Assembly (NCBI GenBank): GCA_951406725.2
Contig: OX597829.1
Location: 40,734,001-40,798,000, forward strand
Reading direction: 5' to 3'
DNA length: 64,000 nucleotides
DNA from: Octopus vulgaris
Taxonomy: Eukaryota
A program made the translations under genes and the position numbers. Shown one piece after another: positions 1 through 64,000 of the stretch (position 1 is its first letter; each line of letters opens with the position of its first letter). Under the pieces are notes generated by a model that saw only the letters and a program-made list of their open reading frames with translations, was not told where the DNA came from and did not search any database.

Positions 1-498
1 TGCCAACAGTCGACTTTTTTTTTTCAAGCAAGGTAATATTTCTTTTTCCATGACCAGAGATGCTTTTCATGGAAGACAGGAAACGAAAGACACCACTTGT
101 ATGAAGGTGACATTCCTTTACAACCATCATGCTAAGTCAAAGCAACAACACAGTAACACGCACACGCATACACACATATACATATGCAATGGTCTTCTTT
201 CAGTTTCTCTCTACCAAATCCTCTCACAAGGCTTTGGTCTGCTCATGTCTATTGTTGAAGGCATTTTCCCTAGCTGCCAAGCAGTGGGACTGAGCCCAAA
301 ACCATGTGGTTGGAAAGCAAACTTCACACCACACAGCCATGCCCACCCTACATATCTATCTATCGGTCAGTCTGTCTCACTGTCTCTTTTTGTCTGTCTA
401 ACTCTATCATTTTATCTGTGTATTTAATATCTATCACCGATGCTAGCATGGAAGGTGGACGTTAAATGATGATGATGATGGTGATGATGATGATCTGG

Positions 499-870
499 CC
501 AGGAGTGACTGTGTGGTAAGAAGCTTGCTTCCCACCCATGTGGTTCTGGGTCCAGTCCCACTGCATGGCACCTTGGGCAGGTCTTCTGTAACCTTGGACT
601 GACCAAAACCTTACAAGTAGATTTTGTACACAGAAGTTGAAAAACACTATTGTATTTGTGTGTTTGTCGCCCCCCCCCCCATCACACTTGACAACCGGTG
701 TTGGTGTGTTTACATCCCTGTAACTTAGTGGTTTGGCAAACGAGACCGATAGAGTAAGTACCGAGCTTTAAAAAGTAATAAGTTCTGGGATCAATTCATT
801 CGACTTAAAATTCAAGGTGGTGCCCCAGCCTGGCCGCAGTCTTAAAGACTGAAACAGATAGAGGATGAAA
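499..870 (+). mobile_element. SINE family A (diverged)
   Basis: caggagtgactgtgtggtaagaagcttgc ... gactgaaacagata; matches family A. Confidence 0.7.
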
Positions 871-1707
871 GACACGTGTGTGTGTGTGTGTGTTTCCATT
901 AATATAAGTATGAAGATGATGGTTTACATTGTTTGATTGTACGTGTGTGTTTCTAAATCTCTATGTATGATGGCTGTGTACCAATACATGTCACTGCCTT
1001 GTATACATAATCTGTGTGTGTGTGTGTGTGTGTTCTTATGTCCACATGACAAATCTTTGTTGAGATCTTATATTGTCTTAAGTAGCCATTCTCTCCAGAA
1101 TTGAATTTTTCCCTTGTTGTTGTTGTTGTTGTTGTCGTTGTCTCATATTTAAACTTATCATTTACTATACACAATTTGTCGATTTTTTTTTTTTTTTTTT
1201 TTAGTTAATTAATTCTCTTTAGTTGCGGCTGTTGTTGTTATTATTATTATTATTATTATTATTGCTGTTCTTGTTGATATTGTCATCATAGTGCTGGTGC
1301 TATTGTTGAATTAGATAACTGTGATTAACAGTCATCCACAACAAGATTTCTTCCTGAAGAATATGGAGAAGAATGGAGAATTCTTTGTAATTTTTTTACA
1401 CTCAAGATGTGTTTTTTTTTTAAAGTAGTTATTTAATTTCTCCCTCCTATTAACCAGAGTTAAGTTTTGTCATTTTCCATAGCATCATTCTCCACACTTC
1501 TTCCTCTCTCTTTCTCTCTCTCCATAGATTCTATAACTGACTGGCTTTTTAATTAAATATAGAGACAGACAGACATATATTTAATTACTGTTAGCTGTTA
1601 CACTGATTTTAAGTAACAGGTTTGTTTTTTTTTACTTCAGATCCTTTCATACAACCACTGTGTCACTTTAACTGTAATCACTCAAAAGTTCCTTGGATCC
1701 TAGGGCC

Positions 1708-1971
1708 ACATGCCGTGCTTGAGAAGACCTATTGAGTCATGTACATCGAAATCAAATCACATACAAATGGAAATTGTAGTTGTGATCCCCGTGCCGGTGG
1801 CACATAAAAAGCACCGCTCGAACATGGCCGATGCCAGCACCGCCTTGATTGGCTTCTTGTACTGGTGGCACATAAAAAGCATCCACTACACTCATGGAGT
1901 GGTTGGCGTTAGGAAGGGCATCCAGCTGTAGAAACACTGCCAGATCAGACTGGAGTCTGGTTCAGCCGATG

Positions 1972-2033
<62 letters not shown>

Positions 2034-2215
2034 TATATAAACATGCGTTTTATATATATATATATAAACCGGCGTTAGGAAGGGCATCCAGCTGTAGAAA
2101 CACTGCCACATCTGACTGGCCTGGTGCAGCCTTCGGGCTTCCCAGACCCCAGTTGAACCGTTCAACCCATGCTAGCATGGAAAGCGGACGTTAAACGATG
2201 ATGATGATGATGATG
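1708..2215 (+). mobile_element. Family C RTE 3' UTR fragment(s) split by a (TA)n tract
   Basis: ggcgttaggaagggcatccagctgtagaaac occurs twice (~1905, ~2070) around a TA tract; (GAT)n tail at ~2197-2215. Confidence 0.7.
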
Positions 2216-2685
2216 CGCTGGTGGCTTCTTATCAAAACTTGTAGATGTCTGTCTCATTTTTTTCTTTATGCATTTTTTCTACATTGGAATCAACTTTTAT
2301 TTGTTTAAGTTAAAAATATTCCTTTATCACATTAATTATCTGTCTTTTCTTATTTTTACATTATCCTCCACCACACTAAAAAAAAAAATGGTTGTTTTAC
2401 TCCCAATTCTTTCTAACTTTTGTTATACTTTTGTCTTGTATTCTATAATCCAATTTCCACAATATTCTATTATGAAAAAACACACGTTTGTTATTTCAAG
2501 AGCAGTATGTTTGGTTACATGTTTAAGTTGTACAGTTACACTCACAAAAGTGATGTGGTTTCCCCAAAAAATGTTGTCATTAGGTTGGAGCACAGTCCCC
2601 TAAATCATTCTTGCTAAAGACACCAATTCCTTCAGTATATTTTCTATATTTGGAACTGAAATCTCAGAATGGTATTTATATATAA

Positions 2686-3085
2686 GGCGCAGGAGTGGCT
2701 GTGTGGTAAGTAGCTTGCTTACCAACCTCATGGTTCCGGGTTCAGTCCCACTGTGTGGCACCTTGGGCAAGTGTCTTCTACTATAGCCTCGGGCTGACCA
2801 AAGCCTTGTGAGTGGATTTGGTAGACGGAAACTGAAAGAAGCCTGTCGTATATATGTATATATATGTGTGTGTGTTTGTGTGTGTGTGTTTGTCCCCCCA
2901 ACATCGCTTGACAACCGATGCTGGTGTGTTTACATCCCCGTAACATAGCGGTTTGGCAAAAGAGACCGATAGAGTAAGTACTAGGCTTACAAAGAATAAG
3001 TCCTGGGGGTTGATTTCCTCGACTGAAGGCGGTGCTCCAGCATGGCCGCAGTCAAATGACTGAAACAAGTAAAAGAGTAAAAGAG
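2686..3085 (+). mobile_element. tRNA-headed SINE family A (full length, internal TA/TG microsatellite, (GTAAAAGA)n tail)
   Basis: A-box-like tggctgtgtgg and B-box-like gggttcagtccc; more than 15 related copies in the window. Confidence 0.85.
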
Positions 3086-3165
3086 TATATCTCTATAAAA
3101 GTAATAGCTCCAAACTTTTATTTGTGCGGTTTCTAAGATATGTTAAGGCCACACCAGGGGTTCTC

Positions 3166-3419
3166 GGTTCTCAACCATTTTTTACCTATGGATCCCTTTG
3201 ATTCTTGTTTTACTCAGTCAGACCCTTATAACTATTCAATGTTTTAAAAATCCTATTATATTTTTAGAATTTTATTTTATTAGGAGCTGTATAAAAAAAA
3301 AAATTGTTTAGATATTTTGTGTATAGCAGAAGTTTAAATAATTTATTGTAGATAAATTTTAACATCAAAATTTTATAAGGACCCCGAAGGGCCATATAGA
3401 CCCCAGTTGAGAACCACCA
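3166..3419. mobile_element. hAT/Charlie-like MITE
   Basis: GGTTCTCAAC ... GTTGAGAACC termini; related copy at ~50170-50657. Confidence 0.6.
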
Positions 3420-4514
3420 GTCTAGCTTTGTATTCCTAGTTTATACAGTGTTAACAGTAATTTTAACAAGTTGTTTTGTGGCTAACCCTTTTTAATTTGA
3501 ACCCTCCAAAAACAGTCACTGGTTCCTCTTTTACACACACAGATCTAAGCTAAAACCTTCCAGTGGAATTTTGTATTGATTTATGTTCCAAACAGTAATG
3601 AAGGTTAATAAAGACAATGTTATTTTACTGAATTCTTCATTATTTTCGGCTTTCATTGAAATGAAGGCGATGTATTTCAACAGAAATATGCTAACAAAGG
3701 GTTTGGACAGCGCCAATGTTTGTGTCTGTAAGTAGATTCTTGAGAGAGTGAGAGAGATAGAGAAGTTGGTAGACAAATAGGCAAGTTAACTCTAATTGAA
3801 ATTATTCCAGTCATTTGGAAATAATGATAATAATAAAAACAAAAAGAACTTTATGGAACTAGTTTGACATCAATTTAGAAGTGAATTTTAGAATTATTAT
3901 TTCATGTCTATAGCAAATCATTTCTTCTCTTCCTCAAATCGTTCAAACAACAGATGTTTGGAAGTCTAGGATTGTTGTTTGTGATTTTGAATAGATTGAA
4001 AATTGTGTTTGCACAATATTTGGAGAACATTCTGACAGGAGTCGTGATGAGCATGATTATTCCATAGACTTCCATTTTTAGATTCAAAATAAGAGAAAGA
4101 GTAAGGTAAGAAACTAACCAGCTCAGAGGATATTATTTCATATCCACTGCAGGTATTCATCATCATCATCATCATCATCATCATCTCCATAATCATTTTA
4201 ATTAATGTCCACTTTTCCATGCTGGCATGGGTTGGACAGAATTTGTTGAAGCAGATTTCCTACAGTCAGATACATCTTCCTGTCTCTAACTTTCACCTGT
4301 TTCCAAGCAGGGTAGTAAATTGTACAAAGAAGCACCTTAATGACCAGCTCTATATTACAACATCTGTTAGTCTGGTTAATAAAATGTTACACTGAGATAT
4401 ATATGTAAGTGTGTGTGTGTGTGTGTTACATAATATATATTCATATTCAAAACCATGAATATTATTGATAGTGGCTTCAAGATCATTGTCAATTCTTGTT
4501 AAAGAATGATAAAT

Positions 4515-4745
4515 TTGTTGTATTTAGGAATGGCCATTTTGCCAGTTTAGCCAATAAAAACACACGCACTATATATTTGGTGTTAATTTGCTTCAGCTTT
4601 ATCTATTTTTTATTTTTTACATTAATCTTAACCGTATTTCGGCCAGAGTTCTTTCGTCACTAAACTGGCAAAATGACCATTCCTAAATACAACAATATCT
4701 GTTTCAACACACGATTTCACATCAAAAATCTTGCAAAACAAATAT
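4515..4745. mobile_element. Inverted-repeat insertion (36-bp arms) plus tail, related to the 16.8-kb and 19.4-kb fold-backs
   Basis: Arms 4515-4550 and 4660-4695 (1 mismatch); tail TTCAACACACGATTTCACATCAAAAATCTTGC. Confidence 0.65.
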
Positions 4746-4914
4746 ATAAACGTAAAAATTATAAATCTGCATGCTACCAAAGTATAAAGTAAACCTTCAG
4801 CTTAAATGTAAGATTGTTTTTATTATTATTACTGATCATTAAAAACAAACGTTAATATAGGACAGACAGATGCATAGATGTGCATATTGGTTAAATGCCT
4901 CCTACTATAGTGCC

Positions 4915-5280
4915 CTAAAGTCCAACCCCTCCTCAAAGCGGTAGGGTGGTGTAAACAGGCAGTGTCAGAGCTATACCGTCGGGGACTTTGGTTCCTGGTA
5001 GGGCCACCCAAGGTGGATTTGTCTGGCATCGAGCGGTATTAGGGCCACAGCCTGGTGAAAATTCCAAGAGGCGTCTGATCAGCAACCAGCGGCTTCGAGG
5101 TCGTTCTCTCCCTGCGTCTGTGGAGACTCCGCGGCAAACAGGGCATCCCATCACTCGGGATATGCATGTGGGATGTCGGGGACCGCTTGTGAATTCAATA
5201 TTCCCACGAAACTTCTATGAGAGAAGAAGCCGGCTCAACCGTGCCCTGGGTGAACGCTGTCACAAGTACAAGTAAGTAAG
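4915..5280 (+). mobile_element. Short non-autonomous retroelement with RTE-like 5' UTR head and (AAGT)n tail, 12-bp TSD
   Basis: TACTATAGTGCC at 4903-4914 and 5281-5292. Head motif gagctataccg...cctggtagggccacccaagg; tail caagtacaagtaagtaag. Nested inside a decayed family A SINE. Confidence 0.75.
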
Positions 5281-6569
5281 TACTATAGTGCCAGGTGAAC
5301 TGATGCCATCTGAGTGAATTTGGTGCACGGAAACTGAGTGGAAGCCTATTGTATATACGTGTGTGTTTGTGTTTGTCTCCACCACCACAAGCACTTGACA
5401 ACCGGTGTTGGTTTGTTTATAGTCCCATGGCATTAATGGTTCTGCAAAAGAAGAAATGCAGAATAAGAACCAGACATGAATGAATAGTACTGAGTCAATT
5501 TGTTTAGATAAACCCTTTAAGATAGTAACCCCTACATGGCTGCTGTCCAATAACTGAAGCAAGTAAAAGATAGACAGGCAGACAGATAATGCACGACAAA
5601 ATAAGATCTTTTATCCTGTTTAAGTCATTAGACTGTGGTCATGCTGGGATGCTGCCATGAAGAATATTTTTCAGTCAAATCAACCCCAGGACTTTTTTCT
5701 TCTTCTAAACATGGTGCTTATTCTATTGGTTTCTTTTTGATGAACTACTAAGTTAAAGAGACAAGCGGTGGTGGGTGACAAATACACACACAAACAAATA
5801 TATATATATTTGGACTTCTTTCAGTTTCTGTCTACCAAATCCATTCACAAGACTTTAGTCGACCTGAGGTGATAGAAGACACTTGCCCAAAGTACCACAC
5901 AGTGGGACTGAACCCAGAACCCCGTGGTTGGGAAACAAACCTGTTAACATACAGCCACGCCTACATATGGAGTAGATTTCACTATGACTACCTTAGTAGT
6001 AAAATTTCGTTTGTTGATTACCGTTGGTTGGTTTAAGTATTAAAACTATACAGTGTCGCAATAAAAATGTTTTGAACCATGCACTCTTAGTCGTAAGCCA
6101 AGATACATGAAAAATGTCGAGGGGAATCTGACTCCAGGAGACCTCAAAACAGAAGAATTCTGACACAGCAAAAAAAGAAGTCGTTGCTGTCTCTGAAAGA
6201 GAAAGAAAACAAATAGAACGAACTTTCAGTACACACAAACATGTGCACGCGTGAGCACACACACACACACATGCATGCACACGCATACACACTCACGCAC
6301 ATACTATGCTTTGACACTGAGTAATTCATATCAAAGACACAGACACACACACACACACACAATGGTATTTTCTTTTAAGTAATCTTCTGAATTAAAAGAA
6401 AATATTAGTGTTTTGTTTTGTGTGTGTGTGTGTGTGTGGATTGTGTATGTGTCTCCGTGTGTGTGTGTGTGTATATCTTATGTAATTTCATGATTTATGA
6501 ATGACATTTGTTTTAGATGAGTCTCATCTTTCCTCTCTCTCTCTGTCTTTCTCTCTCTTTATCTGTGTG

Positions 6570-6968
<399 letters not shown>

Positions 6969-7937
6969 CTTTGTTTACTGTATATAGTGTATTTATATAT
7001 ATCTAATGTATATACATACATTGTGTGTGTGTGTGTGTGGTGGGTGTGGGTGTGTTTGTCACTTGTTTCTGAATGTCTGTGTCTGATTATGTTTTAGAGG
7101 TTTGTGTGCTGTGGATAAAGTATTCTATGAAATTCTTTAATAAAGTAAAAAGTGCATGATTGTATTAATCAGATTCTACTTCTGTCTGTCTCTCTGTCTA
7201 TCTATCTACCTGTCTGTTTGTTTATCTATCTGTCTATTTGTCTGTCTATCAATCTATCATTTTGCCCATTTAGCTGCCCATTTAGCTGCCCATCTACCCA
7301 CTTACTTATGTGTCTCTGTCAATCTATCTATCTACTGTCTATGTCTGTCTGTGTGTCTGTCTATCTATCTACCTGTCTTTCTATCTATTTATCAGTCTAT
7401 TTGTCTATCTATCTATGCCAGTCTATCTGCCTATGTAACTGTTTGTTTGTCTCTGTCTATCTTGTCTACCAACATATCTATATATCTAGTTACTACCTAT
7501 CTACCTCTCTCTCTCTCCATATATATATATATATACATATATATACATATGCATACATATATATATATATATACATATATATATATTATATGTGTGTGTA
7601 CTTTTTTTGTTTTTTTTTTCTTACACTCTTGTCTGTCATGTTTCCGGTTGGTTGGATCAGTCTTACAAGGAATGTAAGCTGGTTCACACCAGAGCAAGCA
7701 TGATTGATGGTAATTATGACTGAGTCTCGGCTAGAGAGAGGGGGAGTCAAAGGTTAAACACGTAATTTGGCACCTATAAGTAAACTATACCATAATCATG
7801 CCACCAGCTGACGATATGATAACCATGGCGAGGTGGGGGTAGGGGTTGGTGCAGAGGGGGCAGTGCTGACTGGCACTGATTTTGGTGACACTGGGGCATG
7901 TGAAATCTTCCCAAGAACTCAGAGGTCTCTCTCTCCG

Positions 7938-7968
<31 letters not shown>

Positions 7969-8465
7969 GTTCTTTCCCTTTCTCTTCTCTCTCTCTCTCT
8001 CTCTCTCTCCCTCTTTCTCTCACACACTTCATAAGCAATTGTATTTCACTTAGCAAATGTGTGTGTGTGTATGTATTTATATAAACCATATGAATATGTG
8101 TATACTTATAGATATAATGCACACTTGTATGCATGGATATGTACTTCTACACACACTCGCGTGTGCGCACATATGTCTATGTATATATATAGTGTGTGTG
8201 TATAGTTGTGTATCTCTGCGTGTGTGTGTGTATAGTTATGTATCCCTGCATGTGTGTGTGTATGTGTATATATATATACATAGTCCAACCCATGCTAGCA
8301 TGGAAAACGGACGCTAAACGATGATGATGATGATGATGATGATGTATATATATATATCACCATGACCGACCAGGCTATCAGATGTTGCTACACATCACTG
8401 GTCACAATGTGCTTCACATTGTTTTAGCCTTCAAATGACACCACTCTGCTGGCTAAGTGAGCAGG

Positions 8466-8518
<53 letters not shown>

Positions 8519-9236
8519 ACCCGGGAAGACCTGGGATGAAGTGGTGAAGCAAGATCTTCAAACATTAGGCCTCACCAAGGCAATGACTAGTGACTGAGAC
8601 CATTGGAAATATGCTGTGCTTGAGAACCCGGCAAGCCAAGTGAGACCATAACCTCGTGACCTATGCCAGGGGTGTAACCAGCCCACTTATGCATACCTCT
8701 CCTTCAATGGACACTAAATTCTGCTTGCGAAGACCTGTTGAGGCAAGTGAAATCGAAATCAAATTTGATGACGGGCATCCGTGCTTGTGGAGCGCTAAGA
8801 TCACCATCCGAGCATGATCATTGCCAGACCAGAACATGTAACTGGCTTTGGTGCCAGTGGCATGTAAAAAGCACCATTCAAACGTAATCATTACCAGCAT
8901 CGCCTTACTGGCACTTGTGCCCGTGGCACATGAAAAAAACATTCAAGCGCAGTCATTGCCGCTTGACTGACTACTGTGCAGGTGGCACATAAAAAGCACC
9001 ATTTGAGCATGGCCGTGACCAGTACTGCCTGACTGGCCCTCCTTCCGGTGGAATGTAAAAGCACCCACTACACACTTGGAGTGGTTGGCATTAGGAAGGA
9101 CATCCAGCTGTAGAAACTCTGCCGGATCAGATTGGAGTCTGGTGCAGCCATCTGGTTTGCCAGTCCTCAGTTAAATCATCCAACCCATGCTAGCATGGAA
9201 AGCGGACGTTAAACGACGACGATGATGATGATGATT
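8519..9236 (+). mobile_element. RTE-clade LINE 3' end (family C): ORF C-terminus, 3' UTR with GGCACGTAAAAAGCACC-type subrepeats, (GAT)n tail
   Basis: Begins RKTWDEVVKQDLQTLGLTKAMTSD*DHWKYAV; ends ...catgctagcatggaaagcggacgttaaacgacgacgatgatgatg. Many shorter copies occur in the window. Confidence 0.8.
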
Positions 9237-9558
9237 GTGTATATGTAAGATCTGAGGGTTGAGATGTAGGAAGAAAGTAAGCTTCAAGCAATCCATAAGA
9301 AATATTTTTAAAAATAACTTTCAGGAACAACAGTGGTTTATTGCGTCCGAAGGTTATGAATGTTTTTCCATATTGAAGTACAATAAGCTGGAAAAAATTC
9401 CGATTGGATCCTCTGGATGTTAAACATTGGCCTCTTAACAACAATGTAAACTTCATTTAACCAATTGCTCTTAAATTTGGTTTTGGTCGTTTTGACTGCT
9501 ACTTCTAGCATGTAAGGCTGCTTGTTAAGGGTCACTTCTATTGTGTTTAAATGTACAC

Positions 9559-9610
<52 letters not shown>

Positions 9611-9705
9611 ATGATATCAAAGGGAAATGGAAATTAATTAAAATTTACATTTCCAGTGGTCTAACGTGTAAAAAATTTAGTCAAAAAAAACTATATATTA
9701 GTCAT

Positions 9706-9943
9706 ACGATATAGTGTATATTTAAACACATAAGGAATCCACTTATAGGAATTCAACACGCTAGAAAGAACAGGTAGGTTCTATAACCACAAAAATTAGG
9801 GATAAAATTCGACAGGAATTCTTCAATTCGTTCCTGTCGAATTTTACCCCTAATTTTTGTGGTTATAGAACCTAGCTGCTCTTTCTAGCGTGTTGAATTC
9901 CTATAAGTGGATTCCTTATGTATTTGAATATACACTCTATCGT
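9706..9943. repeat. ~113-bp-arm inverted repeat with 12-nt loop, inside a (TA)n-flanked insert
   Basis: acgatatagtgtata...aattcgacaggaa [ttcttcaattcg] ttcctgtcgaatt...tatacactctatcgt. Confidence 0.85.
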
Positions 9944-10033
9944 GTATATATATATATATATATTTGTGCGTGTGTATGTATGCATGTGTATATATATATA
10001 TATATATATATTTTATGCATGTGTATGTATGCA

Positions 10034-10076
<43 letters not shown>

Positions 10077-10092
10077 GCGTGTGTATGTATGC

Positions 10093-10154
<62 letters not shown>

Positions 10155-10371
10155 CTCTCTTTACTCTTTTACTTGTTTCAGTCATTTGACTGCGGTCATG
10201 CTGGAGCACCACCTTTAATTGAGCAACTCGACCCCGACTCTTATTCTTTGTAAGCCCAGTACTTATTCTATTGGTCTCTTTTGCCGAACCGCTAAGTGAC
10301 GAGGACATAAACACCAGCATCGGTTGTCAAGCAATACTAGGGGGACAAACACAGACACACAAACACACACG

Positions 10372-10409
<38 letters not shown>

Positions 10410-10591
10410 TATATATATGCATATATACAACGGGCTTCTTTCAGTTTCCGTCTACCAAGTCCTCTCGCAAGGCTTTGGTCGGCCCGAGGCTATTGTAGAA
10501 GACACTTGCCCAAAGGTGCCACACAGTGGGACTGAACCCGGAACCATGTGGCTGGTAAGTGAGCTACTTACCGCACAGCCACTCCTGCGCC
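10155..10591 (-). mobile_element. SINE family A
   Basis: Reverse complement of family A ending cacagccactcctgcgcc. Confidence 0.85.
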
Positions 10592-10913
10592 TATATGCAT
10601 ACACACACACACAGACACATTCTTACATCAATTTAATAACAATATTTGACATTAAAGTTTTTTAAGTGCACCGAGTGCTACGTAGTGAATTCAAGTATTG
10701 CCTGAGCCATTGTGAAGGAAGAACTCTAACCTGACTGCGTTCATTGTTTATTTCTTTGTAGTCGTTTCTTCCTCATTTCACTTCATATTTTTTTTTTTTT
10801 TTTAGCTGGTTTGCATAATTCATTCTGAAAATGTGTACAATGAATCATTGTTCGAGAAAATGCGCACACACCTGCATACAGACTTACATATGCACACACA
10901 CATGCATACATAC

Positions 10914-10947
<34 letters not shown>

Positions 10948-11585
10948 TTACACAGATACATATACACATGTATGTACACACATATATACACAGTTAAACT
11001 CATGTAAGCATATATTCACATGCATATAAATATATATATATATACATGCATATATAATAAAGAGAGAGAGAGAGAGGGAGACATGCATACATTCATGTAT
11101 ACACACTCCTACACAAACTTCATTTGTAAATACATACATACACACACACACACACATATATATATATATGTCTGTAAATATATACATATATATATTTACA
11201 CACACATATACATATGTATGTACACACATATATACACAGTTAAACTCATGTAAGCATATATTCACACGCATATAAATATATATATACATGCATATACAAT
11301 AAAGAGAGAGAGAGGGAGACATGCATACATTCATGTATACACACTCCTACTCAAACTTCATTTGTAATTGCATACATACATATATATATATATATATACA
11401 CACAGACACATATGCATATGTATGTACACACATATATACACAGTTAAACTCATGTAAGCATATATTCACATGCATATAAATAAATATATATATATTTATA
11501 TATATATATATATATATACATGCATATATAATAGAGAGAGAGAGAGGGAGACATGCATAGATTCATGTATACACACTCCTACTCA
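10948..11585. repeat. Tandem triplication of a ~200-250-bp composite unit
   Basis: cacagttaaactcatgtaagcatatattcac and (GA)n-gggagacatgcata...tacacactcctac each occur three times in order. Confidence 0.85.
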
Positions 11586-11901
11586 ATATGTGTGTTTGCA
11601 TACAATGTGTGTATGTGTTTGTGTATATGCAGATGTGTTCGTCTGTGTGTCGATTTTACTTTCACGTCACTTAAAATCTGATGTCTTTCTTTTTCTTTTT
11701 TTACTATATTCCATAACTTCGTGGTTTGACAAATGAAGATTGATAAAATGAGTAACAGATAGATAAGCAATGGAGTTGATGTGATTGACAAAACCCTGCA
11801 AGACTGTGCCCCCAGTATGGCTGCACTCTAATGATCAAAACCAGTACAACAATTCAAGAATTTTATACACATTTTTATGCAGATTAACTGCTTTAGTGGG
11901 G

Positions 11902-11976
<75 letters not shown>

Positions 11977-12133
11977 CCACTATCTTTCTTTCTTTGTGAT
12001 GTGAGAGAATTTTAATTGTAGAAGCTAAAAACAAAAGACGAAAAAATCTGTCAGTCAAAATAATACTCTTAAAGTGTTTTTGGCCATTTCGATTGTTGAA
12101 GTGCTCCAGTTATGAAATGAGCCATGGTATATA

Positions 12134-12668
12134 TCATCATCATCATCATTTAACGTCCGTTTTCCATGCTAGCATGGGTTGGACGGTACAACTGGGGCCT
12201 GGGAAGCCAGAAGGCTGCACCAATCCCAGTTTGATCTGGCAGTGTTTCTACAGCTGGATGCCCTTCCTAACGCCAACCACTCCGTGAGTGTAGTGGGTGC
12301 CACGATTGGATGGTGCTTTTTACGTGCCACTGGCACAGAGGCCTGTCGGGGTGGCACTGGCAACGGCCACGTTTGGATGGTTCACTCACGTGCCACCAGC
12401 ACTGGTATCACAGCTACAATTTCCATTGATGTTGATCGATTTCGATTCTGATTCTCACTTGCCTCAACAGGTCTTCACAAGTAGAGTTTTGTGTCCCAAG
12501 AAGGAAAGATATGCATAAGTGGACTGGCTACATCCCAGGTAGAGGCCATGGGTTATGGTCTCACTTGTCCTGCCGGGTCCTCTCACGCACAGCATACTTC
12601 CATAGGTCTCGGTCTCTAGTCATTTCCTTGGTGAGACCTAAAGTTCGAAGCTTGTACTTCACCACCTC
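12134..12668 (-). mobile_element. RTE-clade LINE 3' end (family C)
   Basis: Minus strand EVVKYKLRTLGLTKEMTRDRDLWKYAVRERTRQDK* plus the same 3' UTR and tail as 8519-9236. Confidence 0.8.
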
Positions 12669-12682
12669 GATATATATATAAA

Positions 12683-12913
12683 GGCAGTGAGCTGGCAGAA
12701 TCGTTAGCACGCCGGGCAAAATGCTAAACGGTATTTCGTCTGCCGTTATGTTCTCAGTTCAAATTCTGCCGAGGTTGACTTTGCCTTTCATCCTTTCGGG
12801 GTTGATAAATTAAGTACCAGTTACGCATTGGGGTCAATGTAATCAACTTAATCCATTTGTCTATCCTTGTTTGTCCCCTCTATGTTTAGCCCCTTGTGGG
12901 TAGTAAAGAAATA
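12683..12913 (+). mobile_element. SINE family B (GGCGGCGAGCTGGCAGAA head; central GCCTTTCATCCTTTCGGGGTCGATAAATTAAGTACCAG domain)
   Basis: A-box-like tggcagaatcg and B-box-like gttcaaattc; many copies. The central domain resembles the conserved MetaSINE/Sauria-type core (from memory, unverified). Confidence 0.8.
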
Positions 12914-12936
12914 TATATATATATATACATATATAT

Positions 12937-13245
12937 CATCATCATCATCATCGTTTAACGTCCGTTCTCCATGCTAGCATGGGTTGGACGGTTCAACCGG
13001 GGATCTGGGAAGCCAGAAGGCTGCACCAGGCTCTAGTCTTATCTGGCAATGTTTCTACAGCTGGATGCCCTTCCTAACGCCAACCACTCTGTGAGTGTAG
13101 TGGGTGCTTTTTACGTGCCACCTGCACAGGTGCCAGGCGAGGCTGGCAACGGCCACGGTCGGATTGGTGTATTTTATGTGTCACCGGCATGGAAGCCAGT
13201 CGAGGTGGCGCTGGCATCGGCCACGAGTCGGATAGTGCTTTTTAG
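12937..13245 (-). mobile_element. Family C RTE 3' UTR fragment
   Basis: catcatcatcgtttaacgtccg...ctacagctggatgcccttcctaacgccaaccact matches the other copies. Confidence 0.75.
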
Positions 13246-13247
13246 TG

Positions 13248-13306
<59 letters not shown>

Positions 13307-13620
13307 ATGTGAGTTTAGAGGAATATATTATCTGGGCAGATGCTGTGGTAGCTCTCAGTTATGTTCCTGGTTATGGCTAACTGCATCGATTAGTATTTAA
13401 TGACTACTAGAATTTGTCACTTTGAGCCAAGTTCGCTTGAGCAGCTAGTTGAAATACACTGAACGAAGTTGCACAGAAAATTATTCCCAGATACATATGC
13501 TGCTGTTCTTACTCTATACAGTAAAATTAATCATTTGTATCAAACAAATTTCACTTACTTCCAGAGTTTATTTATAATGAACTTAACAAAACCTGTTTAC
13601 AATGAGCCTCACCTCCCACA

Positions 13621-13666
<46 letters not shown>

Positions 13667-13734
13667 GAGGGAGAGAGAGAAGGAGTTAAAGAGAGAGAGA
13701 GATTTTCTGTCTAGCAAGATTTCTATGTTTCTAA

Positions 13735-15475
<1,741 letters not shown>

Positions 15476-16097
15476 AAGCAGTTTGCTTCCCAACCATGTA
15501 GTTTCAGGTTCAGTCCCACAGTGTGGTACATTGAGCAAGTATCTTCTACTATAGCCTGAAGCTAACCAAAGCTTTGTGAATGAACCTGGTAGATGGAAAC
15601 TGAAGAAACTGAAAGAAGCCCGTTTATATGTGTGTATGTGTGTGCACGCATTTTACAAAAGACAAAAAAACAAAACAAATCTGTTTCACATACCAGTGAC
15701 ACATACAAGTCACCTTGTGCCGGTGACTTATAAAAAGGCAACCACTATTTTCTTGGAATGGTTGGTGCTAAGAAGGGCATTACAGCCATAGAAATCAAGC
15801 TAAAATCAGACTGGAGCCTGGTACAGTTCTCCAGTTTATCAATTCCAGTCAAACTGTCTAACTCACGCCAGTTTGGAAAATGGACATTAACAGATGGTGG
15901 TAGCGGTAGCAGCAAAAGTGTTGCAGCTGCAGCACTAATACACTCTATATCTCATCCATAATACAGCCACATTAGATCCATGGTGATTTTTTTACCATTC
16001 CATTTAAGTCTTGTACACTGGCAGATAAGATATTTTGCATTGCTTTTTCGTTTTTTTTTGACATGTATTTTAATTTTTTTTTGTTTTTGACATGTAT

Positions 16098-16319
16098 ACT
16101 CTTTACTTTTTTACTTGTTTCAGTCGTTTGACTGTGGCCATGCTGGAGCACCGCCTTTAGTCAAGCAAATCGACCCCCAGGACTTAGTCTTTGTAAGCCT
16201 AGTACTTATTCTATCGGTCTCTTTTGCTGAATTGCTAAGTTATGGGGACGTAAACACACCAGCATCGGTTGTCAAGCGATGTTGGGGGGACAAACACAAA
16301 CACACACACACACACACAC

Positions 16320-16383
<64 letters not shown>

Positions 16384-16522
16384 GCATACATATGACGGGC
16401 TTCTTTCGGTTTCTGTCTACCAAATCCACTCACAAGGTTTTGGTCAGCCTGAGGCTATAGTAGAAGACACTTGCCCAAGGTGCCACGCAGTGAGACTGAA
16501 CCCACACAGCCACTCCTATGCC
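16098..16522 (-). mobile_element. SINE family A (internal deletion in the tRNA head)
   Basis: Family A match; ctgaaccc joins directly to acacagcc. Confidence 0.8.
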
Positions 16523-16831
16523 TATGGTAATGTTTTTTTGTTTGTATACTTTATTGTTTATTTTATTTTATTTGTACGGAGGATAAGTTAGATATTTATA
16601 TGTAGAATTTCCTCTCTTCTTTTAGATCCTGATGACTACTCAAATGTCCCTTTAGGGAGTATCAGTAAAACTAGTCCAGCATTGTTACCTCTGCAGAGGA
16701 TTAAAGAAGCTTCAGAGTAAGTATTTCACAACATTGATTTTTTCTCTTTTCTTTTCCTCTCCCTCTTTTTCTTTATACTCAGCTGCTTTTTTTTTTTTTT
16801 TTGGCTTTTTTTAATAACTTCTATTTTCAGT

Positions 16832-17131
16832 TTTGGGATTTGGTTTTCAAGATTCTTTATATGAGTTCGTGTGTTGAAGCATATTCTGTTGTGTCTGGGG
16901 AGAGTCGTTTTCTTTTTGTGCCTTATTATGTAACACACTCACCGGTAAAATTTCCATGTTTTTTTTCTTATTTTTATTTTCCTAAAAACTATTGAAAACT
17001 ATTGAAAAGGTTGCAAGACGCAACGAAAATTTTAGGAAAATAAAAATAAGAAAAACTTGGAAATTTTACCGGTGAGTGTGTTACATAATAAGGCACAAAA
17101 AGAAAATGACTCTCCCAAGACACAATAGAAT
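16832..17131. mobile_element. Fold-back insertion (~105-bp arms, 42-nt loop, tail) with 13-bp flanking direct repeat
   Basis: Arms 16883-16987 and 17030-17131; TTCTATTTTCAGT at 16819-16831 and 17131-17143. Confidence 0.75.
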
Positions 17132-17715
17132 TCTATTTTCAGTATTGGTCTGTAATTCTAATACACCTTTACTTACTGATTATCAGAAGAACAAAAAACT
17201 AAAACTAACTCCACTCCAACCTACAAATCTTCTCTTATGCTCACCATCTTGTATCTTGAGAGTTTGCTCTGTCTTTCTATAACTGCCTTCTTTATCTTCT
17301 TTGGCTTCCCAGTTATTTCTATTCGCCCTTATATAATGTGGGATAACCATGTATCTTTTCCTATTTTTAATCATCGCCTTCATCATCATTATTATCAGTC
17401 TTATCATCATCCCCATTCTCATCATCATCATCATCATCATGAAGGTGGTGATTCGGCAGAATCACTACTGCACCAAACGAAATTCTTCACATCATTCCTT
17501 ACAGTTTGTGTTGAAATTGCTGCCAAGGTCAACTTCACCCTTTTTTATCTTTTCAGGGTCAATAAAATAAAGCACCTGTCATTTATTGGGTTCAGTTTAA
17601 TTGACTCGTGCCTCCCATGAAAAATCCTGGTCTTGTAAAGAATTATAATCATAATCATAATAATAATATCATCATCATCATAATCATCATCATCATAGTC
17701 ATAATAATAATAATA

Positions 17716-17750
<35 letters not shown>

Positions 17751-17979
17751 CATAATCATTGCCATCATCTGATATAGAAATAGGAAAAATTTGGGCCCGG
17801 GGAGGGAGGGTCTCTTCTTTGGTTCATCCTTAACCTTTGATATTTCATTTTGCAAGGGACAAAAACTTACCTACTTTGAACAGAGAAAAAAAAAAGGAAC
17901 TGTTTTATCTATATGTCCTTTTTGATTTTTTTCATGATGCTCTCTCAGTATATTATGTCTGTTTATATATTACATGTGT

Positions 17980-18255
17980 GGAGGCGCATTGGCCTAGTGG
18001 TTTCAATTCCCAGACTTGGCATTGTGAGTGTTTATTGAGTGAAAACACCTAAAGCTCCAAGAGGCTCTGGCAGGGGGTGGTGGCAATCCCTGCTGTACTC
18101 TTTCACCACAACTTTCTCTCACTCTTTCTTCTGTTGGCCTGCACGCTCAGCCAGCAGTGTGGCGTCATTTGAAGGCTAAAACAGAGCGAAGCGCATTGTG
18201 ACCAGCGATGTGTAGCAACATCTGATAGCCTGGTCAGTCATGTGATCACATGATA
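17980..18255 (+). mobile_element. SINE related to family E with a different 3' tail
   Basis: ggaggcgcattggcctagtgg...aaacacctaaagctcca...cacaactttctctcactctttc shared with 47489-47795; its tail also occurs alone at ~8357-8468 (-). Confidence 0.65.
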
Positions 18256-18664
18256 TATTACATGTATAATTCAAGTGCCCTAGGTGCACTGTATATAGCA
18301 TAGCTGTACTATGGGTTTACTACATGTTCTCACGATGCTTACTATGCATTTTATAGTGTTCTATGTATACTGTAGATAGATTGGCGAACAAAACCGTTTT
18401 CTACAGTTGAGAGTAAAGTAATTTTAAGAGGCTATATCTGATTTATACAGTAAAAGGATTAAAGAGGGAAAGATCTATCAGTTCCATTTCACATCTAAGA
18501 AGCTTCATGATATATTAATGATAGAGTTACCAACTCCCTGTACATCACCACATGCTTGAAATGCACCTGTACTCTACCATCACATCCAACCAATCTTTCT
18601 TTATTGCAGTGTCTTCTCCAATCATCTGATTGGCTAACTCTTTCACTGCAACATCAAGCTTTAA

Positions 18665-18892
18665 CCCTTTCGTTACCAACCCGGCTGAAGCCGGCTCTGG
18701 CTCTGTAGTACAAATGTTTTGTTTTCTATAAGTTTTGTATTAAAGTCTTCCACCAAACCTTAGTCACATTTTACGTTCCTAAAACTAGCTGAATGATAAC
18801 CATAACCAAGTTATTTTACTAAATTCTTTGTTATATTTAAAGTAATTGAAAGAAACACAGAGCATCTCAAAATAAATACAGTAACGAAAGGA
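18665..18892. mobile_element. piggyBac-type MITE
   Basis: TTAA|CCCTTTCGTTAC ... GTAACGAAAGGA|TTAA (12-bp TIR, TTAA TSD). Second copy at 49454-49674. Confidence 0.8.
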
Positions 18893-19214
18893 TTAAATGA
18901 TGTTAAATATCTACCAAAAAATAGAATTGATATTTCCCGCAAGTCTGATTCCTATAATAAACTTGATAGACCCCATCTAAAAAAAAAAAGGAAAAAAAAT
19001 AGTTTCAAATTTGACATTTTGTATCAAAAGATAGGTTAGTGTATAAGACTGTTTTCTGCAATTAAGGGCAATGAAATTTTGAATGAATATATTTGATTTT
19101 CTACATTAAAAGGGTTAATGACTTAGAAAGTCAGTTGATTGAATAACTAAATGTTCTTCAGTAGAACTGACGGTGGATCTATTTTGCATTTTACAGGTAT
19201 ACCATGCATATGCA

Positions 19215-19245
<31 letters not shown>

Positions 19246-19354
19246 GACAAACAGACAGACAGACAGTGTGTCAATAGCCAGCTGGAGCTACAAGCTACAA
19301 TACCATCAACACTTAAGGGTTAGCTACATTTAGGTGGTAAACATACTTCACAAT

Positions 19355-19630
19355 AACAATTGCAGTGTGGAAGGTGTTTGTAAGCCATTTAAGAAACACA
19401 CAAAAGCCGTTCGATTCACTTCAACATTTAAGTTTAATTTGCCAAAATATTTTCGTCGCTATAAGACCGCGACGAAAATATTTTGGCAAATTAAACTTAA
19501 ATGTTGAAGTGAATCGAACGGCTTTTGTGTGTTTCTTAAATGGCTTACAAACACCTTCCACGCTGCAATTGTTTTCGTTCCAGCACACGATCTCAGATCA
19601 AATCACTTGCTATGCGAGTACATCTCCGTA
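19355..19630. mobile_element. Fold-back insertion (105-bp inverted arms plus tail) with 12-bp TSD, probably Penelope-like-element derived
   Basis: Arms 19355-19459 and 19469-19573 with a 9-nt loop; ATACTTCACAAT at 19343-19354 and 19631-19642. Confidence 0.8.
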
Positions 19631-19698
19631 ATACTTCACAATGTCTTGCGGCTACTGTTTATACCTCACTCAGAGATTTATATATATATATATGTATG

Positions 19699-19782
<84 letters not shown>

Positions 19783-20061
19783 CATACATACATACATACA
19801 ATGTGTATATATTGCAAGTGTAGAGGTTGTTTTCTTTGTTTATTATAGGTATATTATAAATACTTTATTATATACCGAAGGTACAATAGATATATATGTA
19901 CTTTCAGATGTATGTTGCCCACCCCTCCTCCTTTCGCACACATCAATGTATTTACAAAAACTGTTGTCACATGACCCATGGGTTTTGTCATCTTTTCTCT
20001 GTTTTTTCCCTTTTCCTCTTCCCATTCTCACTCTTTCTCCCCCACCACCACCACCACCTCA

Positions 20062-20108
<47 letters not shown>

Positions 20109-20347
20109 AGCACACACACTCACAATGCACACCAGTCACATGTCAAAGCAGAACAAACAAACAAACAAACAAAAACACAAAACAAAAAAAAAAGAGCCTC
20201 TGGATGACTGATGCAGGATGTGATATTTTTGAATGTAAGTGATGAGTATGTCATATGTGGTGGGGTGGGTGGGTGGGTGGATGGGTGTGTGAGAGAGAGA
20301 AAGAAAGAAAAAGAGGAACTATGTTTTTCCTTCTACTCCCTGTTTCT

Positions 20348-20583
20348 TATTTCTTTACTACCCACAAGGGGCTAATTAACGTAGAGGGGACAAGCAAGGA
20401 CAGACAAAGGGATTAAGTCGATTACATCGACCCCAGTGCGTAACTGGTACTTAATTTATCGAACCCCCGAAAGGATGAAAGGCAAAGTCGACCTCGGCGG
20501 AATTTGAACTCAGAACGTAACAGCAGACGAAATACGGCTACGCATTTCGCCCGGCGTGCTAACGGTTCTGCCAGCTCGCCGCC
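20348..20583 (-). mobile_element. SINE family B (young, CpG-rich)
   Basis: Full-length reverse match ending ctgccagctcgccgcc. Confidence 0.85.
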
Positions 20584-21750
20584 TTCATCTACTCTACTCT
20601 CTGTTTCTGTCTTTTTCACCCAAATATTCACACACAATGTGACTGAGAGTGGTTTCTGTTTATCTGTCTCTTCTCCATATATACCTCCGTTCCGTTCTCC
20701 CCCATCCCCACCCTTCTCTCTCTTACTGGACCACTCTCAATGAGATTCTAATAAAGTCCCTTACATATTTGGTTTGGTGGATAAAAGGCATTCTCATTAT
20801 GACCCTCTCTACATTGTCTAATGTGTCTTTTCTTTATTTAAGACAGTGTTATTTAAAAAAAAGAAAAATAGGCTGTTATTTCTAGCAGATTGAGTGATCA
20901 CTTAGAAGATAATCGACTTAATCCATTTGTCTGTCCTTGTTTGTCCCCACTATGTTTAGCCCCTTGTGGGTAGTAAAGAAATAAGAAACTGAAAGAAGCC
21001 CATCATATATATATTTCTTTTTTGCCCACAAGGGGCTAAACATAGAGGGGACTAACAAGGACAGAAAAGGGATTAAGTCAATTACATCGACCCCAGTGCA
21101 AAACTGGTACTTTATTTATCGACCCCAAAAGGATGAAAGGCAAAGTCAACCTTGGCCGAATTTGAACTCAGAACGTAACGACAGACGAAATACTGCTAAG
21201 CATGTGTGTGTGTGTGTCTGTCCTCCCATCACTACTTGACAACCGGTGTTGGTGTGTTTACATCCCCATAACTTAGCAGTTCAGCAAAGTGACAAATAGA
21301 ATAATTACCAGGCTTGAAGAAAAAAATAAGGACTGGGATTGATTCATTCAACTAAAAATTCAAGGTGGTGCACCAGCATGGCCACAGCCTAATGACTGAA
21401 ACAGATAAAAGATATAGCAGATTACTTGCCGCTCTGTGTTGCTTAACATTATGAATATCAGAACCCTTGTAAGACCAAATTTGGTTTTTCGTTCTTCCAA
21501 AGTCAATAAAATAAGTTACCATGCCAACGAATAAAAAAATTTACTTTATTTACTGTAATTGTATATAATGTTAACTCCCACGTATTGAACCTAAATATCG
21601 GTCGTGTATTTGACCGTTAGAGGAATTCATTTGTGTTTGGTAGGAGTAGAGAAGAATTCAATTTGGCACTCTGTGTCTGAAAAGGAGTAAAAAATTTATT
21701 CAAATTTCAAAAGCAATAGAAAAGAGTTGCTGAGAAAGAATAGAGCTACA

Positions 21751-21807
<57 letters not shown>

Positions 21808-22285
21808 AAATGCTATGATAAAAATATTTTTCTTGTTAATTGAAACAACACTGGAAAGGATTGAAATAAATAGGAAAAGGACGAATTCATTTGTCTATCT
21901 AATAGTTTATCCTTTTTTTTTTTTAATTTTTTTTTTTTTTCTTACACTCCACAATTGCTGCTGCACAGTTTTTCCACACTGCTACCATGCCAAATATGAT
22001 GCTGGAGCTCAACACGGCCCTGCGGCTCACCAATTTCCTGTCAAAAGCGAAACGTTAACTGATGAGAATGAGAATGATGCTGTAGGACGATTGTCGTTTT
22101 AGAAGTGCTGTAGTTCAGAAGTTCTCAACTACATGAATCCTTAGGGGTTCATATAAGGATGCATTTTAGAAACATAATAGGGCTTTTTTTTTTGAAGTAT
22201 CAAATGGCGTAGGTAGTCCGATTAGATAAATTAAGAAACAAAGAGGACCCATAGGCAAAAAAAATTGTTGAAAACCACTGATATA

Positions 22286-22690
22286 CTCTCTTTCTCTCTT
22301 TTACTCTCTTTTACTTGTTTCAGTCATTTGACTGCGGCCATGCTGGAGCACCGCCTTTAGTCGAGCAACTCGACCCCGGGACTTATTCTTTTGTAAGCCC
22401 AGTACTTATTCTATCGGTCTCTTTTGCCAAAACCGCTAAGTAACGGGGACATAAACACACCAGCATCGGTTGTCAAGCAATGCTAGAGGGACAAACACAC
22501 ACACGCATATGTATATATACATATATACGATTGGCTTCTTTCAGTTTCCATCTACCAAATCCACTCACAAGGCTTTGGTCGGCCCGAGGCTATAGTAGAA
22601 GACACTTGCCCAAGGTGCCACGCAGTGGGACTGAACCCGAAACCATGTGATTGGTAAACAAGCTACTTACCACACAGCCACTCCTGCGCC
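22286..22690 (-). mobile_element. SINE family A
   Basis: Full-length family A match. Confidence 0.85.
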
Positions 22691-22721
22691 TATGTATGTA
22701 TATATATATGTATGTATATAT

Positions 22722-22755
<34 letters not shown>

Positions 22756-23137
22756 TGTATATATGTGCAAATGTATGTATAGTGTAGTGTAGCGAATTGA
22801 AAAATTTAGATTATTCATGCATATATATATATATATATACTAAATACCCAAAGTTATATTTAATTTGCAATATATTATCATTTAGCCAAAAATTTGGAAC
22901 GTAGATCTGAAAATTTTTTCTTGTAGATATTGAACCATTGGATTGGTTATTTAGTAAGTATGTCTCTACATTGTCTACAATTGAATGGAATTGTACTTGG
23001 ATATAACAATTTTAATTTTTAAAAAGTTGTTTCAAACTTTCGGCCACGACTGTACGCATCAACACAGCAATTTATCTTCCAAAAGAAATGCTTTTGCGAA
23101 AGTTATGACGAAGCTAGCAAAATACAAGCACCTTGAT

Positions 23138-23690
23138 TCATCATCATCATCATTGTTCGACTGTGGTCAAGACAATGGAACTTACTATGTTACGCCAGAC
23201 TTCACGGTCCATCATAGCATTACGGAGATCCTGTTGCTGGATGCCTGTATCCCTGGAGATTAGATCAGGGTAGGAGAGTGTGCGCCCTCTGGTATCGCAA
23301 GTAGATGGCTTCCAGAGGAGAAGGGTAGAAATTACCTCGTTTTCAGCTCTACAACAATGTCAAGCAAACTGGACTCTTCTACCTTTCAAAAGAGATGATA
23401 CAGGTGGTCGTTTTCCATATATTTGTATTTTGATTGGATGACACTTCCATGAGAGATTTTGAGCTCTCATAAGGAGGCGAGTGTAAGTTCCATCCAACCG
23501 CCTCTCAAGCTTCTTTGATAACGTCCAGACTTGATTCATAGCATGAAGATCAAAATGGTACTAGTGTTTGTTGTGTCGCAAATGGAAAAGTTCACCAGCT
23601 ATATCCTAGGTAACATCAATATTTGTACAGTCTAAGAAGATCACCTTATTGAGACAGTCCACATATTGTTTGAGAGTATTGTCAGTCAGG
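23138..23690 (-). mobile_element. RTE-clade (RTE-X-like) LINE 3' fragment with (TGA)n tail
   Basis: Minus strand translates WTLSKKLERRLDGTYTRLLMRAQNLSWKCHP...KGRRVQFA*HCCRAENEVISTLLLWKP...LSYPDLISRDTGIQQQDLRNAMMDREVWRNIV, a typical RTE C-terminus with an in-frame stop, followed by a short tgatgatga tail. Confidence 0.85.
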
Positions 23691-24404
23691 TGATTTTTTA
23701 AAAAAATATTTTTCCTATTAATGCCTCAGGCCCATAGTTTTGAGACCCTCCCTACAGGATATAAAACAAGAAACACAAAAGGAACAACAACTAATAATAA
23801 TAATGATAATAATAATAATGATATGTCTAAAGAAGGAACAATATAATTATAGAGCTGGCCTGGGAACTTCAGTCCTCTGTTATTTCATGAGCAGACAAGT
23901 TTCAGCAAGATTTAGTTCTCAAATTATGCTTTTTTTTATTACTGCCACAACCAACACCACTACCAACACTACTACTACTACTACCACCATTATCATCACC
24001 ATCATCATCATCATGAGCTTTTATTTCTACAACTGTTGTGTGTGTGAGCTACCCCACCTTCTCGTTCTAATTTATTGTTTAACTGAAACTTAATCTTGAA
24101 GGACATCTAGTATTTCCACATCAGATCATTGTTGTTTGTGGGTTTTATTTTATTTTTTTTATTATTTTTATTTATTTATTTATTTGTTTGCTTGTTTGTT
24201 TGTGCTGTGTTAAGAGTTCTGTATGATGTAAAAGAAATTTGTGGTGGGGTTTTGTTGTGTGAGTAATAGATGCCTCTCTTATAAGAAATTAGCAAGTGCA
24301 AGTTTGAGAGGATTGTAATGTTTGGTCACTTGACATGCTTGGAAACAGCTGCTAAATTTCCCTCAAATTACTGGTTTCCCCGTCTTAAAATAGGACGGTC
24401 ACAT

Positions 24405-25115
24405 TCATCATCATCATCATCGTTTAACGTCCGCTTTCAATGCTAGCATGGGTTGGACGATTTTGACTGAGGACTGGCGAACCAGATGGCTGCACCAGGC
24501 TCAAATCTGATCTGGCAGAGTTTCTACAGCTGGATGCCCTTCCTAACGCCAACCACTCCGAGAGTGTAGTGGGTGCTTTTTACGTGCCACCGGCACGAGG
24601 GTCAGTCTGGCGGCACTGGCAATGGCCACACTCGAAAATGGTGTTTTTTACGTGCCACCTGCACAGGTATCAGTCCAGCAGCACTGGCAACGCCCTTGCT
24701 CTAATGTTTTGTTCACATGCCACCGGCACAAGTGCCAGTGAGGTGATGCTGACAACAATCACGCTCAAATGGTGCTCTTTACGTGCCAGACAGCTGCTGT
24801 GGCAGTGATCCTGCTTGGATGGAGCTGTTAGCACTCCACTGGCATGGGTGTCAGTCATAGAATTTGGTTCAATTTCAATTTCACTTGCCCTACAGGTCTT
24901 CGCAAGCAGAGTTTAGTGTCCAGTGAAGGGTGGTTGGCATGGGTGCCAGTCGACGAATTTGGTTCGATTTCAAATTCAATTTTGATTTCACTTGCCTCAA
25001 CAGGTCTTCGCAAGCAGAGTTTTGTGTCCAAAGAAGGAAAGGTATGCATAAGTGGGCTGGCTACATCCTGGTAAAGGCCATGGGTTATGGTCTCACTTGT
25101 CCTGCACAGCATATT
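24405..25115 (-). mobile_element. Family C RTE 3' UTR fragment with internal duplication
   Basis: Same tail and UTR; the cacttgcc...caggtcttcgcaagcagagttt unit is duplicated at ~24880 and ~24988. Confidence 0.75.
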
Positions 25116-25664
25116 TCCAAAGGTCATTTAATTCTGGATATATAAACAAAAACAGGAAAGGTCATGGATGGTTCACCTTTGATTATAAATCTGCTGTATC
25201 AGAGCAACGACAGATCTTTATTAGGATAAATTGACATTCTTCATATTGTTAAGGTTTTTTGCTTTAATTGCTTATACACAAGGAAAGGACCATACTCATG
25301 ACCCCCTTCAGGGCCTCAAAGCCTGGTGAGAGGGAGTGAGAGAGAGAGAGAGACGAAGGTACCTTCAAATTGAAGATGTGACCTGATTGATTCTAATAGT
25401 GAAGACTTCATTAAAGGTACCTAGATACCTGACGCTAATGCTAAATGGGGTGACAAATTAAGCCTACCACCTGTTTCTGCCATGGCATGATTTTGGACTC
25501 AGAATATCGAGAACTGGAAAATACCACCACAAGGCTTCTCTCTCTTTCTCTCACACACACACCAATGTTCTAACAATTCAGCCAACATATAGACTTTATT
25601 TATTAACCCTGGAAGGATGACAAAGGGCTAAGCTGACCTTGATGGATTTTGAACTCAAGTGACC

Positions 25665-26057
25665 CGCTGTTCTTGAGGAGACCTGTTGAGTCAAGAACGT
25701 CAAAATAAAAATTCAAATGGAAATTGTAGTTAAGACATCCGTGCCGGTGACATGTAAAAAGCACCATCCAAATGTGGCAAATACTAGCACCACCTGACTG
25801 GCATCCGTGTCGGTGACACGTAAAAGCACCAACCGATCATGGACGTTTGTCAGCCTGCTCTGGCCCCTGTGCCGGTGGCACGTAAAAAACACCCACTACA
25901 CCCACGGAGTGGTTGGCGTTAGGAAGGGCATCCAGCTGTAGAAACGCTGCCAAATCAGACTAGAGCCTGGTGCAGCCTCCATGGCTTACCAGACCCCGGT
26001 CGAACCATCCAACCCATGCTAGCATGGAAAACAAATGTTAAATGATGATGATGATGA
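25665..26057 (+). mobile_element. Family C RTE 3' UTR fragment
   Basis: Subrepeats, ggagtggttggcgttaggaagggcatcc and a (GAT)n tail. Confidence 0.75.
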
Positions 26058-26099
26058 CTGCAAGAAACCAGAATCTCTTCACCTTCTACACCAATTATT

Positions 26100-26640
26100 C
26101 TTGAGAGGGTCTTGTGGGCACCTCTTCCTTAGTTGCTATCAGAAACGACTATTATTACACTCTCCTGCTGTTTTCTCAAGCATGGTCAACTGAGATTGTG
26201 GATATTATCCAAACATTTTGTTCCGGGGCTACTACCCCTAGGTCTCCTGCCAGTAATTCTTTTCTGTGACATTTTAATCATGTATCTGTAGTACCAGTGC
26301 TGTGGCTCCTCTCAATGCAGAGAGAAGTTCCAGCTTGACCTGGAGATGTCTTGTAATGTCACTCAATAGATCCTTCAGAGGAACTCCATTTTGGCCAGTT
26401 GTATTTGAAATTGTATTCTGTCAGTCATTACCCAGCATTCATGACAATACGTTGGGGATTGGCATAAAAACCAAATTGAAGAAAGCAAGTTTGACTTCTA
26501 TACCAACCTCTCCTCATCTGAAGATCTCATGCTGGAATTGGCACATAACTGCACCAATATCTTTTACTGTAGCATCCAATTTAGAGTCTCCTGTTTCCCA
26601 AGAGGAGAAGCCAAAATGCTGCAGTGTGTTTCATCCACCA
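26100..26640 (-). mobile_element. Old RTE-clade LINE fragment (Expander/Rex3-like C-terminus)
   Basis: Minus strand gives HECWVMTDRIQFQIQLAKMEFL*R, LCIERSH and TGRRPRGSSPGTKCLDNI, resembling HELWVMTER..IQAAEMSFLRR / LRIERSQLRW / TGRRPRGRPRTRW of Rex3-type RTEs. Multiple stops and frameshifts. Confidence 0.75.
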
Positions 26641-27909
26641 TGGAATATGATTAATCAATCAATTCATTTATTAATTGTTTAATCAATTCATTCGTCCTGT
26701 TAATTTGATTTCTACTTCATGTTATGTTGACTGCACCTGGTCAGTTTTGATAAAGCAAACCAATATAATGGAAGTAATTAAATCGGTATTTCTAGATCTT
26801 TCTGTCATGTCTGTACTGTAGAATAAGGTGTTGCGGGATACCATGTCTTAACAATTTAGCATCCGGAATACTTTGTCTCATGTAATACTTATTTCTTCAC
26901 ATAAATGATGCTTTATCTTCTAGCTACAAAATGTTTATTTTTAGAATGACATTGTAGGGTAGGTGGGATAGGTTAGATCTGGCCAGTTTGAACAAGAAAG
27001 ATGTAGGATATCTGGGCTGGTTGATTGTTTATTTTTAGAATGACATTGTAGAGCAGGTGGGATAGGTTAGATCTGGCTTCTTTGAACATAAAATAGGTAG
27101 AATATTTGGGCTGGAACGGTCGGTTGAAACCAGTGGTTTTCAACCAGGGTCCATATAAGATTTTTGGGGGTCCATGCAACAGAATGGTAAATTGGGGATG
27201 CACAATAGTATTTTAGGGGCCCCTGAAAAGAATTTTGCTTTAGATGTATGTATTGATATGTATTGCAAGAAACAGCTAGGTTTCTTTTCTCTAACATTTT
27301 ACATAGCTTAACCTGCATGAGTTAATGTGTGAAGAACAAAATGCTTAGCGGTATTTCGTCTGTCGCTACATTCTGAGTTCAAATTGCATCAAGGTCGACT
27401 TTGCCTTTCATCTCTTCGGGGTCGTTTAAATAAGTACCAGTTACGCACTGGGTTCGATATAATCGACTTAATCCAGTTGTCTGTCCATTTTTGTCCTCTC
27501 TGTGTTTAGCCCCCTGTGGGTAGTAAAGAAATAGGAATTTTCAGATTTGTGAGGAATTAAGAAAGGGTTGTTGTATTGCTACATGACAAGCTTGGCTTGG
27601 CCTGCCTTGGCACTGTTTCGGCTAGGTAGTGTTGGATGGAGTTTGTTTCTTCCTTGGGGCGGCTGTATTTTTATTTGTTAGTGTAGGTAGTTGTGTTTGT
27701 GTGTGTAAGGATATGTTAATTTGGACCACTGAGATTTTTGGTCATAAAAATTAGAGGTGAATATAGATCCTTAGCCAGTGGCTAAGAATGGTGATTTGGC
27801 TTTTAATAGGAAGGGAAAAGGGCAAGGGGGAAATCTTATTTATTGAGAAATGAAATTGAAAGTGTGATAGAATAGAAGTTTTTAAGTATTTTTTGTTTAT
27901 GAACTAAGT

Positions 27910-28285
27910 TACTCTTTAATCTTTTACTTGTTTCAGTCATTTGACTGCAGCTATGCTGGAGCACTGCCTTTATAGTCGAGCAAATCGATCCCAGAGCTTA
28001 TTCTTTGTAAGCCTAGTACTTACTCTTTTGCCAAACCACTAAGTTACGGGGATGTAAGCACACCAGCATCAGTCGTCAAGCGATGTTGGGGAGACAAACA
28101 CAAACACGCCAACACATACATACACATACATATATACGACGGGCTTCTTTCAGTTTCCGTCTGCCAAATCCACTCACAAGGCTTTGGTCGGCCCGAGGCT
28201 ATAGTAGAAGACACTTGCCCAAGGTGCCATGCAGTGGGACTGAACCCGGGACCATGTGGTTGGTTAAGCAAGCTACTTACCACAC
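27910..28285 (-). mobile_element. SINE family A
   Basis: Family A match. Confidence 0.8.
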
Positions 28286-28554
28286 GTTCATATTGTGAGA
28301 GGATGTGTTTTGTGGTGGGGTCGCTTTAAGTTGGATGCCTATGTTTGCACGCGCGTGTGTGTGTGTGTGAATGGTAGGATTAATGTGCACGAGGGTAGGT
28401 GAAGTGAGGGGTGGGTTGCTTCATACGGTAGAACTTCTGTGAACTAAAACTGCACATGCAAAAAAAAACATTCACAGAAAATGTCCCTGACGTATATATG
28501 CAAACACACACAAACACATGCTGATCCGTTTTGTGTGTATGCATACTTTCTTTC

Positions 28555-28943
28555 TCTCTTTTACTCTCTTTTACTTGTTTCAGTCATTTGACTGCGGCCA
28601 TGCTGGAGCACCGCCTTTAGTCGAGCAAATCGGGACTTATTCTTTTGTAAGCCCAGTATTTATTCTATCGGTCTCTTTTGCCGAACCGCTAAGTGACGGG
28701 GACGTAAACACACCAGCATCGGTTGTCAAGCAATGCTAGGGGGACAAACACACACACGCATATGTATATATACATATATACGACGGGCTTCTTTCAGTTT
28801 CCGTCTACCAAATCCACTCACAAGGCTTTGGTCGGCCCGAGGCTATAGTAGAAGACACTTGCCCAAGGTGCCATGCAGTGGGACTGAACCCGGAACCATG
28901 TGGTTGGTAAGCAAGCTACTTACCACACAGCCACTCCTGCGCC
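28555..28943 (-). mobile_element. SINE family A
   Basis: Family A match. Confidence 0.85.
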
Positions 28944-29249
28944 ATATGCATCGATGTATACAAATATAATGCATATTATGTGCACATAACGTAACTGGTT
29001 AACAAGGGAATGCATGCGTGCTATGCTATGTGTGTGTAGGTATGCGTGTTGTGGGTGTATTCTTGTTGTATTGTGTGTGTGTGTGTAGTACATATCCATG
29101 TGCGCTCATGATGTCTGCTTTTAGATGCATGCACAATGGATAGTGCACACTTTCTTTTATCTTTGATTTTACTCTCTCTCTCACACATTCTATCAAATTT
29201 CTCTCTTTTGTAATTTGTCTTTCTTCACCATCTCCTGCTTTCTTCCCAT

Positions 29250-29323
<74 letters not shown>

Positions 29324-29509
29324 CCTCCCTCCTCGTTCCTTCTTTTATGCTTTCTGCTCCAACCACTCCTCATTGTAATCGCTCTATTTCTCTAGTCCTT
29401 GTGTCACAGTCACTCATTTAACATCATTTACTTGCCTATACAGATTTTTTTTTTTTTCACTTACAACACCATTCACACATGATTCATACTGTTTTGTCAT
29501 ATATAGACA

Positions 29510-29547
<38 letters not shown>

Positions 29548-29656
29548 GTTTGTTATTCCAGCCACTAATTCTAGTTGAATTAATCAAATATGCCGTATGA
29601 TTATTATCTACATATATATACATACATACATATATATATATACATGTATATATATA

Positions 29657-30036
29657 TCTCTATATAAACGGCAGTTTGTCTGTGCGTGTTTCTCTGTGTC
29701 TGTTTCCTTGTACCCTCACCCTGACCACGGCTTTCAACCGATTCTGATGAAACTTGACACACACATAGCCCAATGTCATAATTCAAAACTAACGCAGCGA
29801 AAATTTTGAAAAGTTCCCCCAGTTCTGAAAAAAATCGATAAATTCGACATGGGGTCGAGAATCAGAAACACAAACCAAAAACTGTCTAGGGGACGCAACT
29901 CCACCTTTTTTAAATCTCGAAAAAAATTTACCATAATTTTTTTCCATTTTTTGGCTATTTTTTGGCTATAACTCTCTAAAAATGCTTTATAGTTATTTCC
30001 CTTACAAACCTGAGCAACGCTGGGCGATACTGCTAG
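29657..30036 (+). mobile_element. Non-autonomous Helitron, copy 2
   Basis: A|TC...cctgagcaacgctgggcgatactgCTAG|T; same internal sequence as copy 1; also inside a TA-rich microsatellite. Confidence 0.85.
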
Positions 30037-30101
30037 TATATATATATATATATATATACATATGCATACATATACATACATACATATATATATATACATA
30101 C

Positions 30102-30212
<111 letters not shown>

Positions 30213-30221
30213 TATATATAT

Positions 30222-30322
<101 letters not shown>

Positions 30323-30566
30323 TACAGCAAAACAATAAATTTCCTAAAAACAGACACATGGAAAGCAGTACTTATCCTCTAAGGAGTTCATTTTGAAAAA
30401 AGGTAAAAGGAAAAAAAAAAAAAAAAAACTGCACTTATATTAAATCAACATTTCTAATTGCCACAGACTTGCTAAATTGGCATAAATAATTGCAAGTTAA
30501 ACCCTAATTCTAATTCCAACTGGAACTAAAATTCTAGACAAGCCTCAAACACAATAGATAATAAAT

Positions 30567-30966
30567 AGGAGTGGCTGTGTGGTAAGTAGCTTGCTAACCA
30601 ACCACATGGTTCCGGGTTCAGTCCCACTGCCTGGTATCTTGGGCAAGTGTCTTCTGCTATAGCCCCGGGCCGACCAAAGCCTTGTGAGTGGATTTGGTAG
30701 ACGGAAACTGAAAGAAGCCTGTCGTATATATGTACATGTATGTATATGTATGTGTGTGTTTGTGTGTCTGTGTTTGTCCCCCTAGCATTGCTTGACGACC
30801 GATGCTGGTGTGTTTACGTCCCCGTTACTTAGCGGTTGGGCAAAAGAGACCGATAGAATAAGTACTGGGCTTACAAAGAATAAGTCCCGGGGTCGATTTG
30901 CTCGACTAAAGGCGGTGCTCCAGCATGGCCGCAGTCAAATGACTGAAACAAGTAAAAGAGTAAAAG
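30567..30966 (+). mobile_element. SINE family A
   Basis: Family A match. Confidence 0.85.
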
Positions 30967-31476
30967 ACAGAGTATATATATATATATATATAGTAGTAAG
31001 TCCTGTTATGTGGTGCCTGAGAAATAGAATGAAAGAAAGAGAGGGGGGAGAAAGAGAGTGAGTATGTGTGATGTCATTTTCATAGGCTGTTTACTTTATT
31101 TTGTTTCTGACTTTCTTTTACAAACTATTTATTCATAAGGTAGATTCAGGTGTGGCATGTCTACAAGCTGTTTCAAATGTTAGTTTATTTAATCATAACT
31201 TTATGAACTGTCATCATCACTGTGAGGTACCGGATGACTAAAAGCACACCCTCGGTCACCACAGGCACAGTGTCCATGACCAAGACACTTAAATATCAAC
31301 AGACCGGCCTACCTAGCTGCAAGTTGGCACCGAGTGTGTACGTCACTTCTGTACCGTGTTCATGACTAAGCCACTTGGCTCTGAACAATCCAGTTCACCA
31401 AAATGTGAGTGGGTATCATAGTGCAATGTAACACACATGCATCCATCTATCTGAGGAAGCCATGTATTCACTTCTT

Positions 31477-32008
31477 ATTTCTTTTCTGCCCACAAGGGGC
31501 TACACACAGTGGGGACAAACAAGGACAGACAAACGGATTAAGTCAATTATATCAACTCCAGTGCGTAACTGGTACTTATCTAATCGACCTCGGCAGAATT
31601 TGAACTCAGAACATAACGGCAGACGAAATACCTATTTCTTTACTACCCACAAGGGGCTAAACACAGAGAGGACAAACAAAGACAGACAAATGGATTAAGT
31701 CGATTATATCGACCCCAATGCGTAACTGGTACTTATCTAATCGACCTCGGCGGAATTTGAACTCAGAACGTAGCAGCAGACGAAATACCTATTTCTTTAC
31801 TACCCACAAGAGAGGACAAACAAAGACAGACAAATGGATTAAGTTGATTATATCGACCCCAATGCGTAACTGGTACTTAATTTATCGACCCCGAAAGGAT
31901 GAAAGGCAAAGTCGACCTCAGCAGAATTTAAACTCAGAACGTAGCAGCAGACGAAATACAGCTAAGCATTTCACCCGGCGTGCTAACGTTTCTGGCCAGC
32001 TCGCCGCC
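31477..32008 (-). mobile_element. SINE family B tandem trimer (one headed unit plus two headless, deleted units)
   Basis: Three head-to-tail units joined at cagacgaaatacc|tatttctttac. Confidence 0.8.
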
Positions 32009-33720
32009 TTAAGTATTCACCTCTTCTGCAAGATGCCTGTTCCTGGCCATCTACCATACCTTCACCTCCCCCAGTACTGCACCCCACTCGGTTGAGGACT
32101 CTTATCCTGCAAGTTAACCAGTGATTTCCCCACCACCACCACCACTGGTGCTGATACTGTAGAATAAAAAGAGCCCTGTACATTGTGTGAAGTGATTGGT
32201 GTTATGAAGGACATCCAGCTGTAGAAGCCGTTCCAAAGCAGCCTTTGGAACTCAACACAGTCCTCGGATTCATCGGCTCCAGTCAAACTGTTCAACCGAT
32301 ACTAACATAGGACAAGTGTGCAATTATAGGAACAATGATGATTTTAAACACACACTCGTCTACTCACACACACACACACACACATACATATATATAGTTC
32401 GCTGGCATATGTAATTGTCAATGTTTGCTTCCACAACTCCTGACCATTGGTGTTGCTTTATTAATGTTCCCAATTTGGTGATACAGCAAAAAAAAAAAAA
32501 AATAATAATAATAATAATAATAAATAAAACAATAGAATATGTTCCAGGTTAAAAAAAAATAAACAATTATAAAATAAGTACTGGAGTTGATCCAAGGTTG
32601 TTCCCAAGCATGGCTGGAGTCCAATGACTGAACCAGTGTGTGCATGTGAGTGTATACATGTGTGTGTGTGTGTTCACTAGAAGTTTTGTCAGAGCAAATA
32701 ATTTTTCAGACATGTTAACTTGTTAATGATGTCTGTGTCATTGCTGCTGTGCTATTTAGCGTTGCACTTAGTCAACCTTGATCGAACGGACTTATGATTT
32801 TTAAGGGGGTTAAAGACAATCCGTCGCCAGGTGTAAACCTCACCACCTGGTCGTTGGAAGCCAGTGTTGCAAGTATTTTTTTTTTTTTTCAGATTAGGTT
32901 TTCAGTCTGATGATAACTTGCTCCCTTCCTCCCATCAATCACTGAAGCTCTGAGAAAGGATTAAATCTCTGTCGCTCTCTCTCTCTCTCCTTCTCTCTCT
33001 CTCTCTCTCTCTTGCGCATGTGTGTGCACACAAACACACACACCAGGACAAAATTTAGACATAGCAGGGGCCCCTGGGCGTTTTGTAAGCTCCTTGGTTT
33101 CTACAGCTGGATACCCTTTCTAATGTCAATTAGGTAATAGTGGCCCGTATTAAATCTAGGGACCCCAGAATTTAAAAGGGGCTCAGTAGATTCAGTTAAA
33201 TTTAATGGCTTTTTAAATGTAAAAGGGCCCAATGAATTAATAGAGAGTGCTATAGTATTAAAATATTTCTATAAATTCTTAAAAAAGAATTATACAAGTA
33301 AAAAAAATTTTTAATTATCAATGCTATTGTTGTAAATATATGATTTTAATTTTCAACTTTAAGCTTTAGCCTTCTCCGAATTAAAGGCCTTCACCCTCTC
33401 CAAGTTTGGTGGGTGTGGGGTCCATGGGCTATGGCTTGTATTACCTCATACGTAAATCTGGCCCTGACACTTATACATAGATATACTTAAAAGAAAATGC
33501 CGAATGACCACATCGAGTCTTGATCATTGATTCGAAAGAAACCAGCATATTATCCTAGGGAAAAGAAAATAATATTGTTGTAGTTGTTGCTTTTTCGCCT
33601 ACAAGAATGTGAGATAAAATGCCAACCACTTTAATTCGATAAAAAAGAACAATAAAAAAAAAGTCAATAATCGCTGAGAAAGTTGCAAAAAAAAGCAACA
33701 AAAGAGTTTCGACAAAGATA

Positions 33721-34140
33721 GGATCTTTTTGGTTTGAATGGCAGTTTTATCTAGCGGTGTCATATGAAATTGTCACCCATAATTATGACCCTAGTATCGA
33801 TCTATTACATTTCAATCTGTTTTAGGGTTAGGGGTGGGGGGAGAAGTATCTTTTTTTTCTTCACAAATGTAAATAAACCCAATCTGTTTCTTAAACGAGG
33901 GACATATTCATATGGCACAGAATGTTTTTTTTTTACCTCAATGGACGTCATTGATTGGTTGAAATTGCAGAAATTGAAGAAAAAGAAAAACAACAAATAT
34001 CTTACAAACCATAAAATTTTCTCATAAAAGCCAAAAGAAAAAGATGTTTTATAAACACATTCTACCAGTATACGAAGTCTAAATGTGTTTAGTTACGTGG
34101 AAATTATTTTAAAAAACTGCCGGTCAAACCGAAAAGATCC
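33721..34140. mobile_element. Non-autonomous TIR element (28-bp TIRs beginning GGATCTTTT), superfamily unassigned
   Basis: GGATCTTTTTGGTTTGAATGGCAGTTTT versus AAAACTGCCGGTCAAACCGAAAAGATCC (3 mismatches). Confidence 0.75.
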
Positions 34141-34873
34141 AAAAAAACAAAACAACAAAAGAGTTTCGACAAAGATATTTTACCAATGAGCGGAATTGAA
34201 CCAGTGTGTGTGTGTGTTAATCATATTGGCATGATGACCCTCCCTAGACACAACAAAAAAAGGGTTCGCTTTAATAGGACAGAGTGCAGGCAGTCTTTCT
34301 GGTTTCTTAGGCGTTCTTCGCTGTTGTATTGTTGGTCTGAAAAGAGATTCAGAAAGCTATAAATTTTCCTAAGACCATGAACTTTAAACTGGTGTTGTAA
34401 CATTAATGTCTGGGAAGTTTAAATACCAGAGCTAGTAGTTAAACGCAAAAAGAAAAAGAAAATAAGTGGAAAAGAGAGAGAGAGAGAGAAAAAAATTCTG
34501 TAATTAATAGCAGAAGAGAACGGAGAAAAGAGGAGGGGATGACAATTAAAGGACAAAAAAAAAAAGTAAATGGGTGTGTGTGTGTGTATACATACATAAA
34601 CATGCTTGCACATGCAAACTCACATTCTAAATACGCTTATATACGCACTCAATAAATGTACGTACTTGTCTGTATATATATATATATATATACACACACA
34701 TACATACACGTAGCGTATGTATGCATATAATACTTATTCTCCCTCCCATCCACCCGTCACCCATGAGGCACACACAGAGAGAGAAAACCCATACATTTTA
34801 TGCATAAATACATTTACAATATTACGATGAGCAGTGAAACAAACATAATTTTGCACAACCTACACACACACGT

Positions 34874-34910
<37 letters not shown>

Positions 34911-35281
34911 AACACACACACACGTACATGCACACACACAGACACGCACTCCCTCCCACTTCTAGTGTTTCTAGAAGATCACATGTCCGGCTATTGAAAG
35001 ACTTTTGTTTAAGACTATGTCAAGGTTAATAGATGGCCCAACCTTTCAACGATGATGATGATGTTGTCGCTGTTGTTGTTGGTAGTGGTGGTGGTGTTGT
35101 TGGTGTTGTTGGTGGCGGCGGTGGTGGTCGTCGTGGCGATGGTGATGGAGGTGTTGGAGGTGGATGGTGGCCTGTGGAAGGGAGGGGGGATGGCGAGCTT
35201 GTTTTTCTACTCTCTGTTCTATTGTCTATAAACCCCACCCTTAAAACATTATATATTATTGTCAACTACCTCTCACACTCG

Positions 35282-35328
<47 letters not shown>

Positions 35329-35719
35329 GTTCGCGCACGCGCACCACATTCTCATAAACAAATAGCCTTTCTCTCCTCCTCCTTTCTCCTCCTCTCTCTT
35401 TCTCCCAATTCAATCCCCTCAGATCTCTTTATCTTAACTTTCTCTCCCTCCCCCCTTCTCTCTCTCTCTCTCTCTCTTTGTTTCAATCTCTTTACAGCGT
35501 TTGCTCTCTCTCTCTCTCTCTCACATATATTATTCCTTTCTTTTCTACAATGACACCCTCTCCTTCCTCAATTTATCTTTTGCCTGTGTGTGTGTGAGTG
35601 TGTGTGTATTCTCTCCCTTATTCTCCCTCTATTTTCTCTAATATATCCAAGCTATTCTTAAAAACGTCCTCATACCCCTACCGTCCCCCCCCCCCCGAAC
35701 ACATTAAAAACTCCTTATA

Positions 35720-35887
35720 AGCAGGAGTGGCTGTGTGGTAAGTAGCTTGCTAACCAGCCACATGGTTCCAGGTTCAGTCCCACTGCATGGCATCTTGGGC
35801 AAGTGTCTTCTGCTATAGCCCCGGGCCAACCAATGCCTTGTGAGTGGATTTGGTAGACGGAAACTGAAAGAAGCCTGTCGTATATAC

Positions 35888-35943
<56 letters not shown>

Positions 35944-36145
35944 TTGTGTGTCTGTGTTTGTCCCACTAGCATTGCTTGACAACCGATGCTGGTGTGTTTA
36001 CGTCCCCGTTACTTAGCGGTTCAGCAAAAGCGACCGATAGAATAAGTACTGGGCTTATAAAGAATAAGTCCCGGGGTCGATTTGCTCGACTAAAGGCGGT
36101 GCTCCAGCATGGCCGCAGTCGAATGACTGAAACAAGTAAAAGAGT
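35720..36145 (+). mobile_element. SINE family A with ~48-bp flanking direct repeat
   Basis: Family A match; atacccctaccgtccc...gaacacattaaaaactccttata at 35672-35719 and 36146-36194. Confidence 0.85.
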
Positions 36146-36265
36146 ATACCCCTACCGTCCCCCGTCCCCCCGAACACATTAAAAACTCCTTATACATCCA
36201 TCAGTTTGTTTTGTCTTTGTTTTATTGAACTACTTCAAACATTGTTTCTGAATAGTTTTATCAAG

Positions 36266-36336
<71 letters not shown>

Positions 36337-36431
36337 CTATCTATATCAACACCATTTCTCCTCTGACCCATTGTTTCTTTAATTACACCACCATTTGCTC
36401 ATCCTCTGATTCTGTGTCTATCTTTCATTGC

Positions 36432-36638
36432 TTTACTCATTTACTCTTTTACTTGTTTCAGTCATTTTGACTGTGGCCATGCTGGAGCACCGCCTCTAGT
36501 CGAGCAAATCTACCCCAGGACTTATTCTTTGCAAGCCTACTACTTATTCTATTGGTCTCTTCTGCCGAACCGCTAAGTTACGGGGACGTAAACACACCAG
36601 CATCAGTTGTCAAGCGATGTTGGGGGAGACAAACACAG

Positions 36639-36709
<71 letters not shown>

Positions 36710-36750
36710 TACGACGGGTTTCTTCCAGTTTCTTACCACACAGCCACTAT
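36432..36750 (-). mobile_element. SINE family A (internally deleted)
   Basis: Family A match, inverted relative to 35720-36145. Confidence 0.75.
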
Positions 36751-37023
36751 ATATATTTTATATTTCCTTTGTTTCAGTTGTCTGTTTGTGGCCATGCTGA
36801 GGCACTTGCCTTAAAGTGTTCTCTCTAGCCAATCGACCACCCCCCCCAGTTCTTATTTATTTATTTATTTATTTATTTATTTGGGAGGTGGTGGCTTAAA
36901 ATACACTACTTATTCTATCAGTCTCTTTTGCTGAACCACTAAGTTACAGGGACATAAACAAACCGACACAGGTTGTCCCAGCATTAGTGGGAGACAAATA
37001 CAACACAAACAGTCATTCACACA

Positions 37024-37254
37024 GGCGGAGAGCTGGCAGAATCATTAGCACGTTGGACGAAATGCTTAGCAGTATTTTGTCTGCCACTACGTTCTGAGTT
37101 CAAATTCCGTCGAGGTCGACTTTGCCGTTCATCCTTTCGGAGTCGATTAAATAAGTACCGGTTACGCACTGGGGTCAACATAATCGACTTAACCCGTTTG
37201 TCTGTCCTTGTTTGTCCTCTCTGTGTTTAGCCCCTTGTGTGTAGTAGAGAAATA
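37024..37254 (+). mobile_element. SINE family B
   Basis: Full-length match. Confidence 0.8.
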
Positions 37255-37665
37255 GATATATGATGGTCTTCTTTCAGTTTTCATCTAGCAAATCCACTCA
37301 TAAGGCTTTGGTCAACTCTTCTACAATAGTAGAAGACAGGCCCAAGTTGTTGTACAGTGGAACTGAAACCAAGACTGCAAGGTTGGGAAGCAAACTGCTT
37401 AACCACACAGCCACAGTTGTGCCTAATTGAGATTGTTTTATTTTAATTATATTGTATTTATTTGCATACTGTGTTCAGTACAACATCACGCAGTATTTAT
37501 TCATATATGATTATTCATATATTAGAAATATTAAATTTCTAAATATCTAGATATTTAGAAATTTAATATTTCTAATTTTGGTGATCAGTGAATAAACTTC
37601 ACTGAAAATATATATATTTACGAAGGCTTCACAAGCAGCATCTTCAGCTAGCAGGCCATGCTACC

Positions 37666-37710
37666 CCAGACTGATGATGAGCAAAGACCCAGAAACATGC
37701 ATGCCTCTGG
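37666..37710 (+). ncRNA. Degenerate minimal type I hammerhead ribozyme motif
   Basis: CCAGA-CTGATGA-TGAG caaaga CCCA-GAAAC-ATGCAT-GCC-TCTGG: stem I CCAGA/TCTGG, intact CUGAUGA and GAAA, palindromic stem III loop. Stem II has one mismatch and the cleavage triplet is GCC instead of GUC. Confidence 0.55.
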
Positions 37711-37917
37711 ATGCAAGCCTAGCTGTTGGGGGTGCTTGTCTCCCCTTCGTAAATATAAGGACACAGGTAATGTGTCAAGGCCGACAGGAAGCGTCGATGC
37801 TTCCTAGGGCTAAATAGCAGTCGTGTGATTCCCTTTATGGGACTGCCATGTTAAGTTGACAGTATACAACCGCTCTATTTATATATTATTATTCATATAT
37901 GATTCGTCTTGACAGAG

Positions 37918-38204
37918 CTGTAGTTCCCAAAGTGGGCGGTATTGAACCCCGCCCCCCACCGAGGGTGGTGGAAAGTTTCAAGGGGGTGTTGAAGAAAAGT
38001 GGGGGGGGATAATGGGGTAGCGATTCATGTAAAAACAACAAGATAATGGGTTTGTTAGGTTAAGTTTTATTTAGTGAAATGCAGTTGCTTTGAATTTGCT
38101 TCAGAAAGAGCTCTATGTTTGTGATGGTTAGTCGGGGTGGGGGGCTCTAGGAATCTGGCCTGGGTGTCAAGTGGGTGGCAGCCCAATAAAGTTTGGGAAC
38201 CGCT
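37918..38204. mobile_element. hAT/Charlie-like MITE
   Basis: ctgtagttcccaaagt ... agtttgggaaccgctg imperfect TIRs. Confidence 0.5.
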
Positions 38205-39435
38205 GATTTAGAGGGTAGAATTAAAATGCCTTTATGACATTTGTTTCAGTCTTCCAGCATCATTCTGAGATCAAGTCGCATGAAGATGAGCTTTACTGCT
38301 CCATTCCTCCAGGGTCAATAAAATTAGTTACCGGTCAAGTAATTGCTCTGGTCAATTTAATTGATTTACCCCCTCCCCTCAAACTGTTGTCCTTGTTCTA
38401 AATTAAAAACAAACTTATATGATTAATCTTGTCAATCAAAATCGACACCATGCATCACCGCTTTACATGAACACCACCCTGTACTTAACTCCATGTCCCC
38501 CTACATGGCCTTGCTATTTGCTTTTGAGCCAAATTAACTAACTAACTAACTAACTAACCGCTAACAACAAACTACAAATCATGAAGCTTGTAATTAGCAA
38601 CATTCATCATTGCTATCATTACCATCATCGTCATCATCATTGTCGTCATCGTCATCATCCTCGTCGTTATCAGCTTCATTATCACCATTTAACATTTGTT
38701 TTCCATGCTAGTATGAGCTGGATAATTTGACTGGATCCAGCAAGCCACAGGCCTGAGCTAAGCCCCGGTGTCATCTTTGGGGTCTTTTCTACAACTGTTT
38801 GCTCTTCCTAACATCAACTCCATAACGGGGTGAACCAGGTGCTTCTTTCCGTGCCACTGGCACTAGTGATGTCACTAAGTAATTTGCAGGACAGAAAAAA
38901 AAAATTAGGAAAGGGTGGCAGTAGGGGGGCACTTCGTCATCACCTCCAGGTGGTGTTTATTAGGTAATGGATAGAGGCTCTATGCCAGATGTTGAGAGGA
39001 TGAAGTATGAAAACATAGGTGTCTTGCTATAGAGAAGATATATATAAGGGTGCTCCGCATCATATAAGGGTGAGTAGTTGTTACTGTGAAGAGGACGAAG
39101 AAGATAAAGAGGTTAGTTATAGAATGCCTGAGTAAACACTCAAAGTGCAAGAAGGTGAGTATAAGAGGGAGTATGGTCTGTGGGGGGAAAAGAGGATGAG
39201 AAGGCAGGTAGGGATGAATGTATTCAGTGATGAGCAAGGGTGGAGGAGGAGTTGCAGTTAATGGGAAATATCGGTATTGGGGAGGCGGGTAAGGTGGGAG
39301 AGATGGTTGTGGCTCAGGAAGATTTTTCGGGGTTGCGGGGGATGGGGTATGTAAACATTCTGCTTGCTAATTGATTTAAAATGCAGTTGTGTGATGGACA
39401 GCATAAATTTTCACTGTAGGTCTCTCTCATCCACC

Positions 39436-39538
<103 letters not shown>

Positions 39539-39727
39539 CAATAGCCTGCAATAACTTAAGAGTCAACCTAGTTCTCATTTAAGAATTTTTGGCTTTGTGG
39601 TAAGAAACTTGCTTCCCAACATATGGTTCCAGATTCAGCCCCACTGTGTGGTACCTCAGGCTAACCAAAGACTTGTGAGTGGATTTGATAGACAAAAACT
39701 GAAAGAAGTCCATCATATCTATATCTA

Positions 39728-39758
<31 letters not shown>

Positions 39759-39766
<8 letters not shown>

Positions 39767-40272
39767 AAAAAATAAGTTTGAAAACGCCACTATAGTAGAT
39801 AAATTTTAATTTTCTTATGAATTTTACATGTTCCGGTTCTTGAAAAAACGAACCTTATCAAAAATATTATAAAAAGTGTAATGGAGAAGAAAAGTTTAAT
39901 GGAGAAGTTCATAATCGTTTCTAACTGTTCTCAATAGAATCCATGTTCTTGAAAAAACGAACCTTATCAAAAATATTATACAAAGTGAAAATTGAAAAGT
40001 TCATAATCGTTTCTTACTGTTCTCAATAGAATCCATGTGGTGGTAGTTTTGTCGGTAGTTGGTATAATCGCTATATTACTGTTGAGTGTAGTGAAGAAGT
40101 CCATTATTGTTTCTTGCTGGTATCAAAAGGAACCGCTTTTTTGTAACCTTGTGTTCCAATGGTAGCAGCAATAGTGCTACCAATGGTAGCAACCGAAGCA
40201 TGTAAAATTCATAAGAAAAATAAAATTTATCTAATATAGTGGCGTTTTCAAACTTCTTTTTTACAAATATAT
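39759..40272. mobile_element. Insert with ~72-bp terminal inverted repeats and an internal ~105-bp tandem duplication, within (TA)n
   Basis: atatttgtaaaaaataagtttgaaaacgccac...ttttacatg versus catgtaaaa...gtggcgttttcaaacttcttttttacaaatat; gttcttgaaaaaacgaacc...gaatccatg is duplicated. Confidence 0.7.
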
Positions 40273-40304
40273 ACTCACTCGTATACGATCTACTCTTATT
40301 ATAA

Positions 40305-40390
<86 letters not shown>

Positions 40391-41133
40391 AGGGCTTGCA
40401 GTCGGCGGGTGGATGTCTCCAGGACCGTTCGGCAGGATGCCCGAGACGTCAGCCTAAGACGCCGTCAGCCCGGCGGGTGGCCGCCGCCTTCGCGCCACCT
40501 TGCTTCCTCCCGTTCGTCCATGCGCCGCGGGGCCGTTAGCGGCAGGCCTGCGCCGGTCGCCCGTTCCTCTGCCACGCTACCGTGCCCAAAATCGAAAGAA
40601 CGAACCCAAGCAACCATGCTAGTGCGGAAAACAGACGTTAAACGATGATGATGATGATGTATCAAAAATAAGGGTGAAAAAATTGGATATTAATTTAATA
40701 ATACCATCAATTTAACACCAAGTGGCTTAGCGCATAAAAACCAGAGATACAATAAAAATTTGTATGTATATATGTGTGTGTGTGTATGTATGTATATGTG
40801 TGTGTCTTTGTACCTGTGTTTGTTACTCCCCCCCCCATCACCTCTTGACAACTGGTGCTAGCATGTTTACATCCCCATAACTTAGCAATTTGGCAAAAGC
40901 AACCAATAGAATAATAAGCACTAGGCTTAAAAAATAAGTTCTAGAGTTGATTTGTTCAACTAAAATCCTTCAAGGTGGTATTCTGGCATGACCACAGTCA
41001 AATAACTAAAACAAATAAAAGAATGTGTGTGTGTATATATAGTACAAAGTAAGATAGGGGTTAATAAATAATATGAAATTGTAATATCTGTAAGTTGATG
41101 ATCGAAATGAATTTGTTCCTCCATTTTCTTATT

Positions 41134-41170
<37 letters not shown>

Positions 41171-41356
41171 TCACCATTACAGATCGCTAGCCACTAAACC
41201 TTTTTCTATTTTCTCTCCCTGTTTATTTTTGTGTTCCTTTCTGCCGAAGAGCGTAGGCTCGAAACATTAAAGACTTTCTCACTTCCCGAGCATTAAACTA
41301 ATACATCTTTTTGTTGTTTACACACCTGTCTTCATCTTTTGTTTTTTGGGAAATTC

Positions 41357-41409
<53 letters not shown>

Positions 41410-43174
41410 GTATATATATGCTATATGCACTGGTACTAGAGCTGATTTGTTTGACTAAACTCATCAAGGTTGTGCCCCAGCATGGCCATAGTGCGATGAC
41501 AGTAACAAGTAAAAGCAGAAGATAAATTGGTTTATGCAAACAATGATTAGTTCCTCGTAGTTTGTGTGTGTGTGTGTGTGTATGTGGTTAACTCCTATAC
41601 AGTATAAGCAATTTTGTGACTGTCCCATTTTCTCATGCTCTCATGGGTTAGGTATATCTGCTGTGCCAACATATTATTGTCATTACTCTGAATATTATGT
41701 CGTTTTGTTTGACCTAGCATTCTAAAATTTGACCTCTCCATCTGCCTATGTCTACCTTGGCCTTCACCTATTTTTCAACCAGCCATCATTGTCCGTTTGC
41801 ATAATATGTGTTGTACTGCTGCAACAAGCCAACCTGCTAGAAATAGTTGTCGCATTTTCTTTAAATCACAGGACTTACCATCTTTTAAAAAAAAAATGGA
41901 CATGTTGGATAAGGTTGATGTTTTGGATGGTTTGGAACTGGTAAACTGGAGAGCTGTGCTAGGCTCCAGTCTGATTTTGGCTTAGTTTTTATGGTTGGAC
42001 ATGTTGGATAATGTTAATAAACTAGAAACTTCTAAACCCCACCCCCCCAAAAAAATAGTCTGGAAGACCATGGTTGAAACAATTTTCATCATAGATCTGC
42101 TCAATTATTTCATATAGTATAACAGTAAGGAAATATTGTCTTATTTGAAAACAGGTAAGGGTTGATGACAGGGAATGCGTCCAGTCTTCACCGCAATAGG
42201 AAATTTGCCTCAGCAAATTCTGTCTGACCCATACAAGTGTGGAAAAGTGGATGTTAAAATATGACGATGTTATATTAGGTTGATATTTGTTAGTTCAGGA
42301 TGCCACATGAAAAGGCCTGTGTGGCACCACATAAAAGTATCTGTACAGTGCCATGTAAAAGGCACCCACTACACACTGTAAAGTGGTTGGCATTTGGAAG
42401 GGCTTCCATCCATACAAGCCACGCCAAATCAGACTGGAGCCTGGTGCATCCTCTCAGCTTACCGGCCCTGGTCAAATCATCCAACCTATGCCAGCATGGG
42501 CAACAGATGTTAAATGATGATGATGACGATGACAAAGTTAGTTGGTCCATCCTGTGTGTTGTATATATCCCCACCAGCTGTTGACAGGCTTCAAAGCCCT
42601 CTGGAAATATTCAGTGCCATCTGATCCGTCTGAGTTCTCTTAACCTTCTCAGTACAGTTTTTGCATGCTGAGGATCTTGGCTCTGAAGGACATGGCTAGC
42701 CACTAACATTCACCATTTTGTTACCTTGTCTTAGAATCTTCATCATGACAATATTGTTGACACTTCTTCATTACTGGTATAATTATGGTAGGAAATTCTG
42801 ATATTTTTCCTCCATCAGCTTTGTTGAAAGACACCAAATTTTGGTAGCGGTTGTATGTGATAATTGTATGTGCATGCACACAAATGTGTTGAAGATGAAA
42901 TCAAGATTCTTGCTTTTTACTGCTGGCAGTTTCAGAACTTTTCATCTCCTTTTCTTCAGACTAAACAACATGTGGTAAGTATTGGATAGTAGAGTTTACA
43001 ACAGGAATGATCAGAACAAGCCACTAACATCCAATGCCAAAATGAATGTGTTGAAGGATTTATAAAGAAATCATTCAAATAGCCCAGGACTCAATCACAG
43101 GCTGCTGCACTTGAAGAAAGACAGCTAAAATGCTTTGTAACTTTTAATAGTTCACAGCCTGATCTTTTAGTTTG

Positions 43175-43218
<44 letters not shown>

Positions 43219-43233
43219 ATGAGCACATATTTT

Positions 43234-43627
43234 CTCTTTTTTCTCTTTTACTTGTCTCAGTCATTTGACTGCGGCCATGCTGGAGCACCGCCTTTTTAAT
43301 TGAGCGACTCGACCCCGGGACTTATTCTTTTTCTAAACCCAGTACTTATTCTATCGGTCTCTTTTGCCGAACCGCTAAGTAACGGGGACATAAACACACC
43401 AGCAATGCTAGGGGGACAAACACAGACACACAAACACACACACGCATATATATATACATATATACGATGGGCTTCTTTCAGTTTCCGTCTACCAAATCCA
43501 CTCACAAGGCTTTGGTCGGCCCAAGGCTATAGTAGAAAACACTTGCCCAAGGTGCCACGCAGTGGGACTGAACCCGGAACCATGTGGTTGGTAAACAAGC
43601 TACTTACCACACAGCCACTCCTATGCC
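43234..43627 (-). mobile_element. SINE family A
   Basis: Family A match. Confidence 0.85.
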
Positions 43628-43984
43628 TAATACATATGTGTATTAAATTTTTTTTTTTTTTAAGTGTGTATACATACATATACGTATATCATCATCATCC
43701 TCATCATTTAGTGTCTGTTTTCCATGCTGGTATGGGTTAGATGGTTTGGAACTGGTAAGCTGGTGAGCTGTGCTAAGCTCCAGTCTGATTTTTGGCTTAG
43801 TTTTTACAGTTGGTTGCCTTTCCTAATGCAACGTTGATTTGATGGAGAGAGTGAGGAACTAATGTCCAACACATAAACTGATCATTAAGGAAATCATTTG
43901 TGACCTGGTCGTTCAGCAAGAGATGAACACTCATATGTTGTCTTTAACGAGAGATTCCGTCATATATATATATATGTATATATA

Positions 43985-44733
43985 CATAATAGACCTCAGT
44001 ATGGGTACCATTAGTTGCACAAAGTACATCAAGATGGTACTCGATTTCTTGCCATGTTCGCTGTAGGATAGCCTCATCAACGGTGGCAATAGCATTACGA
44101 ATCCTTTGCTTCAAGTCAGCAATGCCCCGTATCTTTGTTTGATACACGATATCTTTTACATAACCCCACAAAAAGAAGTCCAAGGGAATGATATCTGGCG
44201 AACGCGGTGGCCGTGGAATTGACCCATCCCTTCCAATCCATCGGTCTGGAAATGTTTGATTGAGGAACTGACGAACATGCCGTCCCCAATGTGGTGGTGC
44301 CACATATTCGGTCAGAAGGTCGAGGTAAACATCTGCAGTAATTGTTGCCTCGTTGAAGAAAAATGGACCAATTATTCGATTGCACATGATTCCACACCAC
44401 ACATTCACTTTTGGACTATCCCGTTGAAGCTCCTTAGTCACATGGGGGTGTTCTGATCCCCAGATTCTCACATTGTGTCTGTTTAATTTCTCTGAAACAT
44501 GAAAGTCGCCTTGTTACTAAAACAAACCCGCTTGAGGAATGCTTCATCCTCATTTTATAGGGGTTCAGTGATTCAGTTCCCTTCCATCAACAGAGTATGT
44601 GAAACACAAAAATTTAATATCAATTAAAACTTTAATAAATAATTATTAAAATAAAACAAATCTGGTTAAAATATCTCATCAACTGCCTTTATAATAATTT
44701 TTTTTAATTGTAAAGAGACTTTATGGACACCCT
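43985..44733 (-). mobile_element. Degenerate, internally deleted Tc1/mariner-superfamily transposon (transposase pseudogene, probably DD41D/rosa-like)
   Basis: Minus strand encodes FLKRVCFSNKATF/(fs)HVSEKLNRHNVRIWGSEHPH...KVNVWCGIMCNRIIGPFFF...PHWGRHVRQFLNQTFPDRWIGRDGSIPRPPRSPDIIPLDFFLWGYVKDIVY. One mariner-type end (GGGTGTCCATAAAGTC on -) abuts a TA tract at ~44733. Catalytic motifs are mutated or deleted. Confidence 0.9.
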
Positions 44734-44797
<64 letters not shown>

Positions 44798-45064
44798 AAT
44801 GAAAATATGTATGTATAAAAGAGAGAGTGTGCTGTATTTGCATATATGAATACACTCTCTCGTATGATATATATATATATATATATGATATGATATATAT
44901 ATATATATACATATATACACACATATATGGAGTAAGGGGTGACTGACTGTACGTGTGTACGTATGTACATATACATTATATATAACTTTTACCTTGACCT
45001 GTGTTCAAATTGTTCACATAGGTTCGATGTGTATATGTGTGTTGTGTGTATGTATGCCTGAATG

Positions 45065-45097
<33 letters not shown>

Positions 45098-45619
45098 ACA
45101 CATATTTATCTGCATGAATCAAGAAGCAAGTAAAATAATATTTAAGTCCACACGAAGGTAATCCTGGCTCGGGGTAAATATTTTCTTACCCGACTCGCAT
45201 AAAAAATAAAAAAAAGATAAACAAAGACTTTTCTTACTTCTCTTTTATGTATTTATTTACCAAAGTTGTCCGCTGCGTCAGATGCATTCCATGTCATAAT
45301 CTTTGACAGAAATTCTTCTTCATACATAATACTAAGCCAGGCTTTAAGCTTTCATCCTCATATGTCATATTTTCATAGGCTGGTTGGCTGACTGGCTGGT
45401 TGGTCTGGCACTTTGGTCTGATTGACTTTTTAGTCTCGTTTATTTTATTTTATTTATTATTGTTTTTTTTTTGTTTTTTTGGTCTTTACTTTATCTTTTT
45501 AGTAGTGTACAAACTCTACTCTTACTTTGCCTGTGTTTATTTTCCTGTGGCTTAACTGAAATGCTAAAGCAAATTTTGAAAAGAATGGTCTATTATTATC
45601 ATTATTATTATTATTATTA

Positions 45620-46460
<841 letters not shown>

Positions 46461-46517
46461 TTATTGGTAGAATCCTTAAAGCGCTAGAAAAAAAATGCTA
46501 CTTGGTATTTCTTCTGG

Positions 46518-46928
46518 TGGCAAGCTGGCAGAATCGTTAGCACATCGGGCAAAATGCTTAGCGGTATTTGGTCTGCTGTTATGTTGTGAGTTCAAATTCC
46601 GTCGAGATCGACTTTGCCTTTCATCCTTCGGGGTCGATAAATTAAGTACCAGTTACGCACTGGGGTCGATGTAATCGACTTAATACCTATGTCTGTCCTT
46701 GTTTGTCCCCTCTATGTTTAGCCCCTTGTGGTTAATAAAGAAATAGGTATTTCATCTGCTGTTACGTTCTGAGTTCAAATTTCGCCAAGGTTGACCTTGC
46801 CTTTCATCCTTTCGGGGTCAATTAAATAAGTACCAGTTACGCACTGGGTCGATGTAATCGACTTAATCCGTTCGTCTGTCCTTGTTTGTCCCCTCTGTGT
46901 GTAGCCCCTTGTGGGCAGTAAAGAAATA
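46518..46928 (+). mobile_element. SINE family B tandem dimer
   Basis: Two units joined at aagaaata|ggtatttc; flanked by ggtatttcttctgg at ~46504-46517 and ~46929-46942. Confidence 0.8.
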
Positions 46929-47488
46929 GGTATTTCTTCTGGCTCTTTGATGTTCCAAGTTTAAATCCCTTCAGATTTCATCCTTCCAGTGCCAATAAAA
47001 TAAAGTATTTGCTTATTCCTTCACCACCTAAGAAATTGTTGGTTTTTACCCTAAAAATTAGAAACAATATTTAACCCTTTAACATTTAAGGGGGTTGTAT
47101 CTAGCCCGAATATTCTACCTGATTTCTATTCAAACTGGCCAGATCCAGCCTCACATACCTACTCTACAGTGTCGCCGTAAAGATAAATAATCGCATCATT
47201 GAAATCTCAAAGTCATGAGATAATGCATGATTAATTCAAAATAATGTGAATAAACATAGTTACATTTGACTAAGTAGGGTCACAAGCTGGCAGAATCATA
47301 TGAGCACCAGAGAAAAGGCTTAGCTGTACTTGAGTGTTAAATAAGAGAATGCTATTTATTTGGTGACATACTGGCTAAATGCTTAGCAGCATTTTGTCCA
47401 TCTTTACATTCTGAGTTCAAATTCCACTGCAGTTAAATTTACATTTCGTCCTTTGAGGGTCAATAAATTAAGTATCAGTCAAGTACTG

Positions 47489-47795
47489 TTGTTTGTTGTT
47501 TGTTCCTTCTCAAGCCATACCTGGCTCATAAGGGCCGGTTTCCCAGTTTCCCTGGCGTAGAGGTTCCCCACCTGGACGGGACGCCAGTCCGTCGCAGGTG
47601 AGCTGCTAGATGCAGGAGGAAAGAGTGAGAGAAAGTTGTGGCGAAAGAGTCAGCAGAAGTTCCCTCATTACCTTCTGCTGGAGCCGCGTGGAGCTTAGGT
47701 GTTTCGTTCATAAACACACACATCACCCGGTCTGAGATTCGAACCCGCGATCCCTCGACTGCGAGTCCGCTGCTCTAACCACTAGGCCATGTGCC
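47489..47795 (-). mobile_element. tRNA-headed SINE (family E), 10-bp TSD, nested in a family B-like SINE
   Basis: Minus strand ggcacatggcctagtggttagagcagcggactcgcagtcgagggatcgcgggttcgaatc has clear A and B boxes; (AACA)n-like tail; TCAAGTACTG at 47479-47488 and 47796-47805. Confidence 0.85.
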
Positions 47796-48258
47796 TCAAG
47801 TACTGGGGTTGATATACTTGACTACCCCCATTTCCCTGAAATATCCGGCCTTGTACCTTTAGCAGAAAGGATTATTATTATCATTATTATTTCTCTTGCC
47901 ATTTTACTGGATATTCAGTTTTGCATTTTGTGAGAGAACTTACAATACATAACTCTCAGGAAATTATTTCAGCCTTCCTTGTGTATCTATCTGTTTACTT
48001 GTCTCTATCAATTACCAAGCACCCACTATACTCTTGGAGTGGTTGGCATTAGGAAGGGCATCCAGCTGTAGAAACTCTGCCAGATCAGATTGGAGCCTGG
48101 TACAGCCATCTGGTTCACCAGTCCTCAGTCAAACCATCCAACCCATGCTAGCATGGAAAGCAGACGTTAAACGATGATGATGATATGTCTGTCTGTATCT
48201 GTCTACATCTTTCCTCATATCCCTCTTTCTTTCTCTCTCCCATTCTTCTCTCTCTCAG

Positions 48259-48353
<95 letters not shown>

Positions 48354-49453
48354 CAATCAATAAACATATTAAGAAGAGACCAAATCCTAATTAGAAATAT
48401 CGACAATAATTTCTGACCCAGTGATTATTATTATTATTAGTAATAATTTCTTTGAATTTTATTTTTATCTTCCCCCCCACCCCAACCTTTACATCTGAGA
48501 ATTTGGTTCTGTTGTCAACATTTGTGTCACATGGTTTAATTGCCCTGTTCACAAGTCATATGACTTTAAGTGTAATTAGTTCAACTCTCCTGACTTGTAC
48601 CCAATATCATTTAACACCTTGTCAGTTACTACCTGCGTCATCATAATCATCGTTCATTGATCATCATCATCATCATCATAGGTATTGGATTAACAGAAAA
48701 ACCGTTAGAGCATAGGAGAAAATATTTTACAGTTCTTTTACATTCTGAGTTTCAAATCCTGCCAAGCTCAGCATTTACCTTTCATCCTTTAGGTAGTCAA
48801 TATAAATAAAGTACTAGTCAAGTACCAAAAGCTGATATTACTGGTTAATTCCTGCCCCTCAAAATTTCTGGCCTTGTGCCTAAATTAGAAACAAATATTA
48901 CTTATAATTATCACATTGTCATCATCATCATTATCATCAGCATAACTATTATCACCAGCACCGCTCATCATCATCATCATCAGTATTATCATCACTATTT
49001 ATACCATTGTTATTGTCAACTAATCAATAAATATACCTACCGACACATTGTAACTAATACAATTTTACAATGGGTGTGTCCGACTTTTTTCTCTTTTTTT
49101 TTTTTTTTTTCTGTTCTTTTTACACCTTTGCAGCATTTCCAAAGTATGTCAACCCCATTCTGTTTTGACTGGTAATTTGAGTTTACCTACATCTGCCATA
49201 ATAAAAAGCAACTAACATAAGTGGAAATTTAATTCCTTTGTTAGTTGTTTGTATTTCTGTTCAAATTCATGACTTATTTCAATTTGAAATTTAGTTGTTA
49301 TTAAGCTGATATTTGGTAAATAAATCAGTATGGAATTTTTCTTGGAAGGTTTTTCTATTAAGATCACTTCACGATGCTCAGAAATTCTTTATCATTGAAA
49401 TATATGAATGGACTTGGATGAGCTGGTATCATAAAGATTAAATTTGGTTTTAA

Positions 49454-49674
49454 CCCTTTCATTACCAACCCGGCCGAAATCGCCTCTGGCTCTGTAGTAC
49501 AAATGTCTTGTTTTCTTAAGTTTTGAATTAAAGTCTTCCACCAAACCTTAGTCACAGTTTATGTTCCTAACACTAGCTTAATGATAACTAAGTTATTTTA
49601 CTAAATTCTTTGTTATATTTAAAATAGCTGAAAGAAACACAGAGCATCTCAAAATAAATACAGTAACGAAAGAG
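49454..49674. mobile_element. piggyBac-type MITE, second copy
   Basis: TTAA|CCCTTTCATTAC ... GTAACGAAAGAG|CTAA; internal sequence matches 18665-18892. Confidence 0.75.
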
Positions 49675-49759
49675 CTAATAAACATTACTGTTTTTTTTTT
49701 TTCTTTTAAGTTCAATTAATAAAAATAGTACAAAGTCATTTCATTTGTTGATGAATTGT

Positions 49760-50085
49760 GAAGGCACGTGGCTTAGTGGTTAAGGTATTCAGCTCACAAT
49801 TGTGAGGTTGTAAGTTCAATCCCCAGTGACACATTGTGTCCTTGAGCTAGACACTTTATTTTACGTTGCTCCAGTCCACTCAACTGGCAAAAATGAGTTG
49901 TACATGTAAATAAAAAGGGCCAGTCTTGTCACATTGTGTGCCACACCGAATCTCCCTGAGAACTACCTTTAAGGGTATGCATGTCTGTGGAGTGCTCAGC
50001 CACTTGCACATAACTCTGACATGCAGACTGTTCCATTGATTGGATTACTGGAACCACTGTCATCATAACTGACAGAGTACCAGTT
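49760..50085 (+). mobile_element. tRNA-headed SINE with CORE-like domain (different tail from 51968-52311)
   Basis: gaaggcacgtggcttagtggttaagg...gttcaatcccc...gtccttgagctagacactttattttacgttgctccagtccactc. Confidence 0.65.
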
Positions 50086-50169
50086 GATGAATTAATGATG
50101 AACAGATGCCAAAAACAAACCAAACACAGCATTCTACTAATGCAGTAGTTAAGATCCATATAGTATAAA

Positions 50170-50657
50170 TCTGTGGTCCTCAACCATTTTTTTTCCCCTA
50201 TAGTTTCTAATCTATTCTACCGGCCCATCATAGCCATTCAATATTTATTTTTAAAAAATTCCTACTGTATTTTTATAATTAAATATTCTTTTCTACTCTA
50301 GGCACAAGGCCCAAAATTTTTGGGAGGGAGCCAGTTGATTAGATAGACCCCAGTACACAACCGGTACTTAATTTGTCAATGCCCAAAGGATGAAAGGCAA
50401 AGTCAACCTCGGCAGAATTTGAACTCAGAATGTAAAGACAGACAAAATAACGCTAAGAATTTTGCCCAGCATGCTAACGTTTCTGCCAGCTCGCCACCTT
50501 TTTATAATTAAATATTAGGAATTATATTTTTAAAAATTGTTAAAATATTTTGTGTTGTAGAAGCGTAAGCAATTTACTGCACATAAATTTCAACAAAACC
50601 ATCTTATATGGACCCCTCCCCACCAAGAGGCTTATGGACCCTAGTTAAGAACCAATG
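50170..50657. mobile_element. hAT/Charlie-like MITE interrupted by a family B SINE (50288-50498, -) with 18-bp TSD
   Basis: ctgtggtcctcaacc ... gttaagaaccaatg ends. TTTTTATAATTAAATATT is duplicated at 50270-50287 and 50499-50516 around the SINE. Confidence 0.65.
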
Positions 50658-50882
50658 ATAATAGATTATTGAATATGAAGTGGGGGGGGGGAAAGTGGGG
50701 TTGAGGAATATTGTTTTTACACAATTCCTGTCTTCTGTGAGCTTTGACTTCAAATTCTTTTCTCCTCTTACACATATTGGAAAATCGATGGTTGTGTGGT
50801 TGTGAAGTTTGCTTTGGAACCATGTAGCTTTTGGGTTCAGCATGCCATCTCCTGACTTGTTTCTTTTTACTTTCTATTTCAG

Positions 50883-51085
50883 GCACTATAACAAATCCCT
50901 GGATGGTGCAATGTCACCTCCTGTTGTTACTACGACTTCCAAAACACAATTCATGTCTTCCATGAGCTGTGATACCTTCTCAGACAGCTCGAAAAAGAGA
51001 AGGGTCCATAGATGTGATTTTGAAGGATGCCACAAAGTTTATACCAAAAGCTCGCATTTAAAAGCTCATCGAAGAACGCACACAG
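50883..51085 (+). CDS. Kruppel-like factor (KLF/Sp family) penultimate coding exon: S/T-rich linker, basic NLS-like KKRR and zinc finger 1
   Basis: Polypyrimidine tract plus AG (ttctttttactttctatttcag, AG at 50881-50882). Translates [70 protein letters not shown] donor at 51086 (G|GTTGGT), phase 1. [12 protein letters not shown] is the canonical KLF finger 1. Confidence 0.95.
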
Positions 51086-51732
51086 GTTGGTATCCTTCTT
51101 ATCTTTCTCCATTTCTCTCTCCTCCCTCACTGTCCTCTCCTCACTGTCTCCTCCCCTGCAGGACACCTATTTCTATCCCTCTATCATACTCTAACCTCAC
51201 ATCGCCTGGCACAAATCCACTCCACTCAATACTGTTACTCCATCTGAGGGTCCTGGTGACCTCACCAGTGCTGGTGCCACATAAAAAGTACCCAGTGCTC
51301 TTTGTAAAGTACTTGACATTATTAAAGGCATCCAGCGACAGAAATCATGCCAAAGGAGCCTGACACAGTCTTCTGATTTGCCAGCACCTGTCAAACCATT
51401 CCACTCATGCCTGCATGGAAAACTGACATTAAATGATGATGATGATGTTTAAGTGTGTTGTGTGTCTTTTTGTTACTATCTCTTCTCTTCTACTTTATCT
51501 CTTGCGCATTCTTTCTTTTCACTTAAATCCTTTTAAGTAAAATTGTATGAGTATTAGTACACATAATATGTAAAGTATGCAAATCCTGTTCATTCTCTTA
51601 CTAATGCCAATCATTAGAGCGCAACCAAAACTGGAACACAATGGTTTTTAGTTGTTTTATTTGTTTGTTTTATTGTTGTTTAGTCATATTGATCATAGAA
51701 TTCGTCTAGTATATCATGTGAAAAGAAATTGT

Positions 51733-51816
<84 letters not shown>

Positions 51817-51967
51817 TATTTTTAAGGTATATTCCATCTGGAATATAAGTATATAAATATATGTATATATATATATATATGTGTGTGTGTGTTACTAAAT
51901 GAATAGATATTCAAAAATATTTATATAGATATTATTATTAATTATAATCATTAGAAAAATGAATAAT

Positions 51968-52311
51968 AGGGGTGACCCCCCTTGGGTCATGACTGACCAT
52001 GGGATTGCACCTAGAAAGTTCCTCTCCAAGACACAAGCCCAGGAAAAATTGTTTATGGAAGACCAGTAGTTGCCCATGCATACCAGCCTTCCCTCTCCAC
52101 ACCACCTGTGTTATCCAAGGGAAAGGCAAAGGGGTCGATACAGCTTGGCACCAGTGACGTCGCAACTCATTTCTACAGCTGAGTGGACTGGAGCAACATG
52201 AAATAAAGTGTCTAGCTCAGGAACACAACATGCAGCCCGGTCAGGGAATTGAACTCATGACCTCATGATCGTAAGCTCGATGCTCTAACAACTGAGCCAT
52301 GTGCCTTCGAA
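51968..52311 (-). mobile_element. tRNA(Arg-like)-headed SINE with CORE-like domain
   Basis: Minus strand gaaggcacatggctcagttgttagagcatcgagcttacgatcatgaggtcatgagttcaattccc, then tgagctagacactttatttcatgttgctccagtccactcagctg. Confidence 0.7.
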
Positions 52312-52719
52312 ATCAATAACAACAACAATAATCTAAGTGGCCAGTAAGCAAAAGCTGATAAATGGCAAATCCAAATTAATTTATAATTATAATAGGGCAC
52401 ATCAGATGCCAGCATTGCTGTGAAAATCAGAGTTGAAACATCCTCTAAAAAAAGCCACCAATCACTGGAAATATAACAAGCACAACTGAAATCAGGCTAC
52501 AAGCAAAGAAATTAACTTACCAACTCGGCAGAAAGCCACAGAATGAGGAAACAGATATTCCTGGATCAATTGATTTCAAGTTTTGAGAGCATACCTCTAC
52601 TTAATTCTAATCAGCAGGTCTCACTATACAGCTAGGGTTAAAGACTTAGCTCATTTCGCAGCGCTTGGTTGAAAAGCTAGCACCAAATGTGAAAACGGTG
52701 TCAGTGTGTGTGTGTGTGT

Positions 52720-52865
52720 AGGTGCAGGAGTGGCTGTGGCAAGAAGCTTGCCACATGGTTCTGGGTTCAGTCCCACCGCATGACACCTTGGGCAAGGGTC
52801 TTCTACTATAACCTTAGGCCGACTAAAGCCTGTTGTATACATATATGTATATGTATGTATGTATA

Positions 52866-52908
<43 letters not shown>

Positions 52909-53318
52909 ATATATATGTATTATATGTATGTGTGTATATATGTATTATATGTATGTGTGTATATATATGTATTATGTATAAGTATGTATATATGTATATA
53001 AATGTATGTATGTATGTATATATATGTATGTGTATGTATATATATATGTATGTATGTATATATATGTACGTATGTGTGTGTTTGCATATATATATATATG
53101 TATGCATGTGTGTATATCTGTGTGTCAGTATTTGTCCCTCCACCATTGCTTGACAACTGATGTTGCTGTGTTTACATCCCTGTAACTTAGCATTTCGGCA
53201 AAAGGAGACCAATAGAATAAGTACTAGGCTTACAAAGAATAAGTCCTGGGGTCGATTTGTTCAACTAAAGTCAGCGCTCCAGCATGGCTGCAGTCAAATG
53301 ACTGAAACAAGTAGAAGA
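52720..53318 (+). mobile_element. SINE family A with expanded internal microsatellite (KLF last intron)
   Basis: Family A head and tail separated by ~290 bp of TATG/TA repeats. Confidence 0.8.
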
Positions 53319-54113
53319 ATATATATATAAATTTAATTTTAAAATGAGGGTGAGAAATTAGATATTAATTTAATTAACATCGATTTCACACCAGTGGTCT
53401 AGCATATAAATAAAACTGAAGGTTCAGTAAAATTGTATTAAATACATATTAGCGGGAAACCACTATGTGGACACCCTTATGCTAGAAATAGATCCGCTAT
53501 GGTCTTACTACTAAGAAATGTTCTCAAGAATAATTTAGCAAAATAAAGTTGTATCAAAAAATTTTATTTCCATGAACTCTTGCCTTACTCATTCAGCATA
53601 GAAAAGCCGACATTAAAACAGTTATCTGTACATAAGTGGAACAGTCTTCCACACAGTTTTTGAGCTGGAAAATTAGAAGTCAGCAGTCATATTCAGGTAG
53701 TGTCGTCATTGCCTTTGTATCTGTAGAGATGACATTTGACTCAGATTGCCAAGGCCATCTAGCTGTAAATGATATCACTCTCTTTGTAGGAGAACAAGTC
53801 ATAGTGGTAATCAGCTACTGTGAAAAGAGAAAATGACAAGTTGGCCCGGTAGCTCATTGCACTGAATTTCGCTAATTGTTTCTGGTCTAATTACAACAGT
53901 AGCTTGCAAACTTGTTTTTCTAGCAATGCACTTTACAACTACTACTAAATATTTCCACATTATTTTGTTCGTAGTTTCTGAGGTTGGCTTAATTGATTCC
54001 ACTTCTGCGTGTAGCTCACATATGGTTTCCACAGATGCTGCAGTGTACAGCAGTGGACACACCCTGATTTTTTTGGTTTTTGACTGCTGGGTACCACTTT
54101 GAAGGGTTTAGTC

Positions 54114-54596
54114 CAATGGTTCTTAACTGGAGTTCGTCTAATATTTTTTTGGTGGGGTCCACACTGCAAAATAGTAAATTGGGGATCCACAATAGTATTT
54201 TAAGGACCCCTGAAAAGAACCTTACTTTAGATGTATGTATCGGTATGTATAAAGGCAGCGAGCTGGCAGAAACGTTAGCACGCCAGGCAAAATGCTTTGC
54301 TGTACTTTGTCTGCCATTACGTTGTGAGTTCAAATTCCACCGAGGTCGACTTTGCTTTTCATCCTTTCAGGGTCGATTAAATAAGTACCAGTTATGCACT
54401 GGGGTCGATATAATTGACTTAATCTGTGTGTCTGTCCTTGTTCATCCCCTCTGTGTTTAGCCCCTTGTGGGTAGTAAAGAAATATGTATTGGTATGTATT
54501 GCAAGAAACACTTAGGTTTCTTTTTCTAGTGAGGGTTCACTAGAATAAAATAGTAATGAAAGGGGTTCCTAGACAAAAAATGGTTCAGAACCCCTG
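54114..54596. mobile_element. hAT/Charlie-like MITE containing a family B SINE (54253-54484, +)
   Basis: caatggttcttaact ... ggttcagaacccctg ends; related to ~27131-27335. The SINE is flanked by atgtat(c/t)ggtatgtat repeats. Confidence 0.55.
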
Positions 54597-54706
54597 CTTT
54601 AGATGTATGTATTGGTATGTATTGCATGAAAGAGCGGTTTCTTTCTCTTACATTTTGCATAATTCAACCTGCACAAGTTAATGTGTGATATATATATATA
54701 AAACAT

Positions 54707-54782
<76 letters not shown>

Positions 54783-57487
54783 CACATCATCATTTAACAT
54801 CTGCTTTCCATACTGGCATGGGTTAGATGGTTTGGCTGGAACTGGTAAGCCAGAGAGCTGTACCAGGTTCAAGTCTGATTTGGCATGGCTTTTACAGCTG
54901 GATGCCCTTCCTTATATATATGTTTATGTATGTATATATAGGCACATGTATGTAATATGTATATGTTTGTGTGTGGATGTAAGACAAAACTGAATACAAA
55001 AGAGGCTGGTTTGTAGTCTATGTTAGCAAGAATTTGTATTATATAGAGATATTAACAGAAAGAATACAGGGAAATTGCCATGAAGAGTGGAAAATTGAAT
55101 ATTTCCTACAGAGTCCTTCTTCTGAGTAAATTTGACAGCAGTGTTTTGCGTCATCTATGTCTGAGAAATTGGCTGCTACTGACGGGCAACCCAAGACAAC
55201 ATCAGCTAGCATATATAGACAGGGAGTAGTAGTAGGAGAGAGAAACTCCATGAAGAGTTTGAAGAGAAAAAGAACAGAACGAAGAGAAGCAAGTCAGCAA
55301 AGGGGATGTGGAAGGAAGTAGGTTGTGTGAGGATATAAACAGAACTTGTACACAAGTCAAATGGAAAATTATATAAACATATGAAATGAAACATGCAAAA
55401 AGATATTTAAATGGCAGAAAATGTTAAGGGCACACACCTCCCACTAGATGCCCATAGCATCAGAGGAGGCTATGCCACCTGTATACACACATGCTCACAC
55501 ACATATCTGTGTGCATATAGAGATGAAAGAGTTAAATATATAGTACTTTTAAAGAATCTTGCCTGACAAACTGGACATTGTGTGTGAAGGGTGAGCGTCT
55601 TAGATGGGCGTCAGTGTCAGTGTTTGCTAAAAACACCAGGTCCATTGATCTCACCTGTCAGGTGAGTCCTGCAAAAACTATGGCCTCTTCCTTTTACCCT
55701 TCCCCCACTCTACCGCCATTCTCAGTCTAAGTAATAATTTAAAACTTACACCATTTTCTCACTCTCTCAGACTTGTTTAGTAAATCAAGTCAAATTTCAG
55801 CAGAACCAACTTTGAGTGTCTTGTAAACCCACCCCCACCCTCTCTCTCTCTCCCCCTCTCTCAGTCTCTCCCATTATTCACCTGTCTATCTACATTTGCT
55901 TATCTACTTGTGTTCCTTTTTTTTTTCAACTCTTTCTACTTCATTATTCCCTTCCTCTCAGACTCCCCCCTCATTCACTTTCCTTATCCCCCCCCCCCCG
56001 CTCTGTCTCAATTTTTTTTCTTTCTTCCTCATTTTCCTCATTCAGTGTGAAAGATCTTGTGCCAGTTTGCCTTATCTCCAAATATGGTCTCTTAAGTAAA
56101 CAAGTTGCCATTCTCTCATAAATAATTCCAGGTATAAATATTTACTAAACTACTTTCTCTGGCTTTTCCACCTACCAACAGGCTCTTTTCTAACTGGGGA
56201 CTCCTTGGAGTATTTCAGATCTATCATCATTTATCCTCATCATCATCATTATCATTGAAATATTCTGATATTATTAAATTATTTTGTGATTGTTGTATAC
56301 TTTGCCGGAAAATTACATGTCTTTTCCATCATTAAAACACTTTTAAATATAAAAAAAAAAGTATTAAATACTTTGTTTCCGTTGCTTTCTCGTACCGTTC
56401 ATTTTGGAATTCTTAGAAATCCTTACAATTACAGTAAAAGAGATGTTCTGGCTTTTTTTTTTTTTTTTTTTTTTGGTGGGTGGATGGGTGGCAGAATTGT
56501 ATTGAGGTACAGAAAGATGGAGGAGCAGTTATCATAATCTTTGTGTAACTTTCTCCCACTCTGGTGAAATTCGTTGTCATCATTATCATCGTCTAATGTC
56601 CGTCTTCCATGCTACCAAGTCTTGTACAGTTTGACCAGAGGTGGCAAGCTAGGGATTCGCCTTGGTTTCTACAGCTGGATGCCCTTCCTTATGCCAACCA
56701 CTTTACAGAATGTGCTGGGTGCTTTTTGCATAGTGCCAGCATGTGTGCTATTTATGTGGCACCGGCATGGGTGTCTTTTACACTAGCACAGGTCACTTCT
56801 TATGTGACAATGGCAAAGGTTCTTTGTTACATGACCACGGGCACTTCTTATGTGGCTTCTGCACAGGTCTCTTGCAAGGTAAAAAAAAAAAGCCCCGCTC
56901 TTCAGCCACAAGGGGGAGCATTAACAATTCTGCTGTGATGGACAAGTCTTCTTCTTGAGTACATCTCATTGGACATTCTGTTAGTGTATATATATATATA
57001 TTTTTTTTTATAGATCTCTCTGCTGAGCTGCTAAGGTAGAGATGTAAACAAACCAACACTGGTTGTCAAATGGCAGTGGGGCGGGGGTGGGGGGGGAACA
57101 CGCACGCATATGATAGGCTTCTCTTAGATTTCAATCTACCAAATCCACCCAAGGCTTATTGTTGGCCTAGGGCTTTGGTAGAAGACACTTGCCCAAGGTA
57201 CTGGGCAGTGAGACTTAACTTGAAACCATGTGGTTGGGAAGCAAAGTTCTCACTATACAGCTATACCTGTATGGTTGAGAACAAAATGCAGCAATGGAAA
57301 TTATCAGTACCCCTCACCTTCCACACACACACACACTTTTTTTTTTCTCTCGTGGTTGGATGTCAATAACCTACCGTGTTATCAGCCAAGTAAACTGAGA
57401 TGAGCAGTCCTATGTCTTCGGCTCACGAGCACAGCTGGACGGTGTGAGGATTGAAGCTCGTTTTTAATTTACATTATTTTGGAAACT

Positions 57488-57890
57488 GGAGTGGCTGTGT
57501 GGTAAGTAGCTTGCTTACCAACCACATGGTTCCGGGTTCAGTCCCACTGCGTGGCACCTTAGGCAAGTGTCTTCTACTATAGCCTCGGGCCGACCAAAGC
57601 CTTGTGAGTGGATTTGGTAGACGGAAACTAGAAGAAGCCCATCGTATGTATGTATATATATGTGTATGTATGTATATGTTTGTGTGTCTGTGTTTGTACC
57701 CCCACCATTGCTTGACAACCGATGCTGGTGTGTTTACGTCCCCGTAACTTAGCAGTTCAGTAAAAGAGACTGATAGAATAAGTACTAGGTTTACAAAGAA
57801 TAAGTCCTGGGGTCGATTTACTCGACTAGAAGGCGGTGTTCCAGCATGGCCGCAGTCAAATGACTGAAGCAAGTAAAAGAGTAAAAGAGT
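57488..57890 (+). mobile_element. SINE family A (KLF last intron)
   Basis: Family A match; a decayed inverted copy lies at ~57012-57270. Confidence 0.85.
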
Positions 57891-58358
57891 AAACTTTAAA
57901 TTTTTTTAAATAAAGAATTTTAAAATTATAATCACTTTCTTCATTGTGGGTGGATTTAGTTTTCTGCCATTATATCCTAAACAAGCCGCATGTTTGCCGT
58001 TTGTGTGCATATGCATCATTTCTTAGAGTTGTGTGTTAATAACTCTGTGTGTGTGTGTGTGTGTGTGTATTTACCAAAGGTTGTGTGTGAGTGTGGAGAT
58101 AAGCACTTTTCGTATTTACCTAACAGTATAAATTAAAATTTTTTTTGTCCTCTCTTGCTTTTCTCTTACACACAATATTCTGATGTTCTTTTAAGGCAAA
58201 AAAAAAAATTTTTTTTTTAAATTTATTTGATCAGTTTTCAAATAGAGTTAATTAAAGAAAATTGTTTACAGCTAATTAACAGGAATAAAAATTACAACAT
58301 TCGTTTCTTCATTTTGTAATATCTGATAAAGAAAGAAAGAAAAATATTTTTCAAGCAT

Positions 58359-58394
<36 letters not shown>

Positions 58395-58419
58395 TTGATG
58401 CGATTTCTTAAGACTCTAA

Positions 58420-58614
<195 letters not shown>

Positions 58615-58665
58615 TTAAAGGTGAATATAATATAACAACAATAATAACGATTTCATGCGCATGCG

Positions 58666-58715
58666 AATAAATACGTCTGTGGGGTTTTTGTGCTTTTTTG
58701 TTTGTTTGTTTGTTA
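58666..58715 (+). terminator. Candidate polyadenylation signal of the KLF gene
   Basis: AATAAA at 58666-58671 followed by a GU/U-rich tract (ggggtttttgtgcttttttgtttgtttg). A second AATAAA lies at 58780-58785. Confidence 0.45.
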
Positions 58716-59179
58716 AAGGTGTTTCGGGGAAATGACTTCTTTCATTTCCAATATTTCTGTTTCCTTTATTAACGACCCTAATAAACCATTGGTTTAATGA
58801 AGCACATTGTGCCTTTACATATGTTCATGATGATGATGATGACAGTGGTGTTGTGGTTTTTGGTGGTGGTGGTGGTGGTGGTGGTGGCAATGGTAACAAC
58901 AACAAAGAAGAAGAATTAGGTTTCTGCTACATCAATGAAACTAGTAGTAGTAGTAGTGGTAGTGGTAGTAGTAGTGGTAGTAGTAATCTAAAATTGGATG
59001 TATGTATATATCAACATGCATGTGAGTGTGACTCTGTGTGTGTGTGTGTGTGTGTGCATATCTTTATTCTTTAAATTCTCTTAGTGTCGCATAAATATGT
59101 CGTTACTAGGTCGAGATGTTTCTTAAATCCATTGATGGTGTTTTGAGATTGTTTTTGAGCTATGACCTTCATATACTGT

Positions 59180-59225
<46 letters not shown>

Positions 59226-60119
59226 AGCCTAACTGGATAGTTACAGAGTTCACGTTACAGTTACAACCGCATGGCTTTAGGTTCATTTCCATTGTAAGAA
59301 ATCTCAGACAAGTGTCGTTTACTAAAGCCTTGTTCAGCCTAACACTTTCATCATCATCATCATCATTATCATTTAACACCCTGTTCTCCTTCCTGACATT
59401 TGTTGCACAGTGTGATAGAATCCAGTGAGCTGTAAAAGTGTGTCATCTTTGGCTATGACCAGATGCCCTTATTATCAAGATGCCCTATAGCTAAGTGCCC
59501 TTATTATCAAGATGCTCTCCCTAATGTAGAATTTGGTTTACGGGAATTGTAAGAAAGCTCATTGTATAGTATGTATAAGGAGACAGGCAGACAGTCAAGG
59601 ATTCAAATAAACAGATAAGAACCGTCAGTTTTAATGTTCAAAATGTATGGCTGTGTGGTAAGAAGCTTGCTTCCCAACCATAGGGATCCAAGTTCAGTCA
59701 CACTGAGCGGCACCTTGGGCAAGTGCCTTCTAATATAGATGGAGATAGGTGTATGAAGAACAAGCAGGGGTATTAGCTTGACACTCTGGAAAGTGAGAAA
59801 GTATTTTATGTTTCGAGCCTTTGCTCTTCAACAGAAAGGAATAAGAGAAAATAAACAGAGAGAGAAAGAAAAAAAACTTGTGAATTTAGCGACTAAGCAT
59901 GGCAACTGGCTGGGGAAAAAAAACGGTTTTATAGGAGAAGTTGAAAGAAGGGGAGCTAGTTAAGGTCAAACAACTGACAAGCAAATATGTGGTATTGAGT
60001 AGAATATTTGCTGTAGCCCATCTTTTATACCAAGACAAAACAATGTACATGATAACACTTCCAATCGGTTAAGATGACAAGCCATGAGAGCCACTGCCTG
60101 GTTTATTATTATTATTATT

Positions 60120-60812
60120 ATTATGGCAGCAAGCCAGCAGAATTGTGAGAACGTTGGGCAATAATGCTTAGTGGCATTTCTTCCATCTTCACATTCTGAG
60201 TTCAAATTCTGCCAAGGTCAACTTTGTCATTCTTTTGGAGTTGATAAAGTAAGTACAAGTAGAGTATTGGGGTCGATGTAATTGACTTATACTCTCTCCT
60301 GAAATTGCTGGCCTTGGGCCAAAATTTGAAATCATTATTATTATTACTATTTATAAAGTAGTGAGCTGGCAGAATCCTTAACACATCAGTCGGAATGGTT
60401 AGTGGAATTTCGTCTGTTTTTAAATTCTGAGTTCAAATTCAGCCAATGTCAACTTTGCATTTCATCCTTTCAGGGTCAATAAAATAAGTACCAGTTGTAC
60501 ATTGGGGTCAATCTAATCCACTTAGCTCTCTGTCTCTCCCCCAAACTTGCTGGCCCTATGCTAAAAATTTGAAGCCATTATTATTATTTAAGGTGGTGAG
60601 AGCGCTGTCAGAATTGTTAGCACACCAGGCAAAATGCTTAGTGGTATTTCATCTGTCTTAATGTTCTGATTTCAAATTCCACTGAGGTTGACTTTCATCT
60701 TTGCGGGGCCAATGAAATAAGTATCAGTTGAACACTGGGGTCGATGTGATCGAGTGATTGACTTACTCCTTCCCCACAAATTTCAGGTGTTATGTCTATA
60801 GTAGAAAGGATG

Positions 60813-60854
<42 letters not shown>

Positions 60855-61874
60855 GAGTGAGAGAGCAGTGCATGCCGTCAAAGTGACCCTGGGGTAAAAT
60901 ATACGAAGCCCAGTATACCCATCATGACTACCCGTCTGATAAGGGTACACTAGGCACATGCATCACAACCATATGTGCATGACATGGTGATCTTATATCA
61001 AAATAAACAGCACATGACCTTGCAGGTGGGGCCCAGTTAGAATTTTCTTCTGGTCGAGTGACCCATCCTGCTCCGAAGGTTCCTGAATAAGGGTTGTTTA
61101 AGGATGTTGAATGAAACACCCATGTTTCCAGAAGTGAATTATTCAAACCCCAAAGAATCCCTCTCAACACATGCTCAACACAGATGCTCCCCCACTACTT
61201 CTGCTCATGATCAGAGAAGCATATATAGTCAGCCACTAAGGGACATGCTCAACTGGTTATGGTCAAACAACTGACAAGCAAATCTGTGGTATTGAGCAGA
61301 ATATTTGCTGTAGCCCACCTTTTATACCAAGACAAAACAATGTACATGATAACACTTCCAATCAGTTAAGATCAGAAGCCATGAGAGCCACTGCCTGGTA
61401 CTGCATCAGGGCATTTATTATTATTATTATTATTGTTATTATCATCATCATATTTATTAATACGGTGCTAAACTGGCAGAATTGTTAGCATACTGGACAA
61501 AATGCTTAGTTCAAATTCTGCCATGGTCAGCTTTGCTTTTCGTGCTTTCGGGGTCGATAAATTAAGTACCAGTGAAACAGTGGGGTCAATGTAATCGACT
61601 AGTCCCATCCCCCAAAATGTTTGCCCTTGTGGCAAAATTTAATGTAAGTTTGCTAATTGTTTTTAATTCAAGCTTTATAAATGAAACAAAGAATTTCCTT
61701 TCTTTTACAGATGCAGCAGAAACGGCTGTTTGTAGAGGAACTGCCTTCTAAGATCAGATGTAATGTAATATACTTTTTACAATGTTTGTGTGTGCGTATA
61801 TATTTATATATACATACAGAAACATAAATATATATTTATAAAATATATATATATATATATACATATATATATGC

Positions 61875-61905
<31 letters not shown>

Positions 61906-63640
61906 TAAACACATACATATATATACATGATACAGAGATGCGCACATACATGTGTGTTTGCAAGTGTATATATGCATGTTTGAATATATAAACATATGTG
62001 CATATGCAGTGCATTTTTATGCACACACCATGAATTACAATACATGCACATGCATATATATTGGACACAACAAACACATACTCTTGCTGTCACCTGCGTA
62101 TTGGCATCCACAATTCCACACCTGGAGGAATCTATCTATTCACGGAAGGATTACATGTTATATTAGAAATTTTACCAATTTTACACATTGATACAAATGG
62201 AAGAAAGAATGGCGGGGAAATGGGACAAATTTTGGTCTCCTGTGTTTTTTTTTTCTGTTTGTTTTTTCTCCTGTTTGGGTGGGTGGAGAAGGAGAAACAC
62301 CTTCATCTTTCTCAAATTACTTTTCTGGTTCACTCCTAAAGAATTTGCATAAACTGGCAGTTTCAAAAGAGTGGAATGGAGACTGATTTTCATCTACTTG
62401 CAGAATGCTTTTATTATTATTATTATTTTTATTATTATTATTATTATTATCATCATTATTATCGTCGTCGTCATCATCATCATTGTCATCATCAGTGAGG
62501 TTGATCTGTTGGTTCAACAGTAATTTTCCAGCAGAAATGACATCCACAACAAACCTGGCTTCAATTTTTTCTTTGTCTCTTAAGGGAAACCTGTCTTGAG
62601 GCACAGGTAGAAAGGAGAAAAAAAGGGAAATCTCGAATATCTCAACATCACATTATTCTTTCTCCCTAATATTCCAGCTATAATAGTATCAGTTATAATT
62701 ATTGTTATTTCCGCTAGGTCAACTTTACTTTTCCTCCTTTCGGGGGTCAATAAATTAAGTACTAGCTGAGTAGTAGAATCGATGTAATCAACTAGTCCCC
62801 TTCCCCCGAAATTTCAGGCCTTGTGCCTATAGTAGAAAGGATTATTATTATTATTTCCACCAGGGTCAACTTTTAGCAGGACGGGACTAATTGATTGCAT
62901 TGACCCCTTAGTAGAAACGATTGTTAATATTTCCGCCAGAGTCGATAAAATAAGTCCCAGTCGAACACTGGGGTCAATGTAATCGACTAGTCCCTACCCC
63001 AAAATTCCAGGCTTTGTTCCTATAGTAGGAAAGATAATTATTATTATTATTAAGGCAGTGAGTTGGCAGTATCGTTAGTGTGTTGGACAAAATACTCAGT
63101 AGCATTTCTTTGGTTTTGTCTTTACTTTTCATCCTTTAGGAGTTGATAAAATAAAGTACCAGTGAAATACTGGGGTCAATGTAATCAACTTAAAGTTGCT
63201 GGCCTTGTGCTAAAATCTGAAATCATTATCATTGTAAGGCAGCAAGCTGGCAGAACCGTTAGGATGCTGGACAGAATGCTTGTTGGCATTTCGTCTGTTT
63301 TTTACATCCAGAGTTCAAATTCCACCAAAGTCGACTTTGCCTTTCATCTTTTTGGGACGATGAAATGGATACCAGTTGACCACTGGGGGTCAATGCAATC
63401 AACTAGCCCCATCCTGCCAAAATTTCAGGCCTTGTGTCTATAGTAGAAAGAACTATTATTATTGTTACTATTCCAAGTTCAAATACCACTGAGGTCAGCT
63501 TTGCCTTTCAATCTTTTCAAGGTCGATAAAATAAGTACCAGTTGTGTACAGGGGATCAATCTAATCGACTTAGCCCCCTCCTCCCAAATTTCAGGCCTTG
63601 TGCCTATAGTAGAAAGAATTATTGTTTTTATTATTATTAT
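60120..63640 (+). repeat. Dense same-orientation cluster of older family B-like SINE fragments with (ATT)n tails, downstream of KLF
   Basis: Repeated gagttcaaattc...ctttgcctttcatcc...taagtaccagt...tggggtcaatgtaatcgact...tagtagaaagg(att)n modules. Confidence 0.7.
60855..61414. mobile_element. Unclassified ~560-bp element embedded in (ATT)n
   Basis: Flanked by (ATT)n on both sides; its distal ~145 bp recur at ~59959-60102, also abutting (ATT)n. Confidence 0.6.
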
Positions 63641-63765
63641 TATTATTATTAACATTGTTGTTGTGACTGTTGTTATTGACAGCAAAAGAGCAATAAATGC
63701 TCATGTTCCCACTTGGAAGAATATGTGAATGCAAAAGGTTTTTCCCCATTTATTTCCCAAGCTTC

Positions 63766-63808
<43 letters not shown>

Positions 63809-63907
63809 TGATTCTAACCCAAAGGCTTCATGCCTATTTAAGAAATCGTCATCTTCATCTTCACTGTCATCATCACCACCATCATTATTACTATTGAGGA
63901 AATTATA

Positions 63908-63942
<35 letters not shown>

Positions 63943-64000
63943 TGTTGTTGTTTCTTTTTCTAAGAATATGGCTGCCACTGCCCTTGCCATTATTATTATT

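What the first reader, a model, noticed from the sequence alone, without database searches (positions are those of the whole stretch)
37497..37904. ~375-bp TSD-flanked insert carrying a near-complete minimal hammerhead ribozyme
Seen: TTATTCATATATGATT is duplicated at 37497-37512 and 37889-37904. Inside is CCAGA CTGATGA TGAG-caaaga-CCCA GAAAC ATGCAT GCC TCTGG (37666-37710), with possible stem I extension (cagcta/tagctg, ggc/gcc). A weaker second hairpin-plus-GAAA motif lies at ~37577-37624 (AGTGAA taaac TTCACT GAAA). Established: minimal hammerheads with a palindromic stem III loop occur in PLEs and retrozymes and can cleave as dimers. Inference: two substitutions (TGGG>TGAG, GTC>GCC) inactivated this copy, and the family consensus may be active.
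Basis: partly seen in the sequence, partly recalled or inferred. Interest (0 to 1): 0.7.

Follow-up and report, generated by a model that had tools for sequence, protein, structure and literature searches.

The report
Decayed copy of ribozyme-bearing jumping repeat
This stretch is a mutated, likely dead copy of a short repeat found thousands of times in this animal genome; its better-preserved copies carry a predicted self-cutting RNA, sit in the genome in the pattern typical of Penelope-type jumping genes that likely move them, and are repeatedly invaded at one spot by a second kind of jumping gene.

Summary
Observation confirmed. The insert is one copy of a ~354-bp repeat family (2,312 exact matches to one 18-mer). 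The family carries a type I hammerhead with covarying stems and several different palindromic stem III loops. It has canonical retrozyme architecture, not the PLE 'minimal' one. This copy has lost the cleavage-triplet U (T in 51 of 53 aligned copies) and one stem II pair, probably CTCA>CCCA rather than TGGG>TGAG. Family insertions look Penelope-type: 116 of 127 3' ends fall at two positions ~54 nt apart, 27 of 32 inverted pairs have one of each, and target duplications are mostly 9-13 bp. The window copy fits this layout. So it is a non-LTR retrozyme, likely moved by a Penelope-like element that I did not find. The family is also a target: a 5.5-kb LINE and ORF1-only derivatives insert 15-35 nt upstream of the core (49 of 72 tails) and switch between unrelated hammerhead repeats. 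The scan noted LINE targeting of such repeats before, on other DNA. New here: ORF1-only passengers, and four loci where passenger plus repeat were copied together in Penelope style. Cleavage and expression are untested.

The parts
37497..37512 (+).
37510..37522 (+). Preferred left target-site duplication, 13 bp, flush with the element (2 nt overlap); lies in a 14-bp tandem that was probably already in the target
   Evidence: by eye; family duplications 9-13 bp; inference
37521..37548 (-). Inverted, 5'-truncated partner copy: last 28 nt of the unit (unit 327-354, long 'tail' end)
37549..37576 (+). Direct copy of the last 28 nt of the unit (partial tandem, pseudo-LTR-like)
37577..37878 (+). Repeat unit positions 1-299, ending at the family's short (tail-less) 3' end; 91% identical to natural copy L005
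37586..37604 (+). Hairpin/inverted repeat followed by an AT-rich run; similar hairpins with changed sequence in sister repeats; not a hammerhead; possibly part of a promoter (inferred, untested)
37613..37757 (+). Long stem extending helix I around the ribozyme (arms 37613-37651, 37719-37757); z = -4.5 for 37610-37760
37640..37655 (+). Site where LINE and ORF1-only elements insert in other copies (their duplication starts here); empty in this copy
37665..37711 (+). Type I hammerhead, damaged; predicted cut would fall after 37705
37689..37689 (+). C where the closest relatives have T; leaves an A.C mismatch in stem II
37704..37704 (+). C where 51 of 53 aligned copies have T (U16.1 of the cleavage triplet)
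37879..37887 (+). AT-rich filler between the short end and the right duplication
37888..37904 (+). Right duplication: 13-bp reading 37888-37900; 16-bp reading 37889-37904

Best explanation
The insert is a damaged, likely inactive single insertion of a ~354-bp non-coding repeat family whose other copies carry an intact, predicted self-cleaving type I hammerhead, and which is likely copied into the genome by the enzymes of a Penelope-like element (a non-LTR retrozyme). Shown: copy number, ribozyme covariation, the two lesions, two fixed 3' ends, inverted and tandem 5'-truncated partners, and 9-13-bp duplications. Inferred steps: (1) tandem copies are transcribed; (2) two ribozymes pair through the palindromic stem III and cut, giving unit-length RNA that may be closed to a circle; (3) a PLE reverse transcriptase/GIY-YIG primes near the unit's 3' end and copies a circular or multimeric RNA, running through both the ribozyme site and the unit junction, as the window copy does; (4) resolution leaves the ~54-nt tail on one end only. 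Separately, Tx1-like LINEs and their ORF1-only derivatives insert just upstream of the ribozyme (shown); some of these passengers were then likely copied along with the repeat by the PLE route.
For: Copy number: 3,086 first-look candidates, 40 scored, full-length matches 81-92%; 2,312 exact 18-mer matches, control 0; 669 matches to the core plus stem II pattern. Ribozyme: 16 of 27 pairs with two-sided changes, 0 of 500 shuffles as high, slid controls lower. Of the first 100 listed matches, 77 are GAG/CTC, 17 GGG/CCC and 6 mismatched (hand count). Stem III: 110 of 149 cores are exact palindromes, spread over at least six different sequences. Monomer stem III pairing probability is 0.11 or less in all 9 copies that could be folded, while the intermolecular duplex is -13.5 kcal/mol. 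Ends: 116 of 127 at two positions; 27 of 32 inverted pairs short+long, 0 short+short. Two protein-coding GIY-YIG families in this genome show the same two-end pattern, as described for PLEs (10.1101/2021.04.23.441226). Duplications: 17 of 46 inverted and 11 of 95 direct insertions have a non-simple duplication of 9 nt or more, against 1% for shuffled flanks. Tandem units (94%) and inverted arms (95%) within a locus are closer than copies between loci (89%).
Against: No autonomous partner sharing sequence was found in three GIY-YIG/RT families checked; the genome holds more (150 of 6,136 GIY-YIG candidates scored). No cleavage or expression data. The base of stem II is unpaired in 31 of 53 copies, which may lower activity. 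In a recent test 8 of 9 Xenopus retrozyme dimers did not cleave. 5' ends show no pile-up at the predicted cut (about 1 of 40 within 5 nt among loci picked by a 3' motif), so linear cleaved RNA is not the usual template. Shuffle controls ignore relatedness. Most copies are dispersed monomers or fragments, not long arrays. Rfam does not recognise the motif.
Confidence: 0.85

Rival explanations
1. The repeat is just the 3' pseudo-LTR of an autonomous PLE, left as truncated copies, with no life cycle of its own.
For: PLE-type ends; strong 3' bias in depth, the 3' part about tenfold above the 5' part in four public runs.
Against: In tandem copies the unit start follows the tail directly with no ORF. 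No RT-GIY-YIG ORF was seen joined to the 5' side of any fetched copy; the joined ORFs found were LINE passengers bounded by their own duplications.
Confidence: 0.07
2. The unit is the terminal repeat of an ~2-kb ORF1/gag-like element, and the 354-bp form is a deletion product of that element.
For: Many ~2-kb forms exist with the ORF inside the unit, some with long open frames and in tandem; four loci show ORF region and unit copied together.
Against: The insert has its own LINE-type 3' tail and 11-22-nt duplications that match each host subfamily. It sits at several different offsets, stacks in tandem at the same site, and occurs outside hammerhead repeats too. Close ORF relatives sit in hosts that do not align with each other.
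Confidence: 0.04
3. The family spreads through DNA (satellite-like amplification, or a MITE/Helitron route) and the ribozyme is a relic.
For: Short tandems and terminal hairpins exist; no RNA evidence was obtained.
Against: Scattered 5' ends with fixed 3' ends and inverted 5'-truncated partners are marks of reverse transcription; compensatory changes and repeated reinvention of the palindromic loop point to selection on the RNA fold.
Confidence: 0.04

Closest known systems
Metazoan non-LTR retrozymes (mussel 350-390 bp, axolotl Rtz_353, coral; PMC7229834)
   Same: 150-450-bp unit, GC under 50%, type I hammerhead, tandem and solo copies, duplications longer than 4 bp, strongly self-paired RNA. 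Axolotl HHR_Amex2 has a 2-bp helix III with tetraloop and a U.U mismatch at the base of helix II, much like this family.
   Different: No sequence comparison was made; expression and circles not shown here. Here the insertion anatomy points to PLE enzymes, which that paper only proposed; 'inverted' and 'truncat' do not occur in its text. No LINE passengers were in the parts read.
Retrozymes as non-autonomous PLE derivatives (bioRxiv 10.64898/2026.07.22.740005)
   Same: Same conclusion: PLE-dependent, hammerhead-bearing, monomers to multimers.
   Different: That study used co-occurrence and pLTR similarity in 35 genomes (31 vertebrates, 3 insects, 1 anthozoan). Here the evidence is end structure, and no sequence link to an autonomous PLE was found.
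EN+ Penelope-like elements (Penelope/Poseidon, Neptune, Nematis)
   Same: Partial tandems, inverted 5'-truncated copy, tail on one end only, (TA)n-rich targets, hammerhead in the terminal repeat.
   Different: No RT or GIY-YIG; tail ~54 nt against 30-40 nt described; ribozyme is canonical rather than minimal.
Tx1-clade LINEs that target other mobile elements (Tx1 in Tx1D; crocodilian Tx1-Mar; Keno in U2; PMC4494074)
   Same: APE-RT LINE with CCHC-bearing ORF1, preferring one site in a multicopy repeat, with 5' relics of earlier targets.
   Different: Target is a ribozyme-bearing PLE-type repeat; abundant ORF1-only derivatives use it and switch between non-alignable hosts. Clade not tested by a tree.
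HAL1 'half-L1' ORF1-only elements (recalled; not read)
   Same: ORF1 plus LINE 3' tail without ORF2.
   Different: Here site-preferring, and apparently also carried by a second, PLE-type route.

Membership tests
Type I hammerhead ribozyme (family level) | Core CUGANGA / GAAA / NUH around three helices with helix I open | tested here: met
   Core columns 48-53 of 53 conserved; U16.1 in 51 of 53; last triplet base C, A or T in 51 of 53
Type I hammerhead ribozyme (family level) | Helices supported by compensatory change | tested here: met
   16 of 27 pairs two-sided; 0 of 500 shuffles; slid controls lower; relatedness not controlled
Type I hammerhead ribozyme (family level) | G10.1-C11.1 pair directly closing the core | tested here: inconclusive
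   First position is C.A 23, U-A 20, U.U 6, A-U 2 of 53; the G-C pair comes next. A U.U mismatch is described for axolotl HHR_Amex2
Type I hammerhead ribozyme (family level) | Self-cleavage | not testable with these tools
   needs in vitro assay
Type I hammerhead ribozyme (window copy) | Intact NUH triplet and stem II | tested here: not met
   GCC at 37703-05; A.C mismatch at 37689; stem II probability 0.00, forced fold costs 7.6 kcal/mol
PLE minimal hammerhead (PMC4209133) | Long helix II (7-8 bp), short helix I, little or no helix III | tested here: not met
   helix II 3-4 bp, helix I 6 bp plus extension, helix III 2-3 bp
Non-LTR retrozyme | 150-450-bp non-coding repeat, GC under 50%, many copies, tandems with a hammerhead per unit | tested here: met
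   354-bp unit (335 in one array), dimers, a trimer and a 4-5-mer; 2,312 exact matches
Non-LTR retrozyme | Target duplications longer than 4 bp | tested here: met
   9-13 bp in 27 of 141 insertions plus the window copy; control 1%
Non-LTR retrozyme | Abundant linear and circular unit-length RNA | not tested
   no RNA reads were laid
Non-autonomous PLE | Fixed 3' ends, 5' truncation, inverted partner, tail on one end only | tested here: met
   116 of 127 ends; 27 of 32 pairs; same pattern in two coding GIY-YIG families
Non-autonomous PLE | Shared terminal sequence with an autonomous RT-GIY-YIG element | tested here: inconclusive
   no match in three families; search far from exhaustive
Tx1-clade target-specific LINE (passenger) | APE + RT, CCHC ORF1, over 20% of copies in one target | tested here: met
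   Exo_endo_phos 1.1e-11 and RVT_1 1.8e-29 in L399; zf-CCHC E 0.0009, just under the cut-off, in L204 ORF1; 49 of 72 ORF1-type tails next to a hammerhead core
Tx1-clade target-specific LINE (passenger) | RT phylogeny within Tx1 | not tested
   name rests on architecture, recall and earlier scan notes

The most novel reading that the evidence does not exclude
This retrozyme family is the hub of a three-layer parasite system. PLE enzymes move the ribozyme repeat; Tx1-like LINEs move ORF1-only elements into one spot of it; and the resulting ~2-kb protein-coding retrozymes are then spread by the PLE route as units of their own, likely through ~2-kb self-cleaved circles. The gag-like gene would thus have two independent retrotransposition routes, and its RNA-binding product could serve the ribozyme RNA.
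Probability: 0.3. Interest if true: 0.75.

Novelty: new member of a known kind. Interest (0 to 1): 0.45.

Why it matters
The window copy itself is an ordinary dead repeat. The family matters in two ways. First, which enzyme moves animal retrozymes was left open in 2020 and argued in 2026 from co-occurrence and sequence likeness; the end structure here is independent genomic evidence for Penelope-type enzymes, measured against coding GIY-YIG elements in the same genome. Second, the repeat is a landing site for LINE-derived ORF1-only elements that hop between unrelated hammerhead repeats and sometimes travel with them. That shows a way for a non-coding ribozyme element to gain a gene, and gives natural variant series for testing dimer cleavage and target choice.

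Tried and rejected
Rfam found no hammerhead in the window or in intact copy L009. Second hairpin+GAAA motif rejected as a ribozyme: no CUGANGA, no triplet. Autonomous partner: 30 GIY-YIG loci, mostly one 781-aa Neptune/Nematis-like family, 30 loci of a very young 717-aa family and 20 loci of a third RT family share no significant sequence with the unit, apart from one locus that simply neighbours a copy. Spaced copy pairs checked as possible pLTR-ORF-pLTR elements held LINE passengers or nothing. Empty-site search: contigs of four public runs gave no listed joint across the insert, 128 joints not shown; no evidence either way. Expression: no RNA holder listed and no RNA reads laid. The protein search for ORF1 found nothing at E 0.001 among near-length proteins; the Atlas gave CCHC and ZCCHC3-like clusters at 0.90-0.93 as leads only. 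A U1-like 5' fragment at L224 (identity recalled) was not confirmed by Rfam. The folding lines were mis-registered by my pattern for six copies and were redone. Dedup failed and was redone. Literature searches found no description of this family or of ORF1-only elements in retrozymes. An octopus repeat-annotation paper has no 'ribozyme', 'hammerhead' or 'retrozyme' in its main text. Repbase entries, supplements and subscription papers were not seen and may describe it.

Full report
OBSERVATION. Alone they are weak: the core pattern has a chance mean of 0.25 per window, and Rfam reports no hammerhead in the window or in an intact relative. The region folds strongly, z = -7.4 for the insert (much of it from the palindrome) and -4.5 around the ribozyme. 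A perfect 28+28 palindrome at 37521-37576 is the repeat's own last 28 nt, inverted then direct.

FAMILY. The window lies in a 2.8-Gb animal assembly (G000:C16); 'octopus-type' rests on recall of its repeats and on earlier scan notes. A DNA search gave 3,086 candidates, 40 scored, full-length matches 81-92% identical. One 18-mer occurs exactly 2,312 times, control 0. A degenerate core-plus-stem-II pattern occurs 669 times. The unit is ~354 bp, seen as solo copies, dimers, a trimer and a 335-bp array. All unit coordinates refer to natural copy L005.

RIBOZYME. I aligned 53 copies: 51 chosen from 121 uninterrupted ones to span variants, most not picked by the ribozyme motif, plus two ORF1-flanked copies. 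For the 27 pairs I named, 87.8% of cells pair and 16 pairs change on both sides; 0 of 500 shuffles reach this and slid controls are lower. Relatedness inflates such counts. Stem II alternates GAG/CTC and GGG/CCC: 77 and 17 of the first 100 listed matches, 6 mismatched (hand count). Stem III is an exact palindrome in 110 of 149 cores, in at least six different sequences; the pattern fixed the outer letters and many of the commonest form were motif-selected. It hardly forms in monomers (probability 0.11 or less in 9 of 9 foldable copies; one copy did not parse) but gives a -13.5 kcal/mol intermolecular duplex, as expected for dimer cleavage (PMC4209133, parts 1-2 of 4 read). In loci not selected by the ribozyme motif, 36 of 64 copies pass a strict intactness pattern. 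Against activity: the base of stem II is unpaired in 31 of 53, although axolotl HHR_Amex2 has a U.U there (PMC7229834, passages and sections 13-14 read). By the definitions in those papers the architecture is canonical type I, not PLE-minimal.

THE WINDOW COPY. Position 37704 is T in 51 of 53 copies and in 99-100% of laid depth in four public runs. Position 37689 is T in 55-72% in three of those runs and 0 of 14.7 in the fourth. The stem I variant of this copy goes with GAG/CTC 13 times and never with GGG/CCC, so the lesion is probably on the 3' strand. Loss of U16.1 is expected from established hammerhead chemistry to abolish cleavage.

INSERTION ANATOMY. In 93 loci picked by short motifs, 116 of 127 terminal 3' ends lie at unit 285-306 or 340-354. 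Of 32 inverted pairs, 27 have one of each, 4 have a long end plus another, 1 has two long ends, and none has two short ends. 5' ends are scattered, with no pile-up at the predicted cut. This is the PLE layout of partial tandems, an inverted truncated copy and a tail on one end only (10.1101/2021.04.23.441226, passages). Two coding GIY-YIG families here show the same two ends, about 70 and 40 nt apart. Non-simple duplications of 9 nt or more flank 17 of 46 inverted and 11 of 95 direct insertions, control 1%, all 9-13 bp except the window's 16; another 34 are simple repeats and uninformative. The window copy is long end (inverted) plus short end. A 13-bp duplication fits it flush on the left; the 16-bp reading probably adds a tandem already in the target (inference). 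The partner PLE was not found among three families.

PASSENGERS. Some copies are split by ~1.7 kb coding for a 445-465-aa protein with a CCHC knuckle and no RT. Related ORFs stand in tandem before an endonuclease-RT ORF in larger LINEs. The insert has its own AATAAA tail and 11-22-nt duplications. I obtained all 72 exact matches to the tail motif. In 50 a lenient core pattern follows within 80 nt; I judge one false, leaving 49, against a 3% background. About 9 more are followed by a short piece of host sequence, mostly running into another LINE start; the rest sit elsewhere. About 50 have ORF1 ending within 200 nt of the tail (hand count); only one has RT sequence on the same strand nearby, 456 nt away. 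Insertion offsets differ by subfamily, about 15-35 nt before the core. On a tree of 61 inserts (of 98 tails; 37 dropped for too little homologous upstream sequence), host labels need 22 changes, minimum 7, shuffled mean 39.5. Host B, which does not align with this unit, is nested among inserts in this family with 100/99 support. Labels came from my own patterns and a few are wrong. A 5.5-kb APE-RT LINE with a different tail sits at the same site in L399. Tx1 elements targeting other transposons are known (PMC4494074, passages). Earlier scan notes e1-8663643 and e1-8669911 reported LINE targeting of hammerhead repeats in this genome; I had seen it before reading them. Their transcription-start idea fits the AT-rich run 25-45 nt upstream but I did not test it.

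CO-TRAVEL. Of 15 loci inspected, four (L374, L351, L377, L354) are inverted pairs with one short and one long end in which both arms include the LINE tail upstream of the ribozyme, mostly in (TA)n flanks. In L374 and L351 the breakpoints fall inside ORF1; L354 carries a different LINE-like body. Twin priming by a LINE would not duplicate the 3' part, so passenger and host were probably copied as one RNA by the PLE route. This needs an uncut or religated RNA. Whether composites form a self-sustaining lineage is open; a word look-up in earlier notes returned nothing.

VERDICT. A likely dead copy of a new non-LTR retrozyme family, probably PLE-mobilised (0.85), in line with 10.64898/2026.07.22.740005 (parts 1-3 of 5 read). 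The family adds end-structure evidence for the mobilising enzyme and hosts ORF1-only passengers. No cleavage or RNA evidence was obtained, and supplements were not read.

Noticed in passing
L229+L260 (G000:C4:70.034-70.053 Mb); also L255, L258, L236/L253: Large LINE-like arrays with five or more tandem ORF1 genes, including several paralogues at about 35-55% to the query, each with its own LINE-type tail, ahead of one endonuclease-RT ORF; several copies score identically, so they look young.
   Followed up: partly
L203, L212, L222, L226 (host B); L216, L240, L371 (host D); L324, L340, L364 (host E): At least three more hammerhead repeat families that do not align with this unit; B and D share an upstream hairpin plus AT-rich run, and D and E start the core with U instead of C.
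   Followed up: partly
L269-L298: A very young 717-aa GIY-YIG element (22,601 first-look candidates, 99% identical at the protein level in the 150 scored) with a hammerhead-like motif bearing a long helix II near its 3' end and two ends about 70 nt apart.
   Followed up: partly
L035-L060: 781-aa Neptune/Nematis-like family with a variant minimal hammerhead about 80-90 nt before its (TA)n end and a ~40-nt tail.
   Followed up: partly
L299-L318 and one search hits: RT family with C-terminal GIY-YIG-like region; a relative at 62% identity has open frames up to 1,312 aa.
   Followed up: no
L224, 5' end of the ORF1-only insert: About 25 nt resembling the start of U1 snRNA (recalled; Rfam did not confirm).
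   Followed up: partly
L389-L408: Older subfamily about 75% identical to this unit, with a 6-nt palindromic stem III and the same end layout; L389 and L390 carry LINE-type tails just before the ribozyme.
   Followed up: partly
window 36539-37260 and 37990-38150: Very high-copy short repeats flank the insert (depth up to millions); one ends in a motif like the LINE 3' tail (37229-37255).
   Followed up: no
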